Shown here: one piece after another, positions 1-64,000 of the stretch | Numbering within the stretch: the stretch's first letter is position 1 | Layout: every line of letters begins with the position of its first letter | Assembly (NCBI RefSeq): GCF_039654945.1 | Contig: NW_027361775.1 | Span: forward strand, 12,400,001 to 12,464,000 | Direction of reading: 5' to 3' | DNA: 64,000 nucleotides | Source: Dendrobates tinctorius | Taxonomy: Eukaryota | Notes under the pieces: model-generated | Seen by the model: the letters and a program-made list of their open reading frames with translations, nothing else | The model's database searches: none | What the model was told of the DNA's origin: nothing | Position numbers and translations under genes: made by a program

Positions 1-2687
1 CAGCCGCGGGAGGGATGGAGAGGACCGAAACCACGCTCATAGGAACCAACATGCTGGATTAACTTACAGGGAAGGAAACATTAAAAAGGTTTTTGGGGGG
101 TATACAGGAACAGTAAGGGGATTATATAAGCATATATGGAATGCAGCATAGGTGCTGAATAACGTGATAGCTTTAGTTGACAAATGACAAAACTGGTGAC
201 AGATTCCCATTAATATAATTGGAGAAATGACTCCCCCAACATAAAGATTCATATTCGTTACTTTAGAATTCGTGAGCACTGAGCATGCTAAATTTGGCAT
301 GCTTTTAATTTTGCTGTGCATGTCTGCATGTCATGGTAATCTAGCTGATGGAGGAGTGTGTGTCATAGTGACATGTGCCCTAAAGACGAAAAAGTTTTGA
401 ATTCAGATTTTTGCAATATTTGAGCACAATTCAATTTCACTCTGATGTTTTTGTTAATTTCTAACATGTTACCTTGTTAATTTATCTTTTTTTAAATATG
501 ACACATCAGGTTATGTGTACTAGAGCTGAGCGAATAAATTGGAGGGGAATTTAATTCCACTGAAATTTTGCAAAAATCCTCATTCGCCAAAATTGTAATT
601 AGCTTGTGTGCAAAATCAGTAAAATAGTGGCTGCTGGTTGCCATTTTGATTAACCAGAGTGAGTCATCCAAATGTTAAAAGATTTTTAAAAAATTAAAAA
701 ATTCTACTCCCCTTGCTTCTGACCTCTCTGGCCCATACGCTACTCATGGCCATCAATCCAGTCCTCCATGGAAACTTTGTATCTTCTGCACTGTGCCTGG
801 ATGTCTACGTCTCATGGCACCTGGGAGGGTTTTGCACATGAGCAAGGGAGGTCATTGTCATCATAACATTACAATGTACTTCGTGACTCCTGCTTCTGTG
901 TGCGGGGATTTTTTGGTCATGCACCGGAGAGTCACTGTGACCTCCAGTGTGCGCACTGATAAGCTGCTCTCCCCCACTTCCTCTCTTAAAAGTCATCGTT
1001 AGGAACCATGTGTACACAGTGATGGAGGAAGTGGGGAGAGCACCTTATTGGCATGCACACCGGAGGTCACTGGAGTGGATGTCGACAGTGCCTGCACAGA
1101 AGATCCTGAATACAATGCCCATAAAAGGGAGGATGAGGTATGTACTTCTGAGGGACAGCAGGGTGCATGCACAAGATTCCAGTGCCATGCATGAAAGGGG
1201 GGTAGTATTACAATGAGGAGAGGAGCCAGGGATTTCTTCCAGGCACCACACACCACGGAGCCTGGAAGTAATCTTTAGCATAAAGACAGAATATAACATT
1301 TTTCCACAACAAGACCTTTAATATGATTTATACAGATAAGACTAGTGTAACATTTCTATTACCTGTAAGCCAATATTAATAGGTCATATACATCCCGGGG
1401 GTAACAGATTCCCTTTCAGGATTATCTTACCTTGCAGAGTGATGGGCAGTACTAGGATCATTACAGATCAGCAGTATCCAGTGTAGCACAGTTTGTATGG
1501 CTGAGTCATTTTCCATCTTCAGAGTCACTTGGTAAATCTCCTCTGTAAAAGTGTGTAAGCTATTACGTTCAGTGGTGTCCTCTTTCTCCTACCAGCTCTT
1601 ATAGTCAGCAGTGTCCTCTCTCTTTCTCACCTGCCAAGTTTAAGTTCTTATGGTCAGCGGGATCTTTTCTTTCTTTATGTCTGTAAAGCATAATAACTTC
1701 TAGTCAGCGGGGTTCTCTCAATCTCTCTTTTCTCCCACACATGTATTGTGTACGTTTTGCATTTATTCAAAAATAATCAAATTTTGGAAGAAAATTCAGC
1801 AAATTCAGCAAAGTATTTGAAAAGTTAAACATGAGATCAATCTTCTCCAAAGTTAGAGAAGTACTGAACTTTCAGAAGAAAATTATATATAGGAAAATTG
1901 ATGAGTAAATTGCTGTAATTTTTTTCTCATCAAGGTTATAATATATTATTTAATACAATGATTTTTTTATTGTTAAATTTCCATTTTTTGCAACAAGCTT
2001 TGCATCCAACGTGCATCATATTCTTCACAGCTGCTTTATTAAATAGCCTTTTTTGTAATGTAATACAATTTAAGGCATTAAGCAATTATAGTAAGAGTAG
2101 CATGCTACTTGCTCCTATTAACATGTAGTCAAACCTGAACAAAAAACTGTATGATATATATACAAAGGTCCCAATGAATTATAGACTGAGTACAAAGTTG
2201 AGTTGGTAGATCTTCTTTACAAAAGATGACACCATCATTGAAAATCTGACAAGGTAAAATGTTTTCCTAAATCTACAGTACATTGAATGAATTGCAACAG
2301 CTTTTCACCTGCGGTTAAAATAATAGATTAAAGGTTATATTGAAAATCGGAGTCGTTTTATGAAAGCTAAAAAATGTTTCAAATATCTGCACTGATGTGT
2401 CATACACATTTAAAGAAGCGAACTGTAATGGTGAAAAAGGAGAAAGGAAAGTATACATATAAATTAAAATTAAAATATTGGTATAAGAGAATAGATAATA
2501 GTCATCTGTTATTTGTATGTGCATATTTTTTCTAAATAATTCTTGCCACTCATAATAAAAGTAAATTCTGAAAAATGTAGGTCTCAGACTGGTACAAATA
2601 TTATATATAACTAATTTAATAAATGCCAAGGGAGCCATTTCAAATACTGCTGACCATCAGGAGGTTAATCCAAGAAAAATGCATTAA

Positions 2688-2726
2688 CTATGACTAAGGG
2701 AGCACACAGCACGAGAAATGCATCAG
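2688..2726 (+). ncRNA. Heavily decayed hammerhead-like motif (old Penelope pLTR)
   Basis: TGACTAA-GGGAGC-acaca-GCACGA-GAAATGCATC. GAAATGCATC is the CpG-decay product of GAAACGCGTC. Confidence 0.3.
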
Positions 2727-4170
2727 AGTGTTTTTTTCTATCACCAGCTTGTGGATTTAAATTATTTGATACCTATGGAATACATTTTGAAGATTTTATT
2801 TATTTTTTTTGTGGACCGACTTTATTTTTCCCCATAGAATAACATTGGGCCAAGTGCGATCTGATGCTTTGCCTGATTGCACTCAGACAGATAATATGGT
2901 TGCCTGTGCAAACCCTAAGGGTTGCCAAGCTAATATATGCTTTAAATCAAGGATAGTATGGCATCGGATGCCAAATTAAAGCAATTAGTGAAAAAATATC
3001 AAAATTTGGTGCAAGGTTTTTTTGGGAACTATAAAATGAAAAACGGGATGTGTGCGTCTGCCATGCTGAAAATTTACTCTAATGTATAGTAGAAGTATGG
3101 CATAAGTTGCCATTAGAGCATGGTCAGTCCAAAGATGTGTCACATTTGCATCACCATACTCCAGCAGGCTTTTGCTTGAAAAGGCAGTCTTGAGAGATTA
3201 TTATGTTTCAGTAGCCTTTTTTCTGATTTTTTTTAGCTGACAGACAACGTGACATGAGTTTGCATCTGACAAACATCTGGCGCCTTATGATCATTAAGAT
3301 GCACAGGCTGTTACACAATGTTAGTGAATGAGTTTATTTGTTGCACCAGGTATTAGCTTAGACCAAAGCTCATGAAGATGAATTGTAAAATAGCTAAATT
3401 TTGTAAATCTATTTAACTATTTAATAAAAATCTAGCTTGGACAGACTTCTTGGCAATCAGACAATATGTAAGTCAAATGCATGCGATAAACTCACAACAG
3501 TATCTTCGCAGCCTTATTATCCCAATGGCTTTATGTAAAAACACTTCTAATGCATTTACTTAATTGTTGAAATTAAAGTAAACTGCACTAACATGATAAT
3601 AACACACATTATCCATTATGTATTCCGCTATTTTTTTCTTTACAAACTCTTTAAGGCAGACAATATCAAGCCATCGAGAGGTTAAGTCTCAAAATAGAAA
3701 TTGTGAAGAGACGATGCTGGTAACACTTCCAGCCTACACAATGATTCATTCCACTGTTTATACTGATTAGTGCTTCATCTAAACTGCATTCAGAATTCAG
3801 ACCTTTTTTGTATGGGCACAGAGTAGTATTTTGACTGTATATGTAGAAATCTCTTCCTAACTAGCCTTTGTGTAGACAGTGACACTATACTGTAAACACT
3901 GTCATTGTATTGTTCCCAGCCTATATACAAGTATTATACATAAATTGTATGATGTACAATGGCTTAACATTAATTTAACAGATATTTATCTGAACATTAA
4001 GTATTATGCCATATCAGGTGGTTAGCAATATTGCTTTTATGTGAAGTGTTGCATGTCTATCAATATATGGTGTCTCTGGTTTGACTTATATCCTTAGTCA
4101 TGTTTTAACACTAAAGTGGGTCAGAAATTGATTTGCAGTGTGGCCTATGCTCCTATAGATGGCACTAAAG

Positions 4171-5547
4171 TCTGACAAGATATAGAATAAACGGGCACCA
4201 TCCACAATGTCAATTTAGGTGGGATCACCTAGTGCATATAAATGGATTGACATGAAAACACATAAAGAAAGAAAAAGTATATGCACAAAAATAGGGATCA
4301 CCACAAGGATATGATAATCAAAAAGTATCAATTTTATTAATGGACACAACAAACAGACACTTTGTTTAAAAACAATTAAAAAGTCTGAACAACCAGACAC
4401 TGATAACAAAACAAAGACAATGGGTCATTTTGATAAATAGTTAAATACTATGGGTCCCAAGGCCAACCATTCAGTATAATGCCAGGTATCTGCTAGTTAC
4501 CATTACCTAGGGTCTATCAAATCAATTGTAATGACAATCATGACCTTGGATCAAAAATAACATATTATCAATATGAAAAAAAAAAAAAAAAAAGGGTGGT
4601 CTAGACGCTGGCACAACATGACAGTAATAATAAATCTTTTTTGTTCACTCAATATAACAACGCCCAGATTTGATAGCACAATCGTCTTTGTTAGAAGCAT
4701 CATAGTGATAAAGGAAAAATCATATATCTCATCAGTACATTCAAACAGGCACCAAAGCTTAATGCGCTAAAAGCGCTACCATAAGATGATGCATAGTGTG
4801 AATACAGCACTTAGATGTGATAGCACAATTTTCCTACTCAGGGCGTCATAATAATGCAAACTAACAGGGGTACCCCCAAATATTTCAGTCGCAAATAATG
4901 TTCACTATGCCCATAAAGACCTTATTTGAGTAGTCACCAGATTATTCAAATCAGATATAATTGTGAAATTACTAATTGGATAGGTATATATAAAGGATCT
5001 CAACAGAACATTACACTGACCTTGAGAAAGACACATCACTGTGTCGATACGCGTGGGTTTGAGGGTCCCATGTAACCTACCCAGTAGCTTGTTTATCCTC
5101 AGAAACCAGGAGATATCATGCTAGGGAAAGGGACTTGTTAATGTATGTTTATTTGTGTTGGCAACATGATAAGTATTCAATTTTCTATTCATGGCAAATG
5201 TAGAATCTCTATGTAACCATAGTAATTATTGATAATATGGTATTTTTGATCCAAGGTCATGATTGTCATTACAATTGATTTGATAGACCCTAGGTTATGG
5301 TAACTAGCAGATACCTGGCATTATACTGAATGGTTGGCCTTGGGACCCATAGTATTTAACTATTTATCAAAATGACCCATTGTCTTTGTTTTGTTATCAG
5401 TGTCTGGTTGTTCAGACTTTTTAATTGTTTTTAAACAAAGTGTCTGTTTGTTGTGTCCATTAACAAAATTGATACTTTTTGGTTATCATATCCTTGTGGT
5501 GATCCCTATTTGTGTGCATATACTTTTTCTTTCTTTATGTGTTTTCA
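4171..5547. mobile_element. Penelope-like retroelement remnant with inverted pseudo-LTR arms
   Basis: Inverted arms 4252-4573 and 5227-5548 with ~5 mismatches. 17-bp direct repeat TATAGATGGCACTAAAG at 4154-4170 and 5548-5564 (TSD). Extra ~80-bp tail on the left arm. Hammerhead-like motif at 5019-5058. Confidence 0.7.
5019..5058 (+). ncRNA. Variant/degenerate minimal type I hammerhead ribozyme motif (Penelope-associated)
   Basis: ACC-TTGAGAA-A-GACAC-ATCACT-GTGTC-GATA-CGCGT-G-GGT: stem I ACC/GGT, stem II GACAC/GTGTC, palindromic stem III ACGCGT. Core deviates from CUGAnGA/GAAA. Confidence 0.5.
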
Positions 5548-6706
5548 TATAGATGGCACTAAAGAGACATATTTCTTTGTCTCCTGTAGAACACTGATTT
5601 TAAATTTCTTTTTCCTTAAAAGAGTATTCTCATCAGAAACTATTTTTTTCATTATTTCAATTTGAGCCCTCCAAAATGGGAATTGCTCTACGAAGCACCT
5701 TCTGTTCTGCTCTTAAAAGGGAATTTTTTATTCAATTTTGGAGGTGAACTGCTCCAAAACTTACCTAAAAAGTGCTCAGGAAATGTTCAAAAGAATTGTC
5801 ATTAATTTTTATGTTAAAAGTACTGACTTTTTATGTGTTCAGGCTTTTAAGCATCTTGTGGAAAACACTCCATACTTACAATGCAAATCAATTCGAAGGC
5901 TCAAAAGATGCCCGGATAAATTTCAGTAAACGCTGTGGGTTGGATGCTGCGTACATTCACAGCAACCAACCTGCAGCAGCCAAATGTTACAACATAGTGG
6001 ATGGAATTTCAAGAAATCTCATGTCCACTAAGCGTACATCAGCACCCGTGGCTTCCCTGCAAAGAAGGACATGCGGCGTGTCTTTCTAGACTGCAGCATG
6101 TCTATTTATCTTGCAGAGATGCGGGTCTTCGCAAGGTAAATTTCACCTGTACAATGTATTGGACAAGGTTATTCCACACAGTTCAATAAACATATGCGGA
6201 ATCACCTGCCATCAAAAGCCGACAGCGCTTTGGACGTAGCGGACATGTGCTGCGTCCAAAGCGCCACCTAATACTGAACAAGTGGACATACCCAAAGTCT
6301 TTTTAATCACCTTCACTTTAAGAACCACTAGAAGTGTCTTCATTGCTGAATGGATTTAAAAAAAAACTTTTAGAAAATGGCAGAAGAAAGAACATCCCTA
6401 AAAACACAAAAAAATTATAAAAAACTATAGGTGGTCAAAAATGTCAAAAAGCACCCAGGAAAAAAACAAAAAAGAAAAACCTGAAGTAAAGATGCTGAAG
6501 GTTTACAAAATGCCAAGGAACAAGAGGCTTTCCCAAAGTGTTTTCCATTTGAAAAAAAGACATTTACTACTGCCTGAAAAAAAGTTATGCTCTCTAACAC
6601 ATTAATCACTGCAGTAAAATAATCCCAATCATTCCAGTGATCAGAGTAGTAGTCAATAACAGAATAATTTGATCAATTTCATAACACAGATGTTTTTGTC
6701 AGATTA

Positions 6707-7180
6707 GGCCTCTTTCACACTTCCGTTTTTGACAATCAGTCAAGATCCGCCAATTTTGAAAAAAAACGGATCCGCCATTTTTCTTTGCGGATCTGTTTTT
6801 TTCCCCATTGACTTTCATTATTGGCGGAACCTGCCTGATTGCCGTCCGTTGCATCCGTTTTTTTGAGGATCCGCCACGATGCTAGTGTCCGTCAACATCC
6901 TCAAAGATTTCCAAACGGAGCTTGCAACGTTTTTTTCTCCGGCGGATCCTTCAGACACTGAATTAACCCCAAATTCTGTCTGGGTGCCGGAGGAAAAAAT
7001 TCATTCATTCTCTCTCTCTCTCTCCTTCCCCAGCCAGTGTTCCTTTAAATTTCGTCATTTTCAGGATCCGTCTGAAAACGGATCCTGTGCCATCCGTTCA
7101 CATCAGTTGACAACGGATCGGCTTGTCCGCCTTTTTGGCGGATTATAACTGATGCAAAAAACTGAAGTGTGAAAGAGGCC
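6707..7180. mobile_element. PIF/Harbinger-type MITE
   Basis: TIRs GGCCTCTTTCACACTTC / GAAGTGTGAAAGAGGCC. TTA TSD at 6704-6706 and 7181-7183. Internal CGGATCCG motifs. Confidence 0.8.
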
Positions 7181-7263
7181 TTAGGAAAATATATGATTAC
7201 TGAAACTGTCACAACTAGGGATGAGCGAATTGCCTTGGATAAGAGCTTATCACCATAGCTATA

Positions 7264-8865
7264 CAGTGGGGCAAAAAAGTATTTAGTCAGTCAGCAATAG
7301 TGCAAGTTCCACCACTTAAAAAGATGAGAGGCGTCTGTAATTTACATCATAGGTAGACCTCAACTATGGGAGACAAACTGAGAAAAAAAATCCAGAAAAT
7401 CATCTTGTCTGTTTTTTTTTCATTTTATTTGCATATTATGGTGGAAAATAAGTATTTGGTCAGAAACAAAATTTCATCTCAATACTTTGTGATATATCCT
7501 TTGTTGGCAATGACAGAGGTCAAACGTTTTCTGTAAGTCTTCACAAGGTTGCCACACACTGTTGTTGGTATGTTGGCCCATTCCTCCATGCAGATCTCCT
7601 CTAGAGCAGTGATGTTTTTGGCTTTTCGCTTGGCAACACGGACTTTCAACTCCCTCCAAAGGTTTTCTATTGGGTTGAGATCTGGAGACTGGCTAGGCCA
7701 CTCCAGGACCTTGAAATGCTTCTTACGAAGCCACTACTTCGTTGCCCTGGCGGTGTGCTTTGGATCATTGTCATGTTGAAAGACCCAGCCACGTTTCATC
7801 ATCAATGCCCTTGCTGATGGAAGGAGGTTTGCACTCAAAATCTCACGATACATGGCCCCATTCATTCTTTCATGTACCCGGATCAGTCGTCCTGGCCCCT
7901 TTGCAGAGAAACAGCCCCAAAGCATGATGTTTCCACCACCATGCTTTACAGTAGGTATGGTGTTTGATGGATGCAACTCAGTATTCTTTTTCCTCCAAAC
8001 ACGACAAGTTGTGTTTCTACCAAACAGTTCCAGTTTGGTTTCATCAGACCATAGGACATTCTCCCAAAACTCCTCTGGATCATCCAAATGCTCTCTAGCA
8101 AACTTCAGACGGGCCCGGACATGTACAGGCTTAAGCAGTGGGACACGTCTGGCACTGCAGGATCTGAGTCCATGGTGGCGTAGTGTGTTACTTATGGTAG
8201 GCCTTGTTACATTGGTCCCAGCTCTCTGCAGTTCATTCACTAGGTCCCCCCGCGTGGTTTTGGGATTTTTGCTCACCGTTCTTGTGATCATTCTGACCCC
8301 ACAGGGTGGGATTTTGCGTGGAGCACCAGATCGAGGGAGATTATCAGTGGTCTTGTATGTCTTCCATTTTCTAATTATTGCTCCCACAGTTGATTTCTTC
8401 ACTCCAAGCTGGTTGGCTATTGCAGATTCAGTCTTCCCAGCCTGGTGCAGGGCTACAATTTTGTTTCTGGTGTCCTTTGACAGCTCATTGGTCTTCACCA
8501 TAGTGGAGTTTGGAGTCAGACTGTTTGAGGGTGTGCACAGGTGTCTTTTTATACTGATAAGTTTAAACAGGTGCCATTACTACAGGTAATGAGTGGAGGA
8601 AAGAGGAGACTCTTAAAGAAGAAGTTACAGGTCTGTGAGAGCCAGAAATCTTGATTGCTTGTTTCTGACCAAATACTTATTTTCCACCATAATATGCAAA
8701 TAAAATGAAAAAAAAAACAGACAATGTGATTTTCTGGATTTTTTTTCTCAGTTTGTCTCCCATAGTTGAGGTCTACCTATGATGTAAATTACAGACGCCT
8801 CTCATCTTTTTAAGTGGTGGAACTTGCACTATTGCTGACTGACTAAATACTTTTTTGCCCCACTG
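7264..8865 (-). mobile_element. Full-length Tc1 (DD34E, IR/DR-type) DNA transposon
   Basis: ~205-bp near-identical TIRs starting CAGTGGGGCAAAAAAGTATTTAGTCAG. TA TSDs at 7262-7263 and 8866-8867. Inner direct repeat at ~7441-7468. Transposase inside. Confidence 0.97.
7479..8501 (-). pseudogene. Tc1 transposase, 340 codons with one internal TAG (7734-7736)
   Basis: HTH N-terminus, [27 protein letters not shown]. The frame continues past the TAG as [26 protein letters not shown]...KGYITKY*. D-to-E spacing is 34. Confidence 0.95.
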
Positions 8866-10086
8866 TACCTCTTACTGAATAGCTGTATCGGGAACCCGGA
8901 TACCTGGAGCAACACCAAAGATCAGCTGTTCGGCACTGCAGCTGCATGTGTAGTGGCTGTTTCACTGTCACAACACATGTGTGGAGAGCCCAACAAACAG
9001 TCCACAGCATAGTAATCCATAGAAGTATGGGGGGCTCCCTGCTTTCGCAAAATGTCAGTGGATAACCCGCAACACTGAACACCCACAGCATTTCACATTC
9101 AAACATGCCATCATGTGTGTATATTTGTATGTTTGGAATTTTTCATTACCTCTATTCGTATTACCTTGTTTGTCTGGTTGATGTATTACGGTGCTCTACT
9201 ACTCCACTCTTCCCTTTGTGAAGGAAGAGTACAGACTGAGGGGAAATTCAGGAGCAAAGGCAAGGTTCATGGCACAGGCATCTTGACCTTCAGATGCAAT
9301 CTGGGGAACAGGGTGAGCTAGTGTGCCCCTAGCGTTACGGTCAGAAAATGAGCCCCTTGTCCCGGAACACCTGACAACAGAGTCATGACACTAAGTGTTC
9401 CCTAACCATCTCTCTGTTTATGGATAGTGTGGATTGTTTTATTCCTTCGATAGCACTGCAAAGATCAGTTGATGTTGCAATTGTTTTCTTAGAGAACACA
9501 GATGCAAAAGAGGAATATGAAATCGTCAAGAACTATCAAGACTGAGCCAAGAAATATCTGAAGACAGATTTTACAAAGGTTTTATGGAATGATGATATGA
9601 GAGTGATTCTTGATGAACCAGATGTATGGCTGAATCAGTAACAAACACAGAACTCCACTTTAACTCAGACACTAGCAAGATAACAGTGAGGTACTGATAT
9701 GAGCAGGTATTATTAAAAATGAGCTAGTTGGACCTTTTCAGATTGAGATTAATTCAAAATCAACTCCCAAAGCTACTACAAGTTTTTCGAAGACACATTC
9801 TTCAAGCAGTGATAAAGCAAAAGTCTGCATCTTTCAGGAACACCATGATTTTTATCAGAACAATGCTCCATTGCATGTATCAAAATACTCCACTGCTTGG
9901 CTAGCCAGTAAAGGTCTTAAATTTGAAAGGATAATAACATGGCCCCCTTTCTCAACTGATCTAAACTTTACTTTCTTTTATGGGCCCTCATTAAGCATTA
10001 AATTTACATTAAAGATAAACAGTACACTTCTCCGAACAGTGTCTAGGAAGCCGTAGTTGGTGTTGCCCAAAAAGTTGATTGCCAGC

Positions 10087-11125
10087 TGGTGTTGAGTGAT
10101 ACCTTCCGATATCGGGAAATATCGGATCGGATTGGATCGGACCGATACCCCAAAAATATCGGGTATCGCCGATTCCGATACCAAAAACCCATGCAAGTCA
10201 ATGGGGCACAAATATCGGAATGAAAATATACCCTTTCTTTCCTTGCACATCCAGTTCGGGAGGGGGGAAAAGTGTGGGCGGTGCGTGGGCAGAGACTGTG
10301 CGTGTGTGTGTGCGGGCGGGGTCTGTACGGGCCTCTCGGGGGTCTGTGCGGGCCTGCCGGAGGTCTGTGCGGGCCTGCCAGAGGTCTGTGCGGGCCTGCT
10401 GGGAGTCTGTGCGGGCTGCCGGGGGTCTGTGTGGGCCTGCCGGGGGTCTGTGCGGCCCTGCCGGGGGTCTGTGTGGGCCTGCCGGGGGTATGTAGCATGT
10501 ATGTAGTATGCAGTATGTATGTTTGTTGTATGAATGTAGTATATATGTAGTATGTATGTAGTATGCATGTATGTATGTTGTATGAATGTAGTATATATGT
10601 AGTATGTATGTATTATGCAGTATGTATGTATGTTGTATGAATGTAGTATATATGTAGTATGAATGTAGTATGTAGTATGTATGTATGTTGTATGAATGTA
10701 GTATATATGTAGTATGTATGTATGCCCGCACAGACCCCCGGCAGGCCTGCACAGACCCCCTGCAGCCCGCACAGACCCCCGTCAGGCCCGTGCAGACCCC
10801 TGACAGCCCGCACAGACCCCCAGCAGGCCCGCACAGACCCCCGGCAGCCCACACAGATCCCCGGCAGGCCCATACAGACCCCCGGCAGGCCCGCACGGAC
10901 CCCCGGCAGGCCCGCACAGACCGCGCATCATGATGACATCATTTCAGCAGTCAATCACAGCCATGCCATTAGTTAACATGGCTAACACAACTAGCTCATT
11001 GCATTATGGGAACTTCCGATTCCGGTATTCGATATTGTAAAAATATCGGAACTCGGTATCGGAACTCCGATACAGCGAATTTCGGCCGATACCCGATATT
11101 TGCAGTATCGGAATGCTCAACACTA
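10087..11125. mobile_element. Non-autonomous hAT-type element with internal palindromic minisatellites
   Basis: Termini TGGTGTTGAG / CTCAACACTA. 8-bp TSD TTGCCAGC at 10079-10086 and 11126-11133. Subterminal CCGATA/TATCGG motif clusters. Confidence 0.85.
10316..10922. repeat. Composite palindromic minisatellite
   Basis: (GGGGGTCTGTGCGGGCCTGCC)n at 10316-10488, (TATG/TAGTATG)n at 10489-10723, and the reverse-complement GC array at 10724-10922. Confidence 0.9.
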
Positions 11126-12009
11126 TTGCCAGCAGATTAAGAAACTGTAGACTTTATGGATGGAAGGCTCATGACTGTTATTGAAAAGAAGGGTGGTTAT
11201 GTTGGTCACTGATTTTTTTTAGAATGTCAGAAACTAATTTTTGTACATTTTGAGTTGCTTGGTTAATTTTGAAAATTAACATTTGAGATGAGAAAATTTA
11301 AGTTTTTCTATTACTCTAATACTTGCCCAATAATTATGCACACATAAATATTCTCCTAAGAAAGGCAAAACCCCATTTTTGCTTTCTTAGATATTCTGTA
11401 TTTAGCTTTATTAACCTTTTTGATCAAACAACAGCACCGCAGTTGTTCAATAATAAAACGAAACATAAAAAAATACTAATTGCCTAATAATTGTGCACAC
11501 CTAAATAATGTTTATCGCACCACACTGCTCAATTTAAAGGAACAATACTCAGTTTCGCAAGCTGAAAATACTTCTTATTGGTCACATATAAATAGGAATG
11601 CAGGAAAGTTTAAAGTCTAATGTCAAATACATCTTAGGTTTTATTGAACCAAGGGAAAAAGTAAAGATGGACATGTATGTTGAAATAGTGAGCAGTGTGT
11701 ACTAAGCTCCATTTAGAGGCGATTGACTATCATTTGTATTTTAAGCTTGTCACAGGAGTCCTTTGAAGTTTTACAAATTTTGCAATATTTGAGACTTGCA
11801 TTTTTTTAAAATATCGCACAGAATGTGTCAAACTCACTCTGGTACAGAGGTGGCATAACAAGTGGAAAGTGCATTCTAAATATAAGTCTTACAAAAAAAG
11901 CTTAGAGATAAGCTGATCATACAAAATTCAAATTTGCCAAATCGCATGGATTTTCCCAGGAAATTTGATTTGCAGAGAAATCTCCACAAATTAAAAAATG
12001 GACGTGAAT

Positions 12010-13960
12010 TATTATTACAAAACACCAGTGACTGTCTTACTGCTGTCTCCAACATCATGTCCTCCTTCAGTCTGAAACAGAACTTGTCAAAAACTGATCT
12101 CCTTGTGTTTCCTACCTCCACTAACCTACCTATGCCCAACATTGCCATTTCCATGTGTGTTCTACCATTACTCCCCCCCAAGATGCCCACTGTCTTGGGG
12201 TCATTCTTGATTCAGATCTTTCATTCACCCCCCCACATCTGATCACTGGTTCACTCTTGTTATCTATACTTCAAAAATATTTCTAGAATTCAACCTTTTC
12301 TTACTTTTGACTCTGCAAAAACTCTTTTGCTCTTATTCATTCTCATTTGAGCTATTGTAACTCTCTGCTATTCAGTCTCCCTCTTACCAAACTCTCCCCT
12401 CTCCAATCTGTCTTGAATGCTGCAGCCAGGATCATATGCCTTACCAACCTGTTATGAATGAGTCACCGTATGAGGCAAAAACAGAAATGCTAGCTAAGTC
12501 CAGAAAACCAGAGAAGTTGGCAGCTATCGGATTGCAGACCCCTGAACCTATCAACAACAACTAGCAGTAGCCGTGGGGGGTTCCTACGATGCCCTAGACC
12601 CCTCGATCACAGCCGGAGAACTGCCTAGCCTAAAGACAGAAAGGAAAATCTAAACTGCCCCAGAGCAGACCCCAAAGCAATAGGCAGCCCCCAACATATA
12701 ATGACGGTGAAGCAAGAAGAAAAAACACTAACACAGATAGAAAGATAGACTGAGCAAATGATGGGGCCCAAGCTAACTAGATAGGACAGGAAAGGAAAGC
12801 TGCTGTCTGCAATCCGCGAAAAACCCTATGAAAATAAGAGCCAACAGACTGACCGGGAAAAAGGCCCTGAAGACGCTAGGCTTCAAAAAGACTATGTCAG
12901 TACTCAGGTATTTTCTGAAGACAGAGCAAACCGACAAAAAAGGAATTCAGCTCACCCCAGCAGGGAATGGCAGAATCCAGAAAAGCAAGGCAAACTAAAA
13001 CCAAAACACAAATGCAAAAAGGCAAAGCAGAAAACTTAGCTTTTGAGGAGCAGGAATCAGACTGGTCTCCTAGAATTCCACAGAGAAATCACCAGCGAGG
13101 CAGAAGGGCGTCGGCTGCCTTATATCCAGTCAGAGATCCCAGTCGACCAGTCATCCTCTCCCAGCTCATGTGCTTGGTAATCAGCCTCACTACCTTCCTT
13201 CACCAGAAGAGGGAGTTCATCAGACCTCAATGGTGAAGGGGAAAATGAACTCACAACACCAACCATTACACTGATGCCTCTACCTTGTGCCAGTCATTGC
13301 ACTGGTTACCCATCCACTCTCGAGTTCAATATTAACTTATCACTCTCACCCACAAAGCTCTCCACAGTTCAGCACCACCTTACATCTCCTCCCTCGCCCC
13401 AGTCTACCACCCTACCCGTGCTCTCTGTTCTACTAATGACCTAAGGTTAACATCCTCAATAATCAGAACCTCCCACTCCCGTCTCCAAGACTTCTCACAT
13501 GCTGCGCCAATTCTTTGGAATGCGCTACCCAGGATAATTCCATTAACCCCCAATATCCACAGTTTTAGGAGTGCCTTAAAAACGCATTTCTTCAAATTGG
13601 CCTACCGCCTCAACATATTTATCTAACTATCCTTGTGTTGCCAATTCAAGATTTTCTTCATAACCAGGACCCTCATATCATGTTCTCACATGCTTTATGC
13701 ATTTAATAGCCCAATGTGTCTGTACTTTTACACATACTGGTTGGTTACCAGTTCATGCAGCATTACATGAATAACTGATTTATTACATTGTAGGTGGTCA
13801 GAACAATGAAAGCAATTGTTACCATACACCTTTTGTGTCTCCCCTATTTTCACATAGTTTGTAAGCTTGCGAGCAGGGTCCTCATTCCACTTGGTGTCTA
13901 TTGTTTTATGTGATTATTGTTATTCTTTAATGTCCTTTATTGTATGTACAAGTCCTCTCT
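12010..13960 (+). mobile_element. L2 LINE 3' fragment interrupted by a solo LTR
   Basis: RT C-terminal translation LQNTSDCLTAVSNIMSSFSLKQNLSKTDLLVFP. L2-type 3' UTR TGTAAGCTTGCGAGCAGGG. Sequence is continuous across the LTR at 12450-13258. Confidence 0.8.
12450..13258 (-). mobile_element. Solo LTR (family A), 6-bp TSD CCAACC
   Basis: TGTTATGAA...CTCACAACA termini. TSD at 12444-12449 and 13259-13264. Homologous to 43781-44660 and 56884-57796. TATA-like box on the minus strand. Confidence 0.85.
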
Positions 13961-14029
13961 ATGGTGTCAGTCCATGCAGCTTGTTGTTCTGTAAACATTA
14001 AAGGGCAAAATATGCAGGTTTATTGAACT

Positions 14030-14659
14030 CTTGAACAACGAGCGATTATTTTCCACCTTCCCCCAATCCTGTGAAAAAATGCCTGAATAAGAGCTGTGAA
14101 CTATAAAAGGGGCTCTGCCTCTGTTTCCAGAGACTCTAGTGGACAACAGCCAAATCACCATGGCTCCAATCGAGGAATACAGATTTGATTCACTGGCAAT
14201 CACTTAACCCACAGAGTCGTATGAAGAACCCAGGTTGCAACAATCAGGTCACTTGGCCACTTACTTAAAATGGACTCTATCAGCTCCCTAACTCCATAAG
14301 CTTAGTGTTACCTCCTCTCTGTGAATGCCCACCAAAAGTAGAGTGACACAGATTGGGGTAGTTGCCCCTGGAAGCCACGAAGATATAGATGTTCTATATC
14401 CCAGCAAGCCACTGGAAGGGTGACAATCTGTCATTTTCACCTTCTTGTGTACTTGGTGAGATTGTACTTTATGCTGTTGACTGTTGGTAATCCAATAAAT
14501 TATTACTGTTGTGTCTTACCTGTACCCTGTGTTGTATTAGTATTCTGTCAATGGGGAAGGAGTATGGGCGTTCAGTGGGATGATCCTTGATCCATGTGGT
14601 CTTTCTAAAGACTGACAAACCAACAGGCGAGCGCACCTACTGACGCTCATGTCTCCACA
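14030..14659 (+). mobile_element. Probable LTR remnant
   Basis: CTATAAAAGGGG at 14101, AATAAA near 14493, ends TCTCCACA. 5' boundary and TSD not found. Confidence 0.4.
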
Positions 14660-15786
14660 ATATCTTTTTGCATTGTGGTATGTGCGTCATAGTAGGAAAT
14701 GTATATGGGATTTACTGCTGCTAACATCCGATCTCATTTTATGGTGCAGGAGGCTTTATCTATAAGGATATAATGAAAAACATATTGTCATTAGAAGATC
14801 TTAAAATCAGTAAATGCAACCTCAGATAAACAACACATGACAAATTATGCCATGCAATTTAGTGATCAGCTGGTCTTTTAAAATTTAAATAAAAAATATT
14901 TGCACAATTTTCCACAAAAAATTAACTTGCATAAATCTCAGTAATGTAAATAATATACTATGCATAGGAGAGCGAGAACACAGCTGACCATGAGCTCACA
15001 CTTTACAATCAAGAGAGATAGAGAAGAGCATAAAAGCTTGCACACACCAGGAGAGAGAAAGGGACATGCTGACCATCAGAGCTTATTCACATTATGTATT
15101 TCTATAGCGCCATCTTATTCTGCAGCATTTTACAGACACGTACATCACAAGCCCCACAAGGGCTCACAAAAACTAGGCCAAAATTTAGAAGCAGAGTGTA
15201 AAAAACTAAGTAGACCTCATGAATTAATAGCTTGTTGATCCATCATAAAGTATTCAAATTCTGCATGACCACATCATTCTGGAAGAAAATTGCCTACTAT
15301 TTTTACAACATTGCTTAACCTCTTCACAACCTTAGAAATATCAATATATCCTGGTTGAAAAGGATTTCTCAACCATGGCTGTATGGATGTGTCCTGGTAA
15401 TTTGGTGGGCACAGGACCTGTGAGTGTGTGATCACCACCGGTTGTTCAGCGAATCTGATAGTTAATACCTGGCTCTCAGTGCCAAGAGCAGTTTGGGCAT
15501 ATTGATATTGATCACAGCATTTACCATGCAGAGAACGGTAGAGTGCTTCTTCTCCTCTATGATCGGCGACGTCAGTTGGCATGATGACTCAACATCTGTG
15601 TCACCAGGGCTAGCAGCCTTGACAAATTATTTGCAGTGTATGGTCTAAAAGGCTTGCATCAGTGCAACACTGAAAGTTTATGAAGCATTGCAATGCTTTA
15701 TAACTGTGATCTACTGAGAAAAGTGAAAGTCCCATAGAGAGACTCAGTGAAAGTTTGAAAAAGGAAAAAAAGATCACAAAAAAATA

Positions 15787-16150
15787 TAGAGGGTTGGCTA
15801 TTTATATGGATACACCTAAACAAAATGGGAATGGTTGGTGATAGCAACTTCCTGTATGTGACACATTATAATATGGGGAGGACTTTTCAAGATGGGTGGT
15901 GATCAAGGCGGCCATTTTTAAGTCGGCCATTTTAGATCCAACTTTACTTTTTTCAATGGGAAGAGGGTCATGTGACTCATCAAACTTATTGAGAATTTCA
16001 CAAGAAAATCAATGGTGTGCTTGGTTTTTATGTAACTTTATTCTTTCATGAGTTATTTACAAGTTTATGACCACTTATAAAAAATGTTCAAAGTGCTGCC
16101 CATTGTGTTGGATTGTCAATGCAACCCTCTTCTCCCAATCTTGACACACA
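15787..16150 (-). mobile_element. Tc1/mariner-superfamily 3' end remnant
   Basis: Minus strand encodes a transposase-like C-terminus WEKRVALTIQHNGQHFEH, followed by a terminus resembling TACAGGGTTGGC. Confidence 0.5.
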
Positions 16151-16735
16151 ATGAAAAAATGCGATCAAAAATACAAATGTAAATAAAATTAGTACAGCTG
16201 AAAACATCATCTTGTCCTGCAAAAAACAAGCTGCCATGCAGTTCCATCAGTGGAAAAGTAAAAAAGTTATAGCAATCAGAATAAAGCGATGCAAAAATAA
16301 TTATTTTTTCTATAAAATAGTATTTATTGTATAAAAGCATACACATTTTTTATCAATGTGGTATCACTGTAATCATACGTATGGACCTGAAGAATAAAGC
16401 AGCCTTATCAATTTTACAACATGAGGAGCAGCATAAAAAAACAAAACAATTTCTGATTTACTGATTTTTTTCATTCTGCCTCCCAAAAATCATCTTAGGA
16501 AGCGATCAAAAAATGTCCCTGAAAATGATACTAATAAAAATGCCAACTTGTTACACAAAAAAGAAACCCTCACATCACTCTTTCGGAAGAAATATAGAAA
16601 AATTATAGCTCTCAAAATACGGAGATTCAAAAGCTAGTTTTTGAAAAAAAAAATCTTCTTTTAGTGTGTGACAGCTGCCAAACATAAAAAAAACATATAA
16701 ATCTGGTATCACTATAATTGGGCTGACCTGTAGTG
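16150..16735 (-). mobile_element. Fragment of the TTAA non-autonomous element family
   Basis: Reverse complement resembles 25620-26150 (e.g. GTGTGACAGCTGCCAAACATAAAAA). Confidence 0.55.
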
Positions 16736-18939
16736 CATCTTATATTTTGAAAAAAGCGGTCAATGATCTTTAATAATGATTTATTTAGTAATAATTTCTC
16801 AATTTTTTTCTGTTCTTTCCAGTCTGTCATCTAGTTTCTTGATGACATACTGCCATTTTTAATATATGCATGTATAAACACAAAATACATCATGCTAAAA
16901 TAAAAACACACACATTTGCATCATTCTATCAGAACTCAAAATGCAACATGTATAATCAAGTAAAGTGTGATTATAGAAGTTGTATTTCCATTAACGAAAA
17001 CAATTTGCATTCTATGAGGCCAAATAAAAAAAATAATAACACAAAAAAACAACCCAGGGCAGAAAAATGAGGCTGAAGCGCAGATGTATAGATAAAGTAA
17101 TCAGCATGGTTCTTTTTTATAGAGCCTACATTTTAAATGTGTCAGAGTAGCTTTCAAATTACAATTTAGGGATTCCTCTGCATCTGTCAGTAAACTTGTG
17201 TAGTTGCATACTAACGTATGGTAATATGGTGATCAACGGTGTATGATTTTTTTAATTTATTATTGCTTTTTACAACTAAACATTCATTTTTATGAATGCA
17301 ATTGACAGCTGCAAATGCAAAATCATTCACATGTGGTGCTCTATTACATAGGCTATTGTTGTTTCGATCAGACTGGAAAAAACGCAGCATGTTGCGGTAG
17401 CATGCAAAATTCGGATCATCGCGAAACATCACACTGCACTCAGATATCACCCGAGTGATTCCCGCCGATGCTGGCAGCAGAGGTGATGCAGAAATGAACT
17501 TCTCTGTCTTCTCCACAGCTGTGCTGTAATTCTTTCATGCATGAGAGGATCGTAGCACAGAGCACTGACACTCAGCTCCCGCTCGCAGCAGTGCTGGAGA
17601 CGAGGGTCATTAGTATCTTGCATCGGATGTGATACACTAATGTGACATGCATTTTTTACAAATATTTAATGTCTATTTGCAACTTTTAGTTGATTTATTT
17701 CACCTGGGGACTGAAATTGCATTTGGGAAAATGGAAGACAAAGGTAGAATATGTTTGGCTTTAATGTTCCCAAAGTTTTAGGATTTGATGAGGTTTAAAC
17801 ACTATATTTTTCCAGGAAATAGTTTACTTAACATTATGATATTTTCTTTTTTTGTATCTTATTTTTAAGGGCCATGGGAAAAGCAGACATGCCTAGTGCA
17901 TGGTAAATTAAAAATAAAAATAGTGACTCAAAGAAAGCCACATTGGCATTGGATGCGATATGCTATTGACACACGGCTCCAGCTCTGCTTTGAATGGGAG
18001 TCCAGTGTCAGTGCTCTGTGCTCCGATCTTCATGCATGCCAAAATCGGAGCACAGGGGCGAAGGAGATGGGGAAATTAATTTTTCCATTTCCTTGACTGC
18101 TGGCGTTTGCGGGAGTCACACTTCACTTGGGTAGTTTTCCAGTGCAGTGCACTCACGACCACTGTACTTTTAAAGATGCTGTTGATTTGCGTGTCTTTGG
18201 TGTGTTTTTCTGCACTTAAAAATCGCTAAACAAAATGCCGCATAAAGTCAAAACCAAAAACGCATCAAAAGGATAAAATTCATAAAAATGGCAGCAAAAC
18301 CAAAATATTCAGAGTAGATGCTATTGCTTACTTTTTTGTGATGCAGTCATCTGCAGAAAAAAACGGAAAGGACAAAAACAGCATTGTTTTCACACATTGA
18401 AACTTGGCTTCAGGGTGCTTTCTAATTAAAATTATAACTACGCTTAAGTGTTAAAGTGAAGGTGACATACAAAATGTATTTTCAACTATTGAAAAAATGC
18501 ATAGCATTAATGTTTTAACTTTTTTTAGAAAATGTAAGAATTTATTTTCAATGAAGTAAAATATGAAAAATAATTTAAAATGGTTTGGCATTTCCACACT
18601 GATGGTGGAGGGGGGCCATGACCTGAAATCTACCATGAAAACCTAGTGTATAACTAGCTCACATTACAACTGCAGTAAATGTGAGTGGGATCTGATCACA
18701 TGTGTGTGATGTATCCTCTCCTCCCCCTCTGATTGTTTGTAAAAGTATAAGAAAGGTTGAAGTCTAGGATCAAAGTGTGGCGCCATTTTGTTGGTGACTG
18801 CAATGTGATAGTGACAAGTTGACAGTGTCATTCATGATGGGCAGTGCTCATTCTGTTAGTTTGTGCTACATGCTGTATCATAAGCTGGGGTTAGATACGT
18901 GGAGTGTATGACGTTCACGATTAGGGATTTGATTGGATT

Positions 18940-19188
18940 ACACCACGCCTTCATTGGAAGTTGACAGAGCAGGATCACGCCTTACACCACTGCTCCCATA
19001 GAAATGTACAGACCAGGGTCATGCATTGCACCACTGCTACCATAAAAGTGGACAGAGCAGGGTTACATATTACACCACTGCTACATAGAAGTACACAGAG
19101 TGGGGTCACACATTATACTACTGCTCCCATAGAAGTGGATGGAGCGGTATCATGCATTACATCGCTGCTCTCATAAAAGTAGATGGAT
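18940..19188. repeat. ~44-bp minisatellite, ~5 diverged copies
   Basis: Unit ~ACACCACTGCTCCCATAGAAGTGGACAGAGCAGGGTCACGCATT recurring at ~18984, 19028, 19072, 19115, 19159. Confidence 0.75.
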
Positions 19189-20742
19189 TTTTTCACTAAC
19201 AGTATCTGTCAGATAAAAAAAATCTCAGTATGCTGCATTTTCACTTTGAAATAGGATTGCACGCACCCATTTAAGTCTAATGGTGCATGGAAAACATCGG
19301 ACTGCGCTCGGATGACATCTGAGCAGAGTCTGATTTATGTGGACTCACAGATTGGAGAAAATGGAGAAATGTTGTTCTCCAGCTTCTCCTTACAGTGTGC
19401 TCAGATTCTGTCATCCAATAAAAAAAGAATCACATTATGCTAATGCTCGGATCAGAGGTTGATCAGAATGTAATTTGCATAATCAACTAAGATGAGAGAA
19501 TCTATGGTCATGTGATCGTAGCTCAAGAATGATTTCATATACTCTGACATCAGAACTTGTACAAAGATAGAAGTAATGAATCTTACTTAGCTCTATGTGC
19601 TATAAATAATTTGACCTCAAATCTCATTTTTTCATAAATATATGGCCTTTGTAATCTTCATATTACAATTTATGTATAAAGCACACCCTGCCTGACAATT
19701 TTAGGTAAGTTTTTTCCTTTTATTTCAGGTTCCTAGGATTGTTTATTTAGCATATGACAACATTATGTGGGAACAATAAATGTAATCTTTTCAGCACTAG
19801 ATGGCATCAGACATCTAACATTGTATTTTAGAAATCAACATTGATACTTTTTTTTCTGTAGGTTTTGCATGCAAGTTTTCTTTAAACTATAAATTTCCAA
19901 AATGAATGATCGCATTATGCTTAAGTTTTTTGTTTAAAATGAAAAAACTGAAACTTTTCCTATTCCTTACGTAATAAAAATGTAAAATAATTGCGTAGTT
20001 ATGTCCATGATAGATATCTCATGCTTTTTTAGGTTTGATTCGGATGGCCATTATAACACTCAGGTCAGTCATGTCCCCAATTTGCTCAGTTTGCTGCTCC
20101 CTGTGCTTGTCCACAAAGCAAAAGAGCACAAGTGCTCCGTGTTTTTTGATATGCACTAGTCTAGTCTAAAAATTGGACAATATTAGTGCTTTGGCCACGT
20201 TGAAAAGTTTACAGTATTTTTGGTCAGCATTTCAAAGGTGCATTCTATAAGGCTGGAGTCACACAACAGTATAAAAAATCGGTACGAAAGGTGTTAAGAT
20301 TTTTTCTTTCATTTGTCATCTATGGGTTGTCCATATGTAATCTGTTTTATACTCTGTAGTTATGAATCAATGACATGACTTTTTACAGTTTCACATGCTA
20401 GAGAATTGTAAAGAAACCATAAAAAGCACATGCCACTCTCTGGTTCTGTATAGCATTTTTTAATCGCACCCATCCTATTTCGGAGTGAAATCACAGCATT
20501 CTGCAATTTTTTACAGATTCTCTCAGAGAAAAATATCATCAGCATTGAACCATTAAATAACATTGCTTTGTGGGCTATAATATATTGGATGGCACTCATC
20601 CAATTTATATGGTGGTGTGAACGAGCATTAATGCTTTTCATCTGATTGTTCCACTGCTTTTGTGGCTTACAAATACTGATGTAAAATGCAGGACCAAATC
20701 CAAAAAATGTGAAAGAGACCTTACTGTGATATTTTTCACATA

Positions 20743-22386
20743 CAGTTAGGTCCATATATATTTGGACAGACATTTTCTAAATTTTGGTTCTAGACATTAC
20801 CACAATGAATTTTAAACAAAACAATTCAGATGCAGTTGAAGTTCAGATTTTCAGCTTTCATTTGAGGGTATCCACATTAAAATTGGATGAAGGGTTTAGG
20901 AGTTTCAGCTCCTTACCATGTGCCACCCTGCTTTTAAGGGGACCAAAAGTAATTGGACAGATTAAATTATTGTAAATAAAATGTTCATTTCTAGTACTTG
21001 GCTGAAAACCCTTTGTTGGCAATGTCTGCCTGAAGTCTTGAACTCTTGGACATCACCAGATGCTGTTTTTCCTCCTTTTTTGATGCTCTGTCAGGCCTTC
21101 ACTGCGGTGGTTTTCAACTGCTGTTTGTTTGTGGGCCTTTCTGTCTGACATCTAGTCTTTAACAAGTGAAATGCATGCTCAATTGGGTTGAGATCAGGTG
21201 ACTGACTTGGCCATCCAAGAATATTCCACTTCTTTGCTTTAATAAACTCCTGGGTTGCATTGGCTTTATGTTTTGGGTCATTGTCCATCTGTAGCATGAA
21301 ACGACGACCAATCAGTTTGGCTGCATTTGGCTGGATCTGAGCACACAGTATGGCTCTGAATACCTCAGAATTCATTCGGCTGCTTCTGTCCTGTGTCACA
21401 TCATCAATAAACATTAGTTACCCAGTGCCACTGGCAACCATGCATGCCCAAGCCATCACACTGCCTCCGCCGTGTTTTACAGAGGATGTGGTATGCTTTG
21501 GATCATGAGCTGTACCACGCCTTCGCCATACTTTTCTCTTTCCATCATTCTGGTAGAGGTTGATCTTGGTTTCATCTGTCCAAAGAATGTTCTTCCAGAA
21601 CTGTGCTGGCTTTTTTATATTTTTTTTAGCAAAGTCCAGTCTAGCCTTTTTATTCTTGATGCTTATGAGTGGCTTGCACCGTGCAGTGAACCCTCTGTAT
21701 TTACTTTCATGCAGTCTTCTCTTTATGGTAGATTTGGATATTGATATGCCTACCTCCTGGAGAATGTTGTTCACTTGGTTGGCTGTTGTGAAGGAGTTTC
21801 TCTTCACCATGGAGATTATTCTGCGATCATCCACCACTGTTTTCTTACGTTGGTGCCCAGATCTTTTTGCATTGATGAGTTCACCAGTGCTTTCTTTCTT
21901 TCTCAGGATGTACCAAACTGTAGATTTTGCCACTCCTAATGTTGTAGCAATTTCTCGGATGGGTTTTTTCTGCTTTTTCAGCTTAAGAATGGCTTGTTTC
22001 ACCTGCATGGAGAGCTCCTTTGACTGCATGGTTCCTTCACAGCAAAACCTTCCAAATGCAAGCACCACACCTCAAATCAACTCCAGGCCTTTTATCTGCT
22101 TAATTGAGAATGACATAACGAAGGGATTGCCCACACCTGTCCATGAAATAGCCTTGGAGTCAATTGTCCAATTACTTTTGGTCCCTTTAAAAACAGGGTG
22201 GCACATGTTAAGGAGCTGAAACTCCTAACCCTTTCATCCAATTTTAATGTGGATACCCTCAAATGAAAGATGAAAGTCTGAACTTCAATTGCAAAGGAAG
22301 TGTTTTGTTTAAAATTCATTGTGGTAATGTCTAGAACCAAAATTAGAAAAATGTTGTCCCTGTTCAAATATATATGGACCTAACTG
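20743..22386 (-). mobile_element. Full-length Tc1 DNA transposon (second family)
   Basis: ~220-bp TIRs starting CAGTTAGGTCCATATATATTTG. TA TSDs at 20741-20742 and 22387-22388. Inner DR GGACCAAAAGTAATTGGACA. Confidence 0.95.
20991..22029 (-). pseudogene. Tc1 transposase pseudogene
   Basis: [60 protein letters not shown]. In-frame stops at 21418-21420 and 21091-21093, and a +1 frameshift near 21080. Confidence 0.92.
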
Positions 22387-23402
22387 TAAATCATCGATTC
22401 GTGTGAAAAATCATTGGTGAACATTGGCACAAATGTTATTATCAGGGTATTTTTCTTGCATAGCAAATGATATTTGCTTTCCTTATAAAATGAATAACAT
22501 AACAGCAAATAGATTAAAAATGTCATATGAACAGTATGTTACCAATAAACTCTACAGTATCAACCAAACATAGCTTCTTTGACAGAAAAATTAACAAAAA
22601 GTTAGAGCTCTAAGAATTTGTAGACACATTATTTAAGTTTTAAATATTTGTATATATTTATCTAATTTAACTAATATATACATCTGTTCAGTTACAGGAT
22701 GGTGTTTATATTCAGATTTTATGTGGTGGAAATACTGTATATGGTCATTTTGTGGCTTTTTTTACTCAAATTTAGTGGATTTGATGATATTATAATATTG
22801 TATTTCTTATGAGTGTGGTACTATTTTTTCAGGAACCCATTGACTTGTATTTCTGTTTTTGATCTGACCCTGGGTTCAAAATCGTACATTTTGCCTGACA
22901 TGTGAATGGCCCCATAGACTATAACAGGTGCTAGTGTCATCCGTGAAAAACACAGTTATTACTTGTACATGAAAATCGGACGTCTAAATAAGGCTCAAGT
23001 GTTATTTGATATTTTGCTAGCCTGCAGCAAACATGAGTGTGGTGCTTGCTACATTTGTGTTTTTATAATTCCTGTGGTGGTTTGGTGCAGGACCTTGCTC
23101 ATGTGACTGATATCACCACAGGTCTTACACCCTTATGATTGCCAGCTAACTGTAGCTGATATAAACTGTGTGCAGGTGCACTGAAGAGCGAGCATTCAGC
23201 ATGAATCCAGCACCTGCCCATGACTATACCTTAAAGTCTGCATTCTGCAGATAGCTGATGTGCTGACATTAAGACAATGCACCTATATAAGGTTATAGTA
23301 AAGTGCCTTATATTTTTGCATAGGTCACTTACCCCTGAAGAAGCTAAAGAGACTTACGGTGCCTATTTGTTTGAGTTTTGAACCAACATAATTCAGTTTT
23401 AA

Positions 23403-26400
23403 CTCCTTTACACCCAAGGGTGGTTTGCACGTTCATGACCGGGCCAATTTTTACATTTCTGACCATTGTCCTTTTATGAGGTAATAACTCTGAAATGCTT
23501 CCATGAATCCTGGTGATTCTGACACTGCTTTCTCGTGACATATTGTACTTTATGGTAGTGGTAAAATTTCATTGATATAACTTGCGTTTATTTTTGAAAA
23601 AACAGAAATTTGGCTAAAAATTTAAAAATTTCGCAATTTTCCAACTTTGAATTTTTATGCCCTTAAATCACAGAGATATGGCACACAAAAAACTTAATAA
23701 ATAACATTTCACATATGTTTGCTTTATATCAGCATAATTTTGGAACCAAATTTTTTTTTGTTAGGAAGTTATAAGGGTTAAAAGTTGACCAGTGATTTCT
23801 CATTTTTGCAACACCATTTTATTTTTACAGACCACATCACATTTGAAGTCACTTTGAGGAGTCTATATGATAGAAAATACCTAAAAGTGACACCATTCTA
23901 AAAACTGCACCCCTCAAGGTGCTCAAAACCACATTCAAGAAGTTTGTTAACCCTTCAGGTGCCTCACAGGAATTTTTTGAATGTTTAAAAAAATGAGTAT
24001 TTAACTTTTTTCACAAAAAAAATACTTCAGGTCCAATTTTTTTTATTTTACCAAGGGTAACAGGAAACATTTGACTGCAAAAGTTATTGTGCAATTTGTC
24101 CTGAGTACACTGATACCTGATATGTGGGGGAAACCACTGTTTCGGTGCATGGCAGAGCTCAAAAGGGAAGGAGTGCCGTTTGACTTTTTCAATGCAAAAT
24201 TGGCTGGAATTCAGATCGGACGCCATGTCACAATTGGAGAGCCCCTGATGTGCCTAAACAGTGGAAACTCCCCACAAGTGACCCCATTTTGGAAACTAGA
24301 CCCCCCAAGGAACTTATCTAGATGTGTGGTGAGCACTTTGAACCCCTAAGGGCTTCACAGAAGTTTATAACGTACAGCAGTACAATTAAAAAATCATATT
24401 TTTTCCACAAAAATGATCTTTTCACCCTCAATTTTTATTTTTTCAAGGGTAACAGAATGCCAAAAGTTATTGTGCAATTTGTCCTCAGTACACTGATACC
24501 CCATATGTGAGGGTAAACCACTAGTTGGGTGCATGGCAGAGCTCGGAAAGGAAGCAGCACCATTTGACTTTTATGGCTGGAATTGAGATTGAAAGCCATG
24601 TCGCGTTTGGAAAGCCCCTGATGTGCCAAAACAGTGGACACCCCCCACAAATGATACCATTTTGGAAACTAGACCCCCCCAATGAACTTATCTAAATGTG
24701 TGGTGAGAACTTTAAACCTCCCAGGGCTTCACAGAAGTTTATAACGCCCGGGCATGAAAATAAAAAAATTATATTTTTTCCTCAAACATGATATTTTAGT
24801 CTCCATTTTTTTATTTTCCCAAGGGTAACAGGAGAAATTGTACCCCAAAAGTTGTTGTCCAATTTGTCCTGAGTATGCTGATACCCCATATATGGGAGAA
24901 AACTACTGTATGGGCACATGACGGGTCTCGGAAGGGAAGTAGTGACGTTTTGGAGTGCAGACTTTGATGGAATGGTCTACGGGTGTCATGTCGCGTTTGG
25001 AGAACCTCTGATGTGCCGAATCTGTTGAAACTCCCCACAAGTGACCCTATTTTGGAAACTAGACCCCCTAAGGAACTTATCTAGATGTGTGGTGAGCACT
25101 CTGAACCTTCAAGTGCTTCACAGAAGTTTATAACGCCCGGGCGTGAAAATAAAAAAATCATATTTTTTTCCACTAAAATTATATTTTTACCCCCAATTTT
25201 TTATTTTCCTAAGGGTAACAGGAGAAATTGGACCCCAAAAGTTGTTTTGCAATTTGTCCTGAGTAGGCTGATACCCCATATGTACGGGTAAAGCACTGTT
25301 TGGGTGCATGGCAGAGCATGGAAGGGAAGGAGAACCATTTGACTTTTTTAACTCAGAATTGGCTGGAATTGAGATCAGATGCCATGTTGCATTTGGATAG
25401 CACCTGATGTGCCCAAACAGTGGAAACCCCCCAATTCTAACTCCAACCCAAGCCCCAACACACCTCTAACCCTAACTCTAGCCCTAACCCTAGCCCTAGC
25501 TATAACCCTAATGGAAAAATGGAAATAAATACATTTTTTTAATTTTATTATTTTTACCTAACTAAGGGCGTGATAAAGTTGGGTTTGATTTACCATTTTT
25601 TAGCAAGTTTTTATGTTTGGCAGCTGTCACACAGATGTTTTTTATTGCAAAAATAGTTTTTGCATCACCACATTTTGAAAGCTATAATTTTTCCACATTT
25701 TGACCCACCGAGTCATGTGAGGTCTTATTTTTTGAGGGACGAGTTGACTTTTTATTGGTACCATTTTCGGGCACGTGACATTTTTTGATTGCTTTTTATT
25801 CCGATATATGGGACTCAGAATGAACAAAAAACAGCATTTCATGAATTTCTTTTGGGGGGTGCGTTTACACCGTTCCACGTGTGGTAAAATTGATAAAGCG
25901 GTTTTATTCTTCGGGTCAGCATGATTACAGCGATACCTCATTTATGTCTTTTTTATGTTTTGGCGCTTTTATGCAATGAAAACAATTTTATATAAAAAAT
26001 AATTATTTTTGCATCTCTTTATTCTGCGAGCTATAACATTTTTATTTTTTTGCTGATGATGCTGTATGGTTGCTCATTTCTTGCAGGATAAGATGACATT
26101 TTCAGCAGTACCATGGTTATTTATATCCGTCTTTTTGATTGCGCGTTATTGCACTTTTTGTTCGGCGGTATGATAATAAAGCATTATTTTTTGCTTTGTT
26201 TTTTATTTTTATTTTTTAAGGGGTTTGCTAAAGGGGTTAACTAATGGGACAGTTTTATAGGGCAGGTCGTTACGGACGCGGCGATACTAAATATGTGTAC
26301 TTTTATTGGGTTTTTTTTATTTTCAAAAAATGAATTTATTAGGGAATATTTTTTTTTAATTTATTTAGCGATTTTTTCTAAATTATTTTTACACTTTTTT

Positions 26401-26741
26401 TTACTTTATTACATTGTCCCAGGGGGAACATCACTGTAATATGTCAGACCTGCTGCTGCGGGGGACTCAGGGAAGCACAGAGGAAGCCCCCTCCATGCTG
26501 ATGCTTCCCTAAACCCCCGGTACACTGTGATCGTGTATGATCGCAGTGTGCCAGTGATTAAAGTGCTGGTGGCAGTCCATGACCGCCCCGGACACATAGT
26601 GCCAGGTGTCAGCTGTGATAATCAGCCGATACCCAGCCGCGGTCAGTGGCGCTCCCCCCGTGAGCGCCGCTGATCACTAGGACATGGGCATAGGGGCCCG
26701 AGTCCCATGGATGGGATAGTACGTCAGATGTCAGGAAGGGG
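23403..26741. mobile_element. Large non-autonomous piggyBac-like (TTAA) element with internal satellite
   Basis: TTAA at 23399-23402 and 26742-26745. Termini CTCCTTT / GGAAGGGG. ~375-390-bp tandem units (TATCTAGATG at 24315, ~24689, 25078). CCCTAA/CCCTAG tract at 25440-25510. Homologous to 38017-40741. No transposase. Confidence 0.75.
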
Positions 26742-28022
26742 TTAAGGTAGAATTGAAGATTAAGCCTAAATTGTATAAATAAATACCAAAATTGTACATG
26801 TGTTATGACATTTTATAGTACGCCTTTCTTTTGAATAAGTCAAATTTGGACTGGTATATAAATAATATGTGAACTAATATCAGATGAGATTTAAGTTGAT
26901 GAATGCTCTTTATTTATAATGATGTGGCCAGCATGAGCTCCTCTTTGTGACAGCTATACTTACAGAATGGAAGCTGTATGCTTTTTTTCTGTTAATGTTG
27001 AAGTCTAATGAAATGGAAAATGTGATTTTCAGGTTATATAAAGGGAACAAGTGTAATAAACGAGGACAGAGTGAATACTGACAACAGGGTAACCGAAGCC
27101 AACAAAGGAATTAAACCAGGCATAAGTGCTTCAAATATAGCCAAAGAGACCTCCTGGGGTTCAAATTGATTAAAGTTTGAATGAGAATTTGCAAGATTCT
27201 CAGTGTAAATATAAGCAGTGAATGCTTGTCATTCTAATTTAGGTAACAACTTGCTAAGGTAATGCACAAATTAGAAATCCAGCAACTTTTTTTTTCCTTA
27301 AAACTAATTTTGCTTAAACTAAATGCTGAGACCTTGCATTTCTTGGTGCAATAACCATTCAAGTAAAAAGAAAAGTACGGCTATACCTCCTATGCCTATC
27401 TCAAGGAGGACAATGGCACCTCCTGGCTCTTAAGTGTCAAGAGTTACCTGAAGGTATCTTAACATATCAGACTCAGGAGACACCTATAAGTACAGTCTTG
27501 AATGTCAAAGAAAAAGAAAGATGGATTTTGCCAGTTAAAAAAACATTTTCAGTAACAAAGCTTATTTTACAACCTATGCAGAGAGATAAGAAAAAATATG
27601 ATAGCACCTTTGGTATTACACCTATTTTGTGCTATTTTGATTCATGTCCTAAAATGAACTTAAACCTATTATTATTTCCTACAAGTCAGCAGCATACATG
27701 ATATCTAACAAATGTATTATTTTTTTTATATTTGTAATTATTGCATTCTCTTGCCACAATTATGGACTAATCTGTATGCAGCTCCTTTTTACACAAACAC
27801 ATTATTTATAGTACACCCACTTTATAGTGTAGAAAAAAGCAAATTAGCCAGCACAACCTTACATATGCCCTTGAGGTAACTGCTGGTTTTGGTGCAGTTT
27901 TTTAAATTATTCAGTGGTGCCCAGTGTACGCACTGTCCTTAATAAAAGAAAAATTCTTACAGAAGTGATGTAATCCATGGCATAAATTGTCTCATAATTC
28001 AAATGTTACAAACATTTTTCAC

Positions 28023-31000
28023 CAGGGATGAGTGAACCCGAACTGTAATGTTTGGGGTTCAAACTGAACATTAGAGTGCTGAAGCCTGAACGTGGTCTTT
28101 TCACTGTAATGTATGTCCATGTTACTGTTTGTGTTTCACTGACTAATATGCAGCCGATCAACAAGATTAAGGCTGTGGGCACTTCTGGCAAGTAATTGTA
28201 CGGCTGTGATTGGCCAGTGTACCACATGACCCGGCCTGCCAGTGTAAATAATTAAATAAATTAATTTTTAAAATTATGTGTGCTCCTCCTATTTTTAATA
28301 ACCAGCCAAGGGAAAGCAAACAGCTGTGAGCTGGTTTTATTATGCTGGGAAGGGGACAATAGCCATGACTCTTCCCAGTATATTGATATCAGCCCCCAGC
28401 CTACTAAGACCAGCCTTAAGCCACCCCAGAAATGGCACATTAATTAGATGGCACTTAGTCTTGGCTCTTCATGACTTCACTGTTGCAATGGAAATTGTGG
28501 TAATGGCATTGAGGAGTTTATTTCAGTTGTGTAATGTCCGCTGACATCAAGTAAAGGACAGACATCTATCAGACACCCCCATTAATAAACCAGTAAGTAA
28601 AAAGAGAAGAAAAACACAAAAAAAGTATTTGTAAAAAAACCTCCCTAACAATTTCCCTCTTTCACCCATTTATTAAAAAAACTCACACCAATCCACTGTA
28701 TCCAAATGAAGGTCCCTGTAAGATCCTTGTCTCTGACTTCCAGTGTATGGCGTGCTCCATAGATTTGAACAGCAGCTACTGCCTGGTCTCAAGCTATACT
28801 CCTTGGGGTCTTGCAGAGTATAGCTTGAGAGCTGGAATGATGAGCTCCATAGGTCACTCACTTTCATGTCTCGTCATGGGCAATGATGTAAGTAATGCTG
28901 TACTCTGCGAGAATCTGCTGTGAACTGAGGTGACATCATTAAGGTTACATCAGTTCACAGATGCCAGATCTAGTTAAGTGCAGTGTGAGACCTGGCAGCT
29001 ACTGCTGTGCCAGTCTATGGAGCTTTGTTCTTTTAACGGGCTTCATACACTAGACCATGGATAAAGGAATCATCATGACACCTTGAATTTGACTATGGTA
29101 GGTGGACATGTATGGGACCTCTATTTAGACTACAGTGGACAGGCATGTTTTTTAAGCAAATGGGTGAAAGGGAACTTGTAAGGAAGAGATTTTTAAAAAT
29201 AAAGGACTTTTGTGTGTGTGCATTTATTTGTTTTGATTGCGGTGTTAGTATGGAGGTGTCTGAAAGATGCCTCTCCATTACTAATCCCTGGGCTTGATGA
29301 CAACTGACATTGCAAAGCTGACATCAACCTCATAAACATTTGCATCGATTGACACCACGCCAGGGCAATGGCTGCACATCCAGTTGGAAGAATGTCTCAA
29401 GTGGGGTACCACAGGGCTCTGTTTTGAGTCCTGTATTGTTCAATATCTTTATCGATGATTTAGGTGAAGGAATTGATCGCACACTGATTAAATTTGCTGA
29501 TAACAAAAAGTTAGGAGGGATAGCTAATACTAGAGAAGAGAGAGAGGATTCAAAAAGATATAAATAAACTGGAGCAGTGGGGAGCAACTAACAGATTAGG
29601 GAAAAATGCAAAGTACTACATCTAGTCAATAAATTGAAAAAAGCATATACAGAATGGGAGGAATATGGCTAAGCAAAAAAAGACTTGGGTATACTGAAAG
29701 ATCACAGACGGAACATGAATCAACAGTGTGATGCAGCAGCAAAAAGGCAAATACAATTCTGGGATGAATTAACTGAAGCATACAGTCTAGATCACGTGAA
29801 GTCATTATCCCCCTCTACTCCTCTTTGGTCAGACCTCATCTGGAATATTGTGTCCAGTTTTGGCACCACATTTTAAGAAGACATCAGCAAACTGGAGCAA
29901 GTTCAGAGAAGAGCGACCAGAATGGTGACCGGTCTGCAAACCATGTCCTATGATGAAAGGTTGCAGGATATGGGAATGTTTAGCTTGCAAAAAAGAAGAC
30001 TGAGAGGAGACTTAATAGCTGTCTACAAATATCTCAAGGACTATCACATTGTAGAAGGATCATCTTTATTCTCATTTGCAGAAGGAAAGACTAGAAGCAA
30101 TGAGATGAAACTGAATGGGAGGAGACACAGATTAGATATTAGAAAAAAATGTTTTGACAGTGAGAGTGGTCAATGAATGGAACAGTCTGCACTGAGAGGT
30201 GGTAATTTTTCCTTCAATGGAAGTCTTCAAACAGAGGGTGGACAGACATCTGTCTGGGATGATTTAGTGAATCCTGCTTTGAGCAGGGGATTGGAACAGA
30301 TGACCCAGGAGGTCCCTTCCAACTCTATCATTTTATAATTCTATGAATTGTGAACAGCCAAGGATAAGCACCAAAATGGCTATATCAAATAGATGCACCA
30401 TTTCTGGAGTGGCTGAAAGCTGGTCTTATTAGGCTTGGAAGGGGCCAATATCCATGGAACTTCCCAGCCTATTAATATCAGCCTCGAGCTGTCTGCTTTG
30501 CCTTAGCTGGTTATTAAAAATTAGGGGTGACCCCATGTTATTTTTTGGGATCCCTTTTTTAATAACCAACAAAAACAAGCCGACAGTTGGGGGCTGATAT
30601 TAATAGCCTGGGAAGCTCCATGGTTATTTTACTCTTTCCAGCCTAAAAATATAAGCCCACAGCTGTCTGCTCTTACTTAGCTAGTTATTAAAAATAAGGA
30701 ACACTACATCTTTTTTTAGGCCCTCCTACTTTTAATAACTAGCAGTGGTTAAGCAGACAGCTGTGGGACTATATTAATAGGCTGGAAATGTCCATGGATA
30801 TTGGTCCCTTCCCAGCATAAGACCAGATCACAGCTGTTTGCTGTCCCTTGGCTGGTTATTAAAATTAAGGCAGACCCCATGTCATTTTATTTTCATTTAT
30901 TATTAACAAATATAGTATACTACACATTCAAGGCATTGCTTTACTCCTCTACTTGGACCTCCACTTCCTGATTCAAGATTATTATTTTTTTATTTTTATT

Positions 31001-31223
31001 TTCTTTTATATTAAGTCATTTTTATCCACATTTGTTTGCAGGGCAATTGTCCTGTTCTTACCTACCTTTTTGCTTTCTTTTGCAACATTCAAGCCCTTAC
31101 TTTGACCAATTTACAGCCATTTCACAGCAACAAAGTTCGGGTCCCCATTGACTTATATGGGGTTTGAGTTCAGGATCAAGTTCGGTTATCCAACCTGAAC
31201 TTCAAAGGGTCCGCTCATCACTA
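28023..31223. mobile_element. Non-autonomous hAT-like element containing a CR1 insertion
   Basis: TIR-like ends CAGGGATGAGTGAACCC / GGGTCCGCTCATCACTA. Internal direct and inverted repeats at 30420-30890. TSD not recognisable. Confidence 0.55.
29367..30346 (+). mobile_element. 5'-truncated CR1 LINE
   Basis: [43 protein letters not shown]. Decayed (ATTCTATG)n tail. Same family as 62003-63905. Confidence 0.93.
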
Positions 31224-31459
31224 TTATAATACAAGGGCTGGTATGTGCTCCTTTTCCCTATCTCAGTAAATGTCCAGTTCAAGTAAGATATGAAGATTTT
31301 TCTTATTGCCTTACATGATCTACCACAAAATGTATGATTGAGTTGTGTAAATCATATCACCATTCTACACTGGAGCAGTGGAAATATATTTAGGGAGTGA
31401 AGAATCATAATTCTCTAAATGGCAGTTTGATGGACAATTATGGGTTTGTTTACAACTTT

Positions 31460-31830
31460 TTGAGAACAGTTAGCAAAAGACTATTACTATTCCAGCATGA
31501 GTATGCACCAAATCTGAAAGCAAGGTCCATAAACTCATGTTTGGGCGAGTTTGATGTGAAAGGCTCTGAATGTCCAGCATACTGTACAGCCCTGATCTCA
31601 TCTCCATCGATCGACCTAGAACATCAGTGTCATCATAAATCCTCACAAATGTTCTTCTGAATAAATAGGCATAAAATCTCAATTACATTTTCTTGTAGAA
31701 AGCTTTCCCACATGAGTAGAAGCAGTTTTAGCTGTAAAGAAGGGAATACCTCAATATTAGTGTATACAGTAGGTTTAGAATTGGATGCCATAAAATTATT
31801 GTAAGTGTAATATTTAGGTTTACCTATAGT
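31460..31830 (+). mobile_element. Degenerate Tc1 transposase fragment
   Basis: LFQHEYAPNLKARSINSCLGEFDV..CPA resembles the Tc1 FQHDCAPVHKARS..WPAQSPDL region. Confidence 0.55.
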
Positions 31831-31869
31831 TTTCTCCATGTGGTTTGGTGTCTTATATATATACAGGAA

Positions 31870-32365
31870 AGGTATATATCTTTGTACCGTGTTAGCCAGT
31901 AGATAGAAAAATATTCAGAATTGAGAGTCCTCAATGGTTGATACCTTTTAATGGCTAACTGAAAAGTTGGTAACAAATTGCAAGCTTTCGAGACTACTCA
32001 GGTCTCTTCATCAGGCATTGACTAATACAAAATCTGAAGAATCACATATTTATGCACAACACAGCACAGAAAAAATGCAATAGATAAGACAAGTGACGTG
32101 AAGCAGAACAATCATTATGGGGGAGTGATAGACAGTTATGGCCATAAATATTGGACCAGTTCATAGATAAGGAGTGAAAGTTTTATTGTCCTCTGATTGG
32201 GGTTTGGTTCTGTGTTGTGATGCCCCCACAAGGTCTTAGGAGCAAATTCCTTAATTGATGTAAAAATACATAAATCCATGCTACACATTCATTCCAGCAT
32301 TGAGTGTGTCAAAGGTTGTCATGAGTTTGTACTCACAGACTCCTCTGTCTCTCTGAAACGTGAAG
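31870..32365 (-). mobile_element. Penelope-like element 3' end (GIY-YIG C-terminus plus pLTR with hammerhead)
   Basis: Minus-strand translation FQRDRGVCEYKLMTTFDTLNAGMNV*HGFMYFYIN* resembles a PLE GIY-YIG C-terminus. Canonical hammerhead downstream. Confidence 0.8.
31979..32017 (-). ncRNA. Minimal type I hammerhead ribozyme with intact core
   Basis: TGC-CTGATGA-A-GAGAC-CTGAGTA-GTCTC-GAAA-GCTT-GCA: canonical CUGAUGA and GAAA, 5-bp stem II, palindromic stem III (AAGCTT), CUU cleavage triplet, stem I TGC/GCA. Confidence 0.8.
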
Positions 32366-32391
32366 ATACCTCACATCTCACATCTGAAAAC

Positions 32392-32651
32392 GGAACAACA
32401 TTGAAGAGGATTCTTTACTGTTTGGGCAGTGAGAATCTGGAATTCCCTGCCTGAGGTGGTGGTGATGATGAACTCAGTCGAGGGGTTCAAGAGAGGCCTG
32501 GATGTCTTCCTGGAGTGTAACAATATTGTATCTTACAGTTATTATGTTCTTTAGAAGAACGTACATCTGGGAATTTATTGTGACATAATATAGGCTGAAC
32601 TGGATGGACAAATGTCTTTTTTCGGCCTTGCTAACTATGTTACTTTGTTAA
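32392..32651 (+). mobile_element. CR1 3' end
   Basis: FFTVWAVRIWNSLPEVVV..FKRGLDVFL-like ORF2 end and an ACTATGTT-type tail. Confidence 0.75.
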
Positions 32652-32750
32652 CATTAAAATGTCATGTTGCATATTGGAATTGAAGATGTGGCAAAAGCCA
32701 TTCGCAATATTGTGGTGTGGTGTGTACAGTTAGTAAATTGGACGAGTAAG

Positions 32751-33020
32751 GCTGTGTGCCCACGTAGCGATTTTTAAGCGTTTTTGCCGCGATTTTCGGC
32801 GTGAAAACGCAGCAAAAACATTTTAAAATCGTGTACAGAATGCCCCCCATGCATTCCTATGGCATTCCGCACATGCTGTGCTAATGCTGCGCTTTTTTTC
32901 GCGGCGGAATCGCATCGCGGAAAAAATCGCAGCATGCTCATTCTTTTGTGCGGAATCGCAAAGAATTGCCGCGATTCCGCACCCATAGGAATGCATGAGA
33001 ATCGCTTACTTCCCGCATGT
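32751..33020. mobile_element. Truncated Harbinger-type MITE
   Basis: TAA + GGCTGTGTGCCCACG terminus. Internal palindromic GCGGAATCGC motifs. Confidence 0.55.
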
Positions 33021-34629
33021 CCCTTTGTGTAATTATGATTACTGCACTATGACCTCTTATCACCGGCTGCAAAACCATAAAATGGCCACTGCTTTCCCTG
33101 CCCACATATTTTATAGTGGCTGTCATTGTCCCTCCTGATAGTCTGCTCAAGACCATGTGATATGATAGCTGGAAGGTATGATGAAATACCCACATGGCCA
33201 TATATTAGGTACATGAGTCCACACTCTCTGAAATGGAGCTGGACTTTTTTTTTTCTTGCTATCCATGTGAGTCATATTATAAAGTGTTTGAAATCACCAG
33301 GACATGCAAATTTCAAGAAATTTGATTCACAGGGAATATATTCGATCAAATATACTATCTTTATATCTATACATATATTTATACTGTATATTCTGCTTTA
33401 GCAGCATCAGTAAAATCAATTGATAATATAGTAATATTATGATCTTTAACTAGTTTATCTGACATATTCTCGTTTGACATATTTGATACTGGTTAGTGAT
33501 GCTGAAAGAGAATAATCTATCAAACACATAAGTGAAATTGTTATGAAAATGATTCCTGAAATGTGTTTCTTTCATTGATATGCAATTTTGATGTCTTTAA
33601 TAATTTGTGAAAATGTATTTTATGTATTTTGCTGAGCAAGCTCAGAGTATTATCCTGAAAAATCTGGTTGTAGTAGAAGGACACATACATTACTTTAAAT
33701 GTGAGGAACCCCCTCTCTTCATATTTGAGAACTAAATGTATTGTTTTGAAATTATCCATGCTTCCTCTATAGGGCTCGTCAGAAGTATATGATATGAATT
33801 TTCTCACTTAAAGGGTTCATACAAACAGGAATATATTCTCTCTTGCGAGAGAAGCTGGCTGATTTTGCTAATGACACTCAGATCAATCTCTGTCATCTGA
33901 GTGTGCTCCAATTCTCCAGCATGAGAGAATCACAGCACAGGTGTGGAGAAGATGGGTAACATTTCTCCATCTTCTCCATTGTTTCTGTGGTATTACATTG
34001 GACTGCACTCGGACAACATCCGACTGCAGTCCAATGTTTCACTCGCACCCATAGGCTTAAATAGGTGAGTGTAGAAAGAACACCGTGAGCACAACTCAAG
34101 ATGGTGCTAAGGTTAGGTTCCCAAACCGTTAAAGCAACAAATATGAACCTAGCACTCAACTTAAATTCTAGACCGAGCGTGATTGCATTCGTCAGGTGGC
34201 GGATGCTAAGCAGCCTGAGCCTGGGCCGGCACCCGAATGGGAGACCAGTCCGTGCTCACGGGTCATGCGTTACAGATACCTTTAAGTTGAGTGCTAGGTT
34301 CATATTTGTTGTAAATAGGTGAGTGTGACACAATTATCAGATGTACTCCCAGCATGCTGAGATTGTTTAAAATTGCTAAGACTTCGAATAATGGATTCAG
34401 GAATACTTCCAGAAAGCACTATCTACTAATACAGTTTGATGTGCAATCCTAAATTTCAAGTTATTACTCTATCATGCATCATGTACAATTCAGGAATGCA
34501 AAATGAGCAAAAGCTCATTTCAAATGGACTGGGGAAAAGGAAAAACTATTCTGTTGTTGGAGGAATCAAAATGAGAAATTCTCTATGGAAACCATGGTCG
34601 CCGTGTCCTTCTACACGATGGTCGACATG

Positions 34630-34851
34630 GCAGTGCTCCAACTTTTTGAACATGTATTACTGCCATCAGTTTATAACTTACCGTAGTTATTTTTTTTCAA
34701 ATGAATTGGAAAAAAGTTTAACATTCAACCTCTCATGCATATTCTATGTTCCGTTGTTAATAAAATTTAGCAATGAGATTTTTTAAATCTTTGCATTCTT
34801 GTTTTCATTATATTCTACACAATGTCCCAACTTTTTGGAATTGAAGTTGTA
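34630..34851 (+). mobile_element. Tc1-like terminal remnant
   Basis: TIR-like ATGTCCCAACTTTTTGGAATTGAAGTTG-TA with an inner repeat CCAACTTTTTGAA. Confidence 0.5.
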
Positions 34852-36163
34852 GTTAATGATGTGTTTTTCTTGAAATATAGTTTATACTGGGTTTCAAATT
34901 TAATACTTGTAGCAGGCAGAAGCACTTCCTAACTATATAAATAGTATTTTTCATAGTCACATTCAAATTGTACTGAAACATAGAGGCACATCTGTGTACC
35001 AGTACATCTCTTTAAACCTGCATTTAGAGGTAAGATAATTTCTAAAAAAAATACTAAAAAATAGTGGAATACACTTTTTAAAAATAAATGTCAAAATCAG
35101 AAATCACTACATACATATTTTTTTATCTCTGGATTCATTTCAACTTGTGCAAAACAGATTATTTACAGTGATTGCTAAAGAGTTTAAAAGAGTCTTATTT
35201 TTGCCATTAAACCCTTAAAATACAAGACAAATCTAGCCCTTAGATATAAGGCCCTTAAAAAATTAAAGTTTCCCGTGTTAAAAAAACACCTCATTTAATA
35301 CATCTTACATTAATAAAATGGTTGATAAATATATAAATGAGCAATCAAAAAACAATTCTAATGTGAAGATGAATTCAAATATGCATGGATAAATGCAGCA
35401 GAGGCATTTATGCAAGTCCGGCAGAGGGGCCCTTCATTCCCAGGGTCCACCCTAGAGTTTAATGATAACATGTTAACATTTATAAAAGAAGTCACAAGGA
35501 CAGTTCTTATTTTTTAAGTAGAGTGAATATTTTCTGTGCAATATTTACACTGTACATCAACAATTCATAAGACTTTCAAACTTTACAGTTTGCACACATT
35601 GAATATTGTGTTATCCTCTGTCCTATAAAATTTAGTACACAGTTGCATAGTTACACAGGTTGAAAAAAGATCTTGGTCCATCAAATTTAACCATTCTCCA
35701 CTAATTGTACATTTTGTCACTACTCTTATGTGTATTGAGGAAAACGTCCAGTCCCCTTTAAAGCTGTTATTGTGTCTGGCATTACTACCTCTTGTAGTAG
35801 GGCATTCAAGAACTCTTTCCTGCTTAGCCACCGGAATCTCCATTTTTTTCACCCTTAATAAGTGCCCCCTTGTCCTAAGTATGGTCTTTGGAAGGAATAA
35901 GTCATTTTCCACTCCTTTGCATTGACCCCACATACATTTATACATGTAATTGATATCTCCTCTGAGATGTTTCTTTTCTAAGCTAAGCAAGTCCAACTTC
36001 TTCAACCTCTCATCATATGAGAGGCCTTCCATCCCTTTCAGTAATCTAGCAGTCCGGCCTTTGAACTTAATGTAACTTCCAAATATTTTTTTTTTTAAAT
36101 GTAGAGCCCAAAACTGGAACTCATATCTTAGATGTTACCTCACAAGTGATTTATAAAGGGTAA

Positions 36164-36559
36164 AGGGCATGTAACACTAAGAGATATCGCTAGCAATATC
36201 GCTATAACTAGTGACGTTATAGCGATATTGCTAGCGATATCTCTGTGTCTGATACTTACCTCCGACTGCTCCCCCGCTGGTTATCGCTGATCGCGCGAGA
36301 ACGTCCAGGACTGTTTCTTGTCGTCAGCTTCCTGCTGGGCTTCCTGCTGTGAGGACGAGCGACGCGTGGAGCCGGGCGGGAGGACGTCAGGATCGCCTCG
36401 TCTGACAGGTAAGTAGCGATCCCCGTCCCCAGCGATGTCGCTAGTGAGATCTGCCTGTGTGGCAGCTCACTAGTGACCACTTAGTGATGTACCAGCGATC
36501 CTGACCGCGTCATATCGCTGGTCGGGATCGCTGGTACATCGCTAAGTGTGACAGTACCT
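36164..36559. mobile_element. Harbinger-type MITE in CR1
   Basis: Imperfect TIRs AGGGCATGTAACACT / AGTGTGACAGTACCT. TAA TSD at 36161-36163 and 36560-36562. Many ATCGCT/AGCGAT motifs. Confidence 0.75.
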
Positions 36560-38016
36560 TAACAATACATTGGGATAGTGGGATTTTATCTCACTTTTTA
36601 TACACCCTAAAATCTTGTTTGCTTTTGCGGCTGCTACTTGTCATTGACTACTATGGCTCAGCTTACTTGTAACGAGAATACCCAAGCCCTTCTCCTGTTC
36701 TGTAGTCCAGAGTATACTCCCATTTAATGTATATGCAGAAATAAGATTGCATCGTTCTAGGTGCATTACTCTAAATTTATCAACATTACAAATCATTTTC
36801 CAAGTGTTTACCTATTCAGTCATCTTATCCAGATATTGTAATGTTAAGGTCAGATTTTTATTTCCTACATAGTTTGGTGTCGTCAGCAAAGATTGACACT
36901 TTACTATCAACCCCATCCACAAGGTCATAAATAAAGAGGTTAAAAAGAATCTGTCCTAGTAAAGGTCCCAACGGTACCCCACTGCTAACTATATCTCATT
37001 TAGAGAATTTACCATTTACAACAACAGTATGCTTCATGTCTTTTAGCCAATTCCTTACCCATCTGCATATAGTTTCCCCTAGTCCCTGCTTCTGTAGCTT
37101 CAGTATAAGGCTGTGATGTAGTACAGTAAAAAATGCCTTTGAAAGTCCAATAAATCACATCAGAGGCATTACCAATATCCAGATTTACATTTACCTTTTC
37201 ATAGAAACCCAAAATATTGGTTAGACACAATTTATATTTCATTAATCTATTCTGGTTGTCAGTTATTAAATTATTGTATGCAAAATATTCTGCAAGTCAT
37301 CTCTTATAATGCCCCCCAAAAATTGCACACTACTGATGTCAGACTTACCAGAAGGTAGTTGACTGGATCCAACGTCTTACCTTTCTTAAGTATTGCTACC
37401 ATGTCTGTCATCCTCCAATCCTGTGGCACCAACCCTGTTACAAGAGAGTCTAAGAATATGAAATACATCGGTTTGTCAAATACTGAGATCAGTTCTCTCA
37501 ATATCTTTAGAAGAATGCCACCTTGGCGAGCGATTTGTTAATGTCTAATTTGCTCAGACGCAGGCATACTTCTTGTGCTAAACTAGTTATATCAGGTGGT
37601 GTACTTTGTTTTTTGCTTTGCTGAATCATCCTTTGAACAGTCAGTTCATTGGTGAACATGGATGCAAATTAACTGTTTAATATCTCAGCTTTTTCTTCGT
37701 CCTCTGTAATTATCTTGGTATTATCTTCTTTAAAGGGGCCGATACAATCCACTTTTTTCTTTTTGGCATTGATGTATTTATAAAATGTTGGGGGATTTAT
37801 TTAATGTCGTTGGCAATTTGTTTGCCTCTGCAGATAACTTTGCTAGCTTGATTTCCCTTTTTTACATTTCTTATTGATATCCTTAAACTCCTGAAATGCT
37901 ATTTCTGTATTTTCAGCCTTGAAGATTTTGAATGCCCTTTGTTTTTTTCTTATTAAACTTTGCACTGTGTTATTTACCCATAATGGTTTCTATTTGTTCC
38001 TGGACATTTTATTTAA

Positions 38017-40741
38017 CCCTTTCGCGCCTGAGCCTGTTTTTGCCTTCGTGACCAGGCCAATTTTTTCAATTCTGACCAGTGTCACTTTATGAGGCCATAA
38101 CTCTAGAACGCTTCAACGGATCCTGCTGATTCTGACATTGTTTTCTCGTGACATATTGTACTTCAGGATATTGGTAAAATTTCTTAGATATGAACTGCGC
38201 TTATATGTTAAAAAAATCGAAATTTGGCAAAAATGTTGAAAATTTTGCAATTTTCAAATTTTTAATTTTTATGCCCTTAAATCAGAGTGTGATATCGCAC
38301 AAAATAGTTAATAAATAACATTTCCCACATGTCTACTTTACATCTGCACAATTTTGGAAACATAATTTTTTTTTTTAGGAAGTTATAAGGGTTAAAAGTT
38401 GACCAGCGATTTCTCATTTTTACAACAAAATTTACAACACCATTTTTTTTAGGGACCACCTCACATTTGAAGTGAGTTTGGGGGGTCAATATGACAGAAA
38501 ATACCCAAAAGTGACACCATTCTAAAAACTGCACCTCTCAATGTACTCAAAACCACATTCAAGAAGTTTATTAACCCTTCAGGTGCTTCACATGAATGAA
38601 TGGAATGTGGAAGGAAAAAATAAACATTTAACTTTTTTTCACAAACATTTTACTTCAGAACCATTTTTTTTATTTTCACAAGTGTAAAAACAGAAAATGA
38701 ACCACAACATTTTTTGTGCAATTTCTCCCAAATACGCCGATACCCCGTATGTGGGGCTAAACCACTGTTTGAGCACACGGCAGAGCTCAGAAAGGAAGGA
38801 GTGCCGTTTGACTTTTTCAATGCAGAATTGGCTGGAATTGAGAGAGGACGCCATGTCGCATTTGGAGAGCCCCTAATGTGCCTAATGAGTGGAAACCCCC
38901 ACAAGTGACCCCATTTTGGAAACTAGACCCCTTAAAGAACTTATCTAGATGTGTCGTGAGCACTTTGAACCCCCAAGTGCTTCACAGAAGTTTATAACGT
39001 AGAGCCATGAAAATAAAAAATCATTTTTGTTCCACAAACATGATCTTTTAGCCCCCAATTTTTTATTTTCACAAGGGTAACAGGAGAAATTGGACCCCAA
39101 AAGTTGTTGTCCAATTTGTCCTGCGTACACTGGTACCCCATATGTGGAAGAAAACTACTGTTTGGGCACACGGTGGGGATTGGAAGGGAAGTAGTGACGT
39201 TTTGGAATGCAGACATTGATGGAATGGTCTGCGGGTGTCATGTCGCGTTTGCAGAGCCCCTGATGTGCCTAAACAGTGGAAATCCTCCACAAGTGACCCC
39301 TTTTTGGAAACTAGACCCCACCAAGGAACTTATCTAGATGTGTGGTGAGCACTTTGAACCCCCAAGTGTTTCACTAAAGTGTATAATCTAGAGCCGTGAA
39401 AATAAAAAAAATCATTTTTGTTCCACAAACATGATCTTTTAGCCCCCAATTTTTTATTTTCACAAGGGTAACAGGAGAAATTGGACCCCAAAAGTTGTTG
39501 TCCAATTTGTCCTGAGTACACTGGTACCCCATATGTGGAAGAAAACTACTGTTTGGGCATACGGTGGGGATCGGAAGGGAAGTAGTGACGTTTTGGAATG
39601 CAGACATTGATGGAATGGTCTGCGGGTGTCATGTCGCGTTTGCAGAGCCCCTGATGTGCCTAAACAGTGGAAATCCTCCACAAGTGACCCCTTTTTGGAA
39701 ACTAGACCCCCCAAGGAACTTATCTAGATGTGTGGTGAGCACTTTGAACCCCCAAGTGTTTCACTAAAGTGTATAATGTAGAGCCGTGAAAATAAAAAAA
39801 TCATTTTTTTTCCACAAAAATGATCTTTTAGCTCCCAATTTTTATTTTCACAAGGGTAACAGGAGAAATTGGACCCTAAGAGTTGTTGTCCAATTTGTCC
39901 TGAGTACGCTGGTACCCCACATGTGGGGGGACCACTGTTTGGGCACACGGTGGGGCTCGGAAGGGAAGTAGTGACGTTCTGGAATGCAGACTTTGATGGA
40001 ATGGTCTGCAGGCATCATGTTGCATTTACAGAGCCCCTGATGTACCTAAACAGTGGAAACCCCCAATTCGAATTCCAACCCTAACCCCAACACACCCCTA
40101 ACTCTAGCCCTAACCCTAACCCTAGCCCTAACCCTAGCCCTAACCCTAACCCTAACCCTAGCCCTAACCCTAGCCCTAACCCTAGCCCTAACCCTAACCC
40201 TAACTCTAGCCCTATCCCTAGCACTGGCAGATGATCAGAGGAGAAGCAGCATTACTATATGACAAGATCGCTGCCCGGCACATAGTAACGCCACTTCTCC
40301 TCTGATCTCACACTGACAGATGAGCAGAGGTGAAGAGCGTTACTGTGTGACAAGATTGCTGCCTGGCACAGCTGTGCCAGGCAGCGATCAGCTGTGCCAG
40401 GCAGCGATCTAGTCACACAGTAACGCTGCTTCACCTCTGCTCATCTGTCAGCATGAGCTCAGAGGAGAAGTCGTGTTATAATGAGGGAGATCGCCGGGAA
40501 ACAAGCAGCTTTCCCAGCGAGCTCTCTCATTGGCTGCTGTGACGCGACGTCATCAGGACCTGAACCAATCAGGTCTCGATGACGTCGGGGGTCCCAGCAT
40601 GCATTGTGCACCAGGATCCCCGCGTTATAAGGTATGAGGGGGTCCCGGGGGGCACAAAACCACCGACAGTAGATAAACGTCGGCGCTGCACAAAGCCCAG
40701 CAAGCGCCAACGTTTATCTACTGTGGGCGGTCGCGAAGAGG
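38017..40741. mobile_element. Large non-autonomous piggyBac-like (TTAA) element with ~390-bp tandem repeats and telomere-like array
   Basis: TTAA TSD at 38013-38016 and 40742-40745. TIRs CCCTTTCGCG / CGCGAAGAGG. Repeat anchors at 38942, 39331, 39721. Confidence 0.85.
40077..40222. repeat. Interstitial telomere-like array (CCCTAA/CCCTAG)n
   Basis: About 20 hexamers mixing canonical CCCTAA with CCCTAG. Confidence 0.9.
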
Positions 40742-41317
40742 TTAAAGAGGGTGTATGTTTTCTACTCGTTTCTAGCAGTGTATTGTTAAACTTGCCCCAA
40801 TTATGTTCTGTATCCCCAGTTACCATGACATGTTCCCAGTCTACATTATTAGACTCTTCCCTTAATTTGTTGAAATCAACTTTTCTAAATTTCTAGGTTT
40901 TTGCAATTTCCACTTTGAATACTTGATTGAAATTGGTCACTGTGTTCCAAATGCTCCCTTAAATTGTATCTGGTCTATTTGAAAGAACCAGATCCAGCAG
41001 AATATCTCCCCTGGTTGGCTCATCTACCAACTGAGATAGATAACTGTCTTGAATTGCGGACAAGAACTTGCAGCTTTTAGCACAACTGGAAGATCCTGTG
41101 TCGCATTGAATGTCTGAATAGTTAAAATCCCCTATAATAAATACCCTGTTATAATTTGTTGCCTTTTTAATTTGTTGTTACATAAGGAGACTTATATCAA
41201 ACTACAATTATAATTTTTTATTATTGCCATCCTCATTTACTTTTACCCTTACTGACTCAACATTGTCGCTGCTCCCTCCAGTGTCATCATTGATCACTGA
41301 TCTTAAGTTGGATTTAG

Positions 41318-42544
41318 AGAGAATCTGTCACCAGGTTTAGCAGATACGAATTATGGCCACCACCTTTCAGGGCTTATCTACAGCATTCTATTATGCTGTA
41401 GATAAGCCCCCAATCCAACCTGCATGAGAAGAAAAATAACTTTTATTATCGGACGGTCCAGTCCGATGGGTGTCGCTGGTCTTGATCCAACGCCTTCCAT
41501 CTTTATGCAATGACATCCTACTGCTTGCTTCACAGCTCCCTGCATTGCACTCCTACGCAGGCTTACTTATCAGCCCTGTTGAGGGCAAAGCAAATTCCTG
41601 CAGTGCACAGGTGTTGGGCCTCTCTGAACTCTCCCAGCGCCTGAGCAATGCAGTACTTTACTCTGCCTTTAAAAGGGCAGATAAGTACACCTGCGCAGGA
41701 GTGTGATGCCGGGGAGCCATGAAGCAAGCATGAGGGTGGCATCCCAAGAAGATGGGAGGCACCAGACCAAGACCTGAGACATCCATCGGAGCAGACCGCC
41801 CCGCAGGTGAGTATATTAAAAATTATTTTTCTTCTCTTGCAGCTCAGATTGGGGCTTATTTGCAGCATTATAGAATGCTAAGGACCTGAGAAAAAATTGA
41901 GTAGCAACAAGCCACAAGTAAATAGAATAAAAAGTCATCTCTATTGCCAAAATCACAATAAAAACAGGTTAAGACAAATACATTTTACATACAAACGGAG
42001 GAGACATAGAAGTAGGCAGGAGGAGGATGTAGGGTCAAAAACATAGTAATGAGACCTGGGAACACTGGTGCTTTCCTTTTTCCTTTTACCTCACTGATCA
42101 TTTCCCTTTCAGTACTGTCTTATCTTCCCCTATTTTCTCTACACTGCTATCCTTACATTTGCAGCATGAGAGTTAACTGATATTCTATTAAAGATTAACT
42201 TCCTTTGACATCCAGCAAGATGGTGACATCCAGTGGCCTTCTAGAAAATATGCTGCCGATGGTGTGCATGCGCACCATGATTTTCTCGGTACTTTGTTTT
42301 CTCAGTGGCCATCTAACAAATGTGATGTGTGTGTCTGCTGACATCATCAGGTGATTTCCAGCCACATGCGCACCACAATAAGACGGCGGCAGAGGAAGTG
42401 ATGATACATATGACCGACGGATTTTGGCCCTGTTACATAAATTGTGTTTTTTGATTACCTTCTTAGTATTATAGAATGATGTAGAAAATATCTGAAAGGC
42501 GGTGACCATAACTCATACCAGCCAAACCTGGTGACAGGTTCCCT
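41318..42544. mobile_element. Kolobok/T2-type MITE with internal insertion
   Basis: Ends AGAGAATCTGTCACCAGGTTT / AAACCTGGTGACAGGTTCCCT, flanked by TTAG / TTAA. Confidence 0.7.
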
Positions 42545-42699
42545 TTAATTAAAACACACGCCCCCCCACCTTTTCTTGTCTTTCCTGTCCTTTATAAATG
42601 TAGCGTAACCATTTACATGTGTCACCCAGTCATGGCTTTGTCCAGTCAGGTTTCCGTGCTGCCCACCACATTGTAATCTGTGTCGGATTTGTCTGATCC

Positions 42700-45445
42700 C
42701 GTTATTCCAAAGGCTGCTCATTCCTCAGCCTGCTGCGCCCACAGCATCTCTAGAACCTAAGCAAGAAAACAATGTGGCGCTGGCTAGACAATAGCAGAAG
42801 ATCTGTCAAGTCATGGGTTTGTGCTTCTATTGTGAAGAAACCAGTCATGTCATTTGCTCCTGCTCAAAGAAGCTGGAAAACTTCCAAGCCCACAGCCAAT
42901 AGGACACACCACCCTTGGCAAGAGCAATTCCTGTTCATCATTGATCCTTACCATATCTGTGACTTGTGGAGGTTCCCAATTTGAGATAGCATACCCGAAT
43001 TCCTGCAGGGAATTTCATACAACAAGCAGTGGTAGAATGCTACCAGATCCACGTTCTACTACACAAAAATTCATTGCTGTGTCATATGTTTATGGGAAGC
43101 TTCTTTCCAAAGCCATTTGGCTTGTCACCGAGCAAGTAAAGCTCCAGATAGGAATGGTGCATGCTGAGAAGATTGTCTTCTACGTGCTTCCTAGCCTTTC
43201 TCATTCACGTCTTCTGGGATTTTTGTGGCTCCGCATGCATGAACCTGTCCTGGACTGGAGATCTTGAGAGGTGCCTCATTGGGGTCAGTCTTATTATGAG
43301 AAGCGTTTTTCATCTGTAAGACCAGTCCTGCCACTGATAGTACCATGTTCTCTGTTGGCATTAACATCTGCCTACTTTTCAAATGCGGACATCTTTGACA
43401 AAAAAGGAGCACAGATGTTACCTCCTCATAGGCTGTATGATTGTCTATAATCCTGATTCTGGGATCCTCACCTCCACGAGGCCATATTTACCCTCTGTCC
43501 CAGATAGAGACTCTAGCCTTGTCCCAGTATGTCAAGAAGAATTTGGCTAGGGGTTTCATTCAGAAATCTTCTTCTCCAGATGGAGCAGGCTTCATCTTTG
43601 CAAAGAAAAAGGATGGAACTCTCTGACCTAGCAAAAATTATAGGGATCTCAATCAGATGACAGTTATGAACTAATGTCCATTACCATTGATTAATTGATT
43701 TTGAAGCTGTTCAACCACCTCAAAGGTACTGAGATCTTTACCAAGCTGGATCTGCATAGATCATACAATCTAATGTGGATTGGTATGAATGGGTCACAGA
43801 GGAGGATGGCAGGAACAGGCTAAGCCATCAGAAAACCAGAAAGGTTGGTAACTAAGTGGATTGCAGATACCTGATCCTATCCACACAACTAGCAGTAGCT
43901 GTGGAGCATACCTACGATGCCCTAGATGCCTCGGCACAGCCAGAAAGCTAACTAGCTTAAGCAAGAAAGGTGAAATCTAAACTGCCCCGGAGCAGACCCC
44001 AAAAGGAATAGATAGCCCCCAAACATATATTGTCGGTGGGACAAGATGAAACACAAATGTAGGCAGGAAAATAGACTGAGCAAACAATGGGGCCCAAACT
44101 GACTAGACAGGACAGGAAAGGAAAGACACTGTCTGCAATCACGCAAAAACCCTTAAAAATCCAACACGTCTGATGTACAAAAAAACACTGAAGTCACACG
44201 ACTTTGCCCCCACTATATCAGCACTCCGGTATGAACTGGAAGCAAAGCAAAAGAGACTAATATAACAGGGGACTGAATAAACTGACACAGGCTGCAACAT
44301 ATGGAGCGGTGGTCCAGCACAGCCCCCAGAGGAGCAAGCGGAACCAGCACAACAAGCAGAGAGAGACAAAACCAGATCAGATGCAAGGGATTAGCAAATT
44401 AACCACTTAGCTGAACAATGCAGGATCAGGGCAGGAGACATCAGACCTCTGAATGCACAGGAAAGCAATCACCAGCAGGGAATGCAGGAAGTCTGCAGAC
44501 TTAAATACTCCAATCAGTAACCCCAGATCTCCAATCGTCATCATCATCACCATCAGGTGGCAGACCTCTGTCAATCTGGCCAGCTCCACTACCTCCAGTA
44601 ACCACCGGAGGGAGCAGGGGGAGCTTCGGCTAAGAAACCTGAGCCAAGGAATTCACAACAGTGGACACGTTGAGCAGATGAATGGAAGACTGCTTTCAAC
44701 AACTGGAACACTCATTATGAATACTAAGTTATGTCGTTCGGTCTCAGTAGCGCCCCAGCTGTATTCAAAGAATAAGTGAATGACATCTTTCGAGATATCC
44801 TCTACACTTGTGTTGTGGTTTACCTGGACAATATCTTTGTCTTTGCTTCAGATCTGCACTCTCATTGGCAAAGCATTCGCCAAATCCTACAGCGAATCAG
44901 AGAGAATTATCTGTGTGCTAAATTTGAGAAATGTGTGTTTTTATGCTCTCCCTTTCCTTGGATATATCATCTCAGACACAGGCCTGGAGATGGATCCAGA
45001 GAAGGTGTCTTCCATCCTTGAGTGGCCTTGTCCAGATGGCGTTAAAGCTATTCAGCAATTCCTTGAATTTGCCAACTACTACCAGGAATTCATTCCACAT
45101 TTCTCGTCCTGGACGATGCTCATCTCGACTATGATCCATAATCGTGCTGATCCAAAGGCTGGAAGCGCTTCTCTGTCCCTGAAACAAGCCTTTTCCTCCA
45201 CTTCAGTATTGCATCAACCAGAAGTGAGCACACAATTATTTCTGGAAGTAGACACTTCACCTTATGGGGCTAGAGCGGTTCTTACCCAGGAGTCTCAATC
45301 CAGTCATATGGTGACCTAGGGTTTTTTTTTCCAATGTCTTCTTTGCTCCAGAGTGCAACTACACAATTATTGGCAAAGAGTCATTAGCAATCAAGATAGC
45401 TCTAGAGGAGTGGCGTTACCTTCTCAAAGGAGTTGTCCACCTTGG
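42700..45445 (+). pseudogene. pol: Degenerate Gypsy (sushi-like) gag-pol internal fragment interrupted by a solo LTR
   Basis: Decayed zinc knuckle [45 protein letters not shown], RNase H LEVDTSPYGARAVL. Many stops and frameshifts. Confidence 0.85.
43781..44660 (-). mobile_element. Solo LTR (family A), 6-bp TSD GTGGAT/GTGGAC
   Basis: TGGTATGAA...TTCACAACA. Inserted in the RT YNLMWI motif of the old Gypsy. Confidence 0.85.
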
Positions 45446-45735
45446 TGTCAGAATCAAACAAGAGGAGAGTTATGCAATGGAAGCACTTTTCCATGCTGGG
45501 CAGAAAAATGAAATGATACTCCTCTGTGTTGATTGATTGATTACCATGCAGAGTTTAGTAACATCTGCAAATATTGTATTTCTATTCAGTATGCATCCTA
45601 CAAGGTCAATAAATATCTTAGAAATACTGACATCTGTGGTCGTCCACTATTAACTGTGATAAAATTCGAGTACCTTCCTTTATCATTTAATAACAGCCCT
45701 TTGCTTCCTATCACTGAGCTAGTTATTAACATAGT

Positions 45736-46270
45736 AGTAACATGCTGCTACAGGGAATTACAGTGTAACCTCCACTAGGGGGTGCTGGTGAGGGAAGAGA
45801 GGTTACACACACAGAGTAATAACACGGAGCAGCCGCACAGGTGGCACTAGTAAAGAAAGAGTGGTCTGACTAGCCGAAGTCAGCAACTGACAGGAGCAGA
45901 AGTACCAAGGGAGACAGCAAGTGCATAGTCAGGAAGAAGCAAGAAGTCAGTACCTACCAGGAACGTGGTATCAGAAACGTAATATGTTAGACGTAGTCAA
46001 GGTACAAGCCAGAGGGTCAAAAAGTCAGTCGGGAAGCGTGGTATCAGAAATGGAAAAAACAGATTCAGAGTCCAGAGATCAAGCTAAATCATACACAAGT
46101 CCAGGTAATCAAGGGCAGAAGGAACACTAAAGGAATATAGGTCAAAGGCACTAGCTTGGAAGCTTGCAGTGTAGCTGATGCTGGCCCGCAGGCTGCAAAG
46201 GACTGAAATAGCCCAGCCAGCTCCAGAACAAGGCAGAGGGGATTAACAAGCTCTGGATTGGATCATGACA
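45736..46270 (-). mobile_element. Probable solo LTR (TGTCATGATCC terminus)
   Basis: Right end GGATCATGACA is the reverse complement of the start of the 48509 LTR. Left boundary and TSD (ATAGT/GTAGT) are tentative. Confidence 0.5.
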
Positions 46271-47984
46271 GTAGTTACATATATTTTACGCTAGCCCTTT
46301 TTTTCTCATTTTATAAACTTACTTTTTGTATGGCACCATATCAAACGCCTTTGAAAAGTCCACATACAGTAGATTACATCCACTGCATTTCACTGGTCCA
46401 GTGTCAAACTTATCTTCTCATAGAAGCTAATATTACTCTCACAGTACCAATCTCTCATAAAACCATGTTTTTGCTTGGTATTAAAGCTATTCTTACTGAG
46501 ATATTCCAAGAAAGAATCTGTTAGAAAACAATCAAGGATTTTATCCACAATATCATTCAGATTATGTGAAAACTGTAAAGCGCTGTGGAATATGTTAGAG
46601 CTTTATTAAAATAAAGATTATTATTATTATTGTCATTGGCTAACTTCAAATGGGCTGCCATGAGCAGTGGGACCTTGCATGCCCTGCTGGATTTTAATCC
46701 ATGATGGCATAATTTCTTACTAACGGTACTGTTTTAGGCTGTGGTCGCAGCTCTCTACAGGTCATTGACCAGATCCTCCCATGTAATTTTGGACTGATTT
46801 CTGATGAGTAATGGGTGAACACATGGATGTTTGGGTCCGTCGAGTTCAGCCAGACAGTTAAAAGAAGTTCTGTTCAGGTACCAGAATAGTACCTGAAACC
46901 AATTCTGAACCCTGCCTCATTCAGATGAATGGGGTCCCAAACATCAATTGTTTGCCACACTGTCATTGCCTGCGCCTGTTGTCGCTGATGACAGCAAGAG
47001 TAGGTGGCTGCTGATGGGAGTATTCATCAGCCAGTGTCTGCACTATAGATAAATGAAAAAATAGCATGAATTCCCCTTTATTTTTGATAATCAGCATGGC
47101 AAAACTGTCCACTGCATGCTGCAAACCTCAGCTGTCTGCTTTATCATGGCTTGTTATGAAGAATAGAGAGGTTCCCATGCCATTTTTATAAATTATTTAA
47201 ATAAACAATTTAAAAAATGGCATAGAGGCCCCCATTTTTTACAGCCAGCCTAACTAAAGCAGACATCTGGGGGATGGTAGTCTCAGGCTGGTAAGGGGCC
47301 ATGAATATAGCCCACAGCCTATAAATAGTAGCTGACCCAGAAAAGGTGCATCTATTAGATGCATCTATTCTGGTGCTTTGCTCGGCTCTTCCCACCTGCC
47401 CTGTGGTGGCAAGTGGGGTTAATATTTATGGGGTTGATGTCACCTTTATATTGTCAAGTGACATCAAACGCAAGGATTAGAAATGGAGAGGCATCTATAA
47501 GACATTTCTACATTACTAACCCCATTGTCATATTGTAAATAAACACACAACAAAAATAAAGTCCTTTATTTTAAACAAAAATCCTCACCGTTTTACAAAT
47601 TTATTTAAAAATTTACACTCACCTTACTCCATTTCATTGAAGCACTCGTACCCTGTAAAACACATAAAATAATAAATATCAACAATGCTCACCTAACGCC
47701 CATTCCTTTAAAACCCGGGTCTCCTGTAAAATAAAAAAAGACAAAAAATAACCATTTCCCTCACAAGTCCGACACTGTCTCATCCCATAATCCATGCCTG
47801 CAATAAATGGTTTTCGACCCGGACAGTGCCAATATGTGACCGTCAAGGCTAAAAACCACATCAGAATGAGCTGCTGAGAGCACTTTTCTGCTAGTTATTT
47901 AAAGTATAGAAAAATAAACCATTATACTTACTAGGTCAGTGCATAGAAGACATGGGGCCCCATAGCAGAAGTATTATGAACTAC

Positions 47985-48508
47985 CCATAGTCCTTATAGT
48001 GTAATGCATCTCATAGTCCTACATATAATATACTCTACAGTACAGCCCATAGTTCCCCATATAGTATGCTGCACAGCACATTGTCCTCCATATAGTACAC
48101 GCACCTAGCTACATATTAGTATAATACATAGCTGATATTATTCATATGGTATAATACACAGCCCATAGTCCTCCATATAGTATAATGCACCACCATGTTA
48201 GTATAATACACAGCCCATATCCTCCATACAGTATACTTCCCAGCCCATAGTCCTCAATAGTATAATACACAGCCCATATCCTTCATATAGTATAATGAAA
48301 AGCTCATATCCTTCATATAGCATAATGCACTGCTCAAAGTCATCCATAAAATATAATACATAGCCCACAGTCCTCCATAAAGTATAATGCACAGTTCATA
48401 GTCCTTCATATCATGTAATACACAGCTCATAGTCATCCATAAAGTCTAATGCACCTCACAATCATCTATAAAATATAATGGACAGTCTATAGTCATCCAT
48501 AAAGTATA
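47985..48508. repeat. ~30-31-bp AT-rich minisatellite, resuming at 54027-54110
   Basis: Unit ~ATAATACACAGCCCATAGTCCTCCATATAGT. Array is split by the LTR element. Confidence 0.85.
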
Positions 48509-49140
48509 TGTCATGATCCCAGTGCAGGTTTTTGAGCTGCACACCGGGGGTTAATGTCTGGAGCTCTGTGCAGGTTTTGACCTGCACACTTGGGGTTAAT
48601 GATTGTGGCCTCTTTCTGGTTCTGGGAGAGCTTCATAAACCCCTGGGTAGCTTCAATCCCTGCCAGTTATACTTTTGCCTTTGGCCGAGTGTACTGACCC
48701 CCGTGTGCCTGTTTGTTGCTATAGCCTGTTTATATGGTTCTGACCCGATTCTGTTTCCCGTTGTGAGTTTGCCTGTTGATTTTGTACTGCGTTATTATCT
48801 GTGTATGACCCATTGCCTGTGACCTGATTACTCTCTGCTCGCCCCTCTTGTACCTTGCAGCTATCTGTGTGTGACTCATTGGCTACGTCCTGACTATTCT
48901 CACTGTCTATGCCCCTTGGTAACTTTGTCTCGCAGTTACTCTGCTAGGAATTGTCTTGCAGCTCCTAGCTCTGTGGAGTTTAGGCCACGCCTCTAGCAGT
49001 CACGTGCTTCAGGTCCTGCGGGTGTGAAGTACACATCTACTCGGTTGCTGCTCGCTCCACAGGTAGCTTTGAGAACTGTTCGCTTTACTCAGGACACGCG
49101 CACTGGCTCAGTGAGCAAGTTCAGTGCGGTGTCTCTGACA
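48509..49140 (+). repeat. 5' LTR
   Basis: TGTCATGATCC...TCTCTGACA. TATA-like CATAAA at 48634-48639. Confidence 0.97.
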
Positions 49141-49141
49141 T

Positions 49142-49151
49142 TATAACTGGC
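49142..49151 (+). promoter_or_regulatory. Self-priming primer-binding site
   Basis: TATAACTGGC is the exact reverse complement of LTR 48662-48671 GCCAGTTATA. No tRNA-type TGG immediately after the LTR. Confidence 0.8.
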
Positions 49152-49185
49152 CTACAATTTTTTTTTCTCTCCTCACTTCTGCAGC

Positions 49186-50073
49186 ATGGACCCAATGTGT
49201 GCTTTATCTGAGCAGGTGAAAAGCTTGACTCAGTCACTGCAGAAGCTTAGTTTGGAACACCAAGCTCTGGCCCAGTCCCAACGGCGGGTTGAGGACTCAG
49301 TTCAGGGGGTGCTTTCCACAGGCTTCCAGCAGGTGGGGAATAGAGGTGTCATTTTAGTCCCACCTGAATTCCCGGTTAAATTGCCAGATATATTTTCTGG
49401 TAACAAGGATGATTTCAGGGCATTTAAGGAGGGCTGTAAGCTTTTTTTTTCTTTGAGTCCCCGCTCCTCTGGGGATGAGAAACAGAGGGTGGTGATGTCC
49501 CTGCTTAGGGGGTCCCCACAAGCCTGGGCATTCTCACTTTCCTCTTCTGCCCCTGATAGAATGTCTGTGGATGCATTTTTTGAAGCCTTAGGGCTTATCT
49601 ATGATGAGCCTGATAGAGTGCGGTTGGCTGAGGACAAAGTAATGAGTGTCTGTCAGGGGGAGCACTCGGCCAAATGGTTCTGTACTGAATTCAGACGTTG
49701 GGCAGCGGAGATTTCCTGGAGTGATGCCGCCCTTCGGGGGCTGTTCCACAGAGGCCTGTGTGAACGTCTGAAGGATGCTTTGGCACTCCATCCTCCGCCT
49801 GACTCCCTGGAGGATGCCATGGTCCAAGCGGTTCGCATGGATCGCAGGCTGCGGGCTAGAGGCATTATGCAACGGGAATCGCCCTTATTCTTCAGTGGAG
49901 ATGAGACCCAGACTCTTCCTATGGCTATGGAGGTGAGCGCTGTCACCTGTGAGGGAAAGGAAAGAAGACGCCGCCGGGAAAAGCAGTTGTGCTTCTATTG
50001 TGGGAAATCTGGACATTGGAAGAAGGACTGCCCCTCCTGTCCGTCATCTTCCAAGATGGCGGGAAATGACTAG
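49186..50073 (+). CDS. gag: Gag (PEG10/sushi-like capsid plus CCHC zinc knuckle), open 295 aa
   Basis: Coiled-coil N-terminus, LPDIFSG..F...C capsid motif, CFYCGKSGHWKKDC knuckle. Confidence 0.93.
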   Translation: MDPMCALSEQVKSLTQSLQKLSLEHQALAQSQRRVEDSVQGVLSTGFQQVGNRGVILVPPEFPVKLPDIFSGNKDDFRAFKEGCKLFFSLSPRSSGDEKQRVVMSLLRGSPQAWAFSLSSSAPDRMSVDAFFEALGLIYDEPDRVRLAEDKVMSVCQGEHSAKWFCTEFRRWAAEISWSDAALRGLFHRGLCERLKDALALHPPPDSLEDAMVQAVRMDRRLRARGIMQRESPLFFSGDETQTLPMAMEVSAVTCEGKERRRRREKQLCFYCGKSGHWKKDCPSCPSSSKMAGND

Positions 50074-50125
50074 GTCTGGGTAGTAATCGAGGAGGATACC
50101 CAGACCTTCAGGTACAATTTTCCTC
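50061..50125 (+). promoter_or_regulatory. -1 ribosomal frameshift signal (slippery heptamer plus H-type pseudoknot)
   Basis: G GGA AAT at 50061-50067. Stem 1 AGGTCTGGGTA 50072-50082 / TACCCAGACCT 50097-50107. Stem 2 GAGGAGGA 50089-50096 / TTTTCCTC 50118-50125. pol is in the -1 frame. Confidence 0.8.
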
Positions 50126-53100
50126 ATGTGCAAAGATGGTGCTGCAGGTGGAACTGGAACTTGGTTATGGTCCTGTTCAGACTACTGCTTTTATTGACTG
50201 CGGTTCGGCTGTGAACCTGATTGATAACAAGGTTATGACTCTTAATAAGATAGGGACAGTCAGGCTTCATGATCCTGTTAAACTTGTGGCAATTGACTCA
50301 TCTCCTCTTACCCAAGATGGTATCTGTTGCAGGTCTGAACTTTTTTCTCTAAAAGTGGGTTCCACTCATGTGGAGAAACTAACTTGTCTGGTGCTAGATA
50401 ATTTGCCTGCAGGACTGGTACTGGGGATGCCTTGGCTTCAACGCCATAATCCTACCATTGATCGGGTTACAGGGGAAATCACTCAATGGGGATGCAATAA
50501 TAAATGTGGTAACCGGGGACATCTTGTTAACGCTGTTAAATCCGTGTCTGTGTCGTCTGTCGATCTGGAAGGGTACCTGAAAGATTTCGAAGACGTTTTT
50601 TCCGAAAGTGAGGCTGAGGCGCTGCCACCACATAGACCCTATGATTGTGCCATTGATTTAGTACCCGGAGCCAAGTTACCTAAGACTCGATTGTTCAATT
50701 TGTCTGGGCCTGAGCGCCAAGCCATGAAGGAGTACATAGCTGAGAGTCTCCGCAAAGGGCATATCAGGCCTTCTGTGTCACCTGTGGCAGCAGGGTTCTT
50801 CTTTGTGAAGAAAAAAGATGGTGGTTTGCGGCCGTGCCTCGACTTTCGGGAACTGAACAAGATAACGGTTAGGAACTCTTACCCGCTTCCCCTCATCCCA
50901 GACTTATGTAACCAGTTAGCTGGGGCCCAATGGTTCTCCAAGTTAGATCTGTGGGGGGCCTACAATCTGATAAGGGTTCGGGAAGGGGACAAGTGGAAAA
51001 CGGCATTCCTCACATCAGAAGGACTCTTTGAGAACCTGGTAATGCCATTTGGGTTAACTAATGCACCCGCTATTTTCCAAAATTTCATCAATATTGTGTT
51101 TTCTGATCTGATAGGCCGTTTTGCTATTATTTATTTGGATGACATTTTGGTGTATTCCGCGGACAGTCAATCTCACTTGCAACATCTAAAGACCGTTCTC
51201 CAGAGACTCGGAGAACCAATTTTTCGCCAAATTGGAAAAATGTTCGTTTTTTGTACAGGAGCTGTCTTTTTTGGGGTTGATTGTGTCCTGTGAGGGGTTT
51301 CGTATGGATCCTAAGAAGGTGCTGGCGATCGCTGACTGGGTTCAGCCTCGAGATCTCAAGGGGCTTCAGCGCTTCTTAGGATTTGCGAACTATTACCGGA
51401 GATTCATTAAAGGTTTCTCACAAGTGGTGAAACCACTCACGGATCTTACCCAGAAGGGAGCTGATGTAAAAAATTGGTCTGTACTCACTAAGGAATCCTT
51501 CTCAGCGATTAAGAAATGTTTTATGTCTGCCCCGGTGTTGGTGCAACCTTACCCGTCCAAACCATTCATTGTGGAGGTGGATGCTTCTGAAGTGGGGGTG
51601 GGGGCTGTGCTGTCCCAGGGTCCGGCCACCCTTACCAATCTCAAACCCTGTGCCTTCTTCTCCAAGAAGTTCTCTTCAGCTGAGAAAAACTATGATGTAG
51701 GCAATAGAGAACTTCTTGCGGTCAAGCTGGTGTTTGAGGAATGGAGGCACTTTTTGGAAGGGGCGGCTCACCCTATCACGGTTGTCACGGATCGCAAAAA
51801 TTTGGCATACCTTGAATCTGCTAAGAGGCTTACTCCTAGACAGGCCCGTTGGTCACTTTTTTTTTCACGATTTCAGTTCTCAATTACTTTTCGACCGGAG
51901 TCCAAAAATGTTAAAGCGGATGCCCTGTCCAGAAGTTTTGATCCAGTGTCTCCCCCTGAGCCGCCGTCCTCCATTCTTCCCCAAGGGGTGGTAGTGGCGG
52001 GGGTCTCAACTGAGTTGGAACAAGAAATCCTAAGGGCTCAAGCCCTAGCTCCGGCAACCAAGCCAAGCAATAAACTGTTTGTTCCAGATTCATTGCGGCC
52101 TAGACTTCTGAAGGAGTTTCATGATTCTAGGCTGAGTGCTCATCCAGGTATCACGGCCACTAGAGAGGCAGTAGCCAGGGGTTTTTGGTGGCCTTCATTA
52201 AGGTCCGATGTCAAGGAATTTGTTTCTGCTTGTGACATATGTGCCCGTTCCAAAAGCTCGCATAACCGACCGGCTGGGGAACTCATACCTTTACCGGTTC
52301 CTGATAGGCCATGGACTCATCTTTCCATGGATTTTATTACCGGCCTTCCACCTTCCAGGGGCAATACCATGATCTGGGTGGTGGTGGATAGGTTTTCTAA
52401 ACAGGCCCATTTCATTCCCTTGGCAGCATTACCTTTAGCAGAAACGTTGTCAAGATTGTTTGTGCAGCATGTGGTCCAATTGCATGAGGATACCCCTGAA
52501 TGTTGTGTCTGACAGAGGTGTGCAGTTTGTGGCCAAATTTTGGAGGGCGTTCTGTATGAAATTGGGCATCTCACTCTCCTTCTCATCGGCATATCACCCG
52601 GAGAGTAATGGTCAGACAGAACGCACCAATCAATCCCTGGAACAAATTCTCAGGTGTTTGACCTCCGCCAGACAGGAGGATTGGTGTGATGCGTTACCGT
52701 TGGCTGAATTCGCTTTTAACAACCGGGTGAGTCAGTCCACCAACATGTCCCCATTCCTGATTAACTATGGCTTTAATCCGCATTTTGGGGAGTTTTCTCG
52801 GGTGGATTCCGGTTGTCCAGGAGCAGAAGAGTCCGTTCAATGGTTAAAAAACCTCTGGGCTGAAGTCCGGCGTAATATCTCTCGGGCCCAGGGGAGATAC
52901 AAATATTTTGCAGACAAAAAGAGAGCCTCGGGAGACATGTTTCAGGTGGGAGAGAAGGTTTGGCTCTCCACGCGTAACATCAACTTAAAGGTACCATCAG
53001 GTAAGTTGGGACCAAAGTTCATTGGTCCGTACGAGATTATGGAGATAGTCAACCCTGTGGCCTATAGGTTGCGTCTCCCCGCCTCCTTAAAAATATCTAA

Positions 53101-53383
53101 TGTGTTCCATAAGTCTCTGTTGAAACCAGCAGGATCTGTCAAAGAGAACTCTGAGACTGTTGTTCCTCCAGTGCTGGTGGAGGGTCAATTGGAGTATGAG
53201 GTCAGACATATTGTGGACTCTCGGCGGGTGCGCCGCTCTTTGCAGTACCTAGTCCACTGGAAAGGATATGGACCAGAAGAGCGCTCATGGGTCCCTGCTC
53301 GCTTGGTACATGCAGATCTTCTGGTTCAGGCATTCCATGCCAAGTACCCGGGGAAGCCTGGGGGTCCAGAGGCCCCCCGTTGA
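50070..53383 (+). pseudogene. pol: Pol (protease, RT, RNase H, integrase, chromodomain) with two frameshifts
   Basis: AFIDCGS, YLDDILVYS, VEVDASEVGVGAVL, HHCC plus SMDFIT/VSDRG/QTER, GPY, chromodomain EYEVRHIVDSR..YLVHWKGYGPEERSWVP. Frameshifts at ~51210 and ~52487. Confidence 0.95.
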
Positions 53384-53394
53384 GAGGGGGGTAC

Positions 53395-54026
53395 TGTCAT
53401 GATCCCAGTGCAGGTTTTTGAGCTGCACACCGGGGGTTAATGTCTGGAGCTCTGTGCAGGTTTTGACCTGCACACTTGGGGTTAATGATTGTGGCCTCTT
53501 TCTGGTTCTGGGAGAGCTTCATAAACCCCTGGGTAGCTTCAATCCCTGCCAGTTATACTTTTGCCTTTGGCCGAGTGTACTGACCCCCGTGTGCCTGTTT
53601 GTTGCTATAGCCTGTTTATATGGTTCTGACCCGATTCTGTTTCCCGTTGTGAGTTTGCCTGTTGATTTTGTACTGCGTTATTATCTGTGTATGACCCATT
53701 GCCTGTGACCTGATTACTCTCTGCTCGCCCCTCTTGTACCTTGCAGCTATCTGTGTGTGACTCATTGGCTACGTCCTGACTATTCTCACTGTCTAAGCCC
53801 CTTGGTAACTTTGTCTCGCAGTTACTCTGCTAGGAATTGTCTTGCAGCTCCTAGCTCTGTGGAGTTTAGGCCACGCCTCTAGCAGTCACGTGCTTCAGGT
53901 CCTGCGGGTGTGAAGTACACATCTACTCGGTTGCTGCCCGCTCCACAGGTAGCTTTGAGCACTGTTCGCTTTACTCAGGACACGCGCACTGGCTCAGTGA
54001 ACAAGTTCAGTGCGGTGTCTCTGACA
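53395..54026 (+). repeat. 3' LTR
   Basis: Near-identical to the 5' LTR and preceded by the polypurine tract GAGAGGGGGG. Confidence 0.97.
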
Positions 54027-55661
54027 GTATAATGCATCTTATAGTCATCCATATAATTTATCACACAGCCCATAGATATCCATAAAGTATAATTCACAGC
54101 CCTTAGTAATATAGTAGTATGTTGACCATGTACTCGCTAATTAAAAAAAATAAATACTCATCTTCCCTCTGCTGCCCTGCTGTGGCATCCTCTTCTGAAG
54201 CTGGCAACTGACTTCAATGTGCAAGCAATATGAATGCATGACGTCACTACTATGGGTGGCGGTCACATGCACACCAGCGTCAGCTGTTGGCCACTGGCCA
54301 GCAGTTTGCATTGCCGCACATGTACCAGATGACTATGTACTTGGTAATACATGTCAACTGGATGTGCATCCCAGGACACACATCCACTTGAAGCTTCTGC
54401 TGGCGTCGGTGGGCCACCACCCACACGGGCCAGGTCATGACCTCTGATACCACGGATGGTATTAAGCCCCTGTATTTAGCTCCATTTATTATTTGTAATC
54501 ATTGTACACAGAATTTAAAACCAAATGTTTGCAACTTCAAAAAAATGAGAGAGCCACCATCATTCGTATAAAAAATGTATAATGCTGTGTCAGAAAATTA
54601 TGAAACATTGTAATTATATGTATTACAGCAAATACAAAAAATGCAGCATAGGATGTAGATTGGAGGTATCTAAATTGATTCAATGTTTAGATTTAAATCC
54701 CTTTGTTCTAGCTGCTGTTAACCTTACTGTGATGAGAACTTTCACTGATCAACATGTCTTGAGACCTTTCAGTGAAATCTTACCCCAGAGGCTCCTTATA
54801 AGCAGGCAGACCTCTAATATACACAAGAGCTTAGAGCTATTAGTCATACAAGTGGTAAGCATAACTTATTCTGGAACAGCCTGTCATAATGACATAATGA
54901 CAAAATAAACCCCACAAAGAAACAAATTGCTTATTTTAGTGGTTATAAGTAGCTGGTAGTTCAAAGAGCTGAATAAATGCTAAATTTAGTTCTAAGTGAG
55001 GATATCATTTAGGATACATGCTCCAAATAATGTTTTCTAAATTATGTTCTCACTTAGAATAAATTTTGACAAAAATACTCTCATCAAAATGATCATATTC
55101 ACATGCGAGAAACTCGGATGCTCCAATCCGAGTACCTGCGGCAGTGCCGATTATTGACGTGCGAGACTCGTCTGAGTTTTTTGCATGTGAGTATGAACCC
55201 AAAGGAGTTTTTCTAGGCTGAGAAGCAAAGATTGTATGCGCTCTGTGTGACTGCAGACATTATGCATGCGGCAAATGATACTACTGTATTTTGCGGTTTC
55301 CATACCCCTCTACCATTATTTCTCTAATATAGCAATGTATAATAATTGTGAGAAGGAGGTCCTGATATATCTACATTTGGCTGTAATATCTTGTGCTTAT
55401 GTTTCATTATAACCTATGGAATGGATTATCCATATTTTGGTTTTCTCTAAGCCATGCACATAATAACGTTTTCTCTAAACTTGTGATTGGTTTAAACCAT
55501 ATGTTGTTCTCTGTATGTATGATTCATTTTGGGTTACTTGTTACCCAGTTTAGCTTCTTTGTCTGATCGAATATATTATCATGTTGACTAGGTGCATGAA
55601 ACCAGTTATTTAACATAAACTAATTCTGTATTTTATTTTTTGTCTTACTGTTTGTATCTAC

Positions 55662-55702
55662 TGTAGTCTGAAGAAGGTCCAGGTAGTGACAGAAACATTA
55701 CA
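55662..55702 (+). ncRNA. Degenerate minimal hammerhead motif in a probable Penelope pLTR remnant (~55270-55780)
   Basis: GT-CTGAAGA-A-GGTC-caggtagt-GACA-GAAACATT-AC. Core is intact; stems II and III are mutated. Confidence 0.5.
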
Positions 55703-56883
55703 AATTAATATAAACCATGTGGATTACTTCATTGTGAGAATCTATTTTTGCTGTAACGGGAGTGCTGGATTTTTTCTCTACTTATTATCAAAAATAGACC
55801 GCAAGACTTTTTTTTAACACAGTGCATCGGCCAATCACAGCCATGCCAACACTTGACATGGCTGAAATCATGTTGGAACGCCCACACTAGAAAAGCTTGT
55901 TGATTGCCTTCCAACAAGCTTTGTTCGGGCTCTCAAACCCAAATAGAAACATGGACTTCCAGGAGTAGTCTGTGCTAAGGGTTCGTCAAATGGCATAGAG
56001 GGCATGTACTTCAAAATTTCAAGACAAAATTCTACATTACATCCACAACAGTTTTTCAGTGGAAAATAATTTCACCACTGATAGGTTGTGTATGTTTAGA
56101 ATTATGTAACATCATTGGTGATTAATTATTCATACCTATTAGCTTCACAATATATTCATCTATTTCTTCAAGGCTTTTGAATATAATGTGTTGTAAGAGT
56201 TAAAGGAAATTGTTGAATTGTGTTTTACCTCAAATATGAAACTGCATGTCAATTGCCATCTTTACTATTTCTCCATTCCATGTGAGGCTGACCACCAAAT
56301 TGATGTTACAGAGTTTCTTTGGCAAGAAAACAACAGCTACACCAATACCACATGCTTTTCCATTTAATTCATCATGCAGTTGAAGTAGAGGTGAGATTAG
56401 GGACCTACATAACATCTGGGCTGGGGACTGTAGTCAACATGACACTGTGCCAAAACCTACTGAGGTATAGCTACCAATTTGACATAGTTTGTGCCAAAAA
56501 TCCTTCAATAACATGTTTGATGGATTGTCTCTAGGAAACACCCATATAGTACTATTTGTATTACGATTTAGTTATTTATATAGCGCCATTAATTTCATGA
56601 TGCTGTACATGGCAAGGGGTTACATACAAAGGAATTTATATCATTTAAACAAAAAAAATTACAATGACAGAATGTTACAGAGGGGAGAGGACCCTGTCCT
56701 TGCTGACTTTCATTCTGTGGGAGAATGGGAAAAATACAGAAGGTGGGGGTGCGGCAAATTGGGTGGTGGAGAGGCGGCATCTCGTGTGGTGGTGTAGAAG
56801 TCACATCTCCGACCACCACGCTCTCCAATTGACATGCAGCCGCAACATCAAAATCTCTATCTTCAGTTCTAGACAATGCATGG

Positions 56884-57796
56884 TGCTATGATTGGGTCAC
56901 CGAGGAGGAAAACAAAGCCAACCTAAGTAACAGAATACCAGAGAGGTTGGTAACTACATGGATTGCAGACCCCTGATCCTAACCACACAACAAACAGCAG
57001 CCGTGGAGCGTACCTACGATGATTCTAGATGCCTCGTCACAGCCAGAGGACTAAATAAGCCTAAAGCAAGAAAAGGGGAAATCTAAACTGCCTCAGAGCA
57101 GACCCCAAAGGAATAGACAGCCCCCACACATTTATTGACTGTGAAACAAGATGAAAGCACAAACACAGGTAGGAAAATAGGCTGAGCAAACAATGGGGCC
57201 CACACTAACTAGAAAGGACAGGAAAGGAAAGATACTGTCTGCAATCACACCAAAAAACCTTGCAAAAAATGTCCAACACTTCTGATAGCAAAAAAAACCC
57301 TGAAGTCACTAGACTTCACCTACTGTATCAGCACTCTGGCATATTCTAGGAACAGAGCAAAAAGAGGCCAATCTAATAAGGGACAAAAAGCAAACTGGCA
57401 CATACAGTAACATAAGAGTGGAAATTCAGCACAGCCCCAGCCGGGGCTGGCTGACCACACAAAAACTGAATAGACAAAACCAAATCAAATGTGAACATTA
57501 GCAGAGAAAACTTAGCTTGAGAAGAAAGGATCTGAGCTGGAAACCAAGAACTCAGGAGGCAGGAAAAAATCACCAGCATGGGAATAGGGAGTCGGCTGTC
57601 TTAAATCCAGTCTGAGTCTCCAGATGTCCAATTGTCATCCTCATTATCAGGTGGCAGGTTTCTGTTAATTAGATCAGCTTCATTTCCTCTTGCCACCACC
57701 AGAGGGAGCCCGGAAAGAGAACTCACGACTCCTTTGTCAGCACAAACAGTTCCCTCACCAGAAACCAGAGGCAGACCAGAAAATGAGTTCACAACA
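56884..57796 (-). mobile_element. Solo LTR (family A), 6-bp TSD GCATGG
   Basis: TGCTATGA...TTCACAACA. TSD at 56878-56883 and 57797-57802. Confidence 0.87.
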
Positions 57797-58149
57797 GCAT
57801 GGGCTCCTTTTAGACATTAGCGGCCAACCAGTTAAGTATTAGTAGATGAGGGCTTGTCAGAATCCTGCCCAGGAACACCAGGCTTCATTTGTTGTGAGTC
57901 GTGTCCCTGTGAACTTCCACATAATCTTGGTCTGGCTCTTCCAGGCATGATTTCATCATGAAGATTTAGCCTTCATAGTACAGAGACAGAGCGCAAGACA
58001 GAGTACAAGCGTTCACCCTCTGCTACTCAGACTTTCTATCTGCACAGTGACTGTGTCTAGGCTGAAGATGATGATGGTGGTAGTAGTTGGAGCATTTAAC
58101 ACAGTCATGAAGCTGCCATAACAACTTTATACTGAAATTATTTTTACCA

Positions 58150-59360
58150 ACATCCCCCACTGTAAAATATGGCCTTTTTTTAAAAAAAAAGCAGCAGAGT
58201 GCTATATATAACTGAAGTAACAGACAGGAAAACACTGGAATACTGGCTTAAAATCCCCAAATTTTCATCACACGGACATATGAGGTGTGTTACAGATATA
58301 CCACACTGTAATTTTTTTTTATTGGATGCAAAAGAGTGCTAGATATAACGAGAGTGACAGACCGACAATAAAAAGGAATTTAGGCCAAAAATGCCTCAAT
58401 TTTGGAGACACGGATGTATGAGGCGTGTCACAGATATACCACACTGTAATTTTTTTTTATTGGATGCAAAAGAGTGCTGGATATAACGAGAGTGACAGAC
58501 CGACAAAAAAAAGGAATTTAGGCCAAAAATGCCTCAGTTTTGGAGACACGGATTTATGAGGCGTGTCACAGATATACCCCACTGTAAAATGTGGGCTGTT
58601 TTTTTAAAATAATGCAACATAGTTCTGTATCTAAGTCCAGTGACAAACAGCACCAAAAAAGAAAACAGCCGTAAACTGGCTAAACGTTGAGCACATATAG
58701 ATATGTGCTGTAACGCAGACAACACTACTACAAATGTATTTTTTATTTTTATAACTTTTTTTTTGCTAAAAACTGCTGTATATAATTCCAACGACAACCA
58801 GGACCAAAAATGACAACCGGCCTAAACTGGCCAAACTTTGATCATGCACAGATATGAGCTGCACGAAGAAACCACTATGACATTTTTTTATTTTTTTATT
58901 TTTTTGGGGGATAAATACTGCTGTATATAAGTCCAGTGACACCCCGGACAAAAAAAAAAGAAAACAGCCATAAACTGGCCAAACTTTAAGCACACACAGA
59001 TATGAGCTAGCATGCAGATACCACACCGAAGAATGTGTGGCCTGTATTTTTTTAATTTTTTGGCTAAATACTGCTGTATATAAGTCCAGTGACACCCCGG
59101 ACCAAAAAAGAAAACAGCCGTTAACTGGCCAAACTTTTAGCACACACAGATATGAGCTGACATGCAGATACCACAACGAAAAATGTGTGGCCTTTTTTTA
59201 ATTTTTTGGCTAAATAGTGCTCTATATAAGTACAGTGCAAGACAGCAAAAAAATGAATCTAGGGCTAAAAAGACAAAAATGTTAGCAGACGGTTGGATGA
59301 GGCATGTCACAAATATACCACACTGTAAAATATGTGGCCTGTCTGTATTTTTGGGGGGCT
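58150..59360. repeat. 138-bp tandem repeat grading into diverged ~150-bp units, probably inside a non-autonomous DNA element extending to ~60860
   Basis: CAGATATACC anchors at 58293, 58431, 58569. Related units continue to ~59340. CCGAGTA subterminal-like motifs at ~60800-60860. Confidence 0.7.
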
Positions 59361-60004
59361 CAGCAAAATAGTGTCAAGAAATTGTGTAAGACACTCTAGA
59401 AAAAACTACTCAACCATACCACATAAAAAATAAATATTTCTCTGCACACTCAAAAGGGATGTTTGGGACCCCTTTGAAATTGCTGGATTTTCATTCTGTG
59501 CTAGGAAAAATATCTGGCTGTATTTTGCACTGTCAAAAAGCAAATGGAGGAAAAAAAGGGCTCTGGATTGCTTTGCAATAAAAAAAAAACTCTTTTAGCC
59601 CTGGCCAAAAAAAATTTCAAAGCCAACTACATCTGGGGCTAGGTATATACGGCCAATATATTCCACAGGTAGCAGCAGCACCAGAACACAGGACCCTCTT
59701 GATATATGCAATGATATGTATATACATGCATACAGTGCCTGCAGGCCTTGCACTGATGTGTATACAGTGATGTACACTACCCTGGCTGTCCAATAATGGA
59801 ACCTACTGTATATACTCAGGATTAGTCCTTAGAAGGTCTGTTGGTTTAGCTGGATTTGAGTTTTTTAGGATGGTAGACCCCGCACTCACTAATAAATCCC
59901 TAATTCTGACCCTATCTTGGCAACAGCTCTCCCTACACTATCTCAAGCCAGAGCTGAATGCGGCAAGCAGGGTGGCATCCAGACTCTTTTACCCCTGATG
60001 ATGC

Positions 60005-60639
60005 TATCAGGATCCTGACAGCACCGGCGTACAGCCTCCGCTGAGCAGGGACTGACCCGCACTGTAGGGACCCCTGGGGACCAGAATAGCCAGAAAGTAT
60101 AGGTGCACAGGACCTTAGTGATGAAGTTTAGCAAGCGAGCATGGGACCTACGGTCATGTGACTACAAGGGGGCGGGGCTTAGCATCCTGCTTTCACAGAA
60201 GACAGCAAACTCAGAGTCAGGCAAAACGGAGGTCGTTCACATTATGGACAGCGAGGTACAGAAGGGGTAAACAGACGGGAGGTCAGACAAAGCCAAATGT
60301 TATACACAAGAGGCCGACGCGGTACCAAGGGGACGAGCAGAGAGAAGTCTGGTCACAAGCAGAGAGTCATACACGAGAGGTAGCACAGTACAAGAGGGAC
60401 AGGCAGAACTCGTAACAGGTACAGAACCGAATCAAAACCCAAACAAGCAAGCAAGATATCAGGCACAAGGCACACGTACGCACAAGGTCAACTAACTCAG
60501 CCGAGGGCAGGAGTATATCTGACACCGGACCTAGGTCCAGTGAGCATTAAATAGCCACCCTCTGGCAGGGAGAGGTGGAATAATTAACCCCCAATCAGAC
60601 AAGGACGGGCCATGCGAAACCCCGTCCTGGATCATGACA
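60005..60639 (-). mobile_element. Solo LTR (TGTCATGATCC terminus, ~635 bp)
   Basis: Ends TATCAGGA / GGATCATGACA. ATGC(T) duplicated at 60001-60005 and 60640-60644. TATTTAA on the minus strand at ~60550. Confidence 0.7.
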
Positions 60640-62002
60640 ATGCTGTGCGGCCAGCCAATCGCTCCAGACCACAACAAAGATGGCTGCAGCATTTCATTGC
60701 TTGGCAGACAATCCCTGCATCATGATTGGGTTTGTAAAGTCCGCCTAAAAGCTGGGTGGAGACCTGAGTTCCCACGGAGTAATCCCAGAAATACTCTGTG
60801 CTCGCTGAGTACACCGAGTATAGTGATACTAGGGCGAGTACCGAGTAGTGGCGAACACGAATATGGAATACAAATTTGGTGGAATGAAAATCTATTTTTT
60901 TCTCAAAAGCTATTATATAAAGTTGCAATATTCTATTCTGTCATTTGGTGTAATAACCCAAAGGACCTGTCATGATAACAGGCAGCATATTCTGATTAAA
61001 TATCCACTTTAAAAGCAGATATTTCCTCTGTGGTCTTCTATAAGCATGGATATTCACTGTGTTGCTTGGTAGCTAAGTAGACTCATAGTTCTGAAATAAG
61101 GATGGTAATATCACTGATGGAAATCATTGAACAACTGTTCTAAAGATAATAATGCATTTTTAGAATCTTTCAATAAAATAGAAGAGATTTCTTTTTTCTC
61201 ATTCTAGTTGAAGGATTAGATATCTAAATGTTATAAATGAGGTTTTGATAGCATGTGTGTATTTCTGTATTTTAGCATGTGTGTTTTTCTGTAGATATCA
61301 CTCCAAAATCAAGATGTGCTTGCTTTTAAACCAGCCTTGATTTTCTTCTAAACATTATATTGTAAAAAACACTATGATATTGTAGATAGAGTTAATAATT
61401 GAAATACCAAACAACAGTGTATCAGCATAGATAAAATTTTTATTGTATGTTACAGCGTCTTGTAAATAGAACATTGGAACAAAAGAGCAATAATAAATAA
61501 TCACTATAGATGAATAGATCTGGTGAGGTCCCCTGTTGCCAAATTGCACAGATTTTTCTGGAAAATTCGATTCTCAATGAAGATCTTCTAAATGAATTGA
61601 AGTTTTCCTATTATGCTCTCGGGTCTCTTCAGACAACAGAGCATAATACATTTAACATGTAAAAAATGAAAAAAAGAAAAACTAATCCTCACTTGGCTGT
61701 CCATTGCTACGCATGCCTGCTGCTTGCCTGTACTGTCCTCAGGTCTTTTTTTGCCTACTTGCGCCAGTGTTTTACAATGATTATGTCAAATTTATATATC
61801 TATAGTAACTATATTCACTTCCACTGGACTTCAAAATTGGGCAAATGGAAATTTTAGCAATGAATAGGGAATGATAAAGCTTTAATGTATTATTGTAATC
61901 TTGGTAATTGACATATTCAGCAGTTTTGTCCAATGATTTCAGTTTTGCTTTATCAACTGTTTTGTAAATCTGCATACAAATACTTCATATCTAAGGCATA
62001 TC

Positions 62003-63905
62003 TAAAGAAGAATATAATGCTGTCTGCAGAACCTGCAGGGCACAAATCAGATTAGCTAAAGCTGACAATGAATTGAGGCTTGCAAGAGATGTCAAAAGCA
62101 ATAATAAAGGATTTTGGGGATATGTCAAAAGTAAAAGAAAAGTCAAAGATGCTATAGGATTTTTACAGGATGAAAATGATGAAATGGTAAGACAGGATGT
62201 TGAGAAGGCCGAACTTTTAAATTCCTATTTTGCCTCTGTTTTCTCTCAGAAAGGAAATGTAACATCAACTGTTCTTCACTGTCCTATTAAGGGAATAGAA
62301 GAATCCAGGATATCTATAAACAGAAATATAGTGAGGAAACACTTAGCTAACCTAAATGAATTCAAGTCTCCAGGTCCAGATGAATTACACCCCAGAGTAC
62401 TGAAGGAGATAGCAGAAGAAATTTTTGAACCCCTCTCCATAATCTTTGAAAATTCTTGGAGAACAGGAGAAGTCCCAGAAGACTGGAGAAGAGCAAATGT
62501 TGTTCCTATCTTCAAAAAGGGGAAGAAGGTGGACCCAGGCAACTATAGGCCGGTGAGTCTGACTTCTATACCAGGAAAGATCTTTGAACAAATTATTAAA
62601 CAACATGTATGTCAGTACCTGGATAAGAATGAAGTGATTAAACAGAGTCAGCATGGGTTTGTAACTAGTAAGTCATGTCAGACTAACTTAATTTCCTTCT
62701 ATGACGGAATCACTGATTGGGTGGATCAAGGAAATGCTGTAGATATAGTATATCTTGACTTCAGCAAAGCATTTGACAAAGTATCTCATACAATCCTTAT
62801 TGAAAAAATGACTAAGTATGAAATGGACAAGGCAACTGTTAGGTGGATTCATAACTGGCTTAGTGATCGGACCCAAAGAGTGGTCATAAATGGCTGCACA
62901 TCCAGTTGGAAGAATGTCTCAAGTGGGGTACCACAGGGCTCTGTCCTGGGCCCTGTATTGTTCAACATCTTTATCAACGATTTAGATGAAGGAATTGAGG
63001 GTAAACTGATTAAATTTGCTGATGACACAAAGCTAGGAGGGATAGCTAATACTAGAGAAGAGAGAGAGGATTCAAAAAGATATAAATAAACTGGAGAAGT
63101 GGGCAGCAACTAACAGAATGGTTTTTAACAGGTGAAAAATGCAAAGTACTACATCTGGGCAATAAAAATGAAAAAAGCATATACAGAATGGGAGGAATAG
63201 GCCTAAGCAACAGCACATGTGAAAAAGACTTGGGTATACTAATAGATCACAGACTAAATATGAGTCAACAGTGTGATGCAGCAGCAAAAAAAGCAAATGC
63301 AATTCTAGGATGTATTAACAGAAGCATACAGTCTAGATCACGTGAAGTCATTATTTCCCTCTACTCCTCTTTGGTCAGACCTCATCTGGAATATTGTGTC
63401 CAGTTTTGGACACCACATTTTAAAAAAGACATCAACAAACTGGAGCAAGTTCAGAAAAGAGCGACCAGAATGGTGACCGGTCTGCAAACCCTGTCTTATG
63501 AGGAAAGGTTGCAGGATTTGGGATTGTTTAGTTTGCAAAAGAGAAGACTGAGAGGAGACTTAATAGCTGTCTACAAATATCTAAAGGGCTGTCACATTGT
63601 AGAAGGATCAACTTTATTCTCATTTGCACAAGGAAAGACTAGAAGCAATGGGATGAAACTGAATGGGAGGATACACAGATTAGATATTAAAAAAAAACTT
63701 TTTGACAGTTAGAGTGATCAATGAGTGGAACAAGCTGCCACGAGAAGTGGTGAGTTCTCCTTCAATGGATGTCTTCAAACAGAGGCTGGACAGACATCTG
63801 ACTGGGATGATTTAGCGAATCCTGCTTTGAGCAGGGGGTTGGACCAGATGGCCCAGGAGGTCCCTTCCAACTCTACGATTCTATGATTCTATGATTCTAT
63901 GATTC
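62003..63905 (+). mobile_element. 5'-truncated young CR1 LINE with complete RT core
   Basis: 338-aa ORF with [40 protein letters not shown]. Frameshifted C-terminal ORF at 63188-63712. (ATTCTATG)3-4 tail. Confidence 0.96.
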
Positions 63906-64000
63906 ATCATGAATCTTACGCTGTTTATTTGACAGTGGCATAAATTACTTGGCTGTGGAAGAAAATTTTTTTCTGTATACTCTATCATAAATATTGATAC

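What the first reader, a model, noticed from the sequence alone, without database searches (positions are those of the whole stretch)
48634..49151. tRNA-independent self-priming signature in a young vertebrate chromovirus
Seen: the 10 nt at the PBS position (TATAACTGGC, 49142-49151) are not a tRNA 3'-end complement. They pair perfectly with GCCAGTTATA (48662-48671), which starts 28 nt after the start of a TATA-like CATAAA, the expected transcription start. Established: fission-yeast Tf1 primes reverse transcription with the 5' end of its own mRNA, and this has been proposed for vertebrate sushi-group elements. Inference: this element's mRNA loops ~480 nt to prime itself, so a near-intact copy offers a tractable vertebrate test case.
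Basis: partly seen in the sequence, partly recalled or inferred. Interest (0 to 1): 0.7.

Follow-up and report, generated by a model that had tools for sequence, protein, structure and literature searches.

The report
Self-priming frog chromovirus, a known kind
A young jumping gene in a probable frog genome has no tRNA docking site; the ten bases there pair exactly with the predicted first ten bases of its own RNA, and related families keep this pairing with different letters, so the lineage likely starts copying itself with its own RNA, a trick already shown in yeast Tf1 and already proposed in print for vertebrate sushi-type elements.

Summary
49142-49151 is the exact reverse complement of 48662-48671 (10 bp; 15 of 20,000 LTR shuffles do as well). 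The element (48509-54026) is a young Ty3/gypsy chromovirus: LTRs differ at 4 of 632 bases, 5-bp target duplication, pol broken in three places. Its own family is invariant at the pair. Other families give the real test: 23 of 25 LTR-verified elements picked by protein domain, not by PBS, pair their own, different PBS with their own LTR over 10-11 nt; foreign combinations match in 1 of 312. Over 19 primer types, an A/T peak lies at -30 to -26 and the primer starts at pyrimidine|G, which indirectly supports the predicted start site. No start site could be mapped. Self-priming is shown for Tf1 and proposed for vertebrate Tf1/sushi elements since 2001, and this scan noted it before in ray, shark-like and moss genomes. 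New here: broad compensatory covariation, a near-fixed C just past the PBS (3,202 vs 41 places), and no predicted leader-side duplex. Verdict: new member of a known kind.

The parts
48504..48508 (+). 5-bp target-site duplication, left copy (GTATA)
   Evidence: right copy at 54027-54031
48509..49140 (+). 5' LTR, 632 bp, TG...CA
   Evidence: 4 differences from the 3' LTR
48632..48639 (+). weak TATA-like word (CATAAA from 48634), -28 from the primer; inferred promoter
   Evidence: A/T peak at -30 to -26 in 19 primer types; CTTAAA in 8 of 21 sisters
48662..48671 (+). predicted self-primer = predicted first 10 nt of the transcript, preceded by a pyrimidine
   Evidence: start site not mapped
49089..49138 (+). 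predicted U5-terminal hairpin directly upstream of the PBS
   Evidence: helix probabilities 0.88-0.94; z -3.4; 461 of 464 pair cells still pair in 29 sisters, changes mostly to G-U
49142..49151 (+). primer-binding site, complementary to 48662-48671, not to a tRNA end
49152..49152 (+). near-invariant C just past the PBS; would face the cap guanosine of the annealed 5' end (inference)
   Evidence: 24 of 24; 3,202 vs 41 genome-wide in the window's clade
49153..49185 (+). pyrimidine-rich leader ending in CAG before the gag ATG (splice-acceptor-like, no joint seen)
   Evidence: searches show no joint
49186..50073 (+). gag (capsid, CCHC zinc knuckle), open
   Evidence: best PDB hit PEG10, E 2e-5
50061..50069 (+). 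-1 slippery-type heptamer at the gag-pol junction, followed in this copy by a stop in the pol frame
50070..53383 (+). pol (PR, RT, RNase H, IN, SH3, chromodomain) in three frames; frame changes within 51190-51293 and 52439-52512
53382..53391 (+). polypurine tract, 3 nt before the 3' LTR
53395..54026 (+). 3' LTR, 632 bp

Best explanation
This Ty3/gypsy chromovirus has a 10-base primer site that pairs exactly with a stretch of its own left repeat, and it likely primes reverse transcription as yeast Tf1 does: the RNA is predicted to start at G48662, its first ten bases would fold back about 480 bases onto the primer site, and the element's RNase H would cut them free to give the end that is extended. 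Shown: the pairing, its covariation across families, the domain content and the conserved promoter-like spacing. Inferred: the start site, the cut, priming, and cis rather than trans supply of the primer. This copy cannot do it alone, as its pol is broken; the signature was inherited from the active parent.
For: Exact 10-bp pair at the PBS position, 15 of 20,000 shuffles. Chromovirus domains with SH3_Tf2-1 and chromodomain; nearest proteins are frog and fish gypsy elements. Primer and PBS differ from the window at 1 of 580 cells in 29 sisters, against 519 of 18,328 LTR-wide. 23 of 25 domain-picked, LTR-verified elements have a 10-11 nt own-LTR complement. 12 of 13 PBS types match their own LTR, 1 of 312 foreign combinations, permutation maximum 8. 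In two large sister families 23 of 30 copies are perfect and 0 of 30 hold a foreign primer. A/T at -30 to -26 in 16-19 of 19 primer types, pyrimidine at -1 in 19 of 19. The duplex is favoured (mean P 0.8 or more) in 14 of 18 folded leaders. The group is described as self-priming.
Against: No direct start-site or cDNA evidence. In the window the predicted duplex depends on the folded span: P 0.4-0.65 for 48662-49188, 0 when extended to 49500 or started at 48509; 4 of 18 leaders fold with mean P under 0.4. Among 54 older, pattern-picked loci only 9 are perfect and 26 reach 9 of 10; CpG decay explains up to 15 of the imperfect ones, the rest I attribute to decay or truncated LTRs without having checked each. 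The leader-side duplex of the Tf1 'pretzel' is not predicted here (longest complement 6 nt, within the foreign background). The TATA-like word is weak and variable. 15 of 40 domain-picked loci were dropped for lack of a clean LTR pair.
Confidence: 0.8

Rival explanations
1. Self-priming in trans: the ten-base primer is the same sequence but comes from another molecule, either the co-packaged partner RNA or short capped transcripts from the many LTR copies, so no 480-base loop forms.
For: The sequence signature is identical. The family has 3,468 first-look candidates for the LTR-leader query. The cis duplex is unstable to the folded span and lacks a leader-side helper duplex.
Against: The cis fold is favoured in 14 of 18 leaders. 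Tf1 and Tf2 are described as looping in cis (passages).
Confidence: 0.12
2. The duplex is structural, not a primer: it controls gag translation, packaging, or end-to-end pairing through the 3' R copy, while a host tRNA fragment or other small RNA primes.
For: In one large clade the PBS end abuts the gag ATG, so pairing would cover the start context. The window leader has three upstream ATGs.
Against: At least 19 different PBS sequences each match their own LTR, which one host RNA cannot serve. The duplex always ends 1-2 nt from the LTR end, where priming must start. The primer word occurs before a T-loop motif at only 10 places in the genome and none is a tRNA gene.
Confidence: 0.06
3. Chance complementarity in one copy.
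For: Ten bases is short.
Against: 15 of 20,000 shuffles; own 24 of 26 vs foreign 1 of 312; fixed spacing to an A/T peak.
Confidence: 0.01

Closest known systems
Vertebrate Tf1/sushi-group chromoviruses (GyDB V-clade: sushi-ichi, Amn-ichi/ni/san), Butler et al. 2001 (not read; cited in 10.1101/2022.12.06.519325, PMC6317226, PMC4600332)
   Same: Chromodomain integrase, CCHC gag, -1 gag-pol phase, TGTYANR...CNTNACA-like LTR ends (PMC3601003), PBS complementary to the LTR instead of a tRNA.
   Different: A different family; no named sushi or Amn sequence was compared directly. No canonical AATAAA in this LTR, whereas the Sushi LTR model has one.
Tf1/Tf2 of Schizosaccharomyces pombe (self-priming shown by experiment), Tj1, Tosmo1-3
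   Same: PBS right after the 5' LTR pairs with the predicted RNA 5' end; a U5-side duplex next to the PBS is predicted.
   Different: 10-bp duplex with a 1-nt spacer. The leader-side third duplex is not predicted. Gag has CCHC and pol is in the -1 frame, unlike Tf1. A near-fixed C follows the PBS.
Plant Tcn1-clade chromoviruses (PMC6317226)
   Same: Predicted self-priming by the same criterion: 10 nt or more of LTR complement starting 0-5 nt after the LTR.
   Different: Moss and club-moss hosts.
PEG10 / Mart-SIRH domesticated genes
   Same: Gag capsid similarity (7lga, E 2e-5).
   Different: Host genes derived from sushi-ichi-like elements, not mobile; priming signals not compared.

Membership tests
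Ty3/gypsy chromovirus | Order gag, PR, RT, RNase H, IN with a C-terminal chromodomain | tested here: met
   RVT_1, RT_RNaseH, Integrase_H2C2, rve (below cut-off), SH3_Tf2-1, Chromo E 5e-11; best RT structure hit Ty3
Ty3/gypsy chromovirus | TG...CA LTRs, 5-bp target duplication, polypurine tract | tested here: met
Tf1/sushi group | No tRNA PBS (no TGG within 5 nt of the LTR) | tested here: met
   the first TGG is 8 nt out and is not kept in other clades
Tf1/sushi group | No match to a host tRNA fragment | tested here: inconclusive
   exact primer word before a T-loop motif: 10 places, 0 of 10 tRNA genes; the full host tRNA set was not obtained (8 of 30 loci scanned, all tRNA-Lys)
Tf1/sushi group | PBS complementary over 10 nt or more to the 5' LTR | tested here: met
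Tf1/sushi group | The complement is the 5' end of the RNA | tested here: inconclusive
   indirect only: spacing and Y|G; contigs give no start
Tf1/sushi group | CCHC gag and -1 gag-pol phase (non-fission-yeast members) | tested here: met
   frameshifting itself not testable
Tf1/sushi group | RT-IN tree placement with sushi-ichi and Tf1 | not tested
   no named reference sequence was on hand from a tool; nearest proteins are frog and fish chromodomain gypsy elements and PEG10
Tf1-type priming mechanism | U5-side duplex next to the PBS | tested here: met
   predicted hairpin 49089-49138; family-specific, z below -3 in only 4 of 18 leaders
Tf1-type priming mechanism | Leader-side duplex completing the three-duplex 'pretzel' | tested here: not met
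   window: longest complement 6 nt, -8.7 kcal/mol; present in some other families (11 nt in 2 of 17)
Tf1-type priming mechanism | RNase H cleavage releases the primer | not testable with these tools
   needs biochemistry

The most novel reading that the evidence does not exclude
Vertebrate chromoviruses use a distinct version of self-priming: the duplex always starts at the +1 G, and the near-fixed C just past the PBS reads the cap guanosine, replacing the leader-side helper duplex that Tf1 needs; in this family splicing to the CAG before gag could also drop the PBS and separate message from genome.
Probability: 0.15. Interest if true: 0.6.

Novelty: new member of a known kind. Interest (0 to 1): 0.33.

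Why it matters
Self-priming has been shown by experiment in fission yeast; my searches found no vertebrate test (most subscription journals, and Butler 2001, are not in the library). This genome holds at least 19 primer/PBS types that covary and more than 3,200 PBS-bearing copies in one clade, so the prediction is now sharp: capped 5' ends at Y|GC about 30 nt after an A/T word, and a 10-11 nt RNA tag on minus-strand cDNA. Both can be read from host tissue RNA. Elements primed this way would not depend on a tRNA and would lack the site through which 3' tRNA fragments silence mammalian LTR elements (PMC7472051; the extension to frogs is my inference). This window's copy is not special: its pol is broken and the mechanism is an expected trait of the group.

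Tried and rejected
Start-site mapping: no RNA holder listed on record. Eight contig sets were laid. Lower depth over U3 appears in the guessed-RNA runs and also in the runs of unknown kind, so it was not used; no splice joint to 49185/49186 was listed. A 'fixed G-U wobble' family was rejected: the dominant PBS in those families has the Watson-Crick partner, and the G-U copies are rare CpG-decay forms that my TGGCC pattern had selected (4-5 in the first 100 of 2,479 listed). A conserved duplex between the bases after the primer and the LTR end was rejected (own mean -5.9 vs foreign -6.5 kcal/mol). A general leader:LTR duplex was not above background. A tRNA PBS starting at the TGG 8 nt out was rejected (other clades read AGG or GCG there and the following bases vary). 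The gag tree (22 of 25 rows; 3 had no gag hit) was used only for sister pairs; L136 and L048 are misplaced, probably because their best hit comes from a neighbouring element, and were left out. Five primary papers were not held. No supplements were opened.

Full report
Observation. The ten bases 49142-49151, one base after the CA that ends the 5' LTR, are the exact reverse complement of 48662-48671, and the duplex does not extend on either side. Only 15 of 20,000 dinucleotide shuffles of the LTR hold a 10-base complement of any stretch starting 0-3 bases after the LTR. CATAAA starts 28 bases before the primer site.

The element. It spans 48509-54026, with 632-bp LTRs that differ at 4 places, a GTATA target duplication and a polypurine tract. 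Pfam finds gag, CCHC, protease, RT, RNase H, integrase, SH3_Tf2-1 and a chromodomain, in Ty3/gypsy order. The nearest proteins are gypsy elements of frogs and bony fish, up to 65% identical; gag's best solved relative is PEG10 and RT's is Ty3. Gag is open. Pol lies in the -1 frame, begins with a stop right after the slippery-type heptamer, and changes frame twice more. The copy is young but not self-sufficient.

Own family. In the 30 best matches (the window's copy included; 30 of 40 scored, 3,468 candidates) the primer site is identical in 30 and the PBS intact in 29. The 20 paired bases differ from the window at 1 of 580 cells, against 2.8% over the whole LTR. This shows constraint but no covariation. 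The TATA-like word varies: 8 of 21 further copies with a found primer site read CTTAAA.

Other families, picked without regard to the PBS. I took 20 of 150 SH3_Tf2-1 hits and 20 of 150 gag hits, chosen for spread of score and long frames. 25 of the 40 had an LTR pair ending in ACA; 15 were dropped. Of the 25, 23 have a perfect 10-11 base complement of their own PBS in at least one LTR; one has 9 and one has a single G-U. With the window there are 13 PBS types: own matches 24 of 26, foreign matches 1 of 312, 12 of 13 types on the diagonal, and at most 8 in 100,000 permutations. Eight of the ten PBS columns vary. Gag identity to the window falls to about 26-30% in these families.

Closer families, picked by a pattern that fixed the ends of the PBS but not its middle. 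Of 54 loci, 9 are perfect and 26 reach 9 of 10, against 2 and 44 of 1,181 foreign combinations. This set is older and noisier. Fifteen loci belong to two families whose usual PBS my pattern had excluded; their dominant form pairs perfectly (23 of 30 perfect, 6 at 9 of 10, 1 at 8 of 10, none with a foreign primer). On the gag tree seven disjoint pairs of related rows (L038/L046, L208/L213, window/L167, L166/L170, L042/L032, L139/L041, L143/L148) differ at 13 PBS places in all, each matched in the primer. Some forks are weak, two misplaced rows were left out, and the pattern-picked rows were chosen among perfect copies, so this illustrates rather than adds to the test. Copying of the primer into the PBS during plus-strand synthesis, described for retroviruses (PMC7472051, passages) and consistent with Tf1 cDNA ends (PMC11042837, passages), could itself make such covariation; that too would imply priming.

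Is the primer site the RNA start? Only indirect evidence. Aligned on the primer, 19 primer types show A or T at -30 to -26 in 18, 18, 16, 19 and 19 cases and a pyrimidine at -1 in all 19; the types are related, so these are not 19 independent events. That is the layout of a TATA box and an initiator (established knowledge, recalled). Public runs were contigs only and gave no start or splice joint.

Structure. Folding 48662-49188 gives the primer:PBS helix in the lowest-energy structure, with pair probabilities 0.38-0.65; they rise to 0.98 if the span ends at 49160 and fall to 0 if it runs to 49500 or starts at the LTR's first base. In 14 of 18 family leaders the helix has mean probability 0.8 or more. 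A hairpin at 49089-49138 abuts the PBS and keeps pairing in 461 of 464 cells in 29 sisters. Tf1 needs three duplexes (10.1101/2022.12.06.519325, passages). The leader-side one is not predicted here, because the leader is almost all pyrimidines.

A further regularity. The base after the PBS is C in 24 of 24 matched elements, and the base before the primer is never G. In the window's clade, where the gag ATG is not adjacent, C follows at 3,202 places and another base at 41, scattered over families. This C has no genomic partner but would face the cap guanosine. That reading is speculative. In the clade where ATG follows directly, the same letters also form the start-codon context.

Mechanism. 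Shown: pairing, covariation, position. Inferred from Tf1 and Tf2 (passages in PMC4600332, and PMC5341516): transcription from G48662, fold-back, cleavage after base 10 by the RT's RNase H, extension across the spacer T into U5. I put this at 0.8, trans supply of the same primer at 0.12, and a structural-only role at 0.06.

What is known. Self-priming is given as the common feature of the Tf1/sushi group, vertebrates included, citing Butler et al. 2001 (passages). I could not read that paper or the primary Tf1 papers. PMC3601003 and PMC5006619 were seen as passages. Eight searches turned up no vertebrate experiment and no family-level covariation count, but the library misses most subscription journals. 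This scan has noted the same signature in ray, shark-like and moss genomes (not checked here).

Verdict. A real, well-supported self-priming signature in a new family of a group for which it is already proposed. Interest 0.33.

Noticed in passing
window 48734-49188: The leader has three short upstream ATG frames, a donor-like GTGAGT at 48763 and a pyrimidine tract plus CAG right before the gag ATG (CAG-CATG kept in 29 of 29 sisters). Splicing there would remove the PBS. No joint was listed in contigs, and most related families lack the acceptor.
   Followed up: partly
window 47971-48508 and 54027-54107: The element sits inside a degenerate ~31-bp tandem array.
   Followed up: no
window 44002-44615 vs 57107-57709; 44780-45319: Diverged direct repeats about 13.1 kb apart bracket the element, and a decayed RT/RNase H piece lies at 44780-45319; possibly an older element or duplication in which this one is nested.
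   Followed up: no
window 58176-59334: Tandem array of 138-153-bp units.
   Followed up: no
window 48509-49140: No AATAAA or common variant was found in the LTR; the 3' end of the RNA is undefined.
   Followed up: no
G000:C15:21893665-21904011 and G000:C142:23166812-23180307: Three chromovirus hits each at regular 5.1-kb and 6.7-kb spacing: possible head-to-tail tandem elements, as described for integrase-independent Tf1 insertion (PMC11042837).
   Followed up: no
L208-L237: Two much larger sister families (2,479 pattern matches together) differ at one PBS base and at the matching primer base.
   Followed up: yes
L101-L130 (G000:C99 9.0-9.6 Mb): Tandem tRNA-Lys(TTT) genes at about 1.4-kb spacing.
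   Followed up: no
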